Of a DNA stretch of 64,000 nucleotides, positions 1-64,000 are shown in pieces. Source of the DNA: Candidatus Yonathbacteria bacterium RIFCSPLOWO2_01_FULL_43_27 (GTDB taxonomy: Bacteria > Patescibacteriota > Minisyncoccia > Phycocordibacterales > UBA1550); contig MHUV01000006.1 in assembly GCA_001823545.1 (NCBI GenBank), forward strand, positions 27,437 through 91,436. Reading direction: 5' to 3'. The notes beneath the pieces were generated by a model. That model was not told the origin of the DNA and did not search any database. It worked only from the letters and a program-made list of their open reading frames with translations. The position numbers and the translations under genes were made by a program. Numbering within the stretch: position 1 is the first letter of the stretch; each line of letters opens with the position of its first letter.

Positions 1-554
1 TCTCTTTTCACCACTTCGTATTTCTTAATTGTTTCGTTATTAATAGCAGCAATAATAACTTCTACCTTGCCGAGTGGTTCTGCGGAAATACTTTTTGGTA
101 ATGAAATAGCAGGAGGCTTGGAATCAGTTTTTCTTTTAGGAAGAACCCACCAATCTAGTGTAACCTCAGTGATAGGTACAGGAATATAACGTCGTGCCTC
201 GAGCGGGATCATTGTCTCGATTTCCTTTTTGCTTACGGCAGGTAATTCAACGACCGAAAGAAGACTCGACTTAAAAGGAATAGTAAACGTAGTATGTTTG
301 GGTGAAATACCCATTTCATTGAAAAGATCTTTCAAAGCTGCGGAAATCTTTTCGGGAGAAAGAACTGTTGCTTGGCCCGAGGAAACGCCCGCACGAGAAC
401 CAAGTGAAATCTCACCATAATTACGAAGCACAACCTTTTCGTTACTTTTCTCAAGCTCAACAACTTTTATTGACGACTCGCCAATATCGATCCCCACGGA
501 ACTTCCTGTGTGTCCCCCGAAAAGAATTTCTTTTATAGGATCAAAAAATGACAT
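1..554 (-). CDS. Type IV pilus assembly protein PilM-like (actin-like ATPase fold). The window contains the N-terminal ~184 aa; the C-terminal part of the gene lies beyond position 1.
   Basis: Reverse-strand ORF starting at ATG 554-552 reads MSFFDPIKEILFGGHTGSSVGIDIGESSIKVVELEK... The VGIDIG-SSIKVVEL motif is typical of the PilM N-terminus. The ORF is absent from the track because it runs off the window edge. Confidence 0.55.
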   Translation of the reverse strand, partial: MSFFDPIKEILFGGHTGSSVGIDIGESSIKVVELEKSNEKVVLRNYGEISLGSRAGVSSGQATVLSPEKISAALKDLFNEMGISPKHTTFTIPFKSSLLSVVELPAVSKKEIETMIPLEARRYIPVPITEVTLDWWVLPKRKTDSKPPAISLPKSISAEPLGKVEVIIAAINNETIKKYEVVKR

Positions 555-719
555 AGTATGGTATCTGGAAAAGATGAGTTATGGTAAAAATAAATCGTAC
601 AAAAAATTCTTTTATATATTATACTACAAAATATAAAATAAAAGCAGTGTAATTGCCTCAGTAATCCACAGTTGAAATTTTCACCGTCCTCAAGCAGTAA
701 AATCAACAAATACATCTAA

Positions 720-1382
720 ATGTATACATTTAAAAAAATTGTTACGTATATACTTGATATACTCTTTCCATATGAATGCGCAGGATGTCGCGCCCACGGC
801 GTACTGTTTTGTAACAGATGTCTTGAATCCTGCCCACGTGCCACATCCACAAAACATTCATTTATTTATGCCGTTTTTGACTACCAAAACCCCATAATAA
901 AGCGTTCATTATGGCGATTTAAATACGAAAATGTACGTGCTTTTGCAGAGATCTTTGCACGACCACTGTATGAAAAAATTCTTGATGAACTCTGTGATGA
1001 TATTGATACGCATCAACAAGAAAAATATCTCCTTATCCCTATCCCCCTTCACTCAAGCAGGCGTCGCGAACGTGGGTACAATCAAAGCGAACACCTTGCA
1101 CAAGGAGTTATGTCACACGATAATAGTAGTATTTTTGAATTCGCACCAGAAGTGCTCATACGTATTCGCAAAACAAAACCGCAAGCACGCGCAGAAAAAC
1201 GCACCTCGCGCATCACCAACCTTCATGAAGCATTTACGTGCCCCGACCCTACCCGCATTCGTGGACGCACGATCATTCTTATTGATGACGTAACAACCAC
1301 CGGCGCAACCCTCCTCTCTGCAAAACACACACTCTCCTCTGCACATCCACGCAAAATTCTTGCTTGTACCGTGGCGCATTAA
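720..1382 (+). CDS. ComF-family protein (phosphoribosyltransferase domain with N-terminal Cys4 zinc finger)
   Basis: CAGC...CNRC Zn-finger, then the PRTase motif TIILIDDVTTTGATL. Confidence 0.8.
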   Translation: MYTFKKIVTYILDILFPYECAGCRAHGVLFCNRCLESCPRATSTKHSFIYAVFDYQNPIIKRSLWRFKYENVRAFAEIFARPLYEKILDELCDDIDTHQQEKYLLIPIPLHSSRRRERGYNQSEHLAQGVMSHDNSSIFEFAPEVLIRIRKTKPQARAEKRTSRITNLHEAFTCPDPTRIRGRTIILIDDVTTTGATLLSAKHTLSSAHPRKILACTVAH

Positions 1383-1411
1383 ACAAGGGGCTCAGCCAAA
1401 CACGCAATTTT

Positions 1412-1437
1412 CGCTTTCAAATCCCTCATTTTTGCGC
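1412..1437 (+). repeat. Partial tRNA 3'-half-like repeat (CGCTTTCAAATCCCTCATT core), copy 1
   Basis: 19-nt exact repeat shared with 1587-1605. It contains a T-loop/acceptor-like TTCAAATCCCTCAT identical to the tRNA-Ser gene sequence but in inverted orientation. Confidence 0.5.
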
Positions 1438-1586
1438 AAAATATAATCGTGAACACGTTGTGTTCAACTTTTTATTTTGCGGAGGATGAGGGATGTTTGA
1501 CCAAGAACATTTTTTGTCGCCGTCGCTTCAAAAAATTTCTCAGTCCTGCTCACGCGACCCATTCTACTGAATGGGTTCCCCGCGTT

Positions 1587-1613
1587 CGCTTTCAAATCCC
1601 TCATTCCTCGCGC
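1587..1613 (+). repeat. Partial tRNA 3'-half-like repeat, copy 2
   Basis: Same 19-nt core as 1412-1430. Its 3' flank CATTCCTCGCGC resembles the acceptor end of the adjacent tRNA-Ser. Confidence 0.5.
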
Positions 1614-1655
1614 AATTATAACCACTCAAACGCTACGCGTTTTCGCGGACAATTG

Positions 1656-1741
1656 CGGAGGATGAGGGATTTGAACCCTCGAGACCCTTTCGAGCCTGCC
1701 GCCTTTCCAAGGCGGTGCACTAGACCACTATGCGAATCCTC
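1656..1741 (-). tRNA. tRNA-Ser (anticodon GGA), class II with long variable arm
   Basis: Manual fold: acceptor GGAGGAT/ATCCTCC, 3-bp D-stem, anticodon stem CCGCC/GGCGG with loop TTGGAAA, long variable arm, T-arm GAGGG-TTCAAAT-CCCTC, discriminator G. No encoded CCA. Confidence 0.7.
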
Positions 1742-1880
1742 CCTAGAACAAATTTGAAAAATTTGTTCGGGCGAGCAATTTGCGTAGCAAATTGCTTTAG
1801 CCGTAATCCCCACCACTGTAACAAAAAAACGCTATTTTTGCACGGAAAAATAAGTCAGACTTTTCTGATATACTACCCAC

Positions 1881-3530
1881 ATGAAGCAATCCGAAGCCCT
1901 CGCTATCCTCAAAATGGGACATAATGCGTTTATAACAGGCGCCGCAGGAAGTGGTAAGACACACCTCTTGAACGAATACATTCGCTATCTCCGCGAACAC
2001 AATGCACAAATCGGCATCACTGCTTCAACGGGTATTGCGGCGACTCACATGGGAGGCACGACCATTCACGCATGGTCGGGACTTGGTATCAGGGACACGC
2101 TGAGCGCATACGACCTCGAAGCGCTTGAGGAAAAACCGTATCTCTGGAAACGTTTCGAAAATGTGCACGTTCTTATCATTGATGAAATTTCCATGCTTCA
2201 TCATTATCGCTTGGACCTCGTGGATAAAATTGCACGTTCATTCAAAAGAACTGACAAACCGTTTGGCGGTATGCAAACGATTCTCTGTGGTGATTTCTTT
2301 CAGCTTCCCCCTGTATCACGCGCATACGAACGGCCCGCTGAGTTCTGCTATCACGCAGAGGTATGGGATAAGCTTGATCTCAAGATATGCTATCTCGAAG
2401 AACAACATCGTCAAGAAGATGGCGCGTACCTCGACATTCTAAACGCAATTCGTGACAATGCTGTTTCGCCAGAAACTACGCGCATCCTCGCCACGCGCAA
2501 GAATCAAAAACCAGAAAGTATTGCGGAGCCAACAAAACTCTACACCCATAACACTGATGTCGACACAGAAAATATGTGTGAACTTGAAAAAATTCCCGGA
2601 GAAACTTTTGAATACACCATGACATCAAAAGGAAGGGAAAATCTCGTTGCTATTCTCAAAAAAAGCTGTCTGGCACCAGAAAAACTTTGTCTCAAGAAAG
2701 GTGCGCGCGTAATGTTCGTAAAAAATAATTTTGAAGAAAAGTATGCGAATGGCACACTCGGTATTATAGAAGAATGTACCTCGCTCGGCATCAAAGTACG
2801 TCTCGCTAATAAGCGTATTATTGATGTAAAACCAACAAGTTGGCGAATTGACGAGGATGGCAAAGTGAAAGCAGAAATCACCCAATACCCCCTTCGTCTC
2901 GCATGGGCTATCACGATTCACAAAAGCCAAGGCATGAGCCTCGACGCCGCCTTGGTCGACCTCTCGCAATCGTTTGAAAAAGGTATGGGGTACGTCGCGC
3001 TTTCGCGCGTGCGCACACTAGGAGGACTTTCCCTGAAAGGAATGAACTCTAACGCCCTTGAGGTTAATCCTGAAGTTACTCTTTTTGATATACAATTTCG
3101 CGAGGCATCACAAAAGCATACCAAGAACCTTCACGCAAACTCTCCAGAAGAAATTGCGCGTAGTCATCAGGAGCATCTTAGAAAAGTAGCACCGCAAAAG
3201 AACGTGAAAGCAAAAAAAGTAGACACTACCGAGGAAACAATACGTCTCGTACGTGAAGGAAAAATGCTAAAAGAAATTGTCGCAATACGAGCACTTAAAC
3301 TAGGCACTATTTTGGACCATTTAGAAAAAATCAAAGAAAATGACCCCACTGTAGATCTCTCCCCACTCGAAAAAAATATGCCAAAAGCACGACTTCAAAA
3401 AATTATTCAAGCACTCAATAAGAGCGGTATGCATGGTGGCGTGTATTTACTCACCCCCACAAAAGCACTCCTCAGTAAAGATATTTCATTCGAAGAAATC
3501 CGCATCGCACGATTGTTATTAAAAAAATAA
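1881..3530 (+). CDS. Pif1/RecD-family ATP-dependent DNA helicase (AAA_30 P-loop) with C-terminal HTH-like extension
   Basis: Motifs GAAGSGKT, ITASTGIAA, LIIDEISM, GDFFQLPPV, TIHKSQG. Confidence 0.85.
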   Translation: MKQSEALAILKMGHNAFITGAAGSGKTHLLNEYIRYLREHNAQIGITASTGIAATHMGGTTIHAWSGLGIRDTLSAYDLEALEEKPYLWKRFENVHVLIIDEISMLHHYRLDLVDKIARSFKRTDKPFGGMQTILCGDFFQLPPVSRAYERPAEFCYHAEVWDKLDLKICYLEEQHRQEDGAYLDILNAIRDNAVSPETTRILATRKNQKPESIAEPTKLYTHNTDVDTENMCELEKIPGETFEYTMTSKGRENLVAILKKSCLAPEKLCLKKGARVMFVKNNFEEKYANGTLGIIEECTSLGIKVRLANKRIIDVKPTSWRIDEDGKVKAEITQYPLRLAWAITIHKSQGMSLDAALVDLSQSFEKGMGYVALSRVRTLGGLSLKGMNSNALEVNPEVTLFDIQFREASQKHTKNLHANSPEEIARSHQEHLRKVAPQKNVKAKKVDTTEETIRLVREGKMLKEIVAIRALKLGTILDHLEKIKENDPTVDLSPLEKNMPKARLQKIIQALNKSGMHGGVYLLTPTKALLSKDISFEEIRIARLLLKK

Positions 3531-3637
3531 TAGCTCGTAGTACTCTATTGGCGTCCAAACCTAATACCTATGATCTTGTAGCTGAGATTAGGTATTTAAT
3601 TAATAACCCACTAAAATAAAATTCTCGCCATCGCTAT

Positions 3638-3671
3638 CGACGTATAATATACTATAGTATATTATACGTCG
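3638..3671. repeat. 34-bp perfect palindrome CGACGTATAATATACTATAGTATATTATACGTCG, copy 1 (candidate operator)
   Basis: Exact self-complementary sequence, identical to 4247-4280. It carries TATAAT on both strands. Confidence 0.9.
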
Positions 3672-3686
3672 GGGGTGTAAAAAAAA

Positions 3687-4232
3687 TTATATTTTAAAAG
3701 TCTTTCTAAGTATGTCATCACCCTCGATACGTTCAGCGAGTATAAGTTTGATGTCCTTCCTCACATTAAAACATCTGCCTACAAAATCAATTTCTTCTTT
3801 GCAAGGAAATGGGGTAATGAAAACAGATTTTTGGTACTGAACACACCCAAGTTTTTTAAGAGCAAAATTTATTGAACGTCGCGCCTGTTTTTTATTTTCT
3901 GAGACATCAAACATAACAATACGCCATTTTCCATCCCATTTATCTTGATGGGTGATCTTCATTACTTCAAGTTTATGACGTAAAGCTTTTTCTTCTCCTT
4001 TTGTGGTTAAAATAAAACCATCCTCTCCCACATTTTTCCTCATAACGAGTCCTTGTTTTTCAAGACGAATAAGGGATTTTTTAATTCTATCTCGCTCAGG
4101 GGTATTTCTCGGTTTAAAATATTTAAAAAGCTGTACCGCATTAGGCATCGTAACCGCCACTGCAACTACCCCCGTAGCTAATATCAACGAAAGTATCATT
4201 TCTGCTATTTCTCCCTTATTGTATTTTTTCAT
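3687..4232 (-). CDS. Membrane-anchored winged-helix protein with C-terminal Cas2/PaaX_C-like domain (putative transcriptional regulator)
   Basis: N-terminal TM helix, wHTH-like LIRLEKQGLV...FILTTKGEE, then WRIVMFDVSE...ARR...LKKLGCVQYQKSVF, which resembles the Cas2/PaaX C-terminal pattern. The family assignment is by motif only. Confidence 0.45.
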   Translation of the reverse strand: MKKYNKGEIAEMILSLILATGVVAVAVTMPNAVQLFKYFKPRNTPERDRIKKSLIRLEKQGLVMRKNVGEDGFILTTKGEEKALRHKLEVMKITHQDKWDGKWRIVMFDVSENKKQARRSINFALKKLGCVQYQKSVFITPFPCKEEIDFVGRCFNVRKDIKLILAERIEGDDILRKTFKI

Positions 4233-4241
4233 ATTAATTTT

Positions 4242-4285
4242 AATATCGACGTATAATATACTATAGTATATTATACGTCGATATT
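4242..4285. repeat. Same 34-bp perfect palindrome (4247-4280), copy 2, extended to 44 bp by ATAT flanks
   Basis: Identical to 3638-3671. It lies 15 bp upstream of the ATG of the 3687-4232 gene and overlaps its likely -10 region. Confidence 0.9.
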
Positions 4286-4346
4286 GTTATTTAATTTTAC
4301 AAAATAGGTAGACGAAATACCACACTGTAATACACCTATTGAAAGA

Positions 4347-5243
4347 TTATTTTTCTGCGCCACGTAATGTAGCTATGCGCTCTTGTATCGGCGGATGCGT
4401 ACTGAAGATCTTTGACATAAAAGAAGCAGTGCCACCATTTTTCAAAGGATTCGCAATATACAAATGTGCCATTGCAGTATTCTTGCGCGCAAGTCCGTGA
4501 GGGTATGCAGAAATTTTCTCTAGCGCGGATGCAAGTCCTTCGGGATAGCGAGTAAGAAGTGCACCCGAAGCGTCGGCAAGAAATTCACGCTTGCGCGAGA
4601 TCGCAAGATGGATAAGTTGTGCAACGATCGGCGCGAGGATTGCAAGAACAATACCCGCGATCATCAGAATTGCGCCCGCACGATTGTCACGATCGCGCCC
4701 TCCACCTAGATGCGATGTTCGTAAGGCCAGATCCGACATAATAGCGATAAAACCAACGAGTACAACCACCACGGTCGCCAGAAGTGTGTCGCGGTTACCG
4801 ATATGCGAAAGCTCGTGTGCAATTACTCCCTCAAGTTCATTTTTATTGAGTGTTGCAAGAAGTCCCGTGGTAACCGCAATTGCCGAATGCTCTTTGTCGC
4901 GCCCTGTCGCAAATGCATTAGGCGAATCATCGTGGATGATGTAAGTCTTTGGCATAGGAAGCCCCGCGGTAATAGAGAGATTTTCAACAGCGTTCCATAA
5001 ATAGAAATACTGTTCGCGTGTTATGGGCTGTGCGCCAGACATTTTGATAACCAACGTATCTGAATACCAATAACTCCAGATATTCATACCAACACTGAAC
5101 AGCACTCCAACATAGAGAATGAGCGGATTTTGATACACATAGCTAAACCCCCATGTGATAGCAATCACTACGACAAAAAACACAGCCATAAGAAGCCATG
5201 TTTTGTGCTTATTTTGATCTTGGTGCGTATAAAGGGTTGCCAT
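4347..5243 (-). CDS. htpX: Zinc metalloprotease HtpX (M48 family)
   Basis: HELSH (HExxH) motif, multiple TM helices, STHPP...ERI C-terminal motif. Confidence 0.85.
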   Translation of the reverse strand: MATLYTHQDQNKHKTWLLMAVFFVVVIAITWGFSYVYQNPLILYVGVLFSVGMNIWSYWYSDTLVIKMSGAQPITREQYFYLWNAVENLSITAGLPMPKTYIIHDDSPNAFATGRDKEHSAIAVTTGLLATLNKNELEGVIAHELSHIGNRDTLLATVVVVLVGFIAIMSDLALRTSHLGGGRDRDNRAGAILMIAGIVLAILAPIVAQLIHLAISRKREFLADASGALLTRYPEGLASALEKISAYPHGLARKNTAMAHLYIANPLKNGGTASFMSKIFSTHPPIQERIATLRGAEK

Positions 5244-5252
5244 TTCTGACGA

Positions 5253-5807
5253 TTAGAAACTAACTTTTACTGGCTCACGAGCAGCATCGTTACCAAGCTC
5301 AAAGAATTCCTGTTTACCAAAATTGAACACACCTGCGATGATATTTCCCGGAAATACTTCAATAGCGGTATTAAGATCGCGTACATTACTGTTGTAAAAA
5401 CGACGTGCTGCCTGAATTTTGTTCTCAGTATCAGAAAGTTCTGCTTGAAGCGCGAGGAAATTCTGATTTGCTTTGAGGTCTGGGTACGCCTCGGTCACTG
5501 CAAAAATTGTCTTGAGTGCTGACGTTACCATATTGTCTGCAACCTCTTTGTCGTGTACTGACTGTGCACCGAGTGCTTGTGCGCGCGCTTTCGTAACATT
5601 CTCAAATGCTGCGCTCTCGTGTGTGGCATATCCTTTTACCGTCTCGACGAGATTAGGAATGAGGTCATAACGACGTTTGAGTTGTACATCAATATCTGCC
5701 CACGCTTCCTTCGTGCGATTCACCAGTCTTATAAAACCATTGTACGAGATGATTGCCCATATAGCGACAACAGCGATGATTCCTAAAATAATATATACGA
5801 TATTCAT
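5253..5807 (-). CDS. lemA: LemA family protein
   Basis: N-terminal TM plus the conserved LemA core (GFIRLVNRTKEAWADIDVQLKRRYDLIPNLVETVKGYATHE). Typical lemA-htpX pairing. Confidence 0.85.
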   Translation of the reverse strand: MNIVYIILGIIAVVAIWAIISYNGFIRLVNRTKEAWADIDVQLKRRYDLIPNLVETVKGYATHESAAFENVTKARAQALGAQSVHDKEVADNMVTSALKTIFAVTEAYPDLKANQNFLALQAELSDTENKIQAARRFYNSNVRDLNTAIEVFPGNIIAGVFNFGKQEFFELGNDAAREPVKVSF

Positions 5808-5890
5808 AATTAAGTTTATTTAATGAGGAGCGTTTTTCACCTCATACTACTAAATGCTTATCCAACTATTATACCACAAAACAAACACTA

Positions 5891-6271
5891 TTACAGAGAG
5901 GCCTGAATCTGTGGGACTGGTACCCCTTTTGGATTTGTTCCGTATATGTTATCACCTGCCTGACTGTCCGTAACCAAGAAAATAAGAAGGATAATACTGC
6001 CAACAATAGGAATGAGACCAAGAAGTATCCACCATGCGCTGTGGTTGGTATCGTGAAGTCTACGCACATACACCGCAAGAGAAGGAACGAGCACCGCAAG
6101 GAGATATACAATACCGAGAACCTGAATAAAAGTTGAATCAAGTGCAAAGGAAAGGAAATTGAAACCAAGCATAATGAGGACATTAACGAGCGTGAACATC
6201 CAATACTCTTTTCTGCCAGCCCTTCCATTAAACAAGGCATATTTTTTCAACACCTCAATATAATTATCCAT
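5891..6271 (-). CDS. DUF805-family inner membrane protein
   Basis: FNGRAGRKEYW motif and multiple TM helices, typical of DUF805/YhaH-like proteins. Confidence 0.7.
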   Translation of the reverse strand: MDNYIEVLKKYALFNGRAGRKEYWMFTLVNVLIMLGFNFLSFALDSTFIQVLGIVYLLAVLVPSLAVYVRRLHDTNHSAWWILLGLIPIVGSIILLIFLVTDSQAGDNIYGTNPKGVPVPQIQASL

Positions 6272-6321
6272 ATATGATATATATTTACTCTTATAATACT
6301 AATATAATTAGTATTTCACAC

Positions 6322-6358
6322 CACACAGAAAACACAAGGTTTGACCTTGTGTTTTCTG
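6322..6358 (-). terminator. 16-bp perfect stem-loop downstream of groEL
   Basis: CACAGAAAACACAAGG-TTTGA-CCTTGTGTTTTCTGTG. No clear U-tract. Confidence 0.45.
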
Positions 6359-6383
6359 TGTTCAAAACAGCCATATTGCAAAA

Positions 6384-8054
<1,671 letters not shown>

Positions 8055-8357
8055 TTATTTGATTATTGCTAAAATATTCGACTCACTGAGAATAAAAAAT
8101 TCTTCTCCATCAATTTTAATTTCATCGGGACCATACTTTGAGAATAAAATTTCATCGCCAACGTTGACCGTAGGTTTAATGACAACCCCTGCGTCTGTCG
8201 TGCGTCCGAGTCCCACCGCTACCACAGTACCTTGTTCGGGACGTTCTTTTCCTGCGGTATCAGGAATAATAATACCACTCTTTGTTTTAGTCGTGGGCAC
8301 AAGGGCGCGTACCAAGACGCGATCACCAAGGGGAGTAATTTTTCGTTTTGTACTCAT
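8055..8357 (-). CDS. groS: Co-chaperonin GroES (10 kDa)
   Basis: PLGDRVLVR...GIIIPD...GTVVAVG, immediately upstream of groEL. Confidence 0.95.
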   Translation of the reverse strand: MSTKRKITPLGDRVLVRALVPTTKTKSGIIIPDTAGKERPEQGTVVAVGLGRTTDAGVVIKPTVNVGDEILFSKYGPDEIKIDGEEFFILSESNILAIIK

Positions 8358-8462
8358 AGATTAATTAATGGTTATTATATTTGAACGTAATAATGTAATA
8401 TGTGCGGGATATCTAGAAAGTATCCGCTTTCCTAGTATATGCGCACGGTAAAAGCTTGCAAC

Positions 8463-8491
8463 TTGACTAAAGAACGTAATGGGTGTATAAT
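8463..8491 (+). promoter_or_regulatory. Consensus-like sigma70 promoter TTGACT-N17-TATAAT
   Basis: TTGACT at 8463-8468, 17-bp spacer, TATAAT at 8486-8491. It points into the small GC-rich ORF. Confidence 0.5.
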
Positions 8492-8567
8492 ACTACATAG
8501 ATACGAAAGGTCCTATTCTATCGGGCACTAGTTCTGGTCAATAATGACCCAACAATTAGGAGGTTTT

Positions 8568-8714
8568 ATGCCGCCGAACGGAAGAATAACCAAAAACGTA
8601 GGTAAAACCTTTGTGACGGCTGACGCCATGGCCAGGACCAACGAGAGCACCAAAGTGAACGACAGATTGCACGGCGCCCACGACATTCCCGGGCACGGCA
8701 AGTTCGGCGCATAA
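8568..8714 (+). CDS. Small ORF, 48 aa (MPPNGRITKNVGKTFVTADAMARTNESTKVNDRLHGAHDIPGHGKFGA), unknown function
   Basis: AGGAGG sits 7 nt upstream of the ATG. The ORF is GC-rich relative to its surroundings and is followed by an intrinsic terminator. It is not in the ORF track (<60 aa). It could instead be part of an ncRNA. Confidence 0.3.
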   Translation: MPPNGRITKNVGKTFVTADAMARTNESTKVNDRLHGAHDIPGHGKFGA

Positions 8715-8756
8715 GACCACGACCGGACCGCCAGTATTTTTTGTTTAGCAACACAT

Positions 8757-8793
8757 AGCCCTCACTCTCCGGAGTGAGGGCTATTAATTTTTT
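8757..8793 (+). terminator. Rho-independent terminator (AGCCCTCACTC-TCCG-GAGTGAGGGCT + ATTAATTTTTT)
   Basis: 11-bp perfect GC-rich stem followed by a T-rich tract on the + strand. Confidence 0.7.
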
Positions 8794-8821
8794 ACGCTCT
8801 CATAAAATAAATGATCTTGAC

Positions 8822-10780
8822 CTACTTCCCCGCCCCAAGTATTTTCTGTGCTTCACTATCTTTCCCATTTGCCGTTAATATCTGTGCGTAAAACATTCTT
8901 GCTTCGTCATACTCTGGTGCAAGTTCGTATGCCTGTTTAAAGATCTGCTCCGCCTGTTCTGTATTTCCATTTTTATAATACGCATTACCTAGTTCAAACA
9001 TAATCGTTTGTTTTGCGGGTGACAATGCGTGTGCTTTTTCCAAATACACAATTGCTTGCCCGAACATCCCCACGCGACTAAAGAAACTTCCGGTAAATAA
9101 CTGATAACGTGCATCCTGTGGAAGTGTTTCTGCTTGTGTGGTGAGTTCACGATCCGCAAGTATAAGAAACTCTTGTTGAGTACGTGTCAATTCTTTACCG
9201 CGTTCAATCCCCGAAAGAGAAATTTGTGCCAACTGTTCACGCACTTCCGAAGTACCAAACGAATCATACGAAAGTGCCTCTTTAAAGAGCGCGAGATTAT
9301 GTGCGGCACCAAGTGTCGCTGAGCGCTCGCTGAGTGCACGGAGTAGTGTCGTATTCTGTTTGTATCCTGCATAGTTCACTACATAAATGAGCACGAGTGC
9401 GAGCACGAGCGCCCCACCCGACACCACATATGACACATCTTCAGAAACACCTTGCAAAACTTCTTCTTTGGTTCCCTTCTTTTTTTCTACTACGGGCAAT
9501 TTATTACTTATACTTTCCACGAACGCAAGAATCGTGAAGAAGTAAATTAAACTCGTAATATTATCGAATACAAAAAGATTTTGAAAAAAATATCCTCCCA
9601 AAAGCCCCGTGAGTACGCTTTTTTCTAAGACAGAAAGTGTACGAGCACGTCGCCAGATACAGTAGAGCGCACATCCAAAAAGTGATAAGTATGCAAGGAG
9701 TGCCGGGAAACCACCCGCGATCAACCAATCAAAAAATACATTGTGCGCGCGGTCGAACCACTGCTCTTGGTCGTACATATTGGGGTTGTAGTATTCATTG
9801 AACACATAGTTGAAATTCTCCATCCCCCATCCACGAATTGGATGTTCTTTGAAACCCTGATATGCCATATTCCACACCATGAAGCGCGACTTGGTAGTTT
9901 TCTCTGTAAGCGAAATGGACGCAAAGCGCGCGAGCACAGGACTTTCACGAACGAACGAAGTATCACGAAGTACAATGAATCCGCCTACAAAAAGAGTGAG
10001 TGCAAGGAGCGTACCGATCGCTATTTTTCTTAACATGAGACGCTCACGCTCAAAGAGTGCGATGAGGATCATTGCAATACCAACCCCCACAATGAGTCCC
10101 AACATCGCGCCACGGGTCGCGGTGTGATAGAGCACAAACGTTTGTAGAATGGCGACTGCGCCATACAATAGCATTCTCATACGCGCACCAGTTTCGGTCA
10201 CACTTGTGTGCACCATCAAAAAGAGTGCGAGGAAAATATTGAAGAGTGCATACGTTCCAAGGTACGCAGCATTTCCAAGTGTGCCGTTTACGCGAATACC
10301 ATCTTGTACTACAGTGAGCATTCCCGCCCATTGCAACACCCCATACATCGCCATCGCAACACCAACCCCAACATGAAAATTAAGGTACGTGCGCCACATT
10401 GCACGTACCGAAAGCACGGTAGATGCCACAATAAAATATGCGAAGAGATGCAGGTACGTAATCACGCCTTCCATACGCTCAAAGTTAGACCAAAAACTTT
10501 TTTCTGGATTTTCACCCAAGAGTCCTGTGAGTGTGATAATAGCGAGGAACGCAACGAGGGCACCAAGAAGATAGCTCTTGCGTGGACGGTACGCGGGGTC
10601 TATTGCCATGAGAACCACCCATGCGGAAAGCATAATTTCCACAATCACCCGAAACGCAAAATTCTTGCCGACGATAAATGGAAAGAATGTACTATTCCCC
10701 AACACAATGAATGGAATAAACGGCACCGCCACAAATCCCATGGCAACCACAATGTTCGCTATTATTTTTTGTGTGTTCAT
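8822..10780 (-). CDS. O-antigen ligase/polymerase-like (Wzy_C) polytopic membrane protein with C-terminal TPR repeats
   Basis: About 12 TM helices plus the conserved Wzy_C-like loop, and a TPR-like C-terminus (AYYKNGNTEQAEQIFKQAYELAP). Confidence 0.6.
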   Translation of the reverse strand: MNTQKIIANIVVAMGFVAVPFIPFIVLGNSTFFPFIVGKNFAFRVIVEIMLSAWVVLMAIDPAYRPRKSYLLGALVAFLAIITLTGLLGENPEKSFWSNFERMEGVITYLHLFAYFIVASTVLSVRAMWRTYLNFHVGVGVAMAMYGVLQWAGMLTVVQDGIRVNGTLGNAAYLGTYALFNIFLALFLMVHTSVTETGARMRMLLYGAVAILQTFVLYHTATRGAMLGLIVGVGIAMILIALFERERLMLRKIAIGTLLALTLFVGGFIVLRDTSFVRESPVLARFASISLTEKTTKSRFMVWNMAYQGFKEHPIRGWGMENFNYVFNEYYNPNMYDQEQWFDRAHNVFFDWLIAGGFPALLAYLSLFGCALYCIWRRARTLSVLEKSVLTGLLGGYFFQNLFVFDNITSLIYFFTILAFVESISNKLPVVEKKKGTKEEVLQGVSEDVSYVVSGGALVLALVLIYVVNYAGYKQNTTLLRALSERSATLGAAHNLALFKEALSYDSFGTSEVREQLAQISLSGIERGKELTRTQQEFLILADRELTTQAETLPQDARYQLFTGSFFSRVGMFGQAIVYLEKAHALSPAKQTIMFELGNAYYKNGNTEQAEQIFKQAYELAPEYDEARMFYAQILTANGKDSEAQKILGAGK

Positions 10781-10828
10781 AATGTACTATCGTACCATAT
10801 TTCCCAAAAGACTGTTCAGGCTACACGA

Positions 10829-12622
10829 TTAGTGACTATGGTGTTTATTATTTACCTTGTAAAAATATGAATCTTTATCTTGCAATAAATCCTGCGGCTT
10901 CCCTTCCTCTTCAATCATTCCTTCTCTTAAAACTAAAAGTTTGTCCACGTTCATAATAGTAGAGAGGCGGTGAGCGATGATAAACACCGTCACCGTTCCA
11001 TGGAGTTCGTTAATAGCCTTTTGAACCAAGAGTTCCGATTCATTATCCAAAGCGCTTGTCGCTTCATCAAGCACCAAGATTTCCGGTCGACGAGCAAGCA
11101 CCCGCGCTAAGGCAATTCGCTGTCGTTGTCCAACAGAAAGCATTACTCCTTTATCTCCAACAATCGTATCAAATCCTTCAGGTAGGCCCACGATAAAATC
11201 ATAGATATGCGCCTGTTTTGCGGCTCTTTCAATATCTTCTTGCGAGAGTGTGTTCTCGTAAAACTGGATATTGTGACGTATTGTTTCATTGACGAGGAAA
11301 ATATCTTGCGAAACGTAGCCAATGCGCGAACGCCATTCTCGAAGATCTATGTCTTGAATATTAACACTGTCGAGGGTAATCTCTCCTGCCGTTGGTTTGA
11401 AAAGGCGGAGGAACAGATCTGCTACTGATGTTTTTCCCGCTCCTGACGGTCCAATAAGTCCAATTGTTTCTCCTTTTCTTAGGGTGAAGGTTACATTTTT
11501 TAGAACAGTGTCAGACCCTTGTCCATAAGAAAAACCTACATTGTTAAACTGAAGCGAGGTATTGAACTTGAAAGGGTCGCGCTCTTTAGGTTCGACTTCT
11601 ATATTTTCAACAAGGTCCTTTTTAAAATTAATAACATTCGCCACATACGGCAGAAGCTCGCTCACCGAATGAAGCGCGCCTTGCCCCGACTGTAAATAAA
11701 TAAATATTTTCTGAATGAGATAGAGTGTTGCAGCAAATACGGCTATATTAAAACCTGGAGTTTTATACGCAAATGAAAAAATGATGATAACAAAAACTAC
11801 ACTGAATGGCTGAATAAAGATTGTGCCAAGTGCGTGTACTACAATATTCCGCACATAAAGAGTACGCAAAGACAAAAGAAGCTCCTTTGCTTTCTCAAAA
11901 ACCCTACCTTCTTCTCCTGATGCTTTTACCACCTTAAGTCCGCCAAGATGCTCAGTTATATGATGAGAAAGTTGTTTATCCACGAGGCTCGCTTGCTCAT
12001 TCACTGATTGAGTTTTCTTTACCAGTGGTCGCAAGATATAAACGAGAGCTACGCCAGCAGCAAGAGTAACAAGCGTAATCCTTGGGGATATACTGAGTGC
12101 GAAGACTAAATAAATAATGAGTCCACTAAACGACTGGATAATCTGTGTAAAAACATCTAAAAGATTTGCACTACGACGCACATCGGACACGACCGTGTTT
12201 TGCACATATCCTATTTTTTGCCTTAAAAGAAATGGCCAACGAGCACTGAACGTTGCCGATAAAATATCCGCCATTTCCGCATTAATGAATTCTGCTCCAA
12301 TGCGTGCGCGCACATAGGTAAATATCCCAAGAATAAACGCTCTCCCGATAAAAAGCGCTGCGACCATTGCCAAAAGATATCTGAAACTGAATGGTATTGA
12401 GAAAAAATCAAAAAAAACTTTTATGGTCTGGGAAATGGCACTGTTCTCCACCTGACTACCGTTTCCCAAGAGAAAAGACAGGGCGGGAATAACCGCACCC
12501 ACCCCAATACCTTCCAATATCCCTCCAAAAAAACCGAGAGCAACGAGAAGGATGACTTGGGCCTTGTATCGACCGAAAACATATTTAAAAATAGTAATTA
12601 ACCTAATCTTGTCTTTTTTCAT
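10829..12622 (-). CDS. ABC transporter permease/ATP-binding fusion (MsbA-like exporter)
   Basis: Six-TM domain, then Walker A GPSGAGKTS, signature LSVGQRQRIALARVL, Walker B LVLDEATSALD. Confidence 0.9.
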   Translation of the reverse strand: MKKDKIRLITIFKYVFGRYKAQVILLVALGFFGGILEGIGVGAVIPALSFLLGNGSQVENSAISQTIKVFFDFFSIPFSFRYLLAMVAALFIGRAFILGIFTYVRARIGAEFINAEMADILSATFSARWPFLLRQKIGYVQNTVVSDVRRSANLLDVFTQIIQSFSGLIIYLVFALSISPRITLVTLAAGVALVYILRPLVKKTQSVNEQASLVDKQLSHHITEHLGGLKVVKASGEEGRVFEKAKELLLSLRTLYVRNIVVHALGTIFIQPFSVVFVIIIFSFAYKTPGFNIAVFAATLYLIQKIFIYLQSGQGALHSVSELLPYVANVINFKKDLVENIEVEPKERDPFKFNTSLQFNNVGFSYGQGSDTVLKNVTFTLRKGETIGLIGPSGAGKTSVADLFLRLFKPTAGEITLDSVNIQDIDLREWRSRIGYVSQDIFLVNETIRHNIQFYENTLSQEDIERAAKQAHIYDFIVGLPEGFDTIVGDKGVMLSVGQRQRIALARVLARRPEILVLDEATSALDNESELLVQKAINELHGTVTVFIIAHRLSTIMNVDKLLVLREGMIEEEGKPQDLLQDKDSYFYKVNNKHHSH

Positions 12623-12687
12623 ATAAATACAGATAGCGTATACCCGAGTATATCATCTTTGGCCACTGAAAAAAACTTTGCCGAGCA

Positions 12688-12723
12688 TAAAAAAATGCCC
12701 CCAGTTTTTAAAGCTGGGGGCAT
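12688..12723 (-). terminator. Rho-independent terminator for the 12742-13752 gene
   Basis: ATGCCCCCAG/CTGGGGGCAT 10-bp stem. On the minus strand it is followed by a run of 7 T (the A-run at 12689-12695 on +). Confidence 0.65.
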
Positions 12724-12741
12724 CATGACTGAAATGAATTG

Positions 12742-13752
12742 CTATAGCTTCGCAACGATATGTTTCGCGAGTTCATGCATCCTGATGCCCGACCCCTCGT
12801 TGTAAAAATACCCGAAGAGATGAATGATGTCACCTACAACCTCGATTTCATCTTCGACGATTACCATCGAGTAGGGAGACCCAATATGGGCTCCAGGCCC
12901 GTTGTCTACAGACACCATTCCGATAAGACCGTCGAGACGACCACTCTTCCCGACTGCCTCTTTGAGCACACCAACCGCTTCTTCTCTTGTCACGGGTTTT
13001 TCAACCCGGAACGCGAAATCAATGATTGACGCACCTGCCCATGGGATAACGGTGTACTTCACTGCAATCTTTCCGTTAAGAAACGGTAACAACTGCGGCG
13101 CCATCCGCTCCAATGTGCAAAACTTACGCTGAAGAGTCTGCGTCTCGCTATAAAGGAGACGATGCTCCTGCACATTATGGATAACGTGCACGGTGCATCC
13201 TACGACGCAGAACATGTCGTTCATTGTTGCCGTAAGCACTACGCCAGGGTTGACTGTACATGAGCCGTACGATACAACCTTGTGTTTCGTGGGGTCAAAA
13301 CTCTCGTGGTTATACCCCATAACAAGCGTTGCATCGGCGTCATAGCAGGTCGCTGACACAATGACCGTCTTGGTCTTACCGACCAGAAACGGCCTACATA
13401 GATCTGCTCCCGATGACCGCCCCCCTGAACACTCGAAGAAAATTCCCGGTTCACCAAGCCATCCCGCCCTTTCTGCAGGGCCACTCGAGATAGAGATGTG
13501 TTCTGTCCTTCCGTCCGGTGCCTGAATCATCAAGACTGTTCCCGTTAACACAATTTTGCATTTCCGGAAACCAGTTACCAGTGAATCACTTTTGATGATT
13601 GAGGAAATCTTCTCCGGTGTTAACTGTTCATCATTGATAAACCCAATCCGGTACGGCGCATGGCGGTCGTTAAACCACCACCATAACAAGTTGAGGGCGA
13701 AGCGCCCAAAACCGTTCATTCCGACCAAAACCCTGTTATCCTCTTTAGGCAT
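12742..13752 (-). CDS. Glyceraldehyde-3-phosphate dehydrogenase-family NAD-dependent dehydrogenase (divergent)
   Basis: N-terminal VLVGMNGFGRFALNLL (Rossmann, GAPDH-like), catalytic-Cys region SYGSCTVNPG (compare SxxSCTTNC), C-terminal FYNEGSG (compare YDNEWGYS). Confidence 0.5.
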   Translation of the reverse strand: MPKEDNRVLVGMNGFGRFALNLLWWWFNDRHAPYRIGFINDEQLTPEKISSIIKSDSLVTGFRKCKIVLTGTVLMIQAPDGRTEHISISSGPAERAGWLGEPGIFFECSGGRSSGADLCRPFLVGKTKTVIVSATCYDADATLVMGYNHESFDPTKHKVVSYGSCTVNPGVVLTATMNDMFCVVGCTVHVIHNVQEHRLLYSETQTLQRKFCTLERMAPQLLPFLNGKIAVKYTVIPWAGASIIDFAFRVEKPVTREEAVGVLKEAVGKSGRLDGLIGMVSVDNGPGAHIGSPYSMVIVEDEIEVVGDIIHLFGYFYNEGSGIRMHELAKHIVAKL

Positions 13753-13820
13753 AATAGCCCTCCTTTTTTATATGGTACTTCTAAATATAGAATAACACAT
13801 ATTTAATCAAAACACAAGGG

Positions 13821-15056
13821 CTACGCAGGGATAGTTTCTATATGAAGCGTGTCACGAATTTTATTTTCAAGGGCAAGTAATTGTTCGTAAGTATCTGTCA
13901 CGCACGTAATAAAGTTGGTACGGGTTGCTGAATGTATGTACGGCTTCACCATATCCCCCTCTTTAACAAGGAGAGTGATGTCGGCAACACCGGGAATTGC
14001 TAGGGCTTCATCAAGTCCTGATATTTTTTTCACAATACCTGGTTCTGGGAAAATAGCAAAGGTGGAAGACCATTTCACCCATCGAGGAATGAGATCGAGA
14101 GGGTCAAGTGGCTGACCAAGCGCAATATCCATGGTCGCCTTCATAAGGTCAATCCCGAACGAAAGTGGTTTGCGAAGTTGTGAATCATGTCCACCCGAGG
14201 TACGCGCAGTTATTTCAATAATCTCCACCTCTCCAGTATCATCCCGTACAATAAGATCCCCTTTAAATGCACCATCAGAAATACCAACTGCCTTCGCAGC
14301 ATCTCTCATTTTTCGATACATCTCATCTTGAGTTGCCGCAGGAAGAAGCGACGGGGTTCGCGACCCCGACTGCACCGCGTATGCTTCCTTTGTTTGAAAA
14401 ACTCTGTCAGAAATACCTGCAGGATAAAGAACTCCATTATATAAAATTGTGTCGACGCTGTATTCAATGCCAGTGATTTCTTTTTCAATCAGAACAGCTT
14501 TTTCTATAAAGCATGCATTGAGAGCATCTTCTATCGCCTTACTCAGCCCTGCCGAAGAGGTGAGTCGCGTCATGCCACGTGATGCTGAATTGTCTATCGG
14601 CTTCACATAACAAGGGTACCCAACACGAGCGACCAGAGTATCGGCATCTGCCAAACTTTCCACAACGACAAACGGAACTTTGCTCACACCATGTTCTGTA
14701 AGAAGGCGGCGTGTACGTACTTTATTATTACAATTAAAAGCGCTCTCGGGGTCAATTCCCGGAAGTCCCGCGGCGTGAGCCGCAAGAGCCACAATATGTT
14801 CAACATCGGCTCCTTGTGTATACACGCCTTGAATCTTTCCCTGAGAAGCCAGATCCTTGGCAAGTGTGGCAATTCCATCAGCGTCCCTCGTGCTAATCAA
14901 ATAAAAATGATCAGCGAGATTGCGGGCGGCACAGTGCTCGGAACCATCAACGAGATATGTTTCTATACCAAGCTCCCGAGCCCGCTTAAGCGCAAATGTC
15001 TGGAGAATACCACCACTTACCACCAGTAATCCTTTTTTTATTTCTGTTCCAGCCAT
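13821..15056 (-). CDS. ATP-grasp domain ligase
   Basis: ATP-grasp architecture (pre-ATP-grasp domain, then NCNNKVRTRRLL...GYPCYVKPIDNSASRGM, and so on). The start is set at the internal Met (MAGTEIKK) to avoid a 97-nt overlap with the upstream gene. Confidence 0.65.
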   Translation of the reverse strand: MAGTEIKKGLLVVSGGILQTFALKRARELGIETYLVDGSEHCAARNLADHFYLISTRDADGIATLAKDLASQGKIQGVYTQGADVEHIVALAAHAAGLPGIDPESAFNCNNKVRTRRLLTEHGVSKVPFVVVESLADADTLVARVGYPCYVKPIDNSASRGMTRLTSSAGLSKAIEDALNACFIEKAVLIEKEITGIEYSVDTILYNGVLYPAGISDRVFQTKEAYAVQSGSRTPSLLPAATQDEMYRKMRDAAKAVGISDGAFKGDLIVRDDTGEVEIIEITARTSGGHDSQLRKPLSFGIDLMKATMDIALGQPLDPLDLIPRWVKWSSTFAIFPEPGIVKKISGLDEALAIPGVADITLLVKEGDMVKPYIHSATRTNFITCVTDTYEQLLALENKIRDTLHIETIPA

Positions 15057-15706
15057 TGATAGAAATGCTGCATCGTTGTAAAGGAGAGTACCTCCAGTGG
15101 CAACGGCACGCTTTGTTCGTTCCCAATATAACACGCAATAGAACCAACAGCAAGCGCGCCTTCGATATCTTTTATAAGATGATCGCCCACATAGAGAAGT
15201 TCGTGAGGAAGGATTCCCTCCTCTTTAATGCACATATTAAAAAAGGCAGGGTCTGGCTTTTGATGTTCATCCCCATAGTAAATAAAATCGCACAATTCAC
15301 TGAAACCTGCGCGCACAATTCTCTGTTCCTGATAACTCTTCAATCCATCAGTAATGATGCCGATACGAAACCCTTTTTGCTTAAGCAGTTTAATAACTTC
15401 TCGCGAATACTCGTTCACATACTCCTTGTCACCCTGTTCCTTACGGAAAGAACTGATCAGTGAATCTTTGTAGTCCTCGGGCAACCCCAACACGCAGAAC
15501 GTGTCGTCTAGATGATTTTTATATTTATACCCTTTTGCTTCAAAAATCGAAAAGAACGTCTTTTGAAGATCGGGGTGCATGTGAGAAAAATTCTCAAGAG
15601 TTTTCTGCCATCGGTGTCGCACCAGAGACTGCTCATCCACAAGCGTTTGGTCAAAATCAAAAGCTACAACTTTTATAGTTGAGAAAAATTCATGTGGTGA
15701 TCGCAT
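15038..15706 (-). CDS. HAD-superfamily hydrolase (phosphatase)
   Basis: Motif I VVAFDFDQTLVDE (DxD), motif IV GDHLIKDIEGA. The start is set at the internal Met, giving a 4-nt ATGA overlap with the downstream gene. Confidence 0.7.
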   Translation of the reverse strand: MRSPHEFFSTIKVVAFDFDQTLVDEQSLVRHRWQKTLENFSHMHPDLQKTFFSIFEAKGYKYKNHLDDTFCVLGLPEDYKDSLISSFRKEQGDKEYVNEYSREVIKLLKQKGFRIGIITDGLKSYQEQRIVRAGFSELCDFIYYGDEHQKPDPAFFNMCIKEEGILPHELLYVGDHLIKDIEGALAVGSIACYIGNEQSVPLPLEVLSFTTMQHFYQWLEQK

Positions 15707-15710
15707 AATA

Positions 15711-16628
15711 TTATTTTTTGCGTGCAATAATAATGAATTCTCTACCAATCCCTTGTGTTCCAAGTGTTCTGTATATCGAATTCAATAGTATGCTGTTCTC
15801 TCGATAAAGATTCATTTCAAACTCTTTTCGCTCACGATGACATTCCCTCCCGAGCGCTGAATCTTTCACATAGTTTTTCCCTGAAAGAAGGAAGAATTCC
15901 ATGGGGAACGTACTGAGACTTTCCTTAACTTCAAATCCAGTTTTAGAAAGTAAGTTTCCCATCGAATTGGCATCAAAATAATTGAGGTGATGTGTTGGCA
16001 CAACCCACCATGGCTTAAATTTAAGCTTCTTCTGCAGTATTTCCTGCAAAGGATTGTAATCATTAGGACAAAAAATCGCAATAATACCATTCGGCTTTAA
16101 CAACTTCTTCATATCCTCGATAAAAGTAGCTGGATTCGGAACGTGTTCAAGGACCATACTTGCATGAATAACATCAAAAGGTCCGTACTGTTTCGCAGAC
16201 TCATAGCTAAAAAAATCATTTACCACTGCGAGCTTGCGACGTTTAGAATATTCCCATGCGTCAACAGAAGGCTCCAACCCGAGAACATCCCATCCTCGCT
16301 TCTTGCCACACACCAAAAAATGTCCAGGGCCAGAGCCAACATCTAAAATTTTTCTTCCTTTAGTGTACGTCTCTAAGAGAGTGTAGTAATTATTGTACGT
16401 TGCCATCCACCACGAAAGATCCTCCTTTGTTTCTTTAAAATAATTCGGTTTTCCCTTTGAGTAGAACTCTTCTTCGTAAAACTTTGCAAGCTCTTCTTCG
16501 GAAGGAATTGGATTAACATGTTTAAAGCCACACGAAATACATTCGATAATCGAAACACCTTCCTTCTTGTCCAGTATTTTTCCTTTATGTATTATTTTTT
16601 TCATTTTGTTTCTAAAAAATCCTCCCAA
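15711..16628 (-). CDS. Class I SAM-dependent methyltransferase
   Basis: Motif I ILDVGSGPGHFL, and a Zn-ribbon-like C..C N-terminus. Confidence 0.8.
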   Translation of the reverse strand: MGGFFRNKMKKIIHKGKILDKKEGVSIIECISCGFKHVNPIPSEEELAKFYEEEFYSKGKPNYFKETKEDLSWWMATYNNYYTLLETYTKGRKILDVGSGPGHFLVCGKKRGWDVLGLEPSVDAWEYSKRRKLAVVNDFFSYESAKQYGPFDVIHASMVLEHVPNPATFIEDMKKLLKPNGIIAIFCPNDYNPLQEILQKKLKFKPWWVVPTHHLNYFDANSMGNLLSKTGFEVKESLSTFPMEFFLLSGKNYVKDSALGRECHRERKEFEMNLYRENSILLNSIYRTLGTQGIGREFIIIARKK

Positions 16629-17743
16629 GTAATCGGCGCGCGAGCCTTAATGGCGCGGAGTACTTTTTTCCCAATGACAAGCCCTGCATCTTTTGGCGCG
16701 ATACCTCCCCATGGACGAAGGGTGATAATCATATCCTCAGTCAGGAGTGACCCTGCGGGAATATCTCGTATAGCATAGAGCGAGCGACGCGCCCACCTAT
16801 CCGCAATCTCGTCCTTGCCTAATGCATGATCCTCACCAGAAACAGGTTGCTTGATGCCCACTCTTGAAAGCGCCTGCTCAGCGTTACGAATTTCCTCAAC
16901 CGTGCGTTTAAAATCATCAATCTCGAGAGAATTAAGATCATCATTACTTCCTCCATCTCGTTCCGTAGTAAAGTGCTTCTCTATGACACACGCACCAAGT
17001 GCCACCGCAGCAATAGGAGCAGCGAGAAATGGGGGCTTGGAATGATCAGAATACCCGACAGGAAGTTTAAACGCCTCCTCAAGTGTTTCTATAGCACGAA
17101 GATTTAGATCAGCAAAACTTTTTGGCGGGTAAATTGAAATGCAGTGGAGCAAAATAATCTCATTGTTCCCCTCTTCTTGGATCACGCGCACTGCGTGTGC
17201 GACTTCTTCTAGATACGCCATGCCAGTCGACAAAATGATTGGTTTTCCCTTTCGCGCAATATATCGCAAGAGAACATCATCAGTCATTTCATACGATGCA
17301 ATCTTAAATGCTGGCACTCCTGCCGTCTCAAGAAAATCAGCGGCATCTTTATCAAACGGAGACGAGAGAAACATAATATTATGTTTCTTTGCATGAGCAA
17401 TGAGTTTATCTGTCCACTCAAATGGGATCTCGGCCGACCGATAAAATTCCGAAAATGCACCCACGGGTTTCCCGTGCCATTCTTCATATACAATAGTATC
17501 CGCAGCAATTTTATCATGCGTCAAATGCTGAAACTTTATCGCATCTGCACCCGCCTCAGCAGCAAGCTCTATTGATCTAAGTGCCTCCTCAATTTTACCT
17601 CGATGATTTGCCCCTACTTCAGCAATAACGAACACCGGTTGACCCTTACCCACCAGCCTGTTGCCGATGGTAACCACCTCTACCGGCTCATAGGTAAGGT
17701 TTTTTGGCAAGCTCTCAAAAAATTGTTTTCTTTCTATTCCCAT
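16601..17743 (-). CDS. Nonulosonic acid synthase, NeuB/PseI family (TIM barrel + C-terminal SAF domain)
   Basis: VFVIAEVGANHRG...GADAIKFQ is diagnostic of NeuB-family sialic/pseudaminic/legionaminic acid synthases. The C-terminal SAF domain is present. Confidence 0.85.
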   Translation of the reverse strand: MGIERKQFFESLPKNLTYEPVEVVTIGNRLVGKGQPVFVIAEVGANHRGKIEEALRSIELAAEAGADAIKFQHLTHDKIAADTIVYEEWHGKPVGAFSEFYRSAEIPFEWTDKLIAHAKKHNIMFLSSPFDKDAADFLETAGVPAFKIASYEMTDDVLLRYIARKGKPIILSTGMAYLEEVAHAVRVIQEEGNNEIILLHCISIYPPKSFADLNLRAIETLEEAFKLPVGYSDHSKPPFLAAPIAAVALGACVIEKHFTTERDGGSNDDLNSLEIDDFKRTVEEIRNAEQALSRVGIKQPVSGEDHALGKDEIADRWARRSLYAIRDIPAGSLLTEDMIITLRPWGGIAPKDAGLVIGKKVLRAIKARAPITWEDFLETK

Positions 17744-17802
17744 ATTATGTTCAATATCTTTACTATACTACAAGAAAGACGATTCTGTGCAAACCCATCA
17801 AT

Positions 17803-19269
17803 TTATACCTCTCTCTCCAATTTATCCTCGCGTGCAGTCCCCTGTTTCCCATATTCGCCATGTATTACCATTGCAGTCCCCCGTTCTTCGTTTTGCACGC
17901 GTTTTAAATATGCAGGACTTTTTTTTACCGTATCAATAATTTCTATAAACTTTTTATCCCGATAGGGTAAAATAGACTCTGCAGCAGTGAACTGCACCTG
18001 CACGCCTCGAAGTTTACATTCGTTTACGATGCGCTTTGTTTCAGCGTCGGGTTGCATCAATGTTTCAAAATGTTCGTACATCGCACGCACACGTGGAATA
18101 TGGTATTCATTTGTAATAAACACGACACACCTCAATCCTCTCTCGTGAACAATTTTCATCGTTTCGCCAATCTGAGAAAGTGTGTCTGTCGACTGCTCTT
18201 CTAGAATGATTCTATTTCGCAGAATTGAAAGTTGTTCCAATTCATTCTGAAAAACAGTCGCCTGTGCTTGCTCAGGGTGATGTGCGCCCGTTGCTATAAT
18301 CATTGCTTTAGGGAAGAATCCTGCCAATTCCGCAACAGCCAGAACACGCGCCTCTCCCCACAGGATACCAAAAGCATCCCCCTCATCAGTTCGCGTAGAA
18401 CGATACTTAGTCACCCCATCCTGCGTCACCTCTTTTACGATACCTCCGGATATCAATACGATTGCATCAGGTTCAAAACCAACCACACGTTCATAGAGAT
18501 CGTGCTTTTGTTGAAACTGTTCATCTTCTTTTAATGATTTATGATATCCTTCATACCCCGTTCCACCAACATTAATCGAGTGTAATTCAGGCTTTTCCGA
18601 CAAAAGGTTGAGCACCTCATCTTTTGAAAAAACCGAGTTTTGAGGATAGAGGTTCTCAAAAATTTTCGTAACAAAAATAAAATCTTCAGGAGTATCCACC
18701 GACCAATGCATTGCAGAAAAATCCTCAACACCACTCTGCCATGCTCGCACACGAAACATCTCCGGATGGTTATACACATACGGTGTTACATGTTCACGTT
18801 CTGACGGCTTCACTGCCTCTTTCCATGCCCGCTCAAGCGTGCTAAATGAAAAGATTTCCATATCAAGCCCTTCGGGATAATTGGATGGTTTTGAGGCATA
18901 ATCAACGTCCGTAGCATTCTTCAAAAAATACTCTATCGTTTCATCGATGACCTTTGGGTCGGAGAGTGGGCAATCCCCTGTTACCCGAACGACAATATCC
19001 GCCTGTGCTTCTCGTGCCGCTTGGTAGTAACGATCGAGAACATCTGATTCACTCCCTCGGAAACATTCTACACCAGCCTCCTGCGCCATGCGTGCAATAA
19101 TGTCATCTTCGTCCTTAATCGTGGTTGCAACAACAACCCTATCAACAAACCGTGATTGCTTCACTCTCTCAATTTGATGCACGAGCATCGGTTTCCCGAG
19201 AATAAGTTTCGAGACTTTTCCCGGTAGTCGTGTTGAACCCATTCTTGCTTGGATGATGCAGACGATCAT
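17803..19269 (-). CDS. Acylneuraminate (CMP-nonulosonate) cytidylyltransferase-family protein fused to a ~250-aa C-terminal domain of uncertain family (DUF218/YdcF-like pattern)
   Basis: N-terminus MIVCIIQARMGSTRLPGKV (CTP_transf_3 / PseF / SpsF-like). The C-terminal half has VLISGG...TDTLSQIGETMKIV. Confidence 0.65.
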   Translation of the reverse strand: MIVCIIQARMGSTRLPGKVSKLILGKPMLVHQIERVKQSRFVDRVVVATTIKDEDDIIARMAQEAGVECFRGSESDVLDRYYQAAREAQADIVVRVTGDCPLSDPKVIDETIEYFLKNATDVDYASKPSNYPEGLDMEIFSFSTLERAWKEAVKPSEREHVTPYVYNHPEMFRVRAWQSGVEDFSAMHWSVDTPEDFIFVTKIFENLYPQNSVFSKDEVLNLLSEKPELHSINVGGTGYEGYHKSLKEDEQFQQKHDLYERVVGFEPDAIVLISGGIVKEVTQDGVTKYRSTRTDEGDAFGILWGEARVLAVAELAGFFPKAMIIATGAHHPEQAQATVFQNELEQLSILRNRIILEEQSTDTLSQIGETMKIVHERGLRCVVFITNEYHIPRVRAMYEHFETLMQPDAETKRIVNECKLRGVQVQFTAAESILPYRDKKFIEIIDTVKKSPAYLKRVQNEERGTAMVIHGEYGKQGTAREDKLEREV

Positions 19270-19285
19270 ATATTTAATACAATGA

Positions 19286-20278
19286 CTAAATTTTTGTAAC
19301 TGCCTTTATCTTATCACTAAGGAGGAGCTTCACGACCCGTTCGCCGGCGTGAATATCGAGAGAATGTTTTACGGACCCGTCTTTTATTAATTGTACAAAA
19401 TGCTTCAACTCTTCGACATATCTCTTGTTTGGCTCAAAAGAATATTTTTGCACCAAGGATTGCTCCCCTGGAAGCTCCACCGTGATTTCATGTGCTATAA
19501 AATCAACCTCTATCGTCCCCTTTTCCCCAACGACGACCATGTAACTCTTTGATATTCTCTGCAAAAAATCTGTTTGGCACATCACCACAATATTGCGATC
19601 CGTCTTCATGAGACAAAAAACGCTATCGTCTACGTCCATTTCCAAATCGCTCAGCCGTGCTCTCCATCCTGAGAGTTCTTCTATCTCGCCAAAGAGCCAC
19701 CCCATAGAATCAAACAAATGACTCATACTGGTAAACAGCGCGCCACCACCGAGTTTCTTCTGCGCCGCATATTCTGTTCGGTAATCCATCGTCGGATGCC
19801 AGTCCGGTAAATACTGACCACTCAACAAGTTCACGTGATAGATCTCTCCTATCACACCATCTTCAAAAAGTTTCTTCACAGACAAATAACCCTCATGGAA
19901 TCTATACGATTGCCCCATCATTACCACGACATTTTTTGACTCAATTGTTCTTATGAGGTCATCTATTCCCTCAAACGCCGTAGCAAGTGGCTTTTCAATA
20001 AAAATATGTATTCCTTTCTCGGCGAGGAATTGTGCATTTTCAATATGAAATTGAGACGGCGTGGCGATTATTGCTGCAGTAATCTCAGGATTGTCTTCAC
20101 ACGCTTTTTTGTAATCCTCATAAAACTTTTCTGAATCTGTTTCCTCGGCAAGTTTTTTGGCGCGCTCAATATCGACATCACACACAATCGTACGCAAACC
20201 CAAAAAGCGCGCATTCTGCGCATGTCGACGGCCAATTGATCCGGCACCAATAATAAGAAATATCCCTTCCATATTCAT
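19286..20278 (-). CDS. Gfo/Idh/MocA-family NAD(P)-dependent oxidoreductase
   Basis: N-terminal Rossmann LIIGAGSIGRRHAQN, and a C-terminal Gfo/Idh/MocA domain. Confidence 0.8.
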   Translation of the reverse strand: MNMEGIFLIIGAGSIGRRHAQNARFLGLRTIVCDVDIERAKKLAEETDSEKFYEDYKKACEDNPEITAAIIATPSQFHIENAQFLAEKGIHIFIEKPLATAFEGIDDLIRTIESKNVVVMMGQSYRFHEGYLSVKKLFEDGVIGEIYHVNLLSGQYLPDWHPTMDYRTEYAAQKKLGGGALFTSMSHLFDSMGWLFGEIEELSGWRARLSDLEMDVDDSVFCLMKTDRNIVVMCQTDFLQRISKSYMVVVGEKGTIEVDFIAHEITVELPGEQSLVQKYSFEPNKRYVEELKHFVQLIKDGSVKHSLDIHAGERVVKLLLSDKIKAVTKI

Positions 20279-20280
20279 AT

Positions 20281-21618
20281 CTAGTTTAACCGAGCGAATC
20301 CAGTGTGGGCTACCGGACCTCTCAGGCGTTTTTCGACCGTATTCGTATCAAGAGCCTCTTTCAAGATTTTGAATACTTCATCGACGGCCTTTTCGTACTT
20401 CTTTAAAATTGCATCCGTGTGTGCATAACTCGCAAAAACCATATTTGAAGCAAGAAACCCTCTCTGGAGCATCTCTTGAATGAACAGAGTTTTAAGTGCT
20501 TGATGTTTATCGCCATGCGCAAAGGTAAAATTACTAAATGGAGGTAGACCACCAGTTGTAATAGATAGACCATTCTTTTTAGCCTTATCGCTCCAGATTT
20601 TTTTGACCTTATTCCCAATAATTTGAAGCTTTTTCGCAACATTCAATCGTTTCATTTTTTTCAATGTTGCAAGCGCCGCCACAGGACCGAGTCTTTCTGT
20701 CCAGTTGGTGCTGGAAATAAATGTTACCTGTGCTGACTGCATTACTTCACGAGTACCGATGATTGCCGCCATCGCAAAACCGTTGCTGATAGCTTTTGCA
20801 AAAACTGCGATGTCAGGGTTAACACCATATAAGAGATGTGATCCTCCAAAATTCATCTTCCAACCGATACTCACTTCATCAAAAATAAGGACTGCGCCCG
20901 TCTTGTCTGCGATAGCGCGAACTTTCTTGAGAAAATCATCCTTAGGCTCCGCATTTTTCATCGGCTCTAAAACAATGACGCCTAACTCTTTGCCATGATT
21001 TGCCACAATATCCTCAAGCTCTTCAATGTGGTTAAAATGGAAAGGAAGTAAGGTACCTTTCAACCCACGTGGCACACCGCGTGGCTCTAGGCCAGGGAGA
21101 AGGTGCCCATCTAGGTTTTTATCATCAGACAAATTTGCCGAAAGATACCAATCAGCCCAGCCATGATACCCACAAAAAGCAACTTTATCTTTGCCTGTAA
21201 AAGCTCTCGCGATACGGATTGCGATAGCCATCGCCTCTCCTCCAGATCGAGCATACCTGACCATTTTTGCCCAAGGGTGAATTTTACAAAGCATTTCAGC
21301 AAGCTCCACTTCCTCAGGTGCGTTCAGGGTTGAGACCACCCCATTGTCAATTGCCTTTTTTACTGCCTTGTTGACATCAGAGTCAGCATAACCAAGGAGA
21401 GAACTCCCCACGCCCATAATAGACATATCAATAAATTTATTCCCATCCAAATCCCACACTTCAGCACCTTTAGCTTTTGTGTAATAGGATGGCCATCCAT
21501 TTGGAAGAAACATTTCAGAACGCTTGGAAAGAAGCTGATTCCCTCCAGGAATTATTTGCTTTGCTTTTTCCCAAAGTGCCTGTCCTTTTTTTGTACTTAC
21601 TATTTTTTGTTTTTTCAT
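20281..21618 (-). CDS. Class III PLP-dependent aminotransferase (GSA-aminomutase-like)
   Basis: ARSGGEAMAIAIRIARAFTG...; PLP-lysine region FDEVSIGW... typical of class III aminotransferases. Confidence 0.8.
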   Translation of the reverse strand: MKKQKIVSTKKGQALWEKAKQIIPGGNQLLSKRSEMFLPNGWPSYYTKAKGAEVWDLDGNKFIDMSIMGVGSSLLGYADSDVNKAVKKAIDNGVVSTLNAPEEVELAEMLCKIHPWAKMVRYARSGGEAMAIAIRIARAFTGKDKVAFCGYHGWADWYLSANLSDDKNLDGHLLPGLEPRGVPRGLKGTLLPFHFNHIEELEDIVANHGKELGVIVLEPMKNAEPKDDFLKKVRAIADKTGAVLIFDEVSIGWKMNFGGSHLLYGVNPDIAVFAKAISNGFAMAAIIGTREVMQSAQVTFISSTNWTERLGPVAALATLKKMKRLNVAKKLQIIGNKVKKIWSDKAKKNGLSITTGGLPPFSNFTFAHGDKHQALKTLFIQEMLQRGFLASNMVFASYAHTDAILKKYEKAVDEVFKILKEALDTNTVEKRLRGPVAHTGFARLN

Positions 21619-21628
21619 ATTTTTTAAA

Positions 21629-22768
21629 TTACAACTGTTTGTTTATTTCTCTGATTACCTTGATTATTTTAGTCTGATCTTTTTGAGAAAGAGCAGGGAA
21701 AATAGGTATGGAAATTTCTGATTCTGAAAATAGTTCAGCATTTGGACAAAGACCTTTTTTATACCCCCGCGCCTCATAGTACGGATGCCGGTAAACCGGG
21801 ATGTAGTGCACTTGAACGCCGATCCCCGCTTTCTGTAACTCATTAAAGCAGAAATCCCGCAGGTGTTTCTTTTCGGGAGCGAGGCGCAATGGAAATAAGT
21901 GCCAACTTGAAGTGCGATCGGAAAACGTTTTTGGTATGACAAAATTCTGAAGATTTTCTAACTCTTTCTGATAGCGATGTGCGATCTCTCCCCTTCTCGA
22001 TACAAAAAAATCCAATTTCTTCATCTGGCTCACCCCTAACGCAGCTTGAATATCAGTGATACGATAATTGTATCCCAGATCATGCATTTCATGGTACCAT
22101 GCGGGATTTTTTTTGTTAATAAGTTTCTTTGTATCCTTAGTGATGCCGTGACTGCGAAACAGCAACAATTTCTCGTAGTACTCCTTATTATTTGTGACAA
22201 TCGCTCCTCCTTCGCCCGTTGTGATTGATTTCAATGGATGAAAACTGAACATTGTCATATCGGCATGTGCGCCGACTTTTTTCTTTCCATACGACGCACC
22301 CAATGCATGCGCCGCGTCTTCAATAAAAACTAGCTTGTGCTTTTTTGCGATCTTCTTGAGTGCAGAAATATCCACCGGCAATCCCGCATAGTCAACTCCG
22401 ACAATCACTTTTGTTCTCTTAGTTATCTTTTTTTCTACGGTGCGTGGATCAAGATTACCCGTTGCAATTTCGATGTCAGCAAAAACAGGGACTGCTCCTA
22501 CAGCAACCAACATGTTTGCAGTAGCCGCAAACGTAAGTGGCGACGTGATCACCTCATCACCCGCATGGAGACCAGCCGCATAATACGCAGCATGGAGCGC
22601 TGCCGTGCCGGAAGAGAACGAAACGGCATATGTTGAGCCACAATACTGTGCAATTGATTCTTCAAATTCTTTGACCTTTGGACCCTGCGTAATAAACGGT
22701 GACTTCAAAACCTTTATAACTTCTTGAATATCATCTTTATCAACCCATTGGCGCGAATATGGAATCAT
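21629..22768 (-). CDS. DegT/DnrJ/EryC1/StrS-family sugar aminotransferase (PseC-like)
   Basis: FSFHPLKSITTGEGGAIVTNN is the family signature around the PLP lysine. Confidence 0.85.
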   Translation of the reverse strand: MIPYSRQWVDKDDIQEVIKVLKSPFITQGPKVKEFEESIAQYCGSTYAVSFSSGTAALHAAYYAAGLHAGDEVITSPLTFAATANMLVAVGAVPVFADIEIATGNLDPRTVEKKITKRTKVIVGVDYAGLPVDISALKKIAKKHKLVFIEDAAHALGASYGKKKVGAHADMTMFSFHPLKSITTGEGGAIVTNNKEYYEKLLLFRSHGITKDTKKLINKKNPAWYHEMHDLGYNYRITDIQAALGVSQMKKLDFFVSRRGEIAHRYQKELENLQNFVIPKTFSDRTSSWHLFPLRLAPEKKHLRDFCFNELQKAGIGVQVHYIPVYRHPYYEARGYKKGLCPNAELFSESEISIPIFPALSQKDQTKIIKVIREINKQL

Positions 22769-23748
22769 ATCTTCAATATCTTTTTGACATCTTTTACAGG
22801 AAGAAGAAAATCTGGGCTATCACTGCTATATACAGCCTCCAACGGGAAGTGTTTTTTATTTGCAAAAGAATTTTTGGTAGCCCAGCTTACAAACTCAGGC
22901 AAAATAGCAAACATCGTTCCGAGGTCTCTCGTGCGATCAGACTCATGTTTAGTAAGGAGTTTTTCATGAAGCTTTTCACCAGGGCGGATACCGACAACCT
23001 TCAATTTACACTCAGGGGCAAGTGTCTTTAAAACATCTACAACTTGCAAACTCTTCATCTTTGGAATAAAAATCTCTCCACCTTCCATGTGATCAAGAAT
23101 ATTGATAACCATCTCCATAACATCCTGTATATGGATCCAGAAACGAGTCATGCGCTCGTCAGTAAGAGTCAAAACTCCGGTGGCACGCTGTTTTTCAACA
23201 AGCTCGATAACACTTCCTCGACTGCCGATGACATTTCCATATCGGACGACCGAAAGCTTTGTATTTCCTTTGCCTCGGTATGAGTTTGAAGCGACAGTTA
23301 ATCGTTCAGCGACAAGTTTTGTTGCACCATAAAGATTGATCGGCTCAACTGCTTTGTCGGATGACACAACGAGCACCTTATCGACTTCACAGTTAACTGC
23401 GGCATCCACCACATTTTGCGTTCCATTAATGTTTGTCTTGACCGCTTCAAGGGGATTATATTCAGTAGCAGGAACCTGTTTCAAGGCGGCAGCATGGATC
23501 ACAATATTAACGCCCGAAAATGCTCGTTCCAATCTTGGTAAATCGCGGACATCACCCAAAAAGAAGTTTAGTCTTTTATCCTTAAAATCACGCGACATTT
23601 CATTCTGCTTAAATTCATCTCTGCTTAGGACGATGACTTTCGCCACGCTTTTGTTTGCAAGAATTCGCGTTACAAAAGCGCGCCCAAACGTGCCCGTTCC
23701 GCCTGTTACCAAGATCGTTTTACCACTTAAATAATCTTTTTTATTCAT
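22765..23748 (-). CDS. pseB: UDP-GlcNAc 4,6-dehydratase (inverting), PseB/FlaA1/CapD-like SDR
   Basis: LSGKTILVTGGTGTFGRAF...VIVLSRDEFKQNEM...FFLGDVRD matches PseB/FlaA1 closely. A 4-nt overlap with the downstream aminotransferase suggests an operon. Confidence 0.8.
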   Translation of the reverse strand: MNKKDYLSGKTILVTGGTGTFGRAFVTRILANKSVAKVIVLSRDEFKQNEMSRDFKDKRLNFFLGDVRDLPRLERAFSGVNIVIHAAALKQVPATEYNPLEAVKTNINGTQNVVDAAVNCEVDKVLVVSSDKAVEPINLYGATKLVAERLTVASNSYRGKGNTKLSVVRYGNVIGSRGSVIELVEKQRATGVLTLTDERMTRFWIHIQDVMEMVINILDHMEGGEIFIPKMKSLQVVDVLKTLAPECKLKVVGIRPGEKLHEKLLTKHESDRTRDLGTMFAILPEFVSWATKNSFANKKHFPLEAVYSSDSPDFLLPVKDVKKILKI

Positions 23749-23779
23749 GTTGGGATTATATAGGAATGGACAATCTTGG

Positions 23780-25696
23780 TCAATCTCTCAATGCCTCGAG
23801 AAAAACGGCCGTACGTTCGGCAGATTTTCCATCAAAAGAGAAGTTCTTTTTAAGGAAATTATTTGCATTATTAACAAGAGTTACTGCTTCGGCAGGGTTC
23901 GAAACAAGCGTACGCATACACTGAACAAGTTCCTCTTTTGTTCTTGCAATTCGTAGAGCGCACGCCTCCTCATACGGTAGAAAATGTGATTCCATCAGCA
24001 CGAGGTCATTCTTATCAAAACCGACGAGGACAACCGGTTTTTCCGCAATCATCGTCTCAAGAACAACGGTTGAAAAACTGGAAGCAACAACGTTAGCAAT
24101 ACTTATCAATTCATGCAGGTTTTCATATTGGGCGATACAACACCTTTCACCAAATGCCTCCTTGAGGGAGCGCTTGAGAAAATATTCTGTAGCGGGTCCC
24201 GGGCGTATTTTTATGATCACTTGCAGTCCTTCGATGCACCTGGTTGCCTCAGCAATATTTTTGAACAGACGAAGCATACTATAGGTGTCATGCGTCTGTC
24301 CCAAAACGATATCCGTGGCGATATACAAAAGAACCGGCCGTTCAGGATCAATATTAAGCTTTTTTCTCAGTTTACTTTTTATCTCCTCACTAATCGTTTT
24401 ATTTCGATACTGATCAAAGCGAGGTGAGCCAATATCAAGAACTTTTAAATTAGTGCCATGTACACCCTCTATTTCTTTTTTGATTAAAGGTCCATACGAA
24501 GCAAGGGTGTCCGCATTTTTATATACGCTCAAAGAAAACTCCCCTGAACATTCCAGCCCATGCTGTAATTCTATGGCAGGAATACTCATTTTGTGTGCAA
24601 CAAGACCAAGTATAGGAAAATGGATCTGCCCACTCTGGCTTGCTCTCAAGATAACCGAACCTATTCCTTGTTTCTTAAAAATTCGCTCAGTCGCTTCTAT
24701 CGCCTCTACGGTATCTTTAGAAAATGAAGTCACCAGATGTTCGTATGCTGGACGGACAACTTCCCAAAAATTTATTCCGTACCACATAAATTGTTGAGAA
24801 AAACGTGAATGTTCATCGAGCGTCTGCCACATTTGTTCATAGAATTGACGCTTCTTTTCCGCACGATGTCGCATAAAGATAGTGGAATAGTCTCGCGGAT
24901 GATTGAAACGGATCTTATACTTCCAAAGATACTCCCTAGCGTTTTGTACCTCTTTGCGTTCCATCATAGTGACCTCAACGTCATTCATTTTTGTAATAAA
25001 TGAATCAATATGCCACCAATAATCACTCACAAAAATTTTCATCGCGGTTCGCTTACGAAAGAGTGCGATAATACTACTAAAGATCTTGATCAATCGAATA
25101 AAAACGCCTCTCGTGAATGATTGTTTGAACCTGCGCAATCCGCCCCGCAATATCACGTCCGGCGTACACGGAATAATATGCAGTGATATTCCTTTCTTCT
25201 GCGCCAAAAACGCCATCATGTCTATACCCACACGAACCTCAAAAATCGCCAATTGACCGACCGTTGAAGGTAGCTTCATTAACGATTCCGGAATGTAGAC
25301 TGTTTCTATATTTTTAAATTGCCCGAGAATAAAATCGAATATGTCCAAGTGGTACAAAACCCTGAGCACGTACTCCCCGAAAGAATAGCCAATTATTTTG
25401 CCGAGGTGTATGCCGTTATGTTCAAAAAAATTAAATTCAGCGTCAGTATACATCTGTCGCATTATTCCTGAGACCAGTAGACCTCGCTCTTTAAGCGAAC
25501 TTCTCGCAGAATAATCCATCATAGAATGGAAAGGTATCCCTCGATCACGCAATGCAAGTTCAATTCCGTAATCAATGGGAACAATGACAGGACCGTGTCC
25601 ACTTTTAATTTTTTCGGCGCCAAAGTGTGCGAGCACAATATCAATGTGTCCTATTTCATAGAGAATAATCAGTGTTTTTCCATTAGTTGTATTCAT
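23780..25696 (-). CDS. Large (638 aa) putative glycosyltransferase. Possibly a nonulosonic acid transferase (GT-B-like C-terminal half). Family unresolved.
   Basis: C-terminal VVASSFSTVVLETMIAEKPVV resembles GT-B/TagF/KpsS-like nucleotide-sugar binding. Immediately adjacent to the nonulosonate cluster. Confidence 0.35.
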   Translation of the reverse strand: MNTTNGKTLIILYEIGHIDIVLAHFGAEKIKSGHGPVIVPIDYGIELALRDRGIPFHSMMDYSARSSLKERGLLVSGIMRQMYTDAEFNFFEHNGIHLGKIIGYSFGEYVLRVLYHLDIFDFILGQFKNIETVYIPESLMKLPSTVGQLAIFEVRVGIDMMAFLAQKKGISLHIIPCTPDVILRGGLRRFKQSFTRGVFIRLIKIFSSIIALFRKRTAMKIFVSDYWWHIDSFITKMNDVEVTMMERKEVQNAREYLWKYKIRFNHPRDYSTIFMRHRAEKKRQFYEQMWQTLDEHSRFSQQFMWYGINFWEVVRPAYEHLVTSFSKDTVEAIEATERIFKKQGIGSVILRASQSGQIHFPILGLVAHKMSIPAIELQHGLECSGEFSLSVYKNADTLASYGPLIKKEIEGVHGTNLKVLDIGSPRFDQYRNKTISEEIKSKLRKKLNIDPERPVLLYIATDIVLGQTHDTYSMLRLFKNIAEATRCIEGLQVIIKIRPGPATEYFLKRSLKEAFGERCCIAQYENLHELISIANVVASSFSTVVLETMIAEKPVVLVGFDKNDLVLMESHFLPYEEACALRIARTKEELVQCMRTLVSNPAEAVTLVNNANNFLKKNFSFDGKSAERTAVFLEALRD

Positions 25697-25704
25697 ATAT
25701 ATTT

Positions 25705-26760
25705 TCAGACGAGCATTTTTCTCACACCCTCATAAATAGACTCTTCAGGTATGTCGATCATGCATTTATAGTATCGTTCTCCTCCTATTTGATACAGACA
25801 GTTTCCACCCTTCTGCCCATCACAGGTGCAGTTTTTACGTTCCGTGAGAATAGTAGCATTTTTATTATAGAAAGGGAGCCAGCAAGGATTTGAAAGATTG
25901 CCGATTACAACACTCCGTTTTTGCAAAACACCAGCAAGGTGAGTTATCCCTGTATCAACACCTACATACCCACGAGAACCATCGATAATATTTGCGAGTT
26001 CCACCATAGAAAGTTTTCCTGCGAGGGTAACAGCTGAATCCGGAGATACACCAGCATTGAATATTGTTTGAATAAACACGTCATCTTGTATGCTTCCCGT
26101 AACGACAATTTTCGTCTCCGGAAAATGGTGCGTAATGTACTGAAAAATATTCACCCACCGCGACGTCGGCAAACTACGAGCAAAACTAGAAGCACAGGGA
26201 TGAATGACAACGTATGAATCACGTGTTAACCCGTAGCGTTCAAAAATATCCGTAATGGCAACGAAACGATACAAAGGTACCGCTGGAGAAATCTCAATGC
26301 CATGCGCACGAACAAGATGTACAAGATTTTCATAAACTGACAGATGATAATCAAAAACGACTACACCCTCTTTCTTTGATTTACCTTGTGGTGCTTTCTG
26401 AAGAAAATGCAGATGAACACTTCCAGGGTGCACAACCAGGAGACGCGCAAGGAGCCACACAAAAAAGGGAATCTTTTTAAATACACCCTGATTTATTACC
26501 AAGTTTTTCTTCCATGCCATACGTGCCAGCAATGTTGAAGCATGCAAAAAATTTCGGCGGTTTACCTCACGTATCTTAATGTGCGGATATGCGGAAAAAA
26601 GTTCTCGCAGGAGTGAGGTGTTGCGAGGGGTAATGATTGTAATATCGCTTTTTTGTAATATGTTACTAACACTATCAGCGCAAAGCCCTGCCATGAGAAA
26701 ATCTCCAATAGCGCCATTGGTAAACAATATTACATTGTCATATGCTCCAGTTACATGCAT
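25705..26760 (-). CDS. Glycosyltransferase family 9 (heptosyltransferase-like)
   Basis: YVGVDTGITHLAGVL corresponds to the GT9 signature (GNDSGPMHLAAAL). Confidence 0.7.
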   Translation of the reverse strand: MHVTGAYDNVILFTNGAIGDFLMAGLCADSVSNILQKSDITIITPRNTSLLRELFSAYPHIKIREVNRRNFLHASTLLARMAWKKNLVINQGVFKKIPFFVWLLARLLVVHPGSVHLHFLQKAPQGKSKKEGVVVFDYHLSVYENLVHLVRAHGIEISPAVPLYRFVAITDIFERYGLTRDSYVVIHPCASSFARSLPTSRWVNIFQYITHHFPETKIVVTGSIQDDVFIQTIFNAGVSPDSAVTLAGKLSMVELANIIDGSRGYVGVDTGITHLAGVLQKRSVVIGNLSNPCWLPFYNKNATILTERKNCTCDGQKGGNCLYQIGGERYYKCMIDIPEESIYEGVRKMLV

Positions 26761-26769
26761 AGCTACAAA

Positions 26770-27684
26770 TTATCCATAGAACCGCCAATTTCTAAACTTA
26801 AGCAACAAAGGATACAGAGGGAGTCTCCTCACCGTGTCTTTGAGAGAACGGATGACCTTGCGCTCGTCTATTTTTGCAGGATAATACCTCTTTCTTCGAG
26901 GAACTATTTGAATATCTTCTGATCGAATTTTCTTCTTATGCCACAACAGCGTATCACAGCCGGACAATACGAGCGTCCCATCATAAAGCTGGAATAACCG
27001 CGTATACGCACTTTTGTCTGTATAGAGACTCTCTGGGGAGTTATTCTTAATCCCAAACATAGGGAATAATTCCTTCTTCACAAAAATTGCGTTCACGCCA
27101 ACAACACAGACAAGCTCATATCCTTTTTGTTTTCCCATCCTGAAGAGTGAAAGGAGTGATGATCCTTGAAAAATATTCATGTCGCGTGGTTGCACAAAAT
27201 CAATATCGTTGGGGATGCTAGGATTAAATTCAATGATTGCCACACGTGGCGAATAGTTAACAAGGGACTCCCAAAGATGATACTCATTTCCATCAATATC
27301 AAGGGATAACAAATCAAACTCCTTTGGGATCTGCGTGTGCGAGAAAATCTTATCCAATGAATGTTCACCTTCAAAACTTACAAACTCGTTGACGCACGCA
27401 ATATTCTTTTTGCCCTCATACAGCGCTTGGAGTTTTTTATAATTCGTAATGTCGGCTTCTATCAAGACTCCAGACCAACCTTTGTTATTAAGTAGGTCCC
27501 ACACATTACTATCGTGAACACCATTTAATGCTCCAAGTTCGACACACCATTTGTTAGTCTCACCGATTATACTGAATATTTTCTCGATGATACCATCCTC
27601 TCCAAACTGAGAAGTTACCTTCTTTCGATAATCAAGAAGCCAGTCATTCTTTATTTGTGAATTAGAATTATTTTTATCAATCAT
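26770..27684 (-). CDS. FkbM-family methyltransferase
   Basis: CVELGALNGV...GVLIEAD and FDLLSLDIDGNEYHLW...PRVAIIEFN match the FkbM domain pattern. Confidence 0.55.
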   Translation of the reverse strand: MIDKNNSNSQIKNDWLLDYRKKVTSQFGEDGIIEKIFSIIGETNKWCVELGALNGVHDSNVWDLLNNKGWSGVLIEADITNYKKLQALYEGKKNIACVNEFVSFEGEHSLDKIFSHTQIPKEFDLLSLDIDGNEYHLWESLVNYSPRVAIIEFNPSIPNDIDFVQPRDMNIFQGSSLLSLFRMGKQKGYELVCVVGVNAIFVKKELFPMFGIKNNSPESLYTDKSAYTRLFQLYDGTLVLSGCDTLLWHKKKIRSEDIQIVPRRKRYYPAKIDERKVIRSLKDTVRRLPLYPLLLKFRNWRFYG

Positions 27685-28832
27685 ATATTTTTCTTTATAA
27701 ACTCTAAAATATCTTTTGCTCTATTTTGCCAAGTAAAATCTTTTGCCTTAATCACCGCGGCGGCAATTTTCTTGTCTATCACCTCGGAATTACTAACAGC
27801 AAGCTCCATTTTTTTGGCTAAATCTTTTGGATTATCAGGCTCATAAAAAACAACCTCTTCATCAGAAACAATATCTTGAATGGCAGGCGTCCTACTAGCT
27901 ACTATCCCCCGCCCCATTGCCAAATACTCAAATACCTTCATTGGTGAAGTGTAATAGTATGATTGCGTATCATGTTTTGTACCTAGAACAAGGAGGGTGT
28001 CCGCAGCAGAAAGCCATACAGGGACCTCCGTATATAATTTCCCTCCGACAAATACCATATTTGAGGGCAACTCTTTCCTTTTAGCAACGGACAAAAATTC
28101 ATTCTTTGTCCCTCCTACAATATACACAAAAATATTCTGCGGAAGCTCCTTCGCAGCGTCAATAAGAACGTCCAACCCTTTCCATCCATAGAATCTCCCG
28201 CAATACATTACAATCTTAATCTCTTTAGGTAATGACAAACTACGTCTCGCGTCATCTTTTGGAATACTATGAAATAGTTCAAGGTCGATGCCGTTCGGCC
28301 ATACGAGCATTCTGTTTTCTGAAAATGACATGACCTTCGCTATCTGTTTTTTAATAATATTATTGATGACAATGACTCCGTTAACATGCTTAAAAAATAT
28401 TTTATTTACAAGCGACGTTGCTTTTCCTCCATGTGTCTCAAGGAAACAAGGCATGCCCAAGAATGCACTTACCGCGAACGAGAATGTATCCATGTCTATC
28501 GTGTAAATAACACCTCGTTTCCCTTGGCATCTTTTTAAGAAAATGTATACGAAATATGAAATTGTAAAACTCACGCCACTTAAAAAGTACCCCCATCTCC
28601 CACGCGCATAGAGGTCAAGGGATGGTAATCTCGTCACGCAAAGCGATGGGCGAAGCTTGTAGTAATCCTTGATATCATCAACCATACCTTTTTGTCGCGG
28701 TATGACAAGTTCCAAGTCCACACCCTCCTCAATAAAAGCCTCGCACATTTTGGCGATTTGAATAGCATATGCTTTTTTGTGAGGCATTCGCGCGTTGGCA
28801 ATATAATACAATTTCATACCTTTATAACTCAA
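27681..28832 (-). CDS. Glycosyltransferase family 4 (GT-B, retaining)
   Basis: C-terminal Glycos_transf_1 motif: SPMKVFEYLAMGRGIVAS. Confidence 0.8.
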   Translation of the reverse strand: MSYKGMKLYYIANARMPHKKAYAIQIAKMCEAFIEEGVDLELVIPRQKGMVDDIKDYYKLRPSLCVTRLPSLDLYARGRWGYFLSGVSFTISYFVYIFLKRCQGKRGVIYTIDMDTFSFAVSAFLGMPCFLETHGGKATSLVNKIFFKHVNGVIVINNIIKKQIAKVMSFSENRMLVWPNGIDLELFHSIPKDDARRSLSLPKEIKIVMYCGRFYGWKGLDVLIDAAKELPQNIFVYIVGGTKNEFLSVAKRKELPSNMVFVGGKLYTEVPVWLSAADTLLVLGTKHDTQSYYYTSPMKVFEYLAMGRGIVASRTPAIQDIVSDEEVVFYEPDNPKDLAKKMELAVSNSEVIDKKIAAAVIKAKDFTWQNRAKDILEFIKKNI

Positions 28833-28893
28833 TTTTTTGAAAGTATACCACGAACGCCCTACCCCCGACAGTCCCCGAATAACCCCACCAAAA

Positions 28894-29967
28894 TCAAAGT
28901 TTAACCCGTTTTAATATCTCTTCAGGTCTACTAAAAATGAGCTCATAAAATTTATCAACCCGCACATACTTCTCAAATATCTCGCGCGCCAGTTTCTGTT
29001 TCCTCAAAAATTCCTCGGGTGACATTTCGTTATAATATTTTCGAATTAACGCATCGGCACGATGCATGTCCCCTAGCGAAATAAATAGACAAAAATCATG
29101 GTAATTAATAATATCTTCAAGCGGAAATATCTCATCAGTATCAATCACAACAGGAATTCTTCCCAGTGAGAGCGCTTCGTAGAACCGCATCGAGGCATTC
29201 CCGTCACCGCGCACGGCGAGCGCAAGGTCGTTTTTCGTAATATTATCCAAAAATTCTTTTCGCACACATTCCACGTCGATACGGATTGTTTTCTTGTGCG
29301 ACGAAAAAAAATTTCTTACGATAAATGCACTTTTTATGTGCGGAGATGCACCAAGTATAGCGAGTATCTTTTTTCTAAAATAAATACCACCTTTACGTGC
29401 CCGAACTATCGGTTTCCCCTGAATGAGTGCAGCGAGTTCCCATAAAAGATTCTTTACAAAAGCCTTCACGACAGACCGCAGAGAGGGATACTGTGCAAAA
29501 CCACAGAAACCTACCGTAGGAGCCCCTGCATGTTTTTCGAGAAAAGAAACGGGCGTTTCAAGAGCTCCATCCGGAGCATAGAGCGGTACAATGATCTCAT
29601 TTTGTCTTTTTCTATGTCGGTACTGAGCATAACGAAAAATGACCGTATTTTTAAGTGCAATGTCCGAATCATCGTCTCCGTAGGCGAATAGCAAGAGGTG
29701 TTTCTTTTTTTGAAGAGAAAAATAGACCGCATCATCAAGATATGTCGGATTTCTTTTTTGTATGATGTTGTAAATATGAGGAATCAAAATAAAGTCCGCA
29801 TCATCCGGAGTGGAAACTATTTCAAAGAATGCGTTACGGTAAAAAGGTAAAATTCTTTTAATATTAAGCTGGTTCTCTATACCCTGATTCTCAATCCCCC
29901 AAATAGGATACAATTCTGGGATACAGGAAACTCCTTCTATTTTCTTGTAGATAAAAATTTTTGTCAT
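28894..29967 (-). CDS. Exostosin-like (GT47-like) glycosyltransferase
   Basis: LAVRGDGNASMRFYEALSLGRIPVVIDTD matches the exostosin C-terminal motif (GD..S.R..E.L..G.IPV). Confidence 0.5.
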   Translation of the reverse strand: MTKIFIYKKIEGVSCIPELYPIWGIENQGIENQLNIKRILPFYRNAFFEIVSTPDDADFILIPHIYNIIQKRNPTYLDDAVYFSLQKKKHLLLFAYGDDDSDIALKNTVIFRYAQYRHRKRQNEIIVPLYAPDGALETPVSFLEKHAGAPTVGFCGFAQYPSLRSVVKAFVKNLLWELAALIQGKPIVRARKGGIYFRKKILAILGASPHIKSAFIVRNFFSSHKKTIRIDVECVRKEFLDNITKNDLALAVRGDGNASMRFYEALSLGRIPVVIDTDEIFPLEDIINYHDFCLFISLGDMHRADALIRKYYNEMSPEEFLRKQKLAREIFEKYVRVDKFYELIFSRPEEILKRVKL

Positions 29968-30016
29968 TACTCGTGATATACAACTGACATACGCATAGTT
30001 ACTATGGATAAGATAC

Positions 30017-30661
30017 TCATGCTGTTTTTACTTTTATAATCAACTGAAATGCGAAAAGATTCGGGCGAAGAATCCCTATCTTGTGCGGAATTTTTGGATG
30101 AATAATATGGTTCTCTTTTTCGATTTTAAATCCTGTTAACGAAAGAAGTTTTTTCAAAGAATCATAGGTAAAAAAATGTATGTGTCCCTCGTCAAGAAAC
30201 CCTGTTTCCGTATATTCGAACTTCCCAAAAAACATCTTTATTCTATTCGTCCACATCAGAAAATTTGGCGTGGTGAGAATAAGCACTGAATCTTTCTTCA
30301 TGCGACTTTTCACATTGAGCAAAAATTTCTTTGATTCAAACAAATGTTCTATTACCTCCGAAACGATAATGGCATCATAATCACTATCAATAACGGAAAG
30401 ATCTCCTCCGTCTACATCAAGAACAAATGCCTTGTCCAAAACGTGAGCGGCTTTTTCAACCGCATTTCTAGAAATGTCCGTGCCAAAAACAATAGCCCCT
30501 TTTTCTTTGAGTGCTTTACCCATGGTGCCGTTTCCACATCCGATATCAAGAATCTTTTTCCCTTTTATATCATTCCCCAATATCTGAACGACGCGACGAA
30601 CCCGTTCCCCGCTTGGGCTATATTGTTCCTTGTTGTTATAGTAACCAGCTATTGAATTCAT
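30017..30661 (-). CDS. Class I SAM-dependent methyltransferase
   Basis: Motif I ILDIGCGNGTMG. Confidence 0.8.
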   Translation of the reverse strand: MNSIAGYYNNKEQYSPSGERVRRVVQILGNDIKGKKILDIGCGNGTMGKALKEKGAIVFGTDISRNAVEKAAHVLDKAFVLDVDGGDLSVIDSDYDAIIVSEVIEHLFESKKFLLNVKSRMKKDSVLILTTPNFLMWTNRIKMFFGKFEYTETGFLDEGHIHFFTYDSLKKLLSLTGFKIEKENHIIHPKIPHKIGILRPNLFAFQLIIKVKTA

Positions 30662-31740
30662 AGAGTTGAAATGAGGTGTTTAACCAGTATAGAGGGGGTA
30701 AGCTTTTTTGTAAACAATTGATATCCATGCAGAGCAATCTTATTCCTAAGCACCATATCCTGTTTTAGTAATAAAATTTTATTTGCAATATCGCGCGGAT
30801 CACCCGGGTTGCACAAAAGCATATTTTGTCCATCGAGAGCAAGCTCGTTAATCGCTTCGCTTTTCATTGTAATAAGCGCCCTTTGAGAAGCAAGTGCTTC
30901 AAAAACCTTGTTTGGGATCACGATCGCCGCTTTGCTCGTTGCTCCAAAAATTCCCAAACAAATATCCGCACGAACTATACTTGTTGCAAGTTCTTCATAC
31001 GACATCCGTGGAAACAGTCGAATATTCTTTCCTCCTCCAACCGCAGATATTTTTTCTTCAATACCTTTTCGTTCTTGCCCATCACCAATAATCTCAAAGA
31101 TAATATCTGGATCGTCCTCAAGAAGTTTTGCGGCATCGATGATATATTCGATACCGTGAAGAGGTATGAATGTTCCATGGAAATGAACAATGAAATGACC
31201 GTGATTGTCTTTTTGTTCGCGCGGATAAAAAACAGTGTCATCCGTTCCGACAAACACTCGACGAAATTTTTGAACAGAAATATTAAACTTTTTCGCAACG
31301 TAACCGATCTGAGCGTTCGTGTCAAAAAAAATAATTGATGCGATCTTCATGCTATACCAATCAAGAAACTGATCCCGCAGACTGTGTAACGAAAAAGCGC
31401 GGTATCGTTTTCTGTCTTCCACGTTTGAATTATAGAGCGAAACAAATGCATCGAAAATAATATGCGAATCAAAAAGGATTCGCGCAAGCCACACGACCGT
31501 ATGTCCAGGAAACGCGACAATAACAACATCAATTTTATTCTTTCGAACGCTCAAATATTCGCGAACAAGGAGAAAAAATTTTAATATCCCTTTGTGTTTT
31601 TTTGGATCTACGCGACAATGAAAGACTTTGTACCCGTTCTCTTCAAAACCACGAACAAGTACTCGGTTGCGAGAGTACGAGGGATCATAGATACCAAAGA
31701 AACATACACTTGGCACGTTATTATTGTCTTGTTGTTTCAT
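30658..31740 (-). CDS. Glycosyltransferase family 4
   Basis: GT-B fold with C-terminal E...G.PVI-type motif. The start is set at an internal Met (MKQQDNN) to minimise overlap. The track ORF extends to 31818. Confidence 0.65.
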   Translation of the reverse strand: MKQQDNNNVPSVCFFGIYDPSYSRNRVLVRGFEENGYKVFHCRVDPKKHKGILKFFLLVREYLSVRKNKIDVVIVAFPGHTVVWLARILFDSHIIFDAFVSLYNSNVEDRKRYRAFSLHSLRDQFLDWYSMKIASIIFFDTNAQIGYVAKKFNISVQKFRRVFVGTDDTVFYPREQKDNHGHFIVHFHGTFIPLHGIEYIIDAAKLLEDDPDIIFEIIGDGQERKGIEEKISAVGGGKNIRLFPRMSYEELATSIVRADICLGIFGATSKAAIVIPNKVFEALASQRALITMKSEAINELALDGQNMLLCNPGDPRDIANKILLLKQDMVLRNKIALHGYQLFTKKLTPSILVKHLISTL

Positions 31741-32644
31741 AGAATGAAAATATGCGCGGAATGAGCGAGGAAAGCCCATGGTGCTCACGAACATAAGATG
31801 GGGAAAGAGGCAAACCAACGAGTGCGGGATCTGTCGTGTCTACCGGACAACCACATGCAGCCGCCTCCAAAACCACCTTATCGAGCGAGCCGGTTTCTGA
31901 GCGATGAATAAATCGAGCAGCGCGACGATATTCATCGCGAAGTTGCACATGACTGAGTGCGCCAAGAAATACAACATTGACTCCGACCCTTCGAGCAAGA
32001 GATTCGAGGTTCTCGCGTTCATCTCCCTCACCAGCAATATGAAGGAGGATTCCTTCACGTGCTGCAATTTCGATCACGAGATCGTGTCGCTTGATTGGAG
32101 AAAGTCTCCCCACAGAAAGAAGGAACGATTCACGCTTGATGTTATCATTAGGAGAGAAAAAATCAGTATCTATTCCATGCCCCACGATATGTACCTTCTT
32201 ACTTTGATGACGAAAACTTTCCTTTGAAGCAGTGAGTATTGTATGTGTCAGCAGTGATGCAGCTCGTAGTTTTAGGTCAACACTTTTGTGGGTATACCAC
32301 AGTGCAACTCGCTTTCCCCATAATCGCCAGCAAATGCCTCCAAAGACGACATACTCCGGATTCATATGCACAAATACGGTATCGTAGTTTTTGCGCTCGC
32401 GCCAAATAAAGCGGTAGAAATTAAAAATGTAGCCGAGGCGAGAAACACCACGTTCTTTACCAAGCGAAAAAACACGTACATTTTTGGGTAATTGATATTC
32501 CCCCACCCCAAGCGCAATGACCGTCACGTATTCAGCGTGTTTAGCAAACTCTTCTGTCCATCGATGAAAAAAACCAAGAACAGGATCTTTGTTATCGACT
32601 TTTTGGGTAATGATAAGAATTTTAATTCTTTTTTCTTTCTGCAT
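31721..32644 (-). CDS. Glycosyltransferase family 4
   Basis: SVGRLSPIKRHDLVIE...GEGDERENL...EAAACGCPV. The start is set at an internal Met. The track ORF extends to 32728. Confidence 0.75.
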   Translation of the reverse strand: MQKEKRIKILIITQKVDNKDPVLGFFHRWTEEFAKHAEYVTVIALGVGEYQLPKNVRVFSLGKERGVSRLGYIFNFYRFIWRERKNYDTVFVHMNPEYVVFGGICWRLWGKRVALWYTHKSVDLKLRAASLLTHTILTASKESFRHQSKKVHIVGHGIDTDFFSPNDNIKRESFLLSVGRLSPIKRHDLVIEIAAREGILLHIAGEGDERENLESLARRVGVNVVFLGALSHVQLRDEYRRAARFIHRSETGSLDKVVLEAAACGCPVDTTDPALVGLPLSPSYVREHHGLSSLIPRIFSFYETTRQ

Positions 32645-32660
32645 ATAATTGAAGGCTTGC

Positions 32661-33548
32661 TTACGTTCTTCGTGCGATGACAACCATATTATCACGTAAG
32701 TTAATAGGGATTGCAAAACTACCCACACGCGGATATTTTTTTAAGAATGTAACTATTTTACGCAAAAAACCAAAATTACGTAACCCCGAAGCAATGAGCA
32801 GCGTGTATTCAAGGGTAAACGTCTTCCCAATTTTTGTAATCTTTTCTATCTGAAAATCATTGTTTTCCAGAAAAATTTTGATACTCTTCTGGGTAAAATA
32901 ATGGAGGTGCTCGGGAGGCAACAAGAGAGGCCATCTTTTGCCCGTACTCCGAGCATACCAACTTCCGCTATCGGGCGTACTAATCGCCAAAATACCATCC
33001 GACATTAACAGCTTCGAACAAAGATGAATTTCTCTATGTGGATCTTGAAAATGCTCCAACACATCCCACAGCGTGATCACACGGAAAGAGCCCTCTTCTA
33101 ACGTATTACCACTACCCAATGTTCCACACACGACATCAAGACCTTTTTTCTGAGCAATCTCAGTAGCATATTCTGAGATTTCAACACCGCATGCTTTCCA
33201 TCCGATCTTTTTTGCAATCTCTACAAAAAAACCCGTAGCTGCCCCAACATCAAGCAATCTTCCCTTTCCCGAACAAAGAGACTCTATTACTTTCATGTAC
33301 CTCACAAACACCGGTCGCATCGGCTCTTTATCCCTGTCATAATCAATATACCCTGACGCCGTTTTTGCCCCAGAAAAATAATCTTCATCGTAGGAAAACG
33401 ATGAATCATGTTTTAAAAAAGGAGAGGGAGATATGTGCCCGCAAGCACCACATCGATACAAATCAAAACCATTTTTCCTTACAAAAAAATAGCCTTGTGC
33501 TTTTTTACACACAACACACGTTGTTATTTTTTCATGATCATTTTCCAT
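32661..33548 (-). CDS. Class I SAM-dependent methyltransferase with N-terminal Zn-ribbon
   Basis: CVVCKK...CGACGH, then LLDVGAATGFF. Confidence 0.8.
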   Translation of the reverse strand: MENDHEKITTCVVCKKAQGYFFVRKNGFDLYRCGACGHISPSPFLKHDSSFSYDEDYFSGAKTASGYIDYDRDKEPMRPVFVRYMKVIESLCSGKGRLLDVGAATGFFVEIAKKIGWKACGVEISEYATEIAQKKGLDVVCGTLGSGNTLEEGSFRVITLWDVLEHFQDPHREIHLCSKLLMSDGILAISTPDSGSWYARSTGKRWPLLLPPEHLHYFTQKSIKIFLENNDFQIEKITKIGKTFTLEYTLLIASGLRNFGFLRKIVTFLKKYPRVGSFAIPINLRDNMVVIARRT

Positions 33549-34258
33549 GGCGCCAAAATTCCTTCTTTAATAATATGGTTTGAAATCTTTGATTCTCCCC
33601 CTGTTCGATTTTTAAAAATAATCGGAACCTCTACAAATCGAGCCCCCTCATTAAAGAGGAGATACTTCAATTCAAAAATAAAAGCATACCCCGAAGCATC
33701 GAAACTTGAGGGATCTATTTTGCGAAGAATATCTGTACGAATAAGATTGAAACCGCCTGTACAGTCGTTAATCGATATTCTTGTGATTATTCTACAATAC
33801 AGATTACCCCCAAAACTCAATACACGTCGCCATAATTCCCACCCTTCAACAGTACCCTGAGGAACATATCGTGAACCAACAACAACATCGTAATCATCTT
33901 TTTTACTCAAGATCTCTTTCAGATATCTAGGGTGGTGTGAGAAATCAGCATCCATCATTATAAGAGAATCAACTTCCTTATCTTCCAACACTTTTCCGAA
34001 CGCATCAAGGTATGCCTTCCCGAGCCCTTCTTTTCCTCTTCGGTGAAGGAGTGAAAGTCGAGGAAACATCTTCTTTAGGGATTCGACAATATCACCGGTC
34101 CCGTCAGGGGAATTATCATCCACCACCATCACGTACACCGACGTAGGGACTGTATCGAAAATTTCCGTTACCAACTGCGAGATATTCTCTCTCTCGTTGT
34201 ACGTTGGAATAATGATCACGCTTTTCATAATAAGTGTATAGTATATCAATAGTATCAA
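33524..34258 (-). CDS. GT2 polyprenol-phosphate glycosyltransferase (dolichol-phosphate mannosyltransferase / GtrB-like)
   Basis: VIIIPTYNEREN...VVDDNSPDGT...MDADFSHHP. Confidence 0.85.
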   Translation of the reverse strand: MILLIYYTLIMKSVIIIPTYNERENISQLVTEIFDTVPTSVYVMVVDDNSPDGTGDIVESLKKMFPRLSLLHRRGKEGLGKAYLDAFGKVLEDKEVDSLIMMDADFSHHPRYLKEILSKKDDYDVVVGSRYVPQGTVEGWELWRRVLSFGGNLYCRIITRISINDCTGGFNLIRTDILRKIDPSSFDASGYAFIFELKYLLFNEGARFVEVPIIFKNRTGGESKISNHIIKEGILAPWKMIMKK

Positions 34259-34274
34259 CTATTACCAAAACCCA

Positions 34275-35735
34275 TTACTGAGCCTTCTCAAGTATTGTAT
34301 ATCGGTCAACAACTTCCTTTTCCTCATATTTTTTAAAGAGCATATTCTTTGGGTCATATTCTTCACTATTAATGACAATTTGATCGGGAACTCCTTCTTC
34401 GATACTCTTTAACTGATCTTCCCCTATCAAGATAGTACTCGTCACTTTCATATATTGAAAATATTTCGACACAGGCAAAAATAGAGCAATCTCCGGAGCT
34501 TGGTAGATGAAAAATGTCTGCTCAGGGGATTGTTCCTTGAAATATGTCTGCACCTCGTGTGTGCGCGTGCCCTGGTAATACGATGCCACCCATGAATGAA
34601 ACCCTGTCTGATAAAACTGAAAGAATATAAGAAATGTAATAATAGGGTATACCGCACGTTTTATGATTCTCCAATTCAATAAAACGGAAAGTGTTAAAGG
34701 AAAATACATCAGTGCCATTACTTGCCCGAGAAAGAAATATCGATAGTAACCGATGGTTCTTACATATGCAAGAATAACGAGCGCTGTAAACAAAAAAGTG
34801 ATTGTCTCGACATATGAAATGTGGGACTTTTTTTGTAAACGTATAACAAATGAGGTTAACCAAGCTACAAACAATACCATGAAGTATATCGGCTGTGATT
34901 CCGTTACAAAACGTTTAAGGTTGCCGAATACCGAATTCAAAGAAAGTGTACTATGAGGGTCCATATAAATAGAGAGTATGTTTGCGAAGGAGTCACCTGA
35001 AAATTGTATCCAGAGCCACGCAAGTACGGGTACAAAAAATGAAGCAACAGCAAGCACCCAAAGTTTTGGACTATTTAACAATATTTGTCGGTAAAAATAG
35101 AGTGGTACAACGAGTGCAGGAATCACCAATATAAAAATTGGCTTTGTCACCACACACAACCCAAAAAACAACCCCGTGAGAACAAAAAGTGTAATTGTAC
35201 GAACCCCGCGTTCAATCATCCCTACCCCCAAAAGCCCAGCAAACAAAAAAACTAATCCGGGAATCTCTCCGAGTACATTTTTCCCATTTCCATAAATAGG
35301 GGCAAAGCTTGCCAGCAGTAACAACGAGAGTATTGCGAGAGTTTTTTGCATTTGCTGCTTACTTAAGAAATATGCAACTAAGAAAAAAGCAAACAAGAAT
35401 AGCACCATTACTGCGCGTGCCTGAAGGAGTCCTACCCCAAAGAAATTAAAGAATAAAGCAATGGGATACGTGACCACGTAACTCGTAGTTACAAAACCTG
35501 CAGAGACAAACTCTCCAGGAGCGACCTGAATGCCATTTACTCCTTGTGTTGCTACGTTCTCTGCAACTTGGGTAATAATTCCTTCATCCATCCAAATAGG
35601 AGGACTCTCAGATATTTTATACGTAGAAAGAAACAGCACAACGACTGCCGTGAACAATAATAAGCCACAAAAAATATATTTCTGCGCAAGAATACTTCTT
35701 CTACGAATTTCTTGTATGATCACGGATACATTCAT
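34275..35735 (-). CDS. GT-C fold polytopic membrane glycosyltransferase (ArnT/PMT-like, GT39/83-like)
   Basis: About 12 TM helices, and a first-loop WMDEG acidic motif. Confidence 0.55.
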   Translation of the reverse strand: MNVSVIIQEIRRRSILAQKYIFCGLLLFTAVVVLFLSTYKISESPPIWMDEGIITQVAENVATQGVNGIQVAPGEFVSAGFVTTSYVVTYPIALFFNFFGVGLLQARAVMVLFLFAFFLVAYFLSKQQMQKTLAILSLLLLASFAPIYGNGKNVLGEIPGLVFLFAGLLGVGMIERGVRTITLFVLTGLFFGLCVVTKPIFILVIPALVVPLYFYRQILLNSPKLWVLAVASFFVPVLAWLWIQFSGDSFANILSIYMDPHSTLSLNSVFGNLKRFVTESQPIYFMVLFVAWLTSFVIRLQKKSHISYVETITFLFTALVILAYVRTIGYYRYFFLGQVMALMYFPLTLSVLLNWRIIKRAVYPIITFLIFFQFYQTGFHSWVASYYQGTRTHEVQTYFKEQSPEQTFFIYQAPEIALFLPVSKYFQYMKVTSTILIGEDQLKSIEEGVPDQIVINSEEYDPKNMLFKKYEEKEVVDRYTILEKAQ

Positions 35736-36133
35736 ATAGTGATTTCTTGTCGCGCAAAGATAACGTATTTATACAAAACAAAACTGAGACAAGCAATCAT
35801 CCCGCCAACCAATATTTGTGCGACTAAATAATGAATGTGAATTTTTTCCACGGAAACATACACCAAATACGTATTTAAAAAGAAATTTCCCAATGAAACG
35901 GCAAAATAAAATATTGATTGTTGATGAATATTTTGTATTGAATGATCTCTGAATGTCCAAAATTTTTGAAGAGTAAAACTTGCGATAAATGCAGTAATGA
36001 AAGCAAGAGCCACCGACGTCAGATAATGAAAACCCACATAAGCAGTTAATATATACAACACCCCTAAATCAATAATCGCCGCAATTCCCCCTGCAATAAT
36101 AAACTTAAAAACTATGCTGTGCGCAGAAAACAT
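35732..36133 (-). CDS. GtrA-family flippase-like small membrane protein
   Basis: Four TM helices; FIIAGGIAAIIDLGVLYIL is GtrA-like. The start is set at the internal Met. Confidence 0.7.
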   Translation of the reverse strand: MFSAHSIVFKFIIAGGIAAIIDLGVLYILTAYVGFHYLTSVALAFITAFIASFTLQKFWTFRDHSIQNIHQQSIFYFAVSLGNFFLNTYLVYVSVEKIHIHYLVAQILVGGMIACLSFVLYKYVIFARQEITI

Positions 36134-36149
36134 TTTTTCCAGCCATTCT

Positions 36150-37865
36150 TTATACAAAAAGATCTGTATTTTCCTCTGAGTAACCATCTTCATGTAGATA
36201 TTTTACCATATACGTCCCTTCAAGAGAATATCCGCGTTTTTTGTAATACTCGCGCACGCCGATACCGGAAATAATAGCAACTTTTCTGAAGCCTGCCTCG
36301 CGCGCAATACGCTCTGCCTCAAGAAGAAGCTGTTTTCCAAAACTCAAATGCTGACTTTGCGAACCTTTTTCACCAATAACTGCCATATGCCCGTAGGTAT
36401 GGAGCTCACGCACGAGCGCTGCGCCACAGAGTACGGCAAGCGGACCGTCGGCAAATTCCTCTCCTTTGTTGTCAGGTAAACGAAGACGCAAAAATGAAGC
36501 AAGCTTCCCTTCATTTTGTTCCTCAAACGAAAGAAATACTTCCTTCCCTGTCATCGTGCGGTATTCAGTGTGGGTGAGGGGGAAGTTTTCCGGCACAACA
36601 ATAGCATCGCGCACCTCACGACAACGAATACATTTACAACGCCATCCATTTTTTTCCATATCAAGGAGGAGCCACTGTCGAAGATTAGACACCTTGCTCC
36701 CCGCTTCAATATGCGTTGCGGGAATATCGCGGATCACGCGAATAATACGTACATATTTGGGGATCTGTTTTTTTGCTTCGACCAGAACGTGCATTATTTC
36801 CTCGTTCGTATATGGCGTGAATTTCCCTTCTTGCCACTCAGAAAAAAGCTCGCTCCCAGGGAGCACCATACAAGGGTAAATCTTCAACATATCAGGATGA
36901 AATTTTTCTCCCGAAAAAAGCTCGCCAAACATTTCAATATCGCGCAAAGGGGTTGAACCAGAAAGGTTAGGCATCATATGGTACACGACCTTGAATCCTG
37001 CATTACGCAAGCGCTCGGTTGCTGTCACCACTGTTGCGATCTTCATATCGCGTTTGGTACGTTTCAAAACATCGTCATCAAGGTGCTGAACACCGAGTTC
37101 CACTTTTGTAACACCAAGCATACGCAAACGCTCAAGCTCTACCGTCGTAATATAGTCGGGGCGCGTCTCTATCGAGAGCCCGATGATGCGCGATCCCGCA
37201 GTCTCATTGTCTGTCTGTAACTCGCTGAGAGATTTTATTCCTTTTGGCGTCTGCCTGTCTTCTGCTACGCCAAAATTATTGCACGCGCGAAATGCTTCCG
37301 CGAGAAATTCTTCTTGATATTTTGGATGATAAAAACTCCACGTACCACCAATAACAATCATCTCCACTTTTTCCGTAAGGTGTCCATTCATCTGGAGCGC
37401 CTTGAGGCGATTAATTACTTGATCATACGGGTCAAAGTTATTGGCAAGCGCACGTGCCGCCGCAGGCTCTTCTGAAAGATAGCTTTTCGGCATTCGTTCC
37501 TCTGTGGGGCAATAAGTACAGCGCCCCGGACACGGAAATGACTTAGTAAGGAGCGACACGACCGCCACACCAGAATTACTGCGCGTCTTGAGTTTTTTCA
37601 TAATACGCTCTGCCTCAAGATTTTGCACCTCCTCACCGGTTGCAATAAGGGCACGATAAAAAGCCAACATTTCTGCATTAGTTGGCATTTTATCCCTCAG
37701 GTCACCCACTCGAGGCCCAAAACGGCTCTCGGGAATTATCTTGCTCGCGGGGTCGTGATTTGCTCTACAAACCTCTAAAAAACGCTCATAGAGCACGGGG
37801 TCCACCAGCACCATTCGCTTGAGTTCGCGAAGGTCTTTTTCAGTTTTTACGTTATTGAAAAGCAT
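36150..37865 (-). CDS. Elp3-family radical SAM / GNAT acetyltransferase (tRNA U34 modification-type enzyme)
   Basis: Radical-SAM cluster motif FPCPGRCTYCP, then a C-terminal GNAT (AIISGIGVREYYKKRGY). Length 571 aa matches Elp3. Confidence 0.75.
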   Translation of the reverse strand: MLFNNVKTEKDLRELKRMVLVDPVLYERFLEVCRANHDPASKIIPESRFGPRVGDLRDKMPTNAEMLAFYRALIATGEEVQNLEAERIMKKLKTRSNSGVAVVSLLTKSFPCPGRCTYCPTEERMPKSYLSEEPAAARALANNFDPYDQVINRLKALQMNGHLTEKVEMIVIGGTWSFYHPKYQEEFLAEAFRACNNFGVAEDRQTPKGIKSLSELQTDNETAGSRIIGLSIETRPDYITTVELERLRMLGVTKVELGVQHLDDDVLKRTKRDMKIATVVTATERLRNAGFKVVYHMMPNLSGSTPLRDIEMFGELFSGEKFHPDMLKIYPCMVLPGSELFSEWQEGKFTPYTNEEIMHVLVEAKKQIPKYVRIIRVIRDIPATHIEAGSKVSNLRQWLLLDMEKNGWRCKCIRCREVRDAIVVPENFPLTHTEYRTMTGKEVFLSFEEQNEGKLASFLRLRLPDNKGEEFADGPLAVLCGAALVRELHTYGHMAVIGEKGSQSQHLSFGKQLLLEAERIAREAGFRKVAIISGIGVREYYKKRGYSLEGTYMVKYLHEDGYSEENTDLFV

Positions 37866-37873
37866 TAGATATT

Positions 37874-39004
37874 CTAATTATCTAACGCATCCTGCCACGA
37901 TTTCAGGTAACGTGCAAGATATTCATCTTTTGTAAGGAGACTTGGCAATCGCGCCTCGAGGTGTACCCCGCTAGATATGTAATGACTTACTATACGCACC
38001 AACGCACCATGGTTCCCTACGGGTGCAATAAGTCCATTTTCATTGTGGCGCACAATTTCACCCGCACACCCCACATCGGTCATCACGACAGGACATCCTG
38101 CCGAAAGTGCTTCAGCAACTGCCATACCGTACCCCTCATAGTTCGACGTGAGGAAGAAAAGATCTGCTGTTTTGTAATACGAAAAAAGATCTCTCTGCCA
38201 ATCTTCAAACATAATATGATCCTGTAAATTATAGTTTCTTGTTTTTGACATCAACGACTCTTTCTCACTTCCCTCACCCACGATAATAAGCCCTGTCTTT
38301 GGATATTTAATAACGATCTCCGCCATCACTTCTATAGCCAGATTGATATTTTTTTCAGGCGATAAGCGTGACGCCATCAAAATATGTTTTTCAAATTGTG
38401 GATATTTTTTCTTGAGATCGTGCGCGGAAGAAACCTCGGCAGTTATATCGGTAGGCACAAAAATAGGAAGCACTTCAATTGACGGCATATGACGCGCGCG
38501 TTGAATACTCGACAATGAATTTTTAATTCTCAGAGAGACCACACGGATAGCGTCGGCGCGTGGAAGCAGAAATTTAGCAAGCATTACACGCGCATAGTTT
38601 GCAAATGATTCCTTTGCAAAATACGGACTCATAAAATCTGTGTGAATTTGGAGATGTAGTTTTGCGCCCAGTATCCACGCAATGAGGTATGCCGTGAGTC
38701 CGAGTTCAAAAGGATCCTGTGCAGTAACCACATCTATGCGCACACCACGCTTCTTGAGCGCACGCGCTTTCATTATTGCACGCGGAATATACCCAAGCCG
38801 TGTTTTAGTATTGGTTGGATAGAGAAAAATATTTGGATGAATGACTTCGTCCTCAAACCCAGATGACTCTTTTGTAAAAACGATGACGTGCAACCGTTTT
38901 ACCAGTTGCCCATACTCAAGCAGGCGCGCCCGCACGGCGCTCCCTGGTTCAAACATTTTCCGATCTGAGGAAATTGAAAGGATGTTCATATAGAGAACTG
39001 CCAT
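37874..39004 (-). CDS. Glycosyltransferase family 4
   Basis: ASRLSPEKNINLAIE...GEGSEKESL...GYGMAVAEALSAGCPVV. Confidence 0.85.
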   Translation of the reverse strand: MAVLYMNILSISSDRKMFEPGSAVRARLLEYGQLVKRLHVIVFTKESSGFEDEVIHPNIFLYPTNTKTRLGYIPRAIMKARALKKRGVRIDVVTAQDPFELGLTAYLIAWILGAKLHLQIHTDFMSPYFAKESFANYARVMLAKFLLPRADAIRVVSLRIKNSLSSIQRARHMPSIEVLPIFVPTDITAEVSSAHDLKKKYPQFEKHILMASRLSPEKNINLAIEVMAEIVIKYPKTGLIIVGEGSEKESLMSKTRNYNLQDHIMFEDWQRDLFSYYKTADLFFLTSNYEGYGMAVAEALSAGCPVVMTDVGCAGEIVRHNENGLIAPVGNHGALVRIVSHYISSGVHLEARLPSLLTKDEYLARYLKSWQDALDN

Positions 39005-39012
39005 ACAATATA

Positions 39013-39768
39013 CTAGAGAGAAGCCCCATCTCCTAACCCCATCTGTAATTTATATTGTTCGATCACCTCGGGATGTTTCCCTTCTTTACATTCTGCGACG
39101 AACGCATCAGCACGTGAGCCATCAGGAAATGTCATATACGCGAGCGCCCCTTCACAAATCGCATTAATATTGAGCTTCCCTTGCACGTCCGTACCCTGAA
39201 CGGGAACAAAGTGAACCGACTCAACGAGTGGTGAAAAATCTTTTCTAAGTTGAGACTCAGCATCAATAAACATTCCACTCATCAGATATACATAGTCCCC
39301 GTTCACGACAACAACATTATCTGAAGCATACAATCCATCTGCCATATATCTGATTGCCGGAGCACCGCCAACCACCACTTCGACAACATTACCTATCTTC
39401 AGGTTAATATTACTAAACTGAATATGCTTTTCAGCCCACGCGAGTGGAGTTTGTTTTTCTGTATTTTTAAATACCTGCAGGGCAATAGTTGCAGGGCCTT
39501 CACCTCCAACAGGTATATTTCTATTTACATCCTCACTTCTTATAAGAACAATAGTGCGCACTAACCCAGAAACAGTATTCACAACATTTGATTCTTCTAC
39601 GACATATCCTGAGGGGCCAACGAAATAATTGAACTCAAGGCCAATTTCTGGGTTCGAGTACGTTGCGATATTTCTTTGAGCCTGATTTTGAACATTATTA
39701 CTAATACCAAACACGTAAAAAAACAAACCAAGAATAACAGCGACCGCTAATACAATTAATTGCTTCAT
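39013..39768 (-). CDS. Hypothetical secreted/membrane-anchored protein
   Basis: N-terminal signal/TM segment. I recognise no conserved motifs. Confidence 0.3.
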   Translation of the reverse strand: MKQLIVLAVAVILGLFFYVFGISNNVQNQAQRNIATYSNPEIGLEFNYFVGPSGYVVEESNVVNTVSGLVRTIVLIRSEDVNRNIPVGGEGPATIALQVFKNTEKQTPLAWAEKHIQFSNINLKIGNVVEVVVGGAPAIRYMADGLYASDNVVVVNGDYVYLMSGMFIDAESQLRKDFSPLVESVHFVPVQGTDVQGKLNINAICEGALAYMTFPDGSRADAFVAECKEGKHPEVIEQYKLQMGLGDGASL

Positions 39769-39831
39769 AAAATATATAATTATTTTATTACCTAGTAAGT
39801 TACTATACTAAATAGCTTATCATATCGTCGG

Positions 39832-40467
39832 CTAATCTTGTACAAAAGGCACAAACACAAAGCCATAAAATTCACTTTTAGTAAACGTCCCGTCAGGATT
39901 TTTAATTTCTTTATAAATGCTTCCTTCGTGCGGGTACATCATTACACCACCCACCACAAGACTATCCCTCCACGATGACGGTACTCTTTTAACATCTGCC
40001 GCAACAATTATCCTGTCGAGTGGGCCGATGCCACAATCGGTTAATTCAGTGTCAGCACTTTTACAGAAAAATGATATTCTTTTCGCTAGTGCCGGATATT
40101 TTTCTATATTATTTTTTCCAAACCGGCAAAGCGCTTCAATTATTTCAAAGGCATAGACATGTCCGTGCACACCGACTATATAAGATAGGAGTGCTGTTTG
40201 CCAACCAGAACCATATCCCACATCCATCACCCGTTGACCTTCTTTAACTTCAAGTAATTCCAACATAAAAACAACGGTGTAAGGTTGCGATATGGTCTGC
40301 CCGTGACCAATAGACAATGATTCATCCTCATACGCAAGTGAAGAGAGTTTTTTTGGGACAAAATCTATTCTATCTACGGCACGCAAAGATTGCTCTATTG
40401 ATTTAGATTTTAAAACTCCTTTTAATATTAGTTCACTAATTAAACGCTCTATTTCTAATTGATTCAT
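39832..40467 (-). CDS. pcm: Protein-L-isoaspartate O-methyltransferase
   Basis: GQTISQPYTV...VMDVGYGSGWQTALLSYIVG. Confidence 0.75.
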   Translation of the reverse strand: MNQLEIERLISELILKGVLKSKSIEQSLRAVDRIDFVPKKLSSLAYEDESLSIGHGQTISQPYTVVFMLELLEVKEGQRVMDVGYGSGWQTALLSYIVGVHGHVYAFEIIEALCRFGKNNIEKYPALAKRISFFCKSADTELTDCGIGPLDRIIVAADVKRVPSSWRDSLVVGGVMMYPHEGSIYKEIKNPDGTFTKSEFYGFVFVPFVQD

Positions 40468-40516
40468 GATCTAATTGGAAACTTTTTTAACAAAAAAAAC
40501 AGAGAGTAAACATTAA

Positions 40517-40951
40517 TTATTCTGTAACTATTATTGTGCCTTTCATGAAAGGGTGTGGTGTGCAATGATATTTGAATGTACCTACCGTATTGAAGACGCG
40601 GTTGTAATTTTCATTGGTAGAAAGACTCAGACTACCAAACTCCCCCGTATCACTTGTAGCAGTATGAGCAACAGAATCTTTATTGATCCACACAATACTG
40701 TCCCCTTTTTTTATGGTTATTAAGGTTGGCGAGAAAGCAAAATTCTGTATTGAGATAGCATGAGTGGTCTTAGGAACGTCAGGTGAAGTTGGCACAGAAA
40801 CTGAATTCTGATTCTGTGGGATAACAGGAGTAGAATTATTATTAAATTCGACGGGAATCTGTGGAGCTGAATTCCTGTTTATGGAAAAATAAAATCCTCC
40901 AATAGCAAGCAATGCAATGACTGCCAGTATGACAATATATTTTGTATTCAT
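40517..40951 (-). CDS. Membrane-anchored cupredoxin (plastocyanin/azurin-like blue copper protein)
   Basis: N-terminal TM, then the type-1 Cu ligand pattern ...H...YHCTPHPFMKG. The start is set at internal Met 40951 to avoid overlap with the upstream gene. Confidence 0.7.
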   Translation of the reverse strand: MNTKYIVILAVIALLAIGGFYFSINRNSAPQIPVEFNNNSTPVIPQNQNSVSVPTSPDVPKTTHAISIQNFAFSPTLITIKKGDSIVWINKDSVAHTATSDTGEFGSLSLSTNENYNRVFNTVGTFKYHCTPHPFMKGTIIVTE

Positions 40952-41051
40952 AGCATTATAATGAGTTAGGTACACTAATAACATCATTATAACACTTTCT
41001 GCGACACAAATAAGTATGTCTGGATATTGAGCAAAGAGACGTAAAAGAGAA

Positions 41052-41453
41052 TTAGAGCGGAGTCTTAATGGTTTTATAGTATTCCCGAAGTGACGAAAAC
41101 TTCCCTTCTCTTGTACCAAAAATAGCAACCTCAGACATTTCTATCCGAAGGTTACGTTTTGTGTCAATAAATTCAGCATCCCACTCAGCAATTACATTCT
41201 TGCCATCAATCCAAATATTTCGCAGATGAAAATGAATGTCATCTTGCTCACCGATAACCTTAGAGATCCAATACTTGTGTATCGCATCTCTTCCATTATT
41301 AACTGGCTCTTTCGGGTCGTCGTACGTCGCATCTTCGGTAAAAATAGTAATGATAAGTTCTGGATCTTTTGTCTCCCATGCTTTTCCATAAATTTCAATA
41401 AGTTTTGTTGCTTCTTCCTTTGTCATAATCTTATTTTCTATTTTTAACATCAA
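41052..41453 (-). CDS. NTF2-like / SnoaL-like domain protein
   Basis: LIEIYGKAWETKDPELIITIFTEDATYDDP pattern of SnoaL/DUF4440-like proteins. Confidence 0.5.
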   Translation of the reverse strand: MMLKIENKIMTKEEATKLIEIYGKAWETKDPELIITIFTEDATYDDPKEPVNNGRDAIHKYWISKVIGEQDDIHFHLRNIWIDGKNVIAEWDAEFIDTKRNLRIEMSEVAIFGTREGKFSSLREYYKTIKTPL

Positions 41454-41466
41454 TCCTATCGAAGTG

Positions 41467-41537
41467 CTGCGGGGCTTGGATTCGAACCAAGGTGACAGCT
41501 TTCAGAGAGCTGCATCCTACCACTAGATGATCCCGCA
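41467..41537 (-). tRNA. tRNA-Gln (anticodon CTG)
   Basis: Manual fold: U1-A72 (typical of bacterial tRNA-Gln), D-stem CATC/GATG, anticodon stem CAGCT/AGCTG with loop CTCTGAA, T-arm CTTGG-TTCGAAT-CCAAG, discriminator G. Confidence 0.7.
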
Positions 41538-41541
41538 ATAT

Positions 41542-42243
41542 CTATTTATAATCTCTAAAACTTAAAACTTCCATCGCCCGATAAACCTCGTCTTTTTTGG
41601 AAATCTGAATTTGATCCTTGCTTTTATGAGGACTGAACCCTAACCTTTTCATTAACTCAAACACGTTATTAAGCATCGAGATATTTCTATTCGCAAAAAG
41701 GAACTTATGGGTATATGTTTGTTCATGGACACAGAAACTTCCCTCCGCTTCATATAAACCACGGAGATACCTTATCATATATTCTCTTTTTTTTAAAATC
41801 CATTCTGGAACAGTGATTATTAGGTCTTTCCGCGCCCCAACAGCAATTCCAATCCTTTTGCTAATTAATTTTTCATAGACACCGATTTTCGTTGAATTAG
41901 TTTGATTGCTTGAGATAATATACGGCTTCTTCTTAAACACCTTCTCTATAATATCCGCGTATCTTTCAATAAAACCAGAATTATTTGAATTTGATATTAA
42001 GCGTAATTCCTCACAACGAGGATACTTGCAAATGTGGCCATCTCCAAGAATAACACCAATAAGTTCTGCAAGATCCCCATTTTTCTTTAGTGGTAAGTAA
42101 TCAGATTTGACCTTCCCAAGAGCTTTCATTTTCTCCCTCCACACTTTAAAGTTATCAATCTTCCTCAACCTCATCGTATCGGAAATTTTCTTTACTGAAA
42201 GATTTGTATCCTTCGTCTTCCCTTTATTCCAATTACGTGGCAT
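41542..42243 (-). CDS. Free-standing double-motif LAGLIDADG homing endonuclease-like protein
   Basis: Two LAGLIDADG-type motifs: ELIGVILGDGHI and YLRGLYEAEGSF. Confidence 0.6.
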   Translation of the reverse strand: MPRNWNKGKTKDTNLSVKKISDTMRLRKIDNFKVWREKMKALGKVKSDYLPLKKNGDLAELIGVILGDGHICKYPRCEELRLISNSNNSGFIERYADIIEKVFKKKPYIISSNQTNSTKIGVYEKLISKRIGIAVGARKDLIITVPEWILKKREYMIRYLRGLYEAEGSFCVHEQTYTHKFLFANRNISMLNNVFELMKRLGFSPHKSKDQIQISKKDEVYRAMEVLSFRDYK

Positions 42244-42322
42244 ATAAATATTATACCATATTATCTATTGACCATTAGATGATACTCGCGACACCAAGAA
42301 ATATCTTTAAATTCTCTCTCCC

Positions 42323-43969
42323 CTATTCTTGAGTTTTTTTCTGTGCACCAACTACCTTTATAAACGCGCTAAAAATTGGATGTGGGTTCAAAGGATTTGC
42401 TTTGAATTCTGGGTGGAATTGAGTACCGAGGAAAAAAGGATGGTCTTTTTTGGAGAGTTCAGCAATTTCCATCAAGGCACCGTCGGGGGATGTGCCAGAA
42501 AATACCAGTCCTGCTTTTTCAATACGCTCGATGTATGCGGGGTTTACTTCAAAGCGATGACGATGACGCTCGTCGATGTTATCCACGCCATACGCCGTAC
42601 GCGCGATTGTTCCCTTTTTCAAAACAGCAGGGCACGTACCGAGACGCATACTGCCACCATACTTCCCATTCTTAAGCACTTCTTTCTGCGATTCCATAAT
42701 ATCAATAACGAGGTTTGAAGATTTTGGATCAATCTCGCGCGATGTTGCGTCTTTCAAACCGAGCACATTTCGTGCATATTCAACAACCGCAAGTTGCATA
42801 CCATAACAAATACCAAAATACGGAATCTTGTGTTCACGTGCATAACGAATGACATTCAAGATACCTTCGATACCACGCGTCCCAAAACCTCCCGGCACGA
42901 GAATGCCATCAAACGTAGCGAGTTCAGAAAGGGGCGGTTTTACACCCTCGAACTGCGCTGCAGAGAGCCACACCAGCTCCGCGCGTTTTCCTTGCGCATA
43001 CGCGGAATATTTAATCGCCTCGATAACAGAAATGTACGAATCCGCAAACATAAAATCGCCCGTATCAAAATATTTTCCCACCACGGCGATGCGGACGGTA
43101 TCTTTTGCGCGATGTACCTTACGCACAAACCCCTCCCATTCATTCCACGACTTGTCCTTACCACGACTTTTAAGTTTAAGACGCTTCAATATTTTTTCTC
43201 CCAATTTATCTTTTTCAAAATTACCCGGCACGTCATACACGCTATCAACATCCGGCGCCGAGATCACATTTTCAGGAAGGATATTACAAAAGAGTGCGAG
43301 TTTTTCTTTTCGTTTTTCATCGAGCGCAATATTGCTACGTGCGATGATAAAGTCTGGCTGGATGCCCGTACTATTGAGCGCGCGAACTGCATGTTGTGTT
43401 GGCTTGGTCTTCATCTCACCCACCGTTGATGGTGTGGGGAGATAGGAAACGATAGCAAACAGCACATCATCAGGGTTTCTAATCTTCAACATACGCGCTG
43501 TTTCCAAGAAAAGAATATTTTCATACTCGCCAACCGTACCACCCACTTCAATCACCACGATATCCGCTTTGGCATGATCGGCCGCGCGGTTAATACGGTC
43601 TATTACTTCGTACGGGATATGAGGGACCACCTGTACGCATTTGCCTTTGTACGCAAGCGCGCGCTCCTTTTCGATGACCGACAAATATACGCGCCCTGTC
43701 GTCATATAGTTATCGCGCGTGAGCGGTATTCCCAAAAAACGCTCATAGTTCCCCATATCCTGATCCGTCTCATCGCCATCGTTCAACACAAACACTTCGC
43801 CATGTTCGGTAGGATTCATCGTACCCGCATCGATATTCACATACGGATCAATCTTCATCGCGGTCACCCGATAGCCGTGCGATTGCAATATTTTTCCTAT
43901 AGAAGAGGTGGTAATCCCCTTGCCGACACCAGAAATAACGCCACCTACTACGAAAATATATTTGCGCAT
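42323..43969 (-). CDS. pyrG: CTP synthase
   Basis: Full-length PyrG: N-terminal synthetase GGVISGVGKG, C-terminal GATase with GICYGMQ. Confidence 0.95.
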   Translation of the reverse strand: MRKYIFVVGGVISGVGKGITTSSIGKILQSHGYRVTAMKIDPYVNIDAGTMNPTEHGEVFVLNDGDETDQDMGNYERFLGIPLTRDNYMTTGRVYLSVIEKERALAYKGKCVQVVPHIPYEVIDRINRAADHAKADIVVIEVGGTVGEYENILFLETARMLKIRNPDDVLFAIVSYLPTPSTVGEMKTKPTQHAVRALNSTGIQPDFIIARSNIALDEKRKEKLALFCNILPENVISAPDVDSVYDVPGNFEKDKLGEKILKRLKLKSRGKDKSWNEWEGFVRKVHRAKDTVRIAVVGKYFDTGDFMFADSYISVIEAIKYSAYAQGKRAELVWLSAAQFEGVKPPLSELATFDGILVPGGFGTRGIEGILNVIRYAREHKIPYFGICYGMQLAVVEYARNVLGLKDATSREIDPKSSNLVIDIMESQKEVLKNGKYGGSMRLGTCPAVLKKGTIARTAYGVDNIDERHRHRFEVNPAYIERIEKAGLVFSGTSPDGALMEIAELSKKDHPFFLGTQFHPEFKANPLNPHPIFSAFIKVVGAQKKTQE

Positions 43970-43983
43970 GTTTAAAATTTATC

Positions 43984-44910
43984 TTAATTGTTTAAATACT
44001 TTCTCACGGCGAGATAACTCGATACCGCACCGAGAACCACACCCGAGAGAATGATGATAGAAAAAATCTGTATGAAATTTGCCACAAAGTAGTGCAAGAG
44101 ATCAATGCCTCCATAAAATCCTTTCGTAGTATTTTTCAGCCAATAGGTGACTGGATAAAAGAGAATGATAGTAATAACCCCTGCAACAAGTCCATAAATA
44201 ATTCCCTCAACAACAAACGGGCCACGAATATACCCGTGCTCACCTCCCACAAGACGCATCACGCCGATTTCTTCACGTGCGATAAAGATAGCGAGACGAA
44301 TCGTATTAAACGTAATGAGCACTGAAATGCCAATCATAACGGCAGTAATGAAACTTCCCAATTTTTTCACGCCCGCAATAAGGCGCGCAAGACGGTCGAT
44401 AGCAACCTTATTATCGTTGTAATTTACCTTATCAACAATAGAAATTAAATCTGTAGAAAAAGAGCTTTTCTTTTCCAAAAATGTCGCTATCCCTTCATAG
44501 TGAGATGGTTCTTTTGCATTGATATTGAGTACTGCCGTCAAAGGGTTCTCCCCTACCTCTTCGAGTGCCTGAAGGATGCGCTGATCATTTTCGTGACGAA
44601 CACGGAATTGTTCGAGTGCCTGTTCGCGAGAGATATACGTAACTGCTTTCACTTCAGGAAGCGCCTCGAGCCTCTTTTTAAGGTCCATAATCGATGATTC
44701 TGGTGCCGTGCGAGTCAGATAAATATTAACATCAATTTTACCCTGAAGTTCTTTGAGTGCGGTGCCGAGAAATGCCGTCAAAAGGAGTGTTGCAGCGACG
44801 AGTGAAAGCGCGATAATCATCACAAATACCGCCGAGAGAGAAACGCTTCCATTACGCCAAAAATTAATAAACCCTGCTTTAAAAATTCGCTTGGTGTTTG
44901 TCCAAAACAT
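43984..44910 (-). CDS. FtsX-like permease
   Basis: FtsX N-terminal pattern and four TM helices with a large periplasmic loop. Confidence 0.7.
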   Translation of the reverse strand: MFWTNTKRIFKAGFINFWRNGSVSLSAVFVMIIALSLVAATLLLTAFLGTALKELQGKIDVNIYLTRTAPESSIMDLKKRLEALPEVKAVTYISREQALEQFRVRHENDQRILQALEEVGENPLTAVLNINAKEPSHYEGIATFLEKKSSFSTDLISIVDKVNYNDNKVAIDRLARLIAGVKKLGSFITAVMIGISVLITFNTIRLAIFIAREEIGVMRLVGGEHGYIRGPFVVEGIIYGLVAGVITIILFYPVTYWLKNTTKGFYGGIDLLHYFVANFIQIFSIIILSGVVLGAVSSYLAVRKYLNN

Positions 44911-45082
44911 ACTGCCATCTTACCATCTTTTTTATCCCGCGCAAAACAATATGCAAGAGATAGTGATAAATCGTTATAGTTGACCATTTTTACACAAAAA
45001 CAAGCGATTGTTTCTATCTTTTACGATTGAATATGTGGTAATTCTACAAAAACATCTTTATGTAAGACATTTTGTTGTGTAA

Positions 45083-45877
45083 TTAATTCCCGAATGTCAT
45101 TAGATTCGAACTCTCATATTTTTTTACTCCTGCAGTAAATAACTTAAGAGATAGCAAGAACCAGACAATAGCGACGACTGATACAATAACGAGTTTTTCA
45201 AGAGATACGTCCCTTACAATTTCCACCGGTAAAGCACCAGCAATCAAAGAAGGGATAAAGAACGTAAAAATAAATCGAGTCGCTCCTTGAAATGACCCTC
45301 CGTGAAAAAGTGTAGGGGTTAAGAACAATTCAAAAAGGCTACTCGTCACCGCGTGTGCGTCAGTAAACAAAAAACTTGCCGACATGACCGCAATCAACGC
45401 CGCGAGGAATACCATAGTCGAGACAACCACCAAGAAAACCATCAGGATAATTTGCACGATACTAATATGAATCAAAAAACTATAGACTCCTAAACATACG
45501 AGACCGAAGACTATATCCCCGATCGCTGAAGCGCTGAAACGAGAAGTCGCTATCCTTATCAATAAATTCTTTGGAGAAACCATAAACCTATCAAAGCTTC
45601 CGCTCGAGACATATTCCGCAGTCAATCCAATACCTGAGGCAATAGAGTGGACAACGCCATACGACAACGAACTAAACCCTAACAGGCCGATGATATCAGC
45701 CGCAGTCCAACCATGTATCACACCAACCGATTTTACAAAGAAAACCCAAATAATAATGAATGCGGTATTATTGATTGTCATACCGACAATATTCATCAAA
45801 AAACTCGTGCGGAGTTCCGCACTGCTTTGAATATTCTTCTTGATCGCATAGAGCGCAAAACTTAGTTCTTTTATCAT
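45083..45877 (-). CDS. ABC-2 type transporter permease
   Basis: Six TM helices. The start is set at internal Met (MIKELSFALY). The track ORF extends to 45994. Confidence 0.6.
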   Translation of the reverse strand: MIKELSFALYAIKKNIQSSAELRTSFLMNIVGMTINNTAFIIIWVFFVKSVGVIHGWTAADIIGLLGFSSLSYGVVHSIASGIGLTAEYVSSGSFDRFMVSPKNLLIRIATSRFSASAIGDIVFGLVCLGVYSFLIHISIVQIILMVFLVVVSTMVFLAALIAVMSASFLFTDAHAVTSSLFELFLTPTLFHGGSFQGATRFIFTFFIPSLIAGALPVEIVRDVSLEKLVIVSVVAIVWFLLSLKLFTAGVKKYESSNLMTFGN

Positions 45878-45885
45878 AAATATAA

Positions 45886-46686
45886 TTATCCCCCATTTAC
45901 AGAAACCTTCTTTCTCGCTTTCGCAAAAAGCAAAAGAGTAATCACCAAGAATGCAACGACCCAGAAAACTTGTATCCCTACCTTCATCATCCATTCAACA
46001 CCCCATGTCTCATAAACAGTGTGGGTCACAAACTGTGATGCGCCAAAAGGACTCCATACCGCAAACTTATACATAAGGTCCGGGAATAAGGCAACGGGCA
46101 GATATGACCCACCAAGGATCATCACCGTCTTGTCGACGACCCAAAAGACTGGATCAATATCTTCGATCCAAAAAGCCAATAGCCCAACTGCAGTATATAA
46201 AAATAAAGAAAGGAGCACCCCAAGAAGTACCACGATAACAAGGGTGGGGATAAAAATACGTGCCGACATTGTTTCGGGAATCCCTACAATGAAGGCAAGT
46301 GCAATTACTCCAACAAGAGAGATAACTAGAAATGAGTAGAGCCCTGTACCTACTTGCCACCACATCCGATATGAGAGATATGAGATCGGTTTACACAATA
46401 GTATTTCAACAGTCCCCGAACGAATGTCCCGCATAATTTCTTTCGAAATACCTCTCAAGCGAAGCACTGAGAACGCAAAGTAGAGAAACATGCTCCACGC
46501 AGCGATCAAAAATGTCGTACCATTAACCATGCCGTTATTCAAGCGGAATACATACCAGTACAAGAGAAGAAGTACGCCACAACGAGCGACCATACCAAAC
46601 GTATCGACCATGAGTTTGCCGGGATAATAAATACGATCCCTAACGAGCGTTTGAATTATTTTACTACCGAGCCGGATTACTTTCAT
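45886..46686 (-). CDS. ABC-2 type transporter permease
   Basis: Six TM helices. The start is set at internal Met ([11 protein letters not shown]). The track ORF extends to 46800. Confidence 0.6.
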
Positions 46687-47659
46687 AAATATTTCTAATG
46701 ATTGTTTCAAGATCGGTATCATAAACATTAATATCATCAACCATAAACACGTCGAGGAGTTTACGGAGTGCCTCTTGAACACCAATTTTACTAATATCAA
46801 TAATCACAGTTATCTTATCCTTACTCTTTACGGCATACTTCAAACCTTCCGGCAACTCAGGAAATACGCTGAATGTAGTATTCGGGGTAATATCGATGTT
46901 CTTTTCCTTTACAAAGGTACGTGCTAATTCTTGTGTTGGTAAATCTTTGACCAGCGTGCCGTGGTTGATGACGATTGTTCTTTCACACAAAGACTCAATA
47001 TCACCCACGTCATGTGATGTTAAGAAAATTGTTGTATTCTCTTCTTTATTTATCTTGAGGAGCAGGTCGCGAAATGATTTCTTTGCCACTACATCAAGCC
47101 CGATAGTCGGTTCGTCAAGAAAAATAATCTTCGGTTTGTGTATCAAAGACACAACAACTTCCGCTCTCATACGTTGACCGAGAGAGAGTTTTCGAACTGG
47201 CTGATCAATGAACGAACCAAGATCGAAAAGCTCCGAAAGCTCCTTGATACGGTGACGAATTTCCCGATCGCTCAGATCATACATAACACCAAAGAATTCA
47301 AGTGAGTCAGTGAGGGGCAGGTTTGGAAGTAACTGGGAGCGTTGCCCGAAAACAGTTCCAATCTTGTACGCAAGTTTTTTTCGATCATTAGATGGATCAA
47401 GACCAAGTACACGTATTTCTCCTGAAGTTGGGAACAATATACCCGTAAGCATCTTAATGGTTGTTGATTTTCCAGCACCGTTCGGACCAATGAACGCCAC
47501 GCGCTCACCACTCTTTACCGAGAAAGAAATATCGTCAACCGCTGTGATCTCTTTAATCTCCGGGTTGAAAAGATTTTTAATCCACCCTACGGATGGATTT
47601 TTTATTGGAAATGAAAAACTCTTTGAGAGACTCGAAACAACAATAGAATCTTGGTCCAT
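46664..47659 (-). CDS. ABC transporter ATP-binding protein (ABC-2 subfamily) with C-terminal extension
   Basis: Walker [10 protein letters not shown], signature LSLGQRMR, Walker [13 protein letters not shown]. Confidence 0.9.
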
Positions 47660-47741
47660 AAATGCAGTATATCCTAATCCCCGACACTTTCATATATGGA
47701 TATTATACGTAAACATATTCACATCCAAAACACCCCCACCC

Positions 47742-47905
47742 CTACTCTTGTGGCAATTCTACAAAAAACGTCGTTCCCTTCCCTGTGGCCGTATCAAACC
47801 ATACTTTACCGCCGTGCGCGTCAACGATTTTTTTGACGCTGAAAAGTCCGTAGCCGGTGGAATGGACGTTTACTTTCGTTCTTCGTAATTCTTTAAATAT
47901 TCCCT
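47742..47905 (-). pseudogene. Truncated duplicate of the 3' end (HATPase_c tail) of the histidine kinase gene at 51128-52669
   Basis: Reverse-strand frame encodes GIFKELRRTKVNVHSTGYGLFSVKKIVDAHGGKVWFDTATGKGTTFFVELPQE*, nearly identical to the kinase C-terminus. It has no start codon; an in-frame TGA lies at 47925-47927. It overlaps the 3' end of the NUDIX gene in another frame. Confidence 0.8.
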
Positions 47906-48415
47906 TAAAAACTCCGAGTCTCTCACAATATTGAAAGCAGTGTTGTAAAAAATTATTTCTCCAGCGCTAACTTTTTTATCTTGTATCTCAAAGATATTTT
48001 TTAACTTTTTTTTACTTACCCACACGACATTTAGACCGTTCTCAATTTCACTTTTTGTTCTAGTATCTTTTTTTACTTTTTTTATCGCACGAGCAACAAA
48101 ACAAGTAGTTATATATTTTTTAGCATCTCTATCTCTAAGTTCCTTGATTGTGCCGATTATACCGAGAATTTCAACTTCCTGATTTATTTCTTCAAGACAC
48201 TCTCTAGTAATCTCTGATTCTAAATTATTATTTTCTGCGCCACCACCAGGAAATGAATAGAGATTGTGTATAGGGTTTGTAACTAAAGCTACTTCCCCTT
48301 TTTCATTAAAAACAATAGCCTTAACAGTTTGTCGTTCTGCGTACTCTATTGGTTTTTCTATTTTACTGCTAGAAAAAATATCAGAATCTTTCAAGATTTT
48401 TAGATATTGCGTCAT
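47870..48415 (-). CDS. NUDIX hydrolase
   Basis: NUDIX box GGGAENNNLESEITRECLEEINQEV. Confidence 0.8.
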   Translation of the reverse strand: MTQYLKILKDSDIFSSSKIEKPIEYAERQTVKAIVFNEKGEVALVTNPIHNLYSFPGGGAENNNLESEITRECLEEINQEVEILGIIGTIKELRDRDAKKYITTCFVARAIKKVKKDTRTKSEIENGLNVVWVSKKKLKNIFEIQDKKVSAGEIIFYNTAFNIVRDSEFLREYLKNYEERK

Positions 48416-48420
48416 AAATT

Positions 48421-50472
48421 TTATTTGTTTAGACCGAGTTCTTTTGCAAAAAACGAAAGTTTGTATGCTGAACTTTCAACAATTTTTTCTGTTGATTTAC
48501 CGGCCCCATGCCCTGCATCAACCTCAGTTCTTAAAAAGACTTTGTTAATTTTGTTTACCCACTGAGCTAACGCTGTCATCTTGCGCGAATGTAGTGGGTT
48601 GACGCGCGTATCATTTTCTCCCGTAGTAAAAAAATATGCTGGGTATTCTTTCCCTTCTTTCATATTATGATATGGACTCCAAGACAAAATTGCCTTTAGG
48701 CCCGTCTCATCCCGAGGATCGCCGAGTTCCCCCGTCCATCGCACCGCCAACCCAAAAAGATGGAATCGAACAATATCCAAAATACCAACTTCCGCACATA
48801 CTGCCTTAAACAAATCTGGACGCTGGACAGAAACCGCAGTAACCAATGTCCCACCCATACTTCCACCAGAGATACCAAGGTGTTGTGGATTTGTATATTT
48901 CTGAGAAACAAGATATTCCGCAACAGCAATGAAATCATCGAATGAATTTTGCTTAGTCAACCCAGACCCCTCTTCTTGCCATTTTTTACCAAACTCACCA
49001 CCTCCTCGGATATTTGCAATCGCCAAAACACCTCCACGAACTAGCCATGGGGAAAAATTTTTCAAAAAAGATGGGCGAAGCGAACTACCATGTGCGCCAT
49101 ACCCACTTAAGATAAGGGGATTTTTTGAGTTTTTCTCTATATCTTTTTTACGGATCACAAACAGAGGAATTTTTGTGCCGTCTTTTGAAACACACCATTC
49201 CTGAGCAACAATATAATCTTCTGAACGAAGAGAACTTTCAGTAGACCTGTATTCATCATTTCTTTTTGTGTCTGGGTTATATCTGAATACTGTAAATGGA
49301 ACAATAAATGATTTTACGCCATAAAAATACTCTTCATCGTAATATCGCGCATTAATGCTATGTATGGCCGAAGAACTTGGCAATGGAAGTACATTTTCCA
49401 TAACTCCTTCATGGTCATACACACGAACCTCAGAACATACATTTACCAAGTAGTGAGCAAGTATTTTACTCTTTGAGATTGAGATAGAGTCAAGCACGTA
49501 TTCATTCTCAGGAATAAGCTCAATCCACTTTTCAATAGGCGTACTGTCCCACAACTCGAGAGCTACTGACAACACACGCTTTTTATCTGCCTTATAATTA
49601 GTTAGGAGATACACTTTTTCTTGAGAAAACGATATAGAGAATTTAGCCTTCATCTCGCCAAGAAATAAAGATACTGTTTTTTTGGCTGTATGATAAATGT
49701 AAATTCCATTTTCTGTCCACCCACGAGATACTGATATCACGAGATGCTCTCCGTTTGGGGATATCTTCAACGAAATCATATCGTCTAATGGTCTCCCGTG
49801 CCCAAAAACAAGAACGTCGCTCTCCTGTCCTGTCCCCAATGCATGAAAATATACTTTTAAATGCAAGTGTTCCTCATTAGAAGGAACCTCCCCTTGGTAT
49901 GGATGTCTTGTGTAATAAAAACCAGTTTCATCAGGCAACCACGCAATACTAGAATATCTACACCTTTCAAGTCGTTCGGGAAGAACCTCCCCTGTGTTAA
50001 TATTTTTTATATACACGGTCCCCATTTCTGAGCCTTTTGTAGAAAGCTCATAGGCAACAAATGACGACGAAACTGATTTCGTCCATTGAGAAAGCGTCAC
50101 TGTCCCATCTTGACTCAATTCATTTGGATTTACAACACAAACAGATTCCCCGTTTACGCCTTCTTTCATATAAAGAGCAAACTGTTGCTCACTTTGTTTT
50201 TTTTCTTGATAAAAATGTTTCCCTTGTCCAGGGACAGGTACAGAAAAAACTGTTTCTAAAAAAGATGATGATAATTCTTTTTGAAAAAAACCAAAAAAAT
50301 CACCACGAAGTCCTTTCTCTACGTATTCATTCTGTAGATTAATCCATTTTTTTACTTCTGGATTTTCTCCGTCTTCCAGCCATCGATATGGGTCAGTGAT
50401 AGGTGTGTTCAAAACCACCTCGTTAATTTCATCGCGTTTTGTATCAAAATTTTTCATAAGTATTATTACCAA
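48421..50472 (-). CDS. Prolyl oligopeptidase-family serine peptidase (S9)
   Basis: N-terminal beta-propeller region, then a C-terminal alpha/beta-hydrolase domain with nucleophile elbow GISGGSMGG. Confidence 0.85.
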   Translation of the reverse strand: MVIILMKNFDTKRDEINEVVLNTPITDPYRWLEDGENPEVKKWINLQNEYVEKGLRGDFFGFFQKELSSSFLETVFSVPVPGQGKHFYQEKKQSEQQFALYMKEGVNGESVCVVNPNELSQDGTVTLSQWTKSVSSSFVAYELSTKGSEMGTVYIKNINTGEVLPERLERCRYSSIAWLPDETGFYYTRHPYQGEVPSNEEHLHLKVYFHALGTGQESDVLVFGHGRPLDDMISLKISPNGEHLVISVSRGWTENGIYIYHTAKKTVSLFLGEMKAKFSISFSQEKVYLLTNYKADKKRVLSVALELWDSTPIEKWIELIPENEYVLDSISISKSKILAHYLVNVCSEVRVYDHEGVMENVLPLPSSSAIHSINARYYDEEYFYGVKSFIVPFTVFRYNPDTKRNDEYRSTESSLRSEDYIVAQEWCVSKDGTKIPLFVIRKKDIEKNSKNPLILSGYGAHGSSLRPSFLKNFSPWLVRGGVLAIANIRGGGEFGKKWQEEGSGLTKQNSFDDFIAVAEYLVSQKYTNPQHLGISGGSMGGTLVTAVSVQRPDLFKAVCAEVGILDIVRFHLFGLAVRWTGELGDPRDETGLKAILSWSPYHNMKEGKEYPAYFFTTGENDTRVNPLHSRKMTALAQWVNKINKVFLRTEVDAGHGAGKSTEKIVESSAYKLSFFAKELGLNK

Positions 50473-50547
50473 TACATCATCTTTTTTATTCTATTATATA
50501 TTACCAAATACAAGATATTCTGCACTTATTGAAGGATTAGCCCCTCA

Positions 50548-50591
50548 TTTTAAATTTAAACCCCTCTTGTTGCGTTACGCAACAAGAGGGG
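50548..50591 (-). terminator. Intrinsic terminator of the small-peptide operon
   Basis: CCCCTCTTGTTGCG-TTA-CGCAACAAGAGGGG 14-bp stem. On the minus strand it is followed by a U/A-rich tract (UUUAAAUUUAAAAU). Confidence 0.6.
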
Positions 50592-50636
50592 TTACTCTCC
50601 ATATTCACCATCTTGTGGAGGGGAAAAGAGAGGCCT

Positions 50637-50702
50637 TTACTTGCACGGAGGGTCATTGCTACCGGCGCCATGATTCCCGCCACAGTTTCCGCAGTCTGAC
50701 AT
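50637..50702 (-). CDS. Cys-rich micro-protein, 21 aa (MSDCGNCGGNHGAGSNDPPCK)
   Basis: Perfect SD AAAGGAGGTG 7 nt upstream of the ATG. Paralogous N-terminus with the upstream 22-aa peptide. Below the ORF-track length cut-off. Confidence 0.5.
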   Translation of the reverse strand: MSDCGNCGGNHGAGSNDPPCK

Positions 50703-50750
50703 ACCAATCACCTCCTTTCTGTGTGTAGTTTTTACTACTGAGAAAGAGTT

Positions 50751-50819
50751 CTACCCGTTGCAATCGCCGTCGCAAGGAGCACCTCCCGCCTCACAGTTAC
50801 CACCGCAGTTGTCACTCAT
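50751..50819 (-). CDS. Cys-rich micro-protein, 22 aa (MSDNCGGNCEAGGAPCDGDCNG)
   Basis: SD AAAGGAGGTGA 6 nt upstream of the ATG. C-x3-C-x6-C-x3-C spacing. Confidence 0.5.
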   Translation of the reverse strand: MSDNCGGNCEAGGAPCDGDCNG

Positions 50820-50857
50820 GGCACTCACCTCCTTTGTTTGAGACGTATGGAAAGCTT

Positions 50858-50962
50858 CTACTTCCAAGGTTCTATAAAAGACGGGTTTTCTCCTCGAGGA
50901 ACGCTGAGTGTGGGACCAGTGATACTAAAACTGCACAAAAACTCTTCACTTTTGTCGATCAT
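50858..50962 (-). CDS. Small ORF, 34 aa (MIDKSEEFLCSFSITGPTLSVPRGENPSFIEPWK), first cistron of the micro-operon
   Basis: SD AAAGGAGGAGG upstream. Located about 95 nt downstream of a consensus promoter. Confidence 0.4.
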   Translation of the reverse strand: MIDKSEEFLCSFSITGPTLSVPRGENPSFIEPWK

Positions 50963-51064
50963 CTGATCCTCCTCCTTTTACCGAGGCACGATTATTATAT
51001 AACTCCTTTATATAAAAAACAGGGAAGGTGTCCTCTTGTGAAGCTAAATTAACTATCTAGGTGT

Positions 51065-51093
51065 ATCATACCCCCCCGCCACCTTTTTGTCAA
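51065..51093 (-). promoter_or_regulatory. Sigma70-type promoter TTGACA-N17-TATGAT driving the small-peptide operon
   Basis: On the minus strand, TTGACA (51093-51088), a 17-nt spacer, and TATGAT (51070-51065). It lies immediately downstream of the histidine-kinase stop. Confidence 0.55.
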
Positions 51094-51127
51094 GAGCAGT
51101 AATTTTCAATTGAACCTGATTCTCCCC

Positions 51128-52669
51128 CTACCCCCTCGGCATCTCCACCCAAAACGTCGTTCCCTTCCCTGTTGCGGTATCAAACCATACCTTGCCACCG
51201 TGTGCGTCGACGATCTTTTTGACACTAAAAAGGCCGTAGCCGGTAGAGTGGACATTTACTTTGAGTGAATCTTTGCCGTGACCGCCCTCCTTAAAAAGGT
51301 TTGGTTTATCTTCATCACTGATACCAATGCCAGTGTCTTTAACAGAAAAGAGAATAGCGTTCCCTTTTTTCGACAATCCTACCGTAACCCCGCCTGCGAG
51401 GGTGTAGTTAACAGCATTCTCAACGAGATTTTTTAGAACGTGGGTAACGAGCTGGACGCGGTCACCGACAAATGTATAATCTCCCTCTTCAGAAATATTC
51501 GTCGTAAGTGAAAGCCCTTTTGTTTTTGCTTCCGACTCGACATCGTGCACCACCTCAAGCACCGCTTCTTTAAAATCAAATGGTTCTGGCTTTAACACAA
51601 GATCTTGACCAGATTCAAGGATCACAATAACCGAGCGAATAAGTTTCTTGGTATCGTCGTGGGCTTGCTCGAGGAATGGGCGCGCCTGATCTGAGACTGC
51701 GCCAAAACTACCGTCGAGAAGCATGCCGAACATATCTTTATCTTTCCCAAGCACATTTTTAATATCGTGACTCATAATACGATTGACACTCTTGAGCCTC
51801 CCTGCCAACTGCTCGATCTCCTCACGCAACGCAACTTCCTTTTTGACGCTTTTAATGAGGAAAAGGCCTATGAAAATTACAAAAACAAACGTCACCGCAC
51901 CAAGAATTTTCCCATTGAGCGTTTCCGCCATCACCGCCTGCGCAATAACCGCTGTCCAAATCGCAAAGGTCATCAATTCTGCAATAATAACTTTAATATT
52001 GAAAAGATGATGCTTAATAATAGCAAACGCAATAGACAATACTAGAATTAAAGTAAAAACAGGGCCTAACCAAGTATATTGAAATATGCCTATGTAAGGA
52101 AGTACGAGATCAGTAATAGTTGCAAAAAAAGAAGAGAGTAAGGAACCTAAAAAAATATATTTTAATTGTGTTTTTTGTAAAACATCTTTTGTTTTTCTGT
52201 ATTGTAAAAAAAGTGCCAAGTATCCTAATACAAATAAAAATGTTATGTATTCACCATAAAAAATATATCCTTGCTTTATTTCATATGCTTGTAAAAAAGT
52301 ATCACCAATTATTAACTTTGTAGAAAAAAGAAAATAAACAATAACAAGAAATGTAATCATTGGTAGGGCTAGTACATACTTCTTCTTTATTAATACTGAA
52401 GGAAAATTTAACGAAAAATATAGAAAAAATAGAGCAATAAAAGCTGCCGCTGTATGTGTCAAAGTTAGCCAGATCTCTGGGGAGAGGAATTTAAAGCCTG
52501 AAGAGAAAAAACCCAAAATTGCGATACTCCACAAAACCACACCAAAAGATATTGAGCCAAAAAAAATGTTGATTTTATCCTTTGGATCTTGCAATAAAAC
52601 GACTAAACTTAGAATTAAGTTGATTAGAATGACAACCGAAAAAATATATGGAAGAAAATTAAGCATCAC
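51128..52669 (-). CDS. Multi-TM (7TM-receptor-like) sensor histidine kinase; no cognate response regulator nearby
   Basis: About 8-9 N-terminal TM helices with no large extracellular domain, H-box MSHDIKNVLG, C-terminal HATPase_c (GIGISDE...GGHG...STGYGLFSVKKIVDAHGGKVW). 1-nt overlap with the upstream gene. Confidence 0.8.
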   Translation of the reverse strand: MMLNFLPYIFSVVILINLILSLVVLLQDPKDKINIFFGSISFGVVLWSIAILGFFSSGFKFLSPEIWLTLTHTAAAFIALFFLYFSLNFPSVLIKKKYVLALPMITFLVIVYFLFSTKLIIGDTFLQAYEIKQGYIFYGEYITFLFVLGYLALFLQYRKTKDVLQKTQLKYIFLGSLLSSFFATITDLVLPYIGIFQYTWLGPVFTLILVLSIAFAIIKHHLFNIKVIIAELMTFAIWTAVIAQAVMAETLNGKILGAVTFVFVIFIGLFLIKSVKKEVALREEIEQLAGRLKSVNRIMSHDIKNVLGKDKDMFGMLLDGSFGAVSDQARPFLEQAHDDTKKLIRSVIVILESGQDLVLKPEPFDFKEAVLEVVHDVESEAKTKGLSLTTNISEEGDYTFVGDRVQLVTHVLKNLVENAVNYTLAGGVTVGLSKKGNAILFSVKDTGIGISDEDKPNLFKEGGHGKDSLKVNVHSTGYGLFSVKKIVDAHGGKVWFDTATGKGTTFWVEMPRG

Positions 52670-53418
52670 TAAATTATTCCTAACATTTTAAGAAATCCAT
52701 TATATAAATTACTCCTCAAAACATACTTCGTGTCTTCTGCTTTTTGAAACATGCGAGAATTATGAAGCACATCATCAATATATTTTCCAATTTCATCAGT
52801 AATAAAATATATAGGAATAACCTTATCGCCTTCTTGGTTAAAATAATTATACAACACTCCTTCTTGTTGATAAATCTGTCTATAATTATCTATTGTATGA
52901 ACAGGTATCTTTAATTTTTTTAATTTACTATCTAGTTTTTCTTTAATAAATGCATACCCTCCACTAATTCCACTATTTAAACCAAAATCAGCTAGACATT
53001 TTATCATGAAAAGCATGACAATATTTCTGGGCAAATATTTATTGTTATCATTTCGGGCAACTATTAAGCGTCCTATTTCAGCTCTATTTTCTCTCGAGAT
53101 ACTCTTAATGTCCGATGGCTCTTCAAAAGAAAAACATTCTTTCTCTGTAGGAAGGAATTGATCTTTTATTAATCTGACAGTCCCAATAATTTGTTCGTCA
53201 ACTTTTGCAATGAAATAATCACACTTGCCACTCAGATCATAGTCATCTATATCTTGTTGTGATGGAAACAATTTTGGATCTATATAGCCCCTCGATGTAT
53301 ATATATTGTATCTTAAGCGATACATTTCTTGCAATTCTTTTTCACAGTTTGGTACTCCAAAATAAATAGTTTTATTTTGCTTATTATCCTCGACACTCAA
53401 TTCGTACATTATTTTCAT
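52669..53418 (-). CDS. GNAT-fold N-acyltransferase of the autoinducer-synthase superfamily (LuxI/FeeM-like N-acyl amino acid synthase family)
   Basis: MYRLRYNIYTSRGYID...DDYD...IIGTVRLI...AEIGRLIV matches the R.RY.VF...GW / E.SRL pattern of N-acyl amino acid synthases (Acetyltransf_5). Confidence 0.5.
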   Translation of the reverse strand: MKIMYELSVEDNKQNKTIYFGVPNCEKELQEMYRLRYNIYTSRGYIDPKLFPSQQDIDDYDLSGKCDYFIAKVDEQIIGTVRLIKDQFLPTEKECFSFEEPSDIKSISRENRAEIGRLIVARNDNNKYLPRNIVMLFMIKCLADFGLNSGISGGYAFIKEKLDSKLKKLKIPVHTIDNYRQIYQQEGVLYNYFNQEGDKVIPIYFITDEIGKYIDDVLHNSRMFQKAEDTKYVLRSNLYNGFLKMLGII

Positions 53419-53422
53419 TTTT

Positions 53423-54127
53423 CTATATTTTTTGAGCGGTATTTAAAATCCCCTGCCCTGCATACACGACGTGATCATCAGAAATGTCTTTAAACCCCAC
53501 TTGTGACAATAATGCCTTCTGCTCTCCCTGTTTAAAGAAGTCGTAACTACCTGACTTATTTTCCTTCTTGATTAATGAATTATAGTAAAAAATCTTGATT
53601 GTAGGAATAAGGAATTTAAATATTTTGAAAATTGACACAATTCCATTATTTTTAAAATCTTGAGTAACTTGTTCAAAATAAATTTTTAAAGGCGAAAACC
53701 CTTCTACAATATTTGAAACAACAATAACACCCCCTGGCTTTAAAACTCTGTGCAACTCTTTTGCAACCGCTACCCGAGACGTTCTCGGTAACGTGTAGAG
53801 TACATTATTTGAGCAAATCTTATCAAAGTAATTATCCTTAAAAGGAAGTGGTTTTAAAATATCCCCAACCTCAACAATAGCATCTTTCTGTTTTTGTTTA
53901 TAAAGATCAAGTCCTTCTTTAGAACTATCAAAGGCGACTACCTGTGCACCAATATTTGAAAGAATTATCGCCAAGTTTCCCGTACCCGCGCCAGCATCGA
54001 GGACTAAGTCCCCTTTTTTGATTTTCAGATTGTCTTTGACCGAACCGAGAAGGTTCTGATACGGCCTAAGCTCGTTCAGAACATCGTATACTGCAAAATA
54101 TTTTCTCCAAAAATCATCCTTGGTCAT
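53423..54127 (-). CDS. Class I SAM-dependent methyltransferase (Methyltransf_11/25-like)
   Basis: Motif I LVLDAGAGTGNLA, post-I VVAFDSS, motif II LKPGGVIVV. Confidence 0.85.
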   Translation of the reverse strand: MTKDDFWRKYFAVYDVLNELRPYQNLLGSVKDNLKIKKGDLVLDAGAGTGNLAIILSNIGAQVVAFDSSKEGLDLYKQKQKDAIVEVGDILKPLPFKDNYFDKICSNNVLYTLPRTSRVAVAKELHRVLKPGGVIVVSNIVEGFSPLKIYFEQVTQDFKNNGIVSIFKIFKFLIPTIKIFYYNSLIKKENKSGSYDFFKQGEQKALLSQVGFKDISDDHVVYAGQGILNTAQKI

Positions 54128-54357
54128 TTTGTATGAGTTATGAGGGCTAGAGTGGGCTGTTTATGTTTATGTATATGGTTACGTATTTTTCTCCCCTATT
54201 CCCCTATTATCCCCCCATAAAAACATAGGGGGTAATATATTTGTTTGGAGAAAGTCGTTTTAGGGGGTATTATTGATACATCAAGGTTTTTACGCCTAAG
54301 CTTCTAAACTAATATATAAATAATCAAAAAGGAGGCAATCCGAAAAATATTAAAAAT

Positions 54358-55206
54358 ATGAAATATGAATCTATTAGCTTTAGAACACCTGAGACACCAG
54401 AAGCAAGCGAGCAAGAATTTACAATTGATTCAATTGATCTAAAACCAGAAAAAGAAAAAACTCCAATCCCCGTACTGTTTGCCCCTGGGTGGGGATTTAC
54501 GCCAGAAACACTCAATCAATCTTTTGAAGTTCTTGTAGAAAATGGTCGTCGCGTCATCTCCCTTGCCCACATAAGAGAATCTTCTCAAGTAAAATCAGAT
54601 AAGCATGTTTCTCCAGAACTACAGAAAGCATACGCACTATTAGCACTCCTAGATAAAAAACATATAGAAAAAGTGGATGCTGTTGCACACTCCGAAGGAA
54701 GTATTAATTTAGCAATTGCGGCACTTGAGCATCCAGAAAAATTTCGTAATATCGTCTTCATTAATCCTGCTGGAATGATTGGTGAAAATACTTTTCCAAA
54801 ACATATTTTTAAATTTTATACTGAAGTATTCCAAGATTTTAAAGCTTCTTTGAGAGGAAAGGGGGTATTTAAATCTGTTTTAATAGAATATAAAGAGATT
54901 GCGAAATATTTTCTTAGTAATCCAGCCTTGTCTTTAAGAGAGGCGGTGGCAATATCCCAAGCGGACATTTTACAGATGATTAGCGAACTGAAACAACACA
55001 ATATCGGAGTATCTGTAATTTCAGGGGTAGACGATAAAATCATTCCTATGGATAAGTTGCAAGAGAAAGTATCTTCAAACTCTATTAACGGTTTTTACTC
55101 CGTCAAAGGTGGACACAATGAGATACTCTTTCAACCAATTAAATATATGGGAGCAGTTGATACTGCACTAGATGCTTTAGAAAAAAGAGGTGTCGTTGAC
55201 AAATAA
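54358..55206 (+). CDS. Alpha/beta hydrolase (esterase/lipase-like)
   Basis: Nucleophile elbow AVAHSEGS (GxSxG-like), and alpha/beta-hydrolase fold length and pattern. Confidence 0.7.
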   Translation: MKYESISFRTPETPEASEQEFTIDSIDLKPEKEKTPIPVLFAPGWGFTPETLNQSFEVLVENGRRVISLAHIRESSQVKSDKHVSPELQKAYALLALLDKKHIEKVDAVAHSEGSINLAIAALEHPEKFRNIVFINPAGMIGENTFPKHIFKFYTEVFQDFKASLRGKGVFKSVLIEYKEIAKYFLSNPALSLREAVAISQADILQMISELKQHNIGVSVISGVDDKIIPMDKLQEKVSSNSINGFYSVKGGHNEILFQPIKYMGAVDTALDALEKRGVVDK

Positions 55207-55218
55207 TATAACTGAGAC

Positions 55219-55318
55219 GAGAACAGCCACCATTGCTCTTACCCTCCATAAAAACATAAGGGGTGTGAAAATGGGTAAGAATTTTATGGAAAAGTAGGGT
55301 GTTTCGGTAAAATTTTTT
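55219..55318 (+). repeat. Dispersed intergenic repeat element, copy 1 (modules A' + C + E)
   Basis: Shares CCATAAAAACATA(A/G)GGGGT...AATTTTAT(A/G)G...GG(T)TTTCGGT..AATTTTTT with 57905-57990, and partly with 63120-63200 and 54213-54236. It also contains a CCATAAAA / TTTTATGG inverted repeat. Confidence 0.6.
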
Positions 55319-56072
55319 AACTATTTTTCTTGTATTTATCAATTTTCCCAAACCAATCTTTAGAGATTTTAAATATTTTTTCACGCATATCTTCTGTATC
55401 GTTAAAATAATGAGTGGCATTTTTAATGACAGTAAGATCTTTGGGTTTATTAGCTGTCTTAAAATAACGTTTCGCCCCCTTCACGAGGACACCCTTTCCG
55501 GCTACAATAATTTTCAAAGGTACATGAAAATTATTGGTGAGGTCATTCCAATTTATTATATCGGCCTCTTCAACTATTGGCTTTCCAACAATAAGATTTA
55601 TTCCCCAATTCATCAGATACCCTTTTGCCTCCTTGATGTATTTTATAGGAGGAAGACCATGTTCTGTTTTTGTGAAGGACATTTTATACGAAGGATCCCA
55701 AAGAACTGCCCCATCAAAATTTTGCTCACTCGAGAGCAGTATGCCTGTACCACCATAACTATGTCCTGCTATAAATATCTTTTGAAATTTATTCCTACGA
55801 AAATATCTCACCATTGCATCAATATCAGACGCATTTATTTTGAGTGTTGTATCTATCATCTGACGAGCATTTTTCTCTCCTCCGTATAGATTAAAACGAA
55901 AAGTTGCATATCCTTGTTTTGCAAAATAGCGTGTAGCGTTTAAGTAAAAATCTCCATCCATGGTCTCCAAAAAACCATGAACAATAATAAAAAGAGGCTG
56001 ACGAGATGTCCCACTCAATCGTCCATATATGTAATTTTTTTCTGATACTTTTATTTTTAATTTCTTTTCCAT
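55317..56072 (-). CDS. Alpha/beta hydrolase (dienelactone hydrolase / esterase-like)
   Basis: GxSxG elbow IAGHSYGG. The start is set at internal Met 56072 (MEKKLKIK). The track ORF 55317-56177 overprints the downstream terminator and the DUF397 gene. Confidence 0.7.
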   Translation of the reverse strand: MEKKLKIKVSEKNYIYGRLSGTSRQPLFIIVHGFLETMDGDFYLNATRYFAKQGYATFRFNLYGGEKNARQMIDTTLKINASDIDAMVRYFRRNKFQKIFIAGHSYGGTGILLSSEQNFDGAVLWDPSYKMSFTKTEHGLPPIKYIKEAKGYLMNWGINLIVGKPIVEEADIINWNDLTNNFHVPLKIIVAGKGVLVKGAKRYFKTANKPKDLTVIKNATHYFNDTEDMREKIFKISKDWFGKIDKYKKNS

Positions 56073-56087
56073 TTTTTTATTAAAACA

Positions 56088-56118
56088 AAAACAGAGGGGG
56101 TTCGTATGCAACCCCCTC
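56088..56118 (-). terminator. Rho-independent terminator of the DUF397 gene
   Basis: AGAGGGGGTT-GCATACG-AACCCCCTCT stem. On the minus strand it is followed by GTTTTTGTTTT. Confidence 0.65.
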
Positions 56119-56128
56119 TGCGACATTC

Positions 56129-56350
56129 TCAAACGTCGAATTCGTTGTTCTTCACCCCCTTCAAGAAAGCGCTCCACTCTTTCTTATTGTAAGAGATGGT
56201 GGGGCCGTTCGGGTTTTTGGTGTCACGGATATCCACCATATTCCCCCTTATGCGCACAGCAACACAGCAGCATTTGTGCGTATAAGAAGAGAGTTTAAAC
56301 CCTTCTTCCGCAAAAGGATTATGGCTTGGTGCTGACTTCTTCTTATTCAT
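56129..56350 (-). CDS. DUF397 domain protein
   Basis: FKLSSYTHKCCCVAVRIRGNMVDIRDTKNPNGPTISYNKKEWSAFLKGVKNNEFD matches the DUF397 pattern (KSSYS..G.CVEV....VRDSK.P.GP.L.F....W.AF...VK.GEFD). Confidence 0.55.
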   Translation of the reverse strand: MNKKKSAPSHNPFAEEGFKLSSYTHKCCCVAVRIRGNMVDIRDTKNPNGPTISYNKKEWSAFLKGVKNNEFDV

Positions 56351-56425
56351 AACGAAACTCCTTTCTTTATAATGTTCAATACGTCACCCCGAGACCATCT
56401 CGGAACATACGCTTACTCCTATTAT

Positions 56426-56454
56426 ATAGTACCTACTTCAATAAGTTTTGTCAA
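56426..56454 (-). promoter_or_regulatory. Putative promoter TTGACA-N17-TACTAT upstream of the DUF397 gene
   Basis: Minus-strand TTGACA (56454-56449) and TACTAT (56431-56426). A good SD (AAGGAG) sits at the gene start. Confidence 0.4.
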
Positions 56455-56475
56455 ATGCCTCGAGAGGTAAATTCT

Positions 56476-56975
56476 CTACCTAAATGCAATTGCTTTACTT
56501 CTTGATAATCGAGGAACTTTTTCAATGATAGCACAGCCTATCGACACTTCGTATGCACTGCGATAGCCTAGTGATTTTCGGTACTTGTGATTCATCGTAT
56601 GAAGCATAGATTGGAATGTTGCATCGGGTACTTTTGCAAGGTCTGTACCTTTGGGAAGAAACCAGCGGCGTATGAGCCCAATACTACTCTCTACATGCGG
56701 TTTCTGCCAAGGACTGCCTGGAGTGCAGAAGTAAGTTGGGATACCAAATTGTTCGTGCTGTTGATTCTCAATACCATTGTCCATAGTCCATGTGGTAACT
56801 GCAACTTTTTTCTGTATAGATTTCATAGAGGTGACCATGACGCTTGGTTTCTTGTTCGCAATGAGTTTCCCTGTGAGTAAATGCGTCGCTGGAACTACGG
56901 TCAGATGTCCCACTATCTTGGAATGGAGAAAGAGGGTCAGGTACCCTTTCCATCTTACTTCTGATATACTAACCG
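56476..56975 (-). mobile_element. IS30-family transposase, C-terminal (DDE/rve) fragment only: a remnant truncated by insertion of the adjacent element
   Basis: FCTPGSPWQKPHVESSIGLIRRWFLPKGTDL matches the IS30 transposase C-terminal motif (SPWQRG.NENTNGLLRQYFPKGTD). The N-terminal ~200 aa, including the HTH, is missing. The ORF's first ~15 codons are the reverse complement of the RAYT start region. Confidence 0.6.
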
Positions 56976-56976
56976 A

Positions 56977-57651
56977 ATGCCACGCATTACCCGTACCGAC
57001 ATCGGTAATCATTGCTACCATGTCATCAATCGCGCCAACGCTCGACTCCCCATTTTCTTTGCAGAACAGGACTACCTTTTATTTGAGGAAGTTTTGGAAG
57101 AAGCACAAAAGAAGTTTTCTATGAGGATCCTTGCGTATTGTCTTATGCCAAATCATTTCCACCTAGTACTCTATCCCATAAATGACGGCGATATGGGGAA
57201 GTTTATGCAATGGCTCACACTCACTCATACCCAGCGCTGGCACCAAGCGAACAATACAAAAGGAAGCGGACACCTCTATCAAGGGAGATACAAATCTTTT
57301 TTAATACAAGACGACAAACACCTTCTTTCCGTCATCCGCTATGTAGAGCGAAATTCGTTGCGTGCAAAATTAGTTAAAAAAGCAGAGAATTGGGGTTTCT
57401 GCAGTTTGGCGCGACGTCTTTCAGAGCACCCAGCAAAAAAGAAACTTTTGTCAGCGTGGCCGATACTTGAGCCCGAAGACTATCTTTCATTTGTTAATAT
57501 ACCTCAAACAAGAGAAGAAGAAGAACTCATCAGGGGGTCTGTTGTAAAAGGGAAGCCATTTGGCGCAGATGCATGGGCTATGAAAATGATCAAGAAGTTT
57601 GGGCTGGAAACTACTGTCCGACCCACAGGGAGACCCAAAAAGGGTACCTGA
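56977..57651 (+). mobile_element. IS200/IS605-family Y1 (HUH) transposase, RAYT-like
   Basis: HUH motif PNHFHLVL and the catalytic-Tyr motif RYVERNSLRAKLV (compare Y.ERNPVRAGLV of REP-associated tyrosine transposases). Confidence 0.7.
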
Positions 57652-57659
57652 CCCCCTTT

Positions 57660-57812
57660 ACTCCCCGTACCCGCGCCTGCATCAAGGACTAAGTCCCCTT
57701 TTTTGATTTTCAGATTGTCTTTGACCGAACCGAGAAGGTCCTGATACGGCCTAAGCTCGTTCAGAACATCGTATACTGCAAAATATTTTCTCCAAAAATC
57801 ATCCTTGGTCAT
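57660..57812 (-). pseudogene. Duplicated 5' fragment (first 51 codons + upstream promoter region) of the methyltransferase gene at 53423-54127
   Basis: Encodes MTKDDFWRKYFAVYDVLNELRPYQDLLGSVKDNLKIKKGDLVLDAGAGTG, then diverges. Including the upstream region, this is a ~250-bp near-identical direct repeat of 53988-54240 at 57663-57930. Confidence 0.8.
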
Positions 57813-57889
57813 TTTGTATGAGTTATGAGGGCTAGAGTGGGCTGTTTATGTTTATGTATATGGTTACGTATTTTTCTCCCCTATTCCCC

Positions 57890-57990
57890 TATTATCCCCC
57901 ATTCTACCAAATCCCCCCATAAAAACATAGAGGGTATGGAATGGGGTGGGAATTTATAGAAAAATATGGTATTTCGAAAGGATCTTTTAG
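57890..57990 (+). repeat. Dispersed intergenic repeat element, copy 2 (modules D + B + C + E)
   Basis: TTTTCTCCCCTATTCCCCTATTATCCCCC + ATTCTACCAAA + CCCCCCATAAAAACATAGAGGGT...GGTATTTCG. Confidence 0.6.
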
Positions 57991-58045
57991 GTATCGAAAG
58001 TGTTTGATGCAATAGTAGCTATTTCCGTTAACCCAACAAAAAACA

Positions 58046-58078
58046 CGGCTATTGATTTTAAAAATCAATAGCCGTGCT
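58046..58078 (-). terminator. Rho-independent terminator of argS
   Basis: CACGGCTATTGATT-TTTAAAA-AATCAATAGCCGTG perfect 14-bp stem. On the minus strand it is followed by TTTTTTGTT. Confidence 0.7.
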
Positions 58079-58090
58079 AAGAAACAAAGA

Positions 58091-59959
58091 CTACATCTTT
58101 TCCGGAACCTTGATGCTCATCATCGACAATCCTTTTTTGATTACCATGGACACGCCTTTGATTAAAGCGATTCTTGATTCACGGAGTTTTACATCTTCGG
58201 TTCGGAGGATAGAGGTCTCGTTGTAAAAGCTGTTGAAGAGCGACGCTAATTCTTCTAAATATCCACAGATATAATTAGGAGAATCGGTCTCTTGAGCTTT
58301 TGCGATAACATCAGGGAACGCCATAAGCTTCTTTGCAAGCTCAAATTCGCTCTTGTTCACGAAGGATATATCGTTCATCTCGAGCTTTCCGAGATCAATC
58401 TCACCAAAAGCTTCTTTCAGCTTTTCCATGATGGAATTGATTCGAACATACGAGTATTGCAGGTAGACCGCGCTCCCTCCTTCCAAGTCCAACATCTTGT
58501 CCCAATCAAAAGAGATGTTCTTGGTTCTTGACTGGCGCAAATCATTGTAGATAATTGCTCCAACACCGACGATTTCAGCAACTTTGTCCAGTTCCTGGGG
58601 GTCAGTATTCGGGCTCTTCGCAAGCAAAATCTCTTTTGACTTGCTTACAGACTGAGAAATGAGATCTTCCAGTTCGATCAATGTCCCCTTCCTCGTGGAC
58701 ATCTTCTTCCCATCGCGTAAGATCATTCCGAAGCCTATGTGCTTTGCCTCTACACCTTCGGGTAAGTAGTCAGCGCGCCTGCCTAATTCAAACAATTGTT
58801 TGAAGTTCAGCTCTTGCTCACTACCTACCACATAAAGAATGGAATCTGAGTCGAACGTGTTGACCCTGAACTGAAGTGTTGCCAGATCTCTCGATAAGTA
58901 GAGACTTGAACCATCTTGCTTTCTAAGCAAGAAGGACGGGAGATCCCCCATTTGATCCACAATGACTGCTTCTGATGACTCGTCTTTTCTGCAGAGCCCT
59001 TTTCCCGTGCACTCATCGACTAGCTTGTCTGCCTGCTCGGTGAAATAACTCTCGCCGATACTGAGATCAAATTCAATTCCGAGCTTTTTATAAACACGCT
59101 CAAAATCTTCGAGACTCAAGTCTCTGAATCGCTTCCAAAGAGCGACCAATTCGGGATCTTTTTTCTCGAGACGCGCAAACAGCTCACGAGCGTTGTCTTT
59201 AACCTCAGGATGTTCTTCTGAAAATTGGTGGAACTTAACATAGAGATCTTTGAGTTCTACGAGAGGGTTTTCCGCGATTCTCTTCTCATCTCCCCACTCC
59301 TTGTAAGCATAAATGAGAGAGCCGAACTGCGTTCCCCAATCGCCCAGATGATTGTCTCTGATAACACTATAGCCAGTCTCGCGATAAATGTTTGCGAGAG
59401 CCTGTCCTATAATCGTTGATCTCAAATGGCCGACACCGATCGGCTTTGCGATGTTTGGAGCAGAGTAGTCAATGATGGCAACTTTGCCGGCATTAATGTT
59501 ACTCTCTCCATACCGCTCTCCAAGTTCAAGGATTTTTGAAAGAATTTCCTGATAGAGCTTTTCTTTATGTGTTTCCACATTCACAAAAGCTCCTACAAGA
59601 GAGGCATCCTTAATCAAATCCATTCGATGCTCGTTTATGCCATCAACGATTTTTTTTGCAAGTATATTCGGCTTTTCATCAAGTTTTTTTGCAAGACGAA
59701 AAACCTCAATTGCAAAATCTCCAGATATATGAGATGGGGGTACTGACAATTCTATTTCCTCAACATCTTGAGTGCCTAGAGACTCCCTTACCACCTCCTC
59801 TACCTCTTTTTGCAATTTTACTGACAGATAGCTACCAAAATCAACGTAATCACGATGCTCCTTTTCTTTTCTAATCCTTTCCTGGACAGTGTTTACAGAC
59901 TCAATTACCTCAAGTTTGTATTTTTCAAATTCGCTCTGTTTTTGCTGATTGATTTCCAT
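58091..59959 (-). CDS. argS: Arginine--tRNA ligase
   Basis: SAPNIAKPIGVGHLRSTIIG (HIGH-like region), DHLGDWGTQFG, KMSTRKG (KMSKS). Confidence 0.9.
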   Translation of the reverse strand: MEINQQKQSEFEKYKLEVIESVNTVQERIRKEKEHRDYVDFGSYLSVKLQKEVEEVVRESLGTQDVEEIELSVPPSHISGDFAIEVFRLAKKLDEKPNILAKKIVDGINEHRMDLIKDASLVGAFVNVETHKEKLYQEILSKILELGERYGESNINAGKVAIIDYSAPNIAKPIGVGHLRSTIIGQALANIYRETGYSVIRDNHLGDWGTQFGSLIYAYKEWGDEKRIAENPLVELKDLYVKFHQFSEEHPEVKDNARELFARLEKKDPELVALWKRFRDLSLEDFERVYKKLGIEFDLSIGESYFTEQADKLVDECTGKGLCRKDESSEAVIVDQMGDLPSFLLRKQDGSSLYLSRDLATLQFRVNTFDSDSILYVVGSEQELNFKQLFELGRRADYLPEGVEAKHIGFGMILRDGKKMSTRKGTLIELEDLISQSVSKSKEILLAKSPNTDPQELDKVAEIVGVGAIIYNDLRQSRTKNISFDWDKMLDLEGGSAVYLQYSYVRINSIMEKLKEAFGEIDLGKLEMNDISFVNKSEFELAKKLMAFPDVIAKAQETDSPNYICGYLEELASLFNSFYNETSILRTEDVKLRESRIALIKGVSMVIKKGLSMMSIKVPEKM

Positions 59960-59983
59960 GTTGTCTCCTTAATTTTAGTAAAC

Positions 59984-60050
59984 GAGGACAGCCACCATTG
60001 TTTTGTCTTTTGTGTATTCTAAGATATTATTATTCCCCCATTCTACCAAA
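59984..60050 (+). repeat. Intergenic repeat modules A + B upstream of argS (copy 1)
   Basis: GAGGACAGCCACCATTGTTTTGTCTTTTGTGTATTCTAAGATATT ... CCCCCATTCTACCAAA; about 90% identical to 61964-62056. Confidence 0.7.
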
Positions 60051-60052
60051 AA
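60036..60052 (-). promoter_or_regulatory. Extended -10-like promoter element TTTTGGTAGAAT (module B) upstream of argS
   Basis: The minus strand reads TTTTTTGGTAGAATGGGGG. The same TTTTKGTAGAAT motif recurs upstream of other minus-strand genes, at 45036-45060, 47741-47765, 57896-57912 and 62044-62058. Confidence 0.4.
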
Positions 60053-60214
60053 ACTACACAAAATATACTATTGACAGAACGCAAAATCTTGTTATTATTC
60101 ATAATAGAAAGAAAGTATGTTCTAATAAATAATCAAGGTCTAAAACCTTGTTCATATATATAGCGGAATTGAACGATTGTCGCCGACAATAAAAAATAAA
60201 AAAGGGAGGAGAAG

Positions 60215-60676
60215 ATGCCCACGGAGGATATTTCTTTGTATCGACACCATATCGGCTGTGACATAAACACTCTTGTGGCAGAAGTATACGATCTGGTAAA
60301 GGATGTAACAAAATGCCCACAGGTTTCTTCTCGAGTCAAAGATTTGGAAACACTGAGAAAGAAGATGGTACTCAAAAATACTCATGACATCTTCTCTATC
60401 GACGACGTATATGGGATACGCATCATAGTTACTTCTATAGATGAAGTATACGCCGTCCTTGAGAGAATCTCTCGAGTATTCGAAGGATTCCTCGACCACG
60501 ATTACTTCAAGAACGCAAAGGCGTGCCCGAGCGTCGACGGAAAGTTCTTACGACTGGTGCAATTCGTTGCATACAAAAACAAAGTTCCGTTTGAGGTGCA
60601 GGTCACAACAGCATCTTGTCACGAAACCAACGAATCACTCCATGCGAGATATCATCGGAGAAAATATGGTTCGTAA
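60215..60676 (+). CDS. Small alarmone synthetase (RelA/SpoT-synthetase-domain nucleotidyltransferase; possible toxSAS-type enzyme)
   Basis: Substrate-binding motif SRVKDLETLRKK (RxKxxxS/TxxxK), G-loop DDVYGIRIIV (DxxGxRII), and catalytic strand FEVQVTT (compare EIQIRT). Confidence 0.75.
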   Translation: MPTEDISLYRHHIGCDINTLVAEVYDLVKDVTKCPQVSSRVKDLETLRKKMVLKNTHDIFSIDDVYGIRIIVTSIDEVYAVLERISRVFEGFLDHDYFKNAKACPSVDGKFLRLVQFVAYKNKVPFEVQVTTASCHETNESLHARYHRRKYGS

Positions 60677-60699
60677 ACCCATGATGACTGGCTCATGCC

Positions 60700-61287
60700 T
60701 CATTGTGGGTTTTCTTTTTTACATAACTCTGATATTTCAAAATAGTCTTTCACTATTTGATGCTCCCCAAGTGCAGATTTTAAAATATTGCCGATTTCTG
60801 CATAGTACCACCGATAATCATCGGGTGTACCACGGAAATGAGATATCACATTCTCATTTTTTTCTCTCAACGCGCTGAAGTATGCCTGCAAATTAGACAT
60901 CTTATCGATTGCGACAATGATGAGTGCGTCTGGTGATGCTGTTTTTATTTTTTCTAAATACGCCATCTTTTTTTCTTTCCATGTTGCATATTCTTCTTCC
61001 TCGACGAGACTCACCTCGTCTACAAGTTGTGCTATATGTTGACCAAATTCTTCTTGCAGATGAGCAAGAGAAACATCGGAACAATCTTCGAGCACGTCAT
61101 GAAGAAGTGCTGCGGTAATTATTCTTTCATCGTCTGTGTACTCGGAAAGACTGAGTGCTACCAATACAGGATGCACTATGTATGGTACTCGACCGCCTTT
61201 GCGGTACTGCCCATCATGTTTTTGAGCTGCGAAATATAGAGCTCGTTTGATAGAGGAATGTTCTTTTTTCATAGAGATCACGGGCAC
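60700..61287 (-). CDS. Small alarmone hydrolase (HD domain, SpoT/Mesh1-like (p)ppGpp/(p)ppApp pyrophosphohydrolase)
   Basis: RKGGRVPYIVHPVLVA and AALLHDVLED (HD motif) match the SpoT hydrolase domain. 10-nt overlap with the upstream PP-loop gene. Confidence 0.8.
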   Translation of the reverse strand: MPVISMKKEHSSIKRALYFAAQKHDGQYRKGGRVPYIVHPVLVALSLSEYTDDERIITAALLHDVLEDCSDVSLAHLQEEFGQHIAQLVDEVSLVEEEEYATWKEKKMAYLEKIKTASPDALIIVAIDKMSNLQAYFSALREKNENVISHFRGTPDDYRWYYAEIGNILKSALGEHQIVKDYFEISELCKKENPQ

Positions 61288-61946
61288 AGTAATCGCATAC
61301 GGGAAATGTATTCCCGGCAGAGAGGAAGTGATTCTTCCCAGAAGCCCAGCGCCTTTTCTGGATCAAAAGGAACCGCACTGAATACAGACTTTCCTTCCAG
61401 TGAATTTGAGCTGACTCCGCATTGTTCCAATATGTCCATTACTTCTTCTTTTGTTTTCTTCACGATCGGTGTGTGGTACGTAATACCATATTCCTTCAAA
61501 AAATCTCTTGTGAGTTCACAAAAACGGTCTTGTTGTTCAATGTATCTGTCTTCTTTTGCTTGATACCCAGAATATCCAGTAGCGATATCGTGAATACCTT
61601 TCTCAAGACAATACAAAACTGCGTCTGTATGAATTGCAAGGGCGAGCGCTATGGGATACACCACGTGTGTTTCATTCGTTTTTTCGATTGCAAGTTTTCT
61701 GACCAGATAAGGATTCACCTTCGTCACCTGAAAGGAGTCAATACGATCTGGAGAAAAATTTATTAGCTCTTTATGGCGTATACTTGAAGGAGAATCTCCG
61801 TTGGGTCCTGTTATGCCAGGATATTCTGAGTACGTGAATAATTGTACATCGTAACTGGCACGTACCATTTCTATGGCTGTAGCTGAGGAATCCTTTCCGC
61901 CGGAAAACAGAACAAGTACTTTCTTGCGAATATCTTTGTTCTTCAT
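61278..61946 (-). CDS. PP-loop ATPase of the adenine-nucleotide alpha-hydrolase superfamily, QueC-like
   Basis: PP-loop VLVLFSGGKDSSAT. QueC-like IATGYSGYQAKEDRY (compare ITGV..DFSGYPDCR). It lacks the C-terminal CxxC zinc cluster of canonical QueC. Confidence 0.55.
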   Translation of the reverse strand: MKNKDIRKKVLVLFSGGKDSSATAIEMVRASYDVQLFTYSEYPGITGPNGDSPSSIRHKELINFSPDRIDSFQVTKVNPYLVRKLAIEKTNETHVVYPIALALAIHTDAVLYCLEKGIHDIATGYSGYQAKEDRYIEQQDRFCELTRDFLKEYGITYHTPIVKKTKEEVMDILEQCGVSSNSLEGKSVFSAVPFDPEKALGFWEESLPLCREYISRMRLLCP

Positions 61947-61963
61947 CAGGTTAATGGGTTAAT

Positions 61964-62056
61964 GAGGACAACCATCATTGTTTTGTCTTTTGTGTATTCT
62001 AATATATTAAAATTCCACATTTCTCTTCCCCTTATAATCCCCCCCATTCTACCAAA
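61964..62056 (+). repeat. Intergenic repeat modules A + B (copy 2), upstream of the PP-loop gene
   Basis: GAGGACAACCATCATTGTTTTGTCTTTTGTGTATTCTAATATATT ... CCCCCATTCTACCAAA. Confidence 0.7.
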
Positions 62057-62158
62057 TCCCCCACCAAAACGCACCCTTGCATAAAAATTAATTTTCTGGT
62101 ATAATTGTTATTGGAATAAAATCTGTTCAAAATCTACACCACCCAAAAGGAGGCTTAG

Positions 62159-63004
62159 ATGCAGATGAAAAAGCAAGGGTTTGGAGGCTTAACAATCTTA
62201 CTCTTCATGATAGTAGCTCTTATGAGTGGGTGCGCAAGCACCACGGAGCTCGGCAAGGGCGGAAGCATGGCAACAGGGGCCGCGGGTAATAACGGCACTC
62301 AGGGTGAGTCGAAACAGCTCGTCAAATGCGACAAGATAATTGCGACCGTCGAAATCGACGAACCCACATCCGGCGCAGATGCCGTATCATGGGTAATGCT
62401 CGCACAGCAACTCGGGGTACCCTCAGACACGCGACCGCTCATCAATCTCATGGTAGCCCAGTCAGGGTGTTTCAGAGTTGTCGACCGCGCAGCGGGACTC
62501 AGAGCGGCAAAGCGCGAACATGAACTCGCCGAAGCCGGACTGACGCGAAAGAACAGCAGTATAAAGAAGGGCAACATCGTCGAGGCCCAGTATACCCTTG
62601 TACCGAAAGTAGCCATCTCTCAGCAGAACTCTTCAGGAAGAGGGCTTGCCGGCCTTGCGGGATTCATCCCCATCCCGGGAGCGAGTATGATCGGCGCATT
62701 GGCCGGAGGTGTCTCGTCCAAAACGAGCGAGGCACAGGTGGTAGTGACCATCATCAACAACGAGACCCTCGTTCAGGAAGGTGTCGCCGAGGGTAGCGCA
62801 ACCGCAAAAGACTATAGCTTCGGCGGAGGGCTTCTCGGCGTAGGCGGTAATGGTATCGGCGGTGCCGGCATAGGGGCGTGGAACAAAACACCCCAAGGAA
62901 AGGTCGTCATTGCGGCCTTCATGGATTCATGGAACAAACTCGTTCCGATGGTCAAAGACCTGCAGGTTCCACAACAGGCCTCAACGACCACGGGGAAGCA
63001 CTGA
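62159..63004 (+). CDS. CsgG-like lipoprotein (curli-secretion-channel family pattern); GC-rich relative to its surroundings
   Basis: Signal peptide + lipobox LMSGC. GLAGLAGF...AQVVVTIINNETLVQEG resembles the CsgG core (GG.G.....Q..V.LR.VN..TGE.L). SD AAGGAGG upstream. Confidence 0.45.
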   Translation: MQMKKQGFGGLTILLFMIVALMSGCASTTELGKGGSMATGAAGNNGTQGESKQLVKCDKIIATVEIDEPTSGADAVSWVMLAQQLGVPSDTRPLINLMVAQSGCFRVVDRAAGLRAAKREHELAEAGLTRKNSSIKKGNIVEAQYTLVPKVAISQQNSSGRGLAGLAGFIPIPGASMIGALAGGVSSKTSEAQVVVTIINNETLVQEGVAEGSATAKDYSFGGGLLGVGGNGIGGAGIGAWNKTPQGKVVIAAFMDSWNKLVPMVKDLQVPQQASTTTGKH

Positions 63005-63035
63005 TTTCAAGGGGATATAGAGCCCCGATACCCAT

Positions 63036-63068
63036 CTTTTCATAGGTGGGTATTTTTTTGTTTACGAT
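63036..63068 (+). terminator. Rho-independent terminator of the lipoprotein gene
   Basis: ATACCCAT-CTTTTCATAGGT-GGGTAT imperfect stem, followed by TTTTTTT. Confidence 0.5.
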
Positions 63069-63249
63069 GCCTGTATTTACCTAGCTACCTAGGACCGCCC
63101 TAGATAAACTTCTATTGATACCCCTCTGCCTGGATGGTGAAGGCGTGGTGGTGTGAATTTTATAGGGAATTTAGGTATTTCGGTTGAATTTTTTGAAATT
63201 CCAAAGGAACTAATTAACTCTAATTAATTTTTCAAAAAGACTGTAGTCA

Positions 63250-63777
63250 CTATTTCACATTCGCGTATAAATAGTCATCGAGAAACTTTTTATTCTTATA
63301 TGCGTGCTTTTTCAATATACCCTCAAACACATATCCATTTTTGAGAAGAGTTTTCTGTGATGCGATGTTGGATGGGTAAGTAAACGCATACATTCGTTTA
63401 AGGCGAAGCTCTTTAAAGCCGAACACTGTTATCAATTTCACAGCTTCGGCCATGATCCCCTTTCCCCAATATGACTCAGAGAGCCAATAACCAATCTCCG
63501 CCATATGATGCTCTGTGATGTTGCGTACACCAATACTGCCAACAACCTCACCATCGACATCAATGACAAAATTGAACATTGACGGTTTTTCTTTCTTATA
63601 CTCTTTTAGATTTTTATCTACCCATTCTTTAGCATCCTTTAGTGTATATGGCGACGGGATAAGTAGAAGATTCTTTATAATCTTCTTATTGTTCAGATTT
63701 TTGGCAAGTGAACTCTCGTCTCCTTTTTTAAAAGGTCTTAAAATAAATTGGGATGCCCGTATCGTTTGTACCTTCAT
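63250..63777 (-). CDS. GNAT-family N-acetyltransferase (RimJ/RimL-like)
   Basis: WGKGIMAEAVKLITVFGF...NIASQKTLLKNGYVFEG (GNAT motifs A/B). The start is set at internal Met. The track ORF extends to 63801. Confidence 0.75.
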   Translation of the reverse strand: MKVQTIRASQFILRPFKKGDESSLAKNLNNKKIIKNLLLIPSPYTLKDAKEWVDKNLKEYKKEKPSMFNFVIDVDGEVVGSIGVRNITEHHMAEIGYWLSESYWGKGIMAEAVKLITVFGFKELRLKRMYAFTYPSNIASQKTLLKNGYVFEGILKKHAYKNKKFLDDYLYANVK

Positions 63778-63931
63778 CTTTTTAGTATACCATCCTCTCA
63801 AAAAAAACTACTTCCCTACCATCAACTCACGAAAAAGGTTAGGTATTTTATAAGGACCCTATGGTATGCCGACACTCCACCAGTCAATGAGTACTGAGGA
63901 CAATAAGGAAGAATTTTGTTATACCCCAAGG

Positions 63932-63960
63932 TTGACTTTTGAACAAGTGGCGCCTATACT
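63932..63960 (+). promoter_or_regulatory. Putative sigma70 promoter TTGACT-N17-TATACT pointing out of the window
   Basis: TTGACT at 63932-63937, TATACT at 63955-63960. Confidence 0.3.
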
Positions 63961-64000
63961 AAAAATAGATTCCTTAACAACTGCAATATCCATGACATGG

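Follow-up and report, generated by a model that had tools for sequence, protein, structure and literature searches.

The locus described here is a small-ORF unit within the window, by which we mean the whole stretch of DNA that was analysed (64,000 nucleotides, or 64 kb). All elements of the unit lie on the minus strand, and they are listed below with two downstream features that bear on their interpretation.

51065..51093, minus strand: promoter TTGACA-17 nt-TATGAT, sigma-70-type, 11 of 12 positions matching
50858..50978, minus strand: ORF1 (50858-50962; 34 aa, MIDKSEEFLCSFSITGPTLSVPRGENPSFIEPWK) with ribosome-binding site (RBS) AAAGGAGGAGG (50968-50978), a strain-specific candidate ORF
50751..50835, minus strand: ORF2 (50751-50819; 22 aa, MSDNCGGNCEAGGAPCDGDCNG) with RBS AAAGGAGGTGA (50825-50835), a strain-specific candidate ORF
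50637..50718, minus strand: ORF3 (50637-50702; 21 aa, MSDCGNCGGNHGAGSNDPPCK) with RBS AAAGGAGGTGA (50708-50718), a conserved microprotein gene
50595..50632, minus strand: small 3′-UTR hairpin CCUCUC...GAGAGG, between the ORF3 stop codon and the terminator
50550..50593, minus strand: intrinsic terminator, a 16-bp G+C-rich stem (50559-50593) with a 3-nt loop, then UUUAAAUUU
48421..50457, minus strand: prolyl oligopeptidase (POP, family S9; Pfam Peptidase_S9_N 8.7e-77, Peptidase_S9 1.3e-52)
47739..47876, minus strand: 138-nt remnant copy of a histidine-kinase 3′ end, 83% identical to 51125-51262

The signals around the three ORFs are strong. The promoter (51093-51065) is the top match across the 5 kb scanned, and its −35 box is retained as TTGACA in the related lineages L001, L005, L127, and L128 and as CTGACA in L007; the first part of the leader is likewise common to the window and its relatives. 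Transcription is predicted to begin near 51058 and to end near 50550. Each RBS stands 6-7 nt from an ATG. Five copies of AAAGGAGG occur on the minus strand of the 64 kb and three of them fall within the 330 nt of the small-ORF unit, in keeping with the earlier claim that three such Shine-Dalgarno matches exceed chance. Both minus-strand copies of AAAGGAGGTG are also within the unit, and AAGGAGG at start-codon spacing is found at just two long genes of the window; Shine-Dalgarno sites this strong are rare in this genome. With the promoter, three Shine-Dalgarno sites each paired with an ATG, and a terminator hairpin all located, the original prediction of an independent small-gene unit is borne out.

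The terminator that had been placed after the ORFs was confirmed as the 16-bp stem listed above, which every relative has kept, with compensatory substitutions close to the loop, though a simple terminator scan did not report this hairpin. The 96-nt 3′ UTR has a folding energy of −39.2 kcal/mol (z = −6.1 relative to shuffled sequences), while the structure of the whole small-ORF transcript is not unusual (z = −1.75). Rfam searches of the window and relatives at both gathering and permissive thresholds returned nothing relevant, and readings of the transcript as a known ncRNA or riboswitch were therefore dropped.

Of the three ORFs, it is ORF3 that can be followed into other genomes. Orthologues are present in six other lineages (L001, L005, L006, L007, L127, and L128), whose POP neighbours are 62-85% identical to the window POP. 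The peptide has a 19-residue core, DCG(N/H)CGGNHG(A/Q)GSNDPPCK, in which 17 of 19 residues are invariant despite many synonymous changes; variation is confined to the 2-7 N-terminal residues and the conserved part runs from there to the stop codon. The 21-mer contains no internal tryptic site. Between the window and L001 all 13 nucleotide differences are at third positions and synonymous, with none nonsynonymous (p about 1.7e-9). In pairwise codon comparisons the ratio of synonymous to nonsynonymous differences ranges from 13:0 to 7:3, and the closest pair (L005/L006) stands at 1:1. The window and L128 have an identical 19-aa core even though their POPs share just 62% identity. Together with three-base periodicity in the alignment and a frame that is intact in the relatives, this synonymous excess agrees with the claim that ORF3 is a real coding ORF. 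On this comparative evidence ORF3 genuinely encodes a protein, and the purifying selection on it is very strong, more so than on the neighbouring enzyme.

Gene callers systematically miss proteins of fewer than 30 aa, and the seven assemblies that were examined all lack a gene call for ORF3. Its distribution was approached through motif scans. A scan of the genome collection with DCGxCGGNHG, the N-terminal part of the core, had at least 119 genes for the carbon-pump subunit DabA among the matches listed, which masked any matches in Patescibacteria, and a pattern requiring Asn or His at x, such as TGYGGNMAYTGYGGNGGNAAYCAYGG (no GCN Ala codon), would leave DabA out. The C-terminal pattern NHGxGxNDPPC gave a single locus in the metagenome scan, that of L127. 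No match to the peptide was found in viral contigs or by tblastn against phages, a search of genome contigs for loci related through the POP returned no close relative, and a literature search on the motif and on Cys-rich small proteins in Patescibacteria found nothing. As sampled here, ORF3 appears restricted to a narrow Paceibacteria-like clade of Patescibacteria, and its true distribution is under-sampled. A new small-protein family of narrow distribution is well supported by these comparisons. Patescibacteria have tiny genomes with many functions unknown, and an important function that annotation has not captured seems likely here because conservation of ORF3 exceeds that of the neighbouring enzyme and its expression signals are strong. 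In the window, a product of 21 residues is more tightly conserved than the adjoining 680-aa enzyme, with expression signals among the strongest in the 64 kb.

The same cannot be said of ORF1 and ORF2. In the relatives with visible upstream DNA (L001, L005, L007, L127, and L128) both are absent and the promoter leads to ORF3 alone, so the three-ORF operon that was originally proposed does not hold as a conserved unit, and the purifying selection that was to be looked for in related genomes is strong for ORF3 while ORF1 and ORF2 find no comparative support. They are housed in an insert of roughly 345 nt between the promoter and ORF3 that is found in this strain only; L003, which is the same strain, has an identical insert save for a scaffold gap at the ORF2/ORF3 junction. 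The right-hand edge of the insert is exactly where assemblies are interrupted, by an N-gap in L003 and by the start of the contig in L004 and in L006, and contigs retrieved by a kinase-based look-up for other insert-bearing strains end 33-54 nt past the kinase. Coding support for ORF1 and ORF2 thus consists of translation signals in one strain.

ORF2 and ORF3 have MSD and NCGGN in common and lie in one frame, separated by UAG and 16 sense codons. The four Cys of ORF2 are spaced CX3CX6CX3C, where CGGNC and CDGDC form the CX3C motifs. As 121 of 5000 composition-preserving shuffles score as well as the real pair (p = 0.024), the suggestion of two Cys-rich paralogs is plausible for ORF2 and ORF3 but its support is moderate, and ORF2 could plausibly have arisen as a tandem copy of ORF3 that then diverged. 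ORF1 is unrelated to ORF3. It has no exact match on record in the gene collection, and its sole database similarity, from a representative-library search, is a weak one to Ig-like repeats of 1400-1500-aa proteins; these multi-repeat matches to giant proteins were not counted as small-protein homology. It is nearly an even prospect, in our estimate, that ORF1 and ORF2 are non-functional and arose incidentally when the ORF3 leader underwent a recent tandem duplication or insertion, ORF2 being a decaying copy and ORF1 a foreign or Ig-like-repeat fragment with a chance RBS-like sequence. The absence of the insert wherever the relatives' upstream DNA is visible, the assembly breaks at its edge, the likeness of ORF1 to giant Ig-like repeats only, and the heavy divergence of ORF2 from an otherwise almost invariant peptide all point this way. 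Against it, both frames are intact and begin with ATG, their RBSs are among the strongest in the 64 kb and optimally spaced, and ORF2 has kept four regularly spaced Cys.

What the ORF3 product does was judged from the peptide and its surroundings. Searches of Pfam and NCBIfam gave no match even at E ≤ 10 for ORF1, ORF2, ORF3, or the L007 form, and a PDB search with the peptides gave none either. The reading we prefer, though tentatively and with slightly less than even confidence, is that this gene is highly expressed and that its 21-residue product is a microprotein of the cytoplasm that binds one metal. Its own promoter, near-perfect RBS, and intrinsic terminator would give it independent, strong expression. 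The Gly-rich peptide may then fold around a single metal ion, most likely Zn(II), its putative ligands being Cys4 and Cys7 of a CxxCG knuckle of the rubredoxin/zinc-ribbon type together with His11 and the penultimate Cys20. Such a product could work on its own in metal binding or thiol redox chemistry, whether as a chaperone, a buffer, or a module that binds a partner, and would act as such and not as a modified precursor. It is predicted to stay cytoplasmic and unmodified, as its sequence shows no signal peptide or leader and the 64 kb contain no gene homologous to the one for the L001 radical SAM enzyme (see below). Invariance of the four putative ligands is not distinctive because nearly every core residue is invariant, and a single-sequence AlphaFold model of the peptide was uninformative (pLDDT 58).

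Several known metal sites resemble ORF3 in part. CxxCG is the classical knuckle of zinc-finger microproteins, 49 C(P)XCG members of which are predicted in Haloferax volcanii, and among archaeal C(P)XCG proteins there are several that bind no zinc (PMC11241148). Like ORF3 these proteins are very small, stand-alone, cytoplasmic, and built on CxxCG, often of unknown function and often missed by annotation. ORF3 differs in being bacterial and only 21 aa long, and in having a single CxxCG knuckle (C4-G-N-C7-G) followed by His11 and the distant Cys20, with zinc binding putative. The order of these ligands is that of a CCHC zinc knuckle (CX2CX4HX4C), but the spacing is CX2CX3HX8C and Pfam gives no match.

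A further likeness is to the zinc-ligand loop of DabA (PF10070), where DCGACGGNHG is 9/10 identical to DCGNCGGNHG of ORF3. In DabA2 one of the zinc ligands is Cys539, which is the first Cys of this motif (PMC13144422; PDB 9rd0 numbering). However, DabA is a beta-carbonic-anhydrase-like subunit of 750-1100 aa in DAB inorganic carbon pumps, and its other zinc ligands, Cys351 and His524, are distant in sequence; ORF3 has the 10-residue motif alone in common with it and lacks the rest of the domain. GGNHG is also not universal in DabA, as the solved DabA2 (PDB 9rd0) has CAGQAG in its place. Convergence on the geometry of the knuckle, and not membership in the family, probably accounts for the resemblance.

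Bacterial metallothioneins (SmtA/BmtA, MymT) are likewise small, Cys- and Gly-rich, free of a signal peptide, and possible metal buffers. They are, however, about 50-56 aa long with 9 or more Cys/His and multi-metal clusters, while ORF3 has 3 Cys and 1 His and ORF2 has 4 Cys, numbers that would suffice for one mononuclear site only. None of the three ORFs fits the metallothionein profile, and the metallothionein-like character first proposed for the peptides gained no support from the family searches, which leaves a single CxxCG-His-Cys site, not a metallothionein cluster, as our best guess for how ORF3 might bind metal. If metal binding is true, few natural proteins with a single metal site would be smaller, and the product would make a convenient model peptide.

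The most obvious feature of the surroundings is the POP gene, which ORF3 immediately precedes in 7 of 7 lineages. This constant adjacency and the Pro-Pro-Cys-Lys C-terminus would suit a role linked to POP just as well, which counts against the metal-binding reading. It is possible, if rather unlikely in our judgement, that the ORF3 peptide is a POP substrate or a leaderless RiPP-like or signalling peptide, forming a functional cassette with POP and being cut after Pro by that enzyme, or otherwise matured, to a bioactive or exported product. Pro is present in ORF1 and ORF2 as well, and such a role could extend to them. The substrates of POP enzymes are peptides of less than about 30 aa, and the invariant DPP-CK at the end of ORF3 presents a Pro-Pro-Cys-Lys stretch that a prolyl peptidase could cut. 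There are also precedents in S9 peptidases known as RiPP proteases (FlaP, OphP, MpgP, and WprP2; PMC12957482) and in the fungal leaderless MSDIN peptides processed by POPB (PMC12912989). ORF3 resembles peptides of the MSDIN/POPB and bacterial FlaP and WprP2 systems in being a short gene beside an S9 POP, with an MSD start and Pro near its end, but it lacks a core flanked by Pro and a recognition sequence in a follower, and the genes annotated around it include no modifying enzyme.

The genetic arrangement argues against a POP link. A strong terminator separates the genes, and POP is without a Shine-Dalgarno site but has a conserved TGgTAATAA box 5 nt ahead of its ATG; with this −10-like box so close to the start codon, POP is probably transcribed from a promoter of its own into a leaderless mRNA. 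In addition, the enzyme is broadly conserved, with POPs of about 50% identity found widely across Paceibacteria that lack the peptide, and in L002 (POP 70%) a toxin gene occupies the ORF3 position. Adjacency among closely related genomes may simply reflect inherited gene order.

Maturation by a radical SAM enzyme was considered along with the POP link. A radical SAM/SPASM peptide-maturase-like gene lies 0.7-1.2 kb from the peptide in L001 and L005, on the opposite strand, and an ABC-2 transporter lies three genes downstream of the peptide; both would suit a RiPP pathway. With that said, the L001 radical SAM gene already has its own adjacent 46-aa candidate substrate ORF, no homologue of it was found in the 64-kb window, no maturase is among the genes annotated around the unit, and no NCBIfam precursor model matches. 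ORF3 shows neither the leader or follower nor the core organisation of a RiPP precursor; the original observation that the peptides lack a leader region is correct, and the radical-SAM/RiPP-like motif it saw in them gains no support from the family searches. PqqA and MftA precursors are comparable in size (about 20-30 aa) and extreme conservation, as well as in the radical SAM/SPASM gene nearby in two relatives, but ORF3 has no PqqA/MftA motif and the window has no RiPP recognition-element protein and no homologue of the radical SAM enzyme, and in L001 the enzyme pairs with a different ORF. If the POP link is true, uncultured symbiotic bacteria would have a minimal peptide pathway of a new kind.

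A short ORF followed by a terminator, directly upstream of a POP gene that lacks a Shine-Dalgarno site, could also be a cis-acting leader peptide, with stalling at Asp-Pro-Pro or Cys codons modulating the terminator and read-through into POP. DPP, which ORF3 contains, is an EF-P-dependent stalling motif, and the second small hairpin between the ORF3 stop and the terminator could belong to such a switch. We consider this very improbable. Constraint spans all 19 residues of the core and not the few codons under selection in an attenuation leader, and the terminator is present with no conserved alternative pairing and no credible antiterminator against its 16-bp stem. The small hairpin is limited to the clade of the window, L001, L005, and L006, and is absent or deleted in L007 and L128. 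Furthermore, the −10-like box before the POP ATG suggests independent leaderless transcription, and a sensor ORF would not need such strong translation signals. The metal-binding microprotein remains the reading we favour for ORF3.

The unit also belongs to a larger block. Two copies of the kinase 3′ end (47739..47876 and 51125-51262) flank the small ORFs, POP, and a NUDIX gene, and L001 has three histidine-kinase remnants. The bracketed block is 83% identical to that of L001 while the adjoining ABC-to-PyrG block is 96% identical, a different divergence that favours a link between peptide and POP; the peptide, POP, and NUDIX genes are inherited together. A more speculative and quite unlikely extension is that they form a horizontally exchanged functional cassette, in which the leaderless, gene-encoded Cys/His peptide of 19 residues would serve the cytoplasmic POP as its dedicated substrate or partner. 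It could then be a new minimal ribosomal peptide product, a gene-encoded low-molecular-weight thiol or metallophore in ultra-small Patescibacteria, which are not known to have glutathione-type pathways, or a mimic of the DabA zinc loop of a host bacterium. A functional link between the peptide and the histidine kinase was rejected, as the kinase is truncated in L005 and a remnant in L001, where the peptide is still identical.

The unit of three small ORFs lies between a histidine-kinase gene and a gene for an S9 prolyl oligopeptidase (POP), with the following features in the window:

51128-52669: histidine-kinase gene, 513 aa, upstream of the unit
51093-51065, minus strand: promoter TTGACA-17-TATGAT, 11 of 12 positions matching
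50858-50962, minus strand: ORF1, 34 aa, ATG start
50751-50819, minus strand: ORF2, 22 aa, ATG start
50637-50702, minus strand: ORF3, 21 aa, ATG start
50559-50593, minus strand: terminator hairpin, 16 bp, G+C-rich, then UUUAAAUUU, at the downstream end of the unit
48421-50457: POP gene, 678 aa, downstream of the unit

The promoter, the terminator and the three tiny ORFs with strong ribosome-binding sites claimed in the original prediction are thus all present. The promoter is the top sigma-70-like match within the 5 kb scanned, the leader is ~96 nt long, and the 96-nt 3′ UTR has a folding energy of −39.2 kcal/mol (z = −6.1). Either AAAGGAGGAGG or AAAGGAGGTGA sits 6–7 nt ahead of each ORF. On the minus strand of the 64 kb, three of the five occurrences of AAAGGAGG and both occurrences of AAAGGAGGTG fall within the unit, and AAGGAGG at start spacing is found for just two long genes of the window; the ribosome-binding sites of ORF1–ORF3 are above background.

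What stands of the proposed three-gene operon is one conserved microprotein gene, ORF3, whereas ORF1 and ORF2 are strain-specific add-ons. Relatives were gathered from contigs with the closest POP homologues and from one metagenome pattern scan. Six further lineages, with POPs 62–85% identical to that of the window, carry an ORF3 orthologue, and in all six it is directly upstream of POP and followed by an equivalent hairpin. The peptides at these loci are:

L001 and L005: MSDCGNCGGNHGAGSNDPPCK
L006: MSDCGHCGGNHGAGSNDPPCK
L007: MKKLTMGDCGNCGGNHGQGSNDPPCK
L127: MKMGDCGNCGGNHGQGSNDPPCK
L128: MKKLTMGDCGNCGGNHGAGSNDPPCK

Only two positions vary in the 19-residue core. Between the window and L001, 13 of the 63 coding positions differ and all 13 differences are third-position and synonymous (expected synonymous share of random single changes, 21%; p ~1.7e-9), bearing out purifying selection on ORF3. 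For the remaining pairs the ratio of synonymous to nonsynonymous changes lies between 13:0 and 7:3, apart from 1:1 in the closest pair (L005/L006). In the multiple alignment three-base periodicity is clear within ORF3 and leader conservation is much lower; the −35 box, ribosome-binding site and terminator are kept alongside ORF3 in relatives, the terminator with compensatory changes close to its loop. The core is identical in the window and L128 even though the POPs of this pair are only 62% identical, so the peptide is under tighter constraint than POP. A structured ncRNA had been set out beforehand as the alternative, and Rfam gave no family match to the ORF3 transcript, while folding of the whole transcript showed no unusual structure (z = −1.75). 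On all these results we reject both a non-coding ORF3 and a chance ORF. ORF3 is a genuine gene, left unannotated by gene callers in every contig examined.

In the relatives with visible upstream DNA (L001, L005, L007, L127 and L128), the promoter leads through a 50–110-nt leader to ORF3 alone; in the window, ORF1 and ORF2 are carried on a ~345-nt insert. Pieces of the ancestral leader (TAGATAGTAAACTA...) flank this insert on both sides, which is compatible with an origin by tandem duplication. Two of the peptides had been called Cys-rich paralogs, and this kinship is plausible for ORF2 and ORF3. They have in common MSD, NCGGN, the ribosome-binding site and the spacer, and their protein similarity exceeds 97.6% of composition-preserving shuffles; ORF2, with four Cys (CX3CX6CX3C), is plausibly a diverged ORF3 paralogue. 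Both share a reading frame with UAG and 16 sense codons between them (window 50703-50753), and UAG read-through would yield a 60-aa fusion. ORF1 is unrelated to ORF2 and ORF3, is absent from the gene collection and has no family match. A search of it against 1.84 billion representatives gave no matches other than to Ig-like segments that recur within 1400–1500-aa proteins, and it could be a captured piece of a giant Ig-like-repeat gene; ORF1 (…SFSITGPTLSVPRGENPSF…) is weakly like the start of the repeated units (…ISVTPPTVTVAKGQNQSL…) in two giant Ig-like proteins, P0121 and P0122.

Apart from the window, only L003 has the insert; it is the same strain, with an N-run at 345-354, at the ORF2/ORF3 junction. 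The L004 and L006 contigs start exactly at the ORF3 ribosome-binding site. This site is the right-hand edge of the insert and the break point in three independent assemblies (L003, L004 and L006), a hint that the insert may be polymorphic (present or absent) in natural populations. When other strains were sought via the kinase gene, the contigs found ended just past it. Given this and the same-strain origin of the other copy, the coding case for ORF1 and ORF2 consists of excellent translation signals only.

The ORF3 peptide contains neither a signal sequence nor a hydrophobic stretch and, in agreement with the claimed absence of a leader region, shows no leader/core layout; it has no match in Pfam, NCBIfam or the PDB. 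Candidate groups for its function are a knuckle of the rubredoxin/zinc-ribbon type (Cys4-x-x-Cys7-Gly) together with His11 and Cys20; the chain is rich in Gly and has an invariant C-terminal Asp-Pro-Pro-Cys-Lys. Scanning D-C-G-x-C-G-G-N-H-G over 185,579 species genomes gave at least 119 loci (L008-L126), and the matches listed are all within 750–1100-aa proteins with ...GHGS..NNPYESALDCGACGGNHG..., which are DabA (PF10070), the beta-carbonic-anhydrase-like subunit of DAB carbon pumps. In the ORF3 core (window 50640-50699), DCGNCGGNHG is identical at 9 of 10 positions to DCGACGGNHG, a motif of DabA proteins from many phyla. Cys351, His524 and Cys539 bind the catalytic zinc of DabA2 in its cryo-EM structure (PMC13144422). 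Alignment with PDB 9rd0 places the first Cys of the motif at Cys539 (D538-C539-G-A-C542) and shows that, at the position of the CGGNHG of many DabAs and of the ORF3 peptide, the solved protein reads CAGQAG. A chance match at 9 of 10 positions to a conserved family motif is unlikely, and the likeness most plausibly reflects a common local metal-binding knuckle geometry, not descent. Some DabAs run on as GSNA...NDPxVR, loosely like GSNDPPCK of ORF3. Archaeal zinc-finger microproteins are small stand-alone CxxCG proteins with two motifs, some without zinc binding (PMC11241148), whereas ORF3 has a single CxxCG. A single-sequence AlphaFold model of ORF3 was uninformative. The DabA match and the known CxxCG microproteins favour a role of ORF3 as a microprotein with one metal-binding site (most likely for Zn) or with a thiol-redox function, and we give the metal-binding knuckle as its mechanism slightly less than an even chance.

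It is also conceivable that the peptide is functionally linked to POP, to which it is adjacent in seven lineages. Copies of the kinase 3′ end (138 nt, 83% identical; 47739-47876 and 51125-51262) bracket the ORFs–POP–NUDIX block, and in L001 three kinase remnants (1-100, 3260-3366 and 6243-6365) divide the gene blocks. Between L001 and the window, peptide–POP–NUDIX is only 83% identical whereas ABC-to-PyrG (ABC-FtsX-PyrG) is 96% identical, pointing to a block with a separate history that moves as a unit and suggesting that the 3′ end of the kinase gene is a site of cassette-like recombination. The remnants cover the last ~130 nt of the kinase gene. S9 peptidases act as RiPP proteases (PMC12957482), fungal POPB processes leaderless MSDIN peptides (PMC12912989), and an anSME/DynA-like radical SAM/SPASM gene is close by in L001 and L005, all of which count for the link. 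However, a strong terminator separates ORF3 from POP, and POP has no Shine-Dalgarno sequence; a conserved TGgTAATAA box 5 nt ahead of its ATG suggests its own, leaderless transcript (TG-n-TAATAA/TAATAT, 5–7 nt before the ATG in the window at 50458-50480 and in L001, L005, L006, L007 and L128). No ORF3-like ORF lies within 10 kb of POPs of ~50% identity or of one POP with 70%, the genes annotated near the unit include no maturase and the window no homologue of the L001 radical SAM, and this radical SAM has its own neighbour ORF of 46 aa. We consider the link to POP unlikely. Less likely still, by a wide margin, is a cis-regulatory leader peptide, since constraint spans the entire ORF3 peptide and there is no conserved antiterminator. 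The radical SAM/SPASM gene, which is not in the window, is on the minus strand in L001 (1044-2307) and L005 (3-1100), the copies being 65% identical. The 46-aa ORF ends ...GKPGPWDQGHWANRK, and with the L001 radical SAM it is possibly a cyclophane-type RiPP cluster beside an S9 peptidase.

No ORF3 was found in viral contigs or phage genomes, and a metagenome scan with its C-terminal half gave one locus only, L127, which is among the seven lineages. In the genome-collection scan the matches listed (at least 119) were DabA and may mask further carriers of ORF3. With its seven lineages, ORF3 appears to represent a family of very small proteins that is new and narrow in distribution. The family falls in a known general kind, Cys-containing microproteins, but is smaller than those described and has an unusual ligand layout. 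POP homologues of ~50% identity are common across Paceibacteria-type Patescibacteria (Campbellbacteria, Yonathbacteria and Nomurabacteria among the source names), which places the window in that group.

Other downstream genes encode a NUDIX hydrolase, an ABC-2 transporter, FtsX and CTP synthase, and ahead of the kinase are a FeeM/autoinducer-synthase-like acyltransferase and a methyltransferase. The acyltransferase gene (52669-53418) abuts the kinase gene, and the pair is retained in the relative L133 (83-2439), with a kinase 87% identical; the kinase is truncated in L005 and L134 and only a remnant in L001. An IS200-like transposase ORF (56977-57651, plus strand) is upstream of the locus, and a LAGLIDADG-domain ORF (41467-42243, minus strand) is downstream, directly beside a tRNA gene. 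In the more distant of the clades, a long hairpin without an Rfam match folds in the 5′ UTR upstream of the peptide ORF (L007 272-345, L127 88-158, L128 123-193); comparing the three sequences, six of its pairs have changed in a compensatory way, and the foot of the hairpin is paired with an A-rich stretch immediately ahead of the ribosome-binding site.

Follow-up and report, generated by a model that had tools for sequence, protein, structure and literature searches.

Introduction

YcfA of the Erwinia amylovora ycf cluster, equivalent to TgsB of the staphylococcal tgs cluster, is the thioamide synthetase of 6-thioguanine, a drug and virulence factor (PDB 9kq6, 9kq7, 9kq9 and 9kqd). The Erwinia enzyme adenylates O6 of GTP, GDP or GMP and adds cysteine en route to 6-thioguanine, and mutagenesis has assigned D19, Q129 and E183 to the binding of ATP, F132, E134 and Q135 to that of guanine, and R18 and Y128 to that of cysteine (PMC12494993). 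YcfA together with the hydrolase YcfB has been described as both necessary and sufficient for making 6-thioguanine (PMC7994395), and a NUDIX hydrolase accompanies YcfA in the known clusters. The PP-loop ATP pyrophosphatase fold of YcfA is also that of QueC, whose zinc site and sequence motifs have been defined (PMC13329287), and of the defence proteins Cap9 (type IV CBASS) and QatC.

Alarmone enzymes of the RelA/SpoT type occur as long Rel proteins (B. subtilis, 6yxa and 8acu; S. aureus, 7oiw), as the small synthetases RelP and RelQ, and as stand-alone hydrolases such as 7qoe, 7qoc/7qod, Listeria Lmo0812 (4yf1) and Mesh1. In the toxSAS system FaRel/ATfaRel of Cellulomonas marina, a small alarmone hydrolase (SAH) is the type IV antitoxin of the adjacent synthetase (PMC7229694).

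Here we describe a locus in which a RelA/SpoT synthetase, an alarmone-type hydrolase and a YcfA relative stand together, which joins two fields that had not met before, alarmone metabolism and the thioamide chemistry of 6-thioguanine. The locus lies in a 64-kb stretch of a Candidatus Yonathbacteria (Patescibacteria) genome, called the window below.

Organisation and conservation of the locus

The original prediction had named three open reading frames, and all of them are present at the claimed coordinates and strands, with the motifs quoted for the synthetase, the hydrolase and the PP-loop protein legible in the translations:

60215..60676, plus strand: mini small alarmone synthetase gene, 153 aa; synthetase core complete, no further domain
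60677..60699, no strand: convergent stop-to-stop spacer between the synthetase and hydrolase genes, 23 nt; terminator not found
60700..61287, minus strand: small alarmone hydrolase gene (HD_4), 195 aa from GTG 61287 or 190 aa from ATG 61272
61278..61946, minus strand: YcfA-family PP-loop enzyme gene, 222 aa; predicted O6 adenylation of a guanine nucleotide; not QueC

The adjacent gene is argS, as claimed (TIGR00456, 1.8e-138). A 10-nt overlap of the hydrolase and PP-loop genes exists if the hydrolase starts at GTG 61287 but not if it starts at ATG 61272, which is located 5 nt past the PP-loop stop codon and gives a 190-aa product, the length of its homologues. Whichever start applies, the two genes are tightly coupled, and the original prediction was right to regard the coupling of a hydrolase with a PP-loop ATPase as not yet described. 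No paper linking these families was found in a literature search that combined alarmone synthetases with thioguanine, QueC or the candidate phyla radiation. The synthetase gene is convergent with the hydrolase gene rather than bicistronic with it.

Conservation was counted over 32 non-redundant mini-synthetase lineages, 25 of which could be judged for the YcfA-like gene. The gene set is conserved: a phosphohydrolase gene adjoins the mini-synthetase in 31 of the 32, the exception being a contig that ends 11 nt past the gene, and a YcfA-like gene is also at the locus in 24 of the 25. With the arrangement so widely kept, the earlier designation of a nucleotide-signalling (or nucleotide-metabolic) module is a fair one. 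The hydrolase is interchangeable, being an HD protein in most lineages and a NUDIX protein or a histidine phosphatase in some, an unusually clear case of non-homologous replacement around one synthetase.

The synthetase and hydrolase genes are convergent in 26/32 lineages, with stop-to-stop gaps of −10 to 81 nt, and co-directional in five (three with HD, two with His_Phos_1). All three genes form one co-directional operon, in the order PP-loop, HD, synthetase, in 3 lineages, and in the more distant lineage L061 the synthetase is co-directional with a NUDIX gene. The PP-loop gene is followed by a NUDIX gene in 4 lineages, which thus have exactly the YcfA/NUDIX pairing of the known 6-thioguanine clusters; the Nudix box is intact in one of these proteins (L001), and those of the module loci are MutT/NudB-like. 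Another lineage (L056) carries NUDIX, PP-loop and HD genes in this order.

The three proteins diverge in step, their mean identities to the window copies over 18 loci being 51% for the synthetase, 58% for the hydrolase and 61% for the PP-loop protein. All-against-all clustering of the flanking ORFs revealed no fourth conserved gene, and the flanks consist of unrelated housekeeping genes. The module is sometimes found next to PemK, NYN or transposase genes. Aminoacyl-tRNA synthetase genes account for about 7–8 of 123 flanking ORFs, roughly twice the estimated background, which is too weak to establish a tRNA link. In more distant lineages, the YcfA-like gene is found without synthetase or hydrolase, and L057 and L061 have a synthetase with only a hydrolase and no PP-loop gene. 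As each part occurs alone, the two are able to function separately, and what links them might be regulation instead of a shared substrate.

The PP-loop enzyme belongs to the YcfA family

The PP-loop protein carries an SGGKDS motif, in common with the SGGxDS of QueC, Cap9 and QatC, and lacks a Cys cluster. The original prediction of a QueC-like core without a zinc cluster was right about the cluster, and the broad Pfam QueC model (PF06508) is the sole QueC model passed (29.8 bits, cut-off 22), but the resemblance does not extend to function. The NCBIfam QueC model TIGR00364 gives only 26.5 bits against a cut-off of 150.3. The QueC zinc site C(x)8CxxCxxC is absent from the family alignment, in which C113 and one C-terminal Cys are the only cysteines kept, and the QueC motifs YxQxHxxE, VPxRN and YPDC are absent from both the translation and the alignment.

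When searched against the PDB, the family profile matches YcfA (9kq6) over its full length (residues 5–209 aligned with 8–212, E 1.3e-17), whereas QueC entries score 0.16–0.68. BLASTP aligns the protein with YcfA at 28% identity over 213 aa (E 1e-15). An AF2 model (pLDDT 86.8) superimposes onto YcfA with a TM score of 0.83 and an rmsd of 2.2 Å in Foldseek; the next family is QueC at 0.57, and Cap9 reaches 0.49. Furthermore, all 8 YcfA residues listed in the Introduction are kept: R18, D19, Y128, Q129, F132, E134, Q135 and E183 of YcfA correspond to K18, D19, Y128, Q129, Y135, E137, Q138 and E184 of the window protein. These positions are kept in 27/27 family members, except for Y128 (26/27), with position 18 being R in 18 and K in 9. 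Motifs, model scores and fold thus rule out QueC, Cap9 and QatC, and, unlike in the QueC-family defence systems, no TGT-like, QatA, QatB or QatD partner accompanies the gene. By sequence and modelled fold, the enzyme is a YcfA family member and a close structural relative of the 6-thioguanine enzyme, with the corresponding activity as its predicted function. Public records name its homologues '7-cyano-7-deazaguanine synthase', a systematic misannotation that this assignment corrects.

The gene context is similar in one respect, namely that a pyrophosphohydrolase gene lies directly downstream of the PP-loop gene, as ycfB follows ycfA, encoding a NUDIX enzyme in 4 lineages and a non-homologous HD enzyme in 20. 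The differences from YcfA and its clusters are several. The lysines of YcfA that take part in triphosphate binding and oligomerisation are not kept, K169 being M, K, I, V or N and K180 being N in 26/27 members, and L173 is replaced by E or D; as the triphosphate lysines are not conserved, the substrate may differ from that of YcfA. A YcfC/TgsA-type PLP lyase is absent in cis: phmmer with two such enzymes as queries found none across the Patescibacteria loci and none in the 64-kb window, and found one adjoining all 3 non-Patescibacteria YcfA-like genes (L008, L009, L010). The sulfur chemistry of the Patescibacteria module may therefore differ or stop at the adduct. Finally, in contrast to the ycf and tgs clusters, the partner hydrolase is usually of the alarmone HD type, the PP-loop gene is linked to a RelA/SpoT synthetase, and the module occurs in a candidate-phyla-radiation bacterium whose genome is reduced.

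The hydrolase and the mini-synthetase

The HD protein displays the motifs RKGGRVPYIVHP and LLHDVLED and matches Pfam HD_4 (66.8 bits, cut-off 27.2; 2.4e-18) and the N-terminal region of TIGR00691 (6e-29). Among solved structures, it is closest to 7qoe, 7qoc and 4yf1, all of them stand-alone small hydrolases; matches to this group, including 7qod and Mesh1, range from 2e-23 to 1e-19 and reach across the C-terminal helices. The protein is a single HD_4 domain with all metal-binding and catalytic residues (H...HD..ED...D..N) present, and H34, H58-D59, E62-D63, D123-K124 and N127 (190-aa numbering) are invariant in 16 homologues, which upholds its earlier identification as a small alarmone hydrolase. 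It is set apart from the stand-alone hydrolases by the translational coupling of its gene to a YcfA-type gene and by its replacement with a NUDIX protein or a histidine phosphatase in some lineages.

The 153-aa synthetase, 100% identical to OHA82515.1 of Candidatus Yonathbacteria, matches Pfam RelA_SpoT with residues 39–148 (47.3 bits, gathering cut-off 27; 2.9e-12), which cover profile positions 1–110 of 113. It carries the motifs R40-x-K42-xxx-T46-xxx-K50, D64-VY-G67-I-R69-II and E127-V-Q129-VT-T132, and R40, K42, K50, D64, G67, R69, E127 and Q129 are invariant among 17–20 family members. The claimed RelA/SpoT identity is thus confirmed, and the possibility that the domain is inactive is not borne out by its intact catalytic residues. 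The AF2 model (pLDDT 87.9, pTM 0.82) has the synthetase fold, a five-stranded sheet with flanking helices, and Foldseek matches it to Rel, RelP and RelQ with a probability of 1.00 and query-normalised TM scores of 0.64–0.72, the top matches being the Rel synthetase domains of B. subtilis (29% identity in the Foldseek alignment) and S. aureus. By these comparisons, both the synthetase and the hydrolase have intact catalytic residues and resemble (p)ppGpp enzymes most closely.

Although the catalytic motifs are those of Rel, RelP and RelQ, the protein differs from these enzymes in having neither regulatory domains nor RelQ-type extensions, and its roughly 150 aa define the smallest natural RelA/SpoT synthetase core. 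The E-x-Q-x-R-T motif of Rel and the small synthetases reads E-x-Q-x-T-T. The guanine acceptor loop (GYxSLH) is gapped and reads GKxLRLxQF in a HMMER alignment to B. subtilis Rel, the modelled loop having a low pLDDT of 65. This reading suggests that the acceptor site differs from that of Rel and the small synthetases, and with no obvious equivalent of their acceptor-stacking Tyr in the alignment, an acceptor other than guanine is conceivable.

The original prediction had considered the synthetase a candidate of the toxSAS type, and classification by profile and fold does not support this membership. The family profile matches long Rel proteins in the PDB at 2e-10, RelP and RelQ at about 1e-5 and FaRel2 at 0.018, and finds no match to CapRel or Tas1 at E ≤ 1; in the Foldseek list, CapRel ranks 29–33, behind Rel, RelP and RelQ. 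By both measures, the mini-synthetase is closest to the long Rel enzymes and not to any toxSAS family. The long RSHs nearest to the profile include one of Candidatus Gracilibacteria, a candidate-phyla-radiation lineage. The family is rare: a search across 1.84 billion representatives yielded 16 clusters at E < 1e-30. No relatives were found in the viral contigs searched, and a phage origin of the module was rejected for this reason.

Proposed function

Considering (i) the conserved linkage of synthetase, hydrolase and YcfA relative, (ii) the conserved fold and active-site residues of the YcfA relative, and (iii) the resemblance of the other two proteins to (p)ppGpp enzymes, the three enzymes probably form and break down an unusual guanine nucleotide. 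We tentatively propose, with a probability of roughly 0.45, that the locus is a conserved three-enzyme module for guanine-nucleotide derivatisation and alarmone metabolism of Patescibacteria, and neither a queuosine operon nor a described toxSAS family. According to this proposal, which draws on sequence, structure models and analogy, the YcfA-family enzyme would spend ATP to adenylate a guanine nucleotide at its O6 carbonyl, and a thiol, by analogy L-cysteine, would displace AMP to give a 6-S-substituted or 6-thio guanine nucleotide. The mini-synthetase would transfer pyrophosphate from ATP to the 3′-OH of a purine nucleotide from a pool shared with the YcfA-like enzyme, its product being (p)ppGpp or a C6-modified analogue. 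The hydrolase, an HD/SAH-type enzyme in this genome and a NUDIX protein or histidine phosphatase elsewhere, would strip the phosphate decoration, so that the product stays transient or the next intermediate is freed. Points against the proposal are the absence of a YcfC-type lyase in cis, the unconserved triphosphate lysines, the occurrence of either part by itself and the lack of a clear match to the acceptor-stacking Tyr.

A bolder version of this proposal, which we consider unlikely, is that the module makes a new modified alarmone such as 6-thio- or 6-S-cysteinyl-(p)ppGpp, the YcfA-like enzyme acting on the synthetase product or vice versa and the hydrolase resetting the system. Such a nucleotide could be a private signal of the ultra-small episymbiotic Patescibacteria, or a 3′-blocked, self-safe antimetabolite directed against the host. 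The metabolism of candidate-phyla-radiation bacteria and their dealings with hosts are little understood, and the locus points to possible antimetabolite or signalling chemistry among them. With three small soluble proteins and defined candidate substrates, the module also offers an inexpensive biochemical test for a new nucleotide.

It is likewise doubtful that the locus houses two separate functions, in which the PP-loop and hydrolase genes form a YcfA/YcfB-type pathway to a thiopurine, a 6-thioguanine-like antimetabolite, and the synthetase makes ordinary (p)ppGpp that controls this pathway or shields the producer, for instance through inhibition of purine salvage enzymes. The stated sufficiency of YcfA and a NUDIX hydrolase (PMC7994395) agrees with this explanation, as do the four PP-loop/NUDIX lineages, the NUDIX-containing L056 locus, the likeness of the NUDIX proteins to MutT and NudB, shared with TgsC and TgsE, the standard appearance of the synthetase and hydrolase, and the usual placement of the synthetase in its own, convergent transcription unit. 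However, a PLP enzyme of the YcfC/TgsA type, an exporter and a regulator are all absent in cis, the hydrolase of most lineages is an alarmone-type HD protein and not NUDIX, the synthetase–hydrolase pair also occurs without the PP-loop gene, and 3 lineages have all three genes in a single operon.

A growth-arrest or abortive-infection switch similar to toxSAS, in which the synthetase makes a toxic alarmone or pyrophosphorylates tRNA, the adjoining hydrolase is a type IV antitoxin that degrades this product and the YcfA-like enzyme is an accessory or sensor, is also considered less likely. A small synthetase beside a small HD hydrolase in a compact two- or three-gene module would be analogous to FaRel with its SAH antitoxin, and a hydrolase of interchangeable fold (HD, NUDIX or His_Phos_1) beside nearly every synthetase is expected if the synthetase product must be kept in check. 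The module is also patchy and rare, sits in unrelated chromosomal contexts, at times near PemK, NYN or transposase genes, and gives a partial PADLOC match to the defence candidate PDC-S33 (8.7e-11). Yet this match spans only 100 of 349 profile positions, the synthetase has no specific sequence kinship to toxSAS, and viral-contig copies were not found. Unlike the bicistronic and tricistronic, often overlapping operons of toxSAS, the genes are convergent in most lineages; the coupling partner of the hydrolase gene is the YcfA-like gene and not the synthetase gene, the third gene is of the YcfA type and not AT2faRel, and all three are kept together, including a metabolic-type enzyme at about 60% identity.

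Least probable of all is a housekeeping stringent response in which a long Rel was split into hydrolase and synthetase genes in a reduced genome beside an unrelated PP-loop gene: the good matches of both proteins to long Rel/SpoT, the Gracilibacteria RSH and the promoter and leader shared with argS (see below) would suit it, but the family is very rare for such a function, the hydrolase resembles stand-alone small hydrolases more than Rel and in some lineages gives way to NUDIX or histidine phosphatase, the YcfA-like linkage in 24/25 lineages is unexpected for an unrelated neighbour, and no synteny is shared with other genes.

Transcription signals and leaders

The sequences upstream of the two transcription units contain the following elements:

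60071..60098, plus strand: promoter-like site of the synthetase gene, hexamers TTGACA and TATTAT 16 nt apart, the second preceded by TG; 11/12 matches
60176..60190, no strand: palindrome ATTGTCGCCGACAAT (ATTGTCG-C-CGACAAT), perfect; in the synthetase 5′ leader
60203..60210, plus strand: Shine-Dalgarno sequence GGGAGGAG of the synthetase gene, ending 4 nt before the ATG; read from the sequence
61964..62016, minus strand: 5′ leader of the PP-loop/hydrolase operon, nearly a base-for-base match to the argS leader (59984–60036)
62041..62056, minus strand: promoter-like element TTTGGTAGAATGGGGG of the extended −10 type (TGn-TAGAAT), ahead of the PP-loop/hydrolase operon

The palindrome that had been proposed as an operator of the synthetase gene is real, although it is located at 60176–60190, ending 24 nt before the ATG, and not at ~60183–60197. 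Palindromes as good as this one number 25 in the 64-kb window, or about one in every 2.6 kb, so that its occurrence is not beyond chance, and the upstream regions of about 35 homologues do not share its sequence; a role as operator is therefore unsupported. Many homologous loci have some palindrome 40–57 nt ahead of the synthetase start codon.

A riboswitch or other known RNA in the argS/PP-loop or synthetase leaders was rejected, as an Rfam search at E ≤ 1 returned only a sub-threshold chance match inside argS. The promoter-like site of the synthetase gene is the best of its region, as a consensus match only, in a region with a total of 8 such sites against 6.2 expected from shuffles. From this promoter, the synthetase gene would be transcribed head-on into the hydrolase gene across the 23-nt gap, and the two transcription units could interfere with each other.

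The argS and PP-loop/hydrolase leaders have an exact 27-mer in common (59996–60022 and 61976–62002), none being expected by chance. The element TTTGGTAGAATGGGGG occurs three times in the window without mismatch, always on the minus strand, at 57896–57911, at 60035–60050 before argS and at 62041–62056, where 0.04 would be expected. With its promoter and leader shared with argS, the PP-loop/hydrolase operon is probably constitutive.

Identification of the PP-loop protein as a relative of YcfA

The module and the nearby argS gene occupy the following positions, with gene boundaries taken from an ORF scan and the sequence:

58091-59959, − strand, argS (TIGR00456, 1.8e-138)
60215-60676, + strand, mini-synthetase gene, 153 aa
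60700-61287, − strand, hydrolase gene, 195 aa with a GTG start
61278-61946, − strand, PP-loop gene, 222 aa

If translated from an alternative ATG at 61272, the hydrolase would have 190 aa, as its homologues do. Pfam assigns the synthetase to RelA_SpoT (47.3 bits), the hydrolase to HD_4 (66.8 bits) and the PP-loop protein, weakly, to QueC (29.8 bits), and all three ORFs and every motif quoted in the original prediction are present in the translations.

A profile built from 27 members of the PP-loop family and searched against solved structures gave a single strong match over the full length, 9kq6 (E 1.3e-17), with a runner-up at 8e-4 and QueC at 0.16-0.68. The 9kq6 entry is YcfA of Erwinia amylovora, which adenylates the C6 carbonyl of GTP, GDP or GMP and then adds L-cysteine, after which the PLP lyase YcfC acts to give 6-thio-GTP (PMC12494993). 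In a pairwise BLASTP comparison, the PP-loop protein is 28% identical to YcfA over 213 aa, and its AlphaFold model (pLDDT 86.8) superimposes on YcfA with a TM score of 0.83 and an rmsd of 2.2 Å, compared to a TM score of 0.57 for QueC and still lower values for TtuA, TilS and Cap9.

The YcfA residues established by mutagenesis were mapped onto the alignment of the 27 family members. The ATP-binding D19, Q129 and E183, the guanine-binding F132 (Y in the PP-loop family), E134 and Q135, and the cysteine-binding R18 (R or K) and Y128 are all conserved. In contrast, K169 and K180, with which the adjacent subunit of YcfA holds the triphosphate of GTP (PMC12494993), are not conserved (K180 is replaced by N in 26 of the 27 members), and an acidic residue takes the place of L173 at the interface.

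The PP-loop protein lacks the zinc site and the canonical motifs that a 2026 survey of the QueC family lists for QueC (PMC13329287), and a QueC identity was rejected on these grounds together with the fold and profile comparisons. The original prediction of a QueC-like core devoid of a zinc cluster was thus right about the zinc but not about the likeness to QueC. The public name of the homologues P0032, P0039, P0053, P0062, P0077 and P0122, '7-cyano-7-deazaguanine synthase', is probably a misannotation because they belong with YcfA and lack the QueC motifs and zinc site. The same survey describes no QueC-family cluster with RelA/SpoT neighbours (PMC13329287). The YcfA-like family is wider than the module, comprising at least 113 clusters, and two loci (L022, L023) carry a YcfA-like gene at about 50% identity without the synthetase and the hydrolase.

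Conservation of the three-gene module

Look-ups around homologues, a genome scan (among the matches listed) and a search of metagenomes with the aligned synthetases yielded about 60 loci, which were reduced to 32 lineages by merging synthetases at 95% identity.

Gene arrangements in the 32 lineages
PP-loop → HD, convergent with synthetase (as in the window): 17
PP-loop → NUDIX, convergent with synthetase: 4
PP-loop → HD → synthetase, single co-directional operon: 3
HD convergent with synthetase, contig too short for the PP-loop gene: 5
Synthetase → histidine phosphatase, PP-loop gene not seen (L057, L055): 2
Contig end 11 nt past synthetase: 1

A phosphohydrolase adjoins the synthetase in 31 of the 32 lineages, the sole exception being the contig that ends 11 nt past the gene, and the YcfA-like gene is present in 24 of the 25 lineages in which it could be judged. 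The hydrolase fold is interchangeable across lineages (HD, NUDIX or histidine phosphatase). In L057 (3043-4211) the synthetase is followed co-directionally by a His_Phos_1 protein (4e-33) and no YcfA-like gene was found; the co-directional pair of L055 stands on a contig that ends 290 nt past the synthetase. Two more distant synthetases are followed by a co-directional NUDIX gene with no YcfA-like gene found (L061, 2765-3687) or are convergent with an HD gene (L062). The minimal unit appears to be the synthetase plus any phosphohydrolase. In L056, an additional NUDIX gene (6751-7185, −) lies directly upstream of PP-loop → HD, and NUDIX and HD hydrolases can therefore co-occur in one module.

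Across lineages, −10 to 81 nt separate the convergent stop codons (23 nt at the window locus), and no terminator lies between them. The three proteins diverge in parallel, their mean identities to the window copies being 51% (synthetase), 58% (hydrolase) and 61% (PP-loop protein). No fourth conserved gene was found around the module loci, which are flanked by unrelated housekeeping genes (SecDF, ScpAB, cytidylate kinase, aminoacyl-tRNA synthetases etc.).

Each of the three proteins falls within a known superfamily. The literature searched contains no description of the three together, of the minimal synthetase clade or of the lyase-less Patescibacteria branch of YcfA, and in it the pairing of a hydrolase with a PP-loop ATPase indeed lacks a counterpart, as had been supposed.

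Comparison with YcfA systems and a proposed shared pathway

Outside Patescibacteria, distant YcfA-like genes were found, among the matches listed for the genome scan, in Planctomycetaceae (L008), Amycolatopsis (L009) and Legionella (L010). A YcfC-like PLP enzyme of the class-V aminotransferase fold is encoded nearby in all three of these loci, but in none of the Patescibacteria loci nor anywhere in the 64-kb window. The three loci are probably uncharacterised thiopurine-type clusters. L008 further carries genes for a large HD protein, a DNA methylase and an integrase, and L010 for a LuxR regulator, a HAD hydrolase, a 2-thiouracil desulfurase (TudS), a flavin reductase and a haem-oxygenase-like enzyme.

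Described gene clusters for 6-thioguanine combine YcfA with a NUDIX hydrolase; YcfA together with YcfB is reported to be both required and enough, and the staphylococcal TgsC and TgsE are MutT-like (PMC7994395). Similarly, the NUDIX proteins of the Patescibacteria variants are MutT/NudB-like with an intact Nudix box.

We tentatively propose, with a probability of roughly 0.45, that the three enzymes form a shared pathway drawing on a single pool of guanine nucleotides. In this scheme the YcfA-like enzyme would activate O6 of a guanine nucleotide and attach a thiol, the synthetase would place a 3′-pyrophosphate on the nucleotide, and the hydrolase would strip the phosphate decoration. That the product is a new modified alarmone is a more speculative and less likely, yet realistic, proposition.

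Relationships of the mini-synthetase and the hydrolase

The synthetase matches OHA82515.1 from a Candidatus Yonathbacteria MAG with 100% identity, which places the window in a candidate-phyla-radiation (Patescibacteria) genome. It has few relatives (20 clusters at 90% identity, all of about 135-175 aa). When 1.84 billion representatives were searched exhaustively with a profile, 16 matches fell below E = 1e-30 and 31 below E = 1e-10, beyond which the matches are long RSHs of about 700 aa aligned over their synthetase domain. As originally read from its hallmark motifs, the protein is a RelA/SpoT synthetase: R40, K42, K50, D64, G67, R69, E127 and Q129, the catalytic residues among them, are invariant across the family, and the AlphaFold model (pLDDT 87.9) contains a complete five-stranded core. 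The acceptor loop, GYxSLH in Rel and SAS enzymes, reads GKxLRLxQF in a low-confidence part of the model, and the acceptor need not be guanine.

By sequence and predicted fold alike, the synthetase is nearest to the long Rel enzymes of B. subtilis and S. aureus (profile E 2e-10, Foldseek E 5e-9, 29% identity), and a long RSH of Gracilibacteria, a candidate-phyla-radiation lineage, is among its nearest relatives. RelP and RelQ score about 1e-5 and FaRel2 0.018 against the profile, CapRel ranks about 30th in the fold search, and Tas1 was found in neither the sequence nor the fold searches. A PADLOC match to the defence candidate PDC-S33 (8.7e-11) spans only 100 of 349 profile positions.

The hydrolase has as its best solved relatives the stand-alone small hydrolases 7qoe, 7qoc and 4yf1 (2e-23 to 1e-19), with Mesh1 and the hydrolase domains of long Rel (~1e-14) scoring below them. 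All 16 homologues compared retain its metal and catalytic residues. The proposed identity as an HD-domain enzyme of the SpoT/Mesh1 type holds.

The suggested membership in a toxSAS family is not supported by the sequence and fold comparisons, and a toxSAS-like switch with a product-degrading hydrolase, whose logic the gene pair would fit, is unlikely. We likewise doubt that the locus combines two functions, a thiopurine pathway and ordinary (p)ppGpp control. A split housekeeping Rel is very improbable, given how rare the family is, that other folds can stand in for the hydrolase and how tightly the pair is linked to the PP-loop gene.

Regulatory anatomy and neighbouring genes

A promoter-like sequence, TTTGGTAGAATGGGGG, with an extended −10-like TGn-TAGAAT, occurs in three exact copies (0.04 expected), and a ~50-nt, near-identical 5′ leader that includes an exact 27-mer occurs twice:

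57896-57911, − strand, TTTGGTAGAATGGGGG upstream of a 102-aa ORF (57504-57812)
60035-60050, − strand, TTTGGTAGAATGGGGG upstream of argS
62041-62056, − strand, TTTGGTAGAATGGGGG upstream of the PP-loop/hydrolase operon
59984-60036, − strand, leader of argS
61964-62016, − strand, leader of the PP-loop operon

TTTGGTAGAATGGGGG may represent a strong promoter type of the organism. The leader, which matches no Rfam family, could be a duplicated promoter plus leader or a shared regulatory RNA. Because the operon has these elements in common with argS, and the synthetase gene has a promoter-like site of its own (TTGACA-16-TATTAT, with a strong Shine-Dalgarno sequence), the layout suggests that the hydrolase operon is expressed steadily and that the synthetase is controlled separately; the head-on gene order could add transcriptional interference.

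The palindrome ATTGTCGCCGACAAT upstream of the synthetase gene exists, but at 60176-60190 rather than at ~60183-60197. Its proposed role as an operator found no support: the window contains 25 palindromes of equal quality, and the sequence is not conserved upstream of about 35 homologues, many of which have a palindrome of one kind or another 40-57 nt ahead of the start codon.

7TM histidine kinases (HisKA_7TM, HisKA and HATPase_c) are encoded beside the module in four or five lineages, and may constitute a regulatory link:

L026, 3141-4853 and 6868-8520 (either side of the module, one directly upstream of the PP-loop gene)
L045, 3096-4814
L056, 2002-3627
L021, 8427-10124
L039, 1-1428

Aminoacyl-tRNA synthetase genes (argS, tyrS, cysS, class I, class II lysS/aspS-type) account for about 7-8 of the 123 flanking ORFs, counted over 18 related loci and the window (argS), roughly double the estimated background gene density, a statistically weak excess.

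The PP-loop operon is directly preceded, on the opposite strand, by a gene for a CsgG-like lipoprotein (62159-63004, +; Pfam CsgG 7.1e-10), which is uncommon for a candidate-phyla-radiation genome. Mobile-element remnants are found about 2.5 kb from the module (56476-57651), where an IS200-like Y1 transposase gene (56977-57651; Pfam Y1_Tnp 2.9e-16) overlaps a 181-aa ORF of the opposite strand that presumably represents an integrase or transposase fragment.
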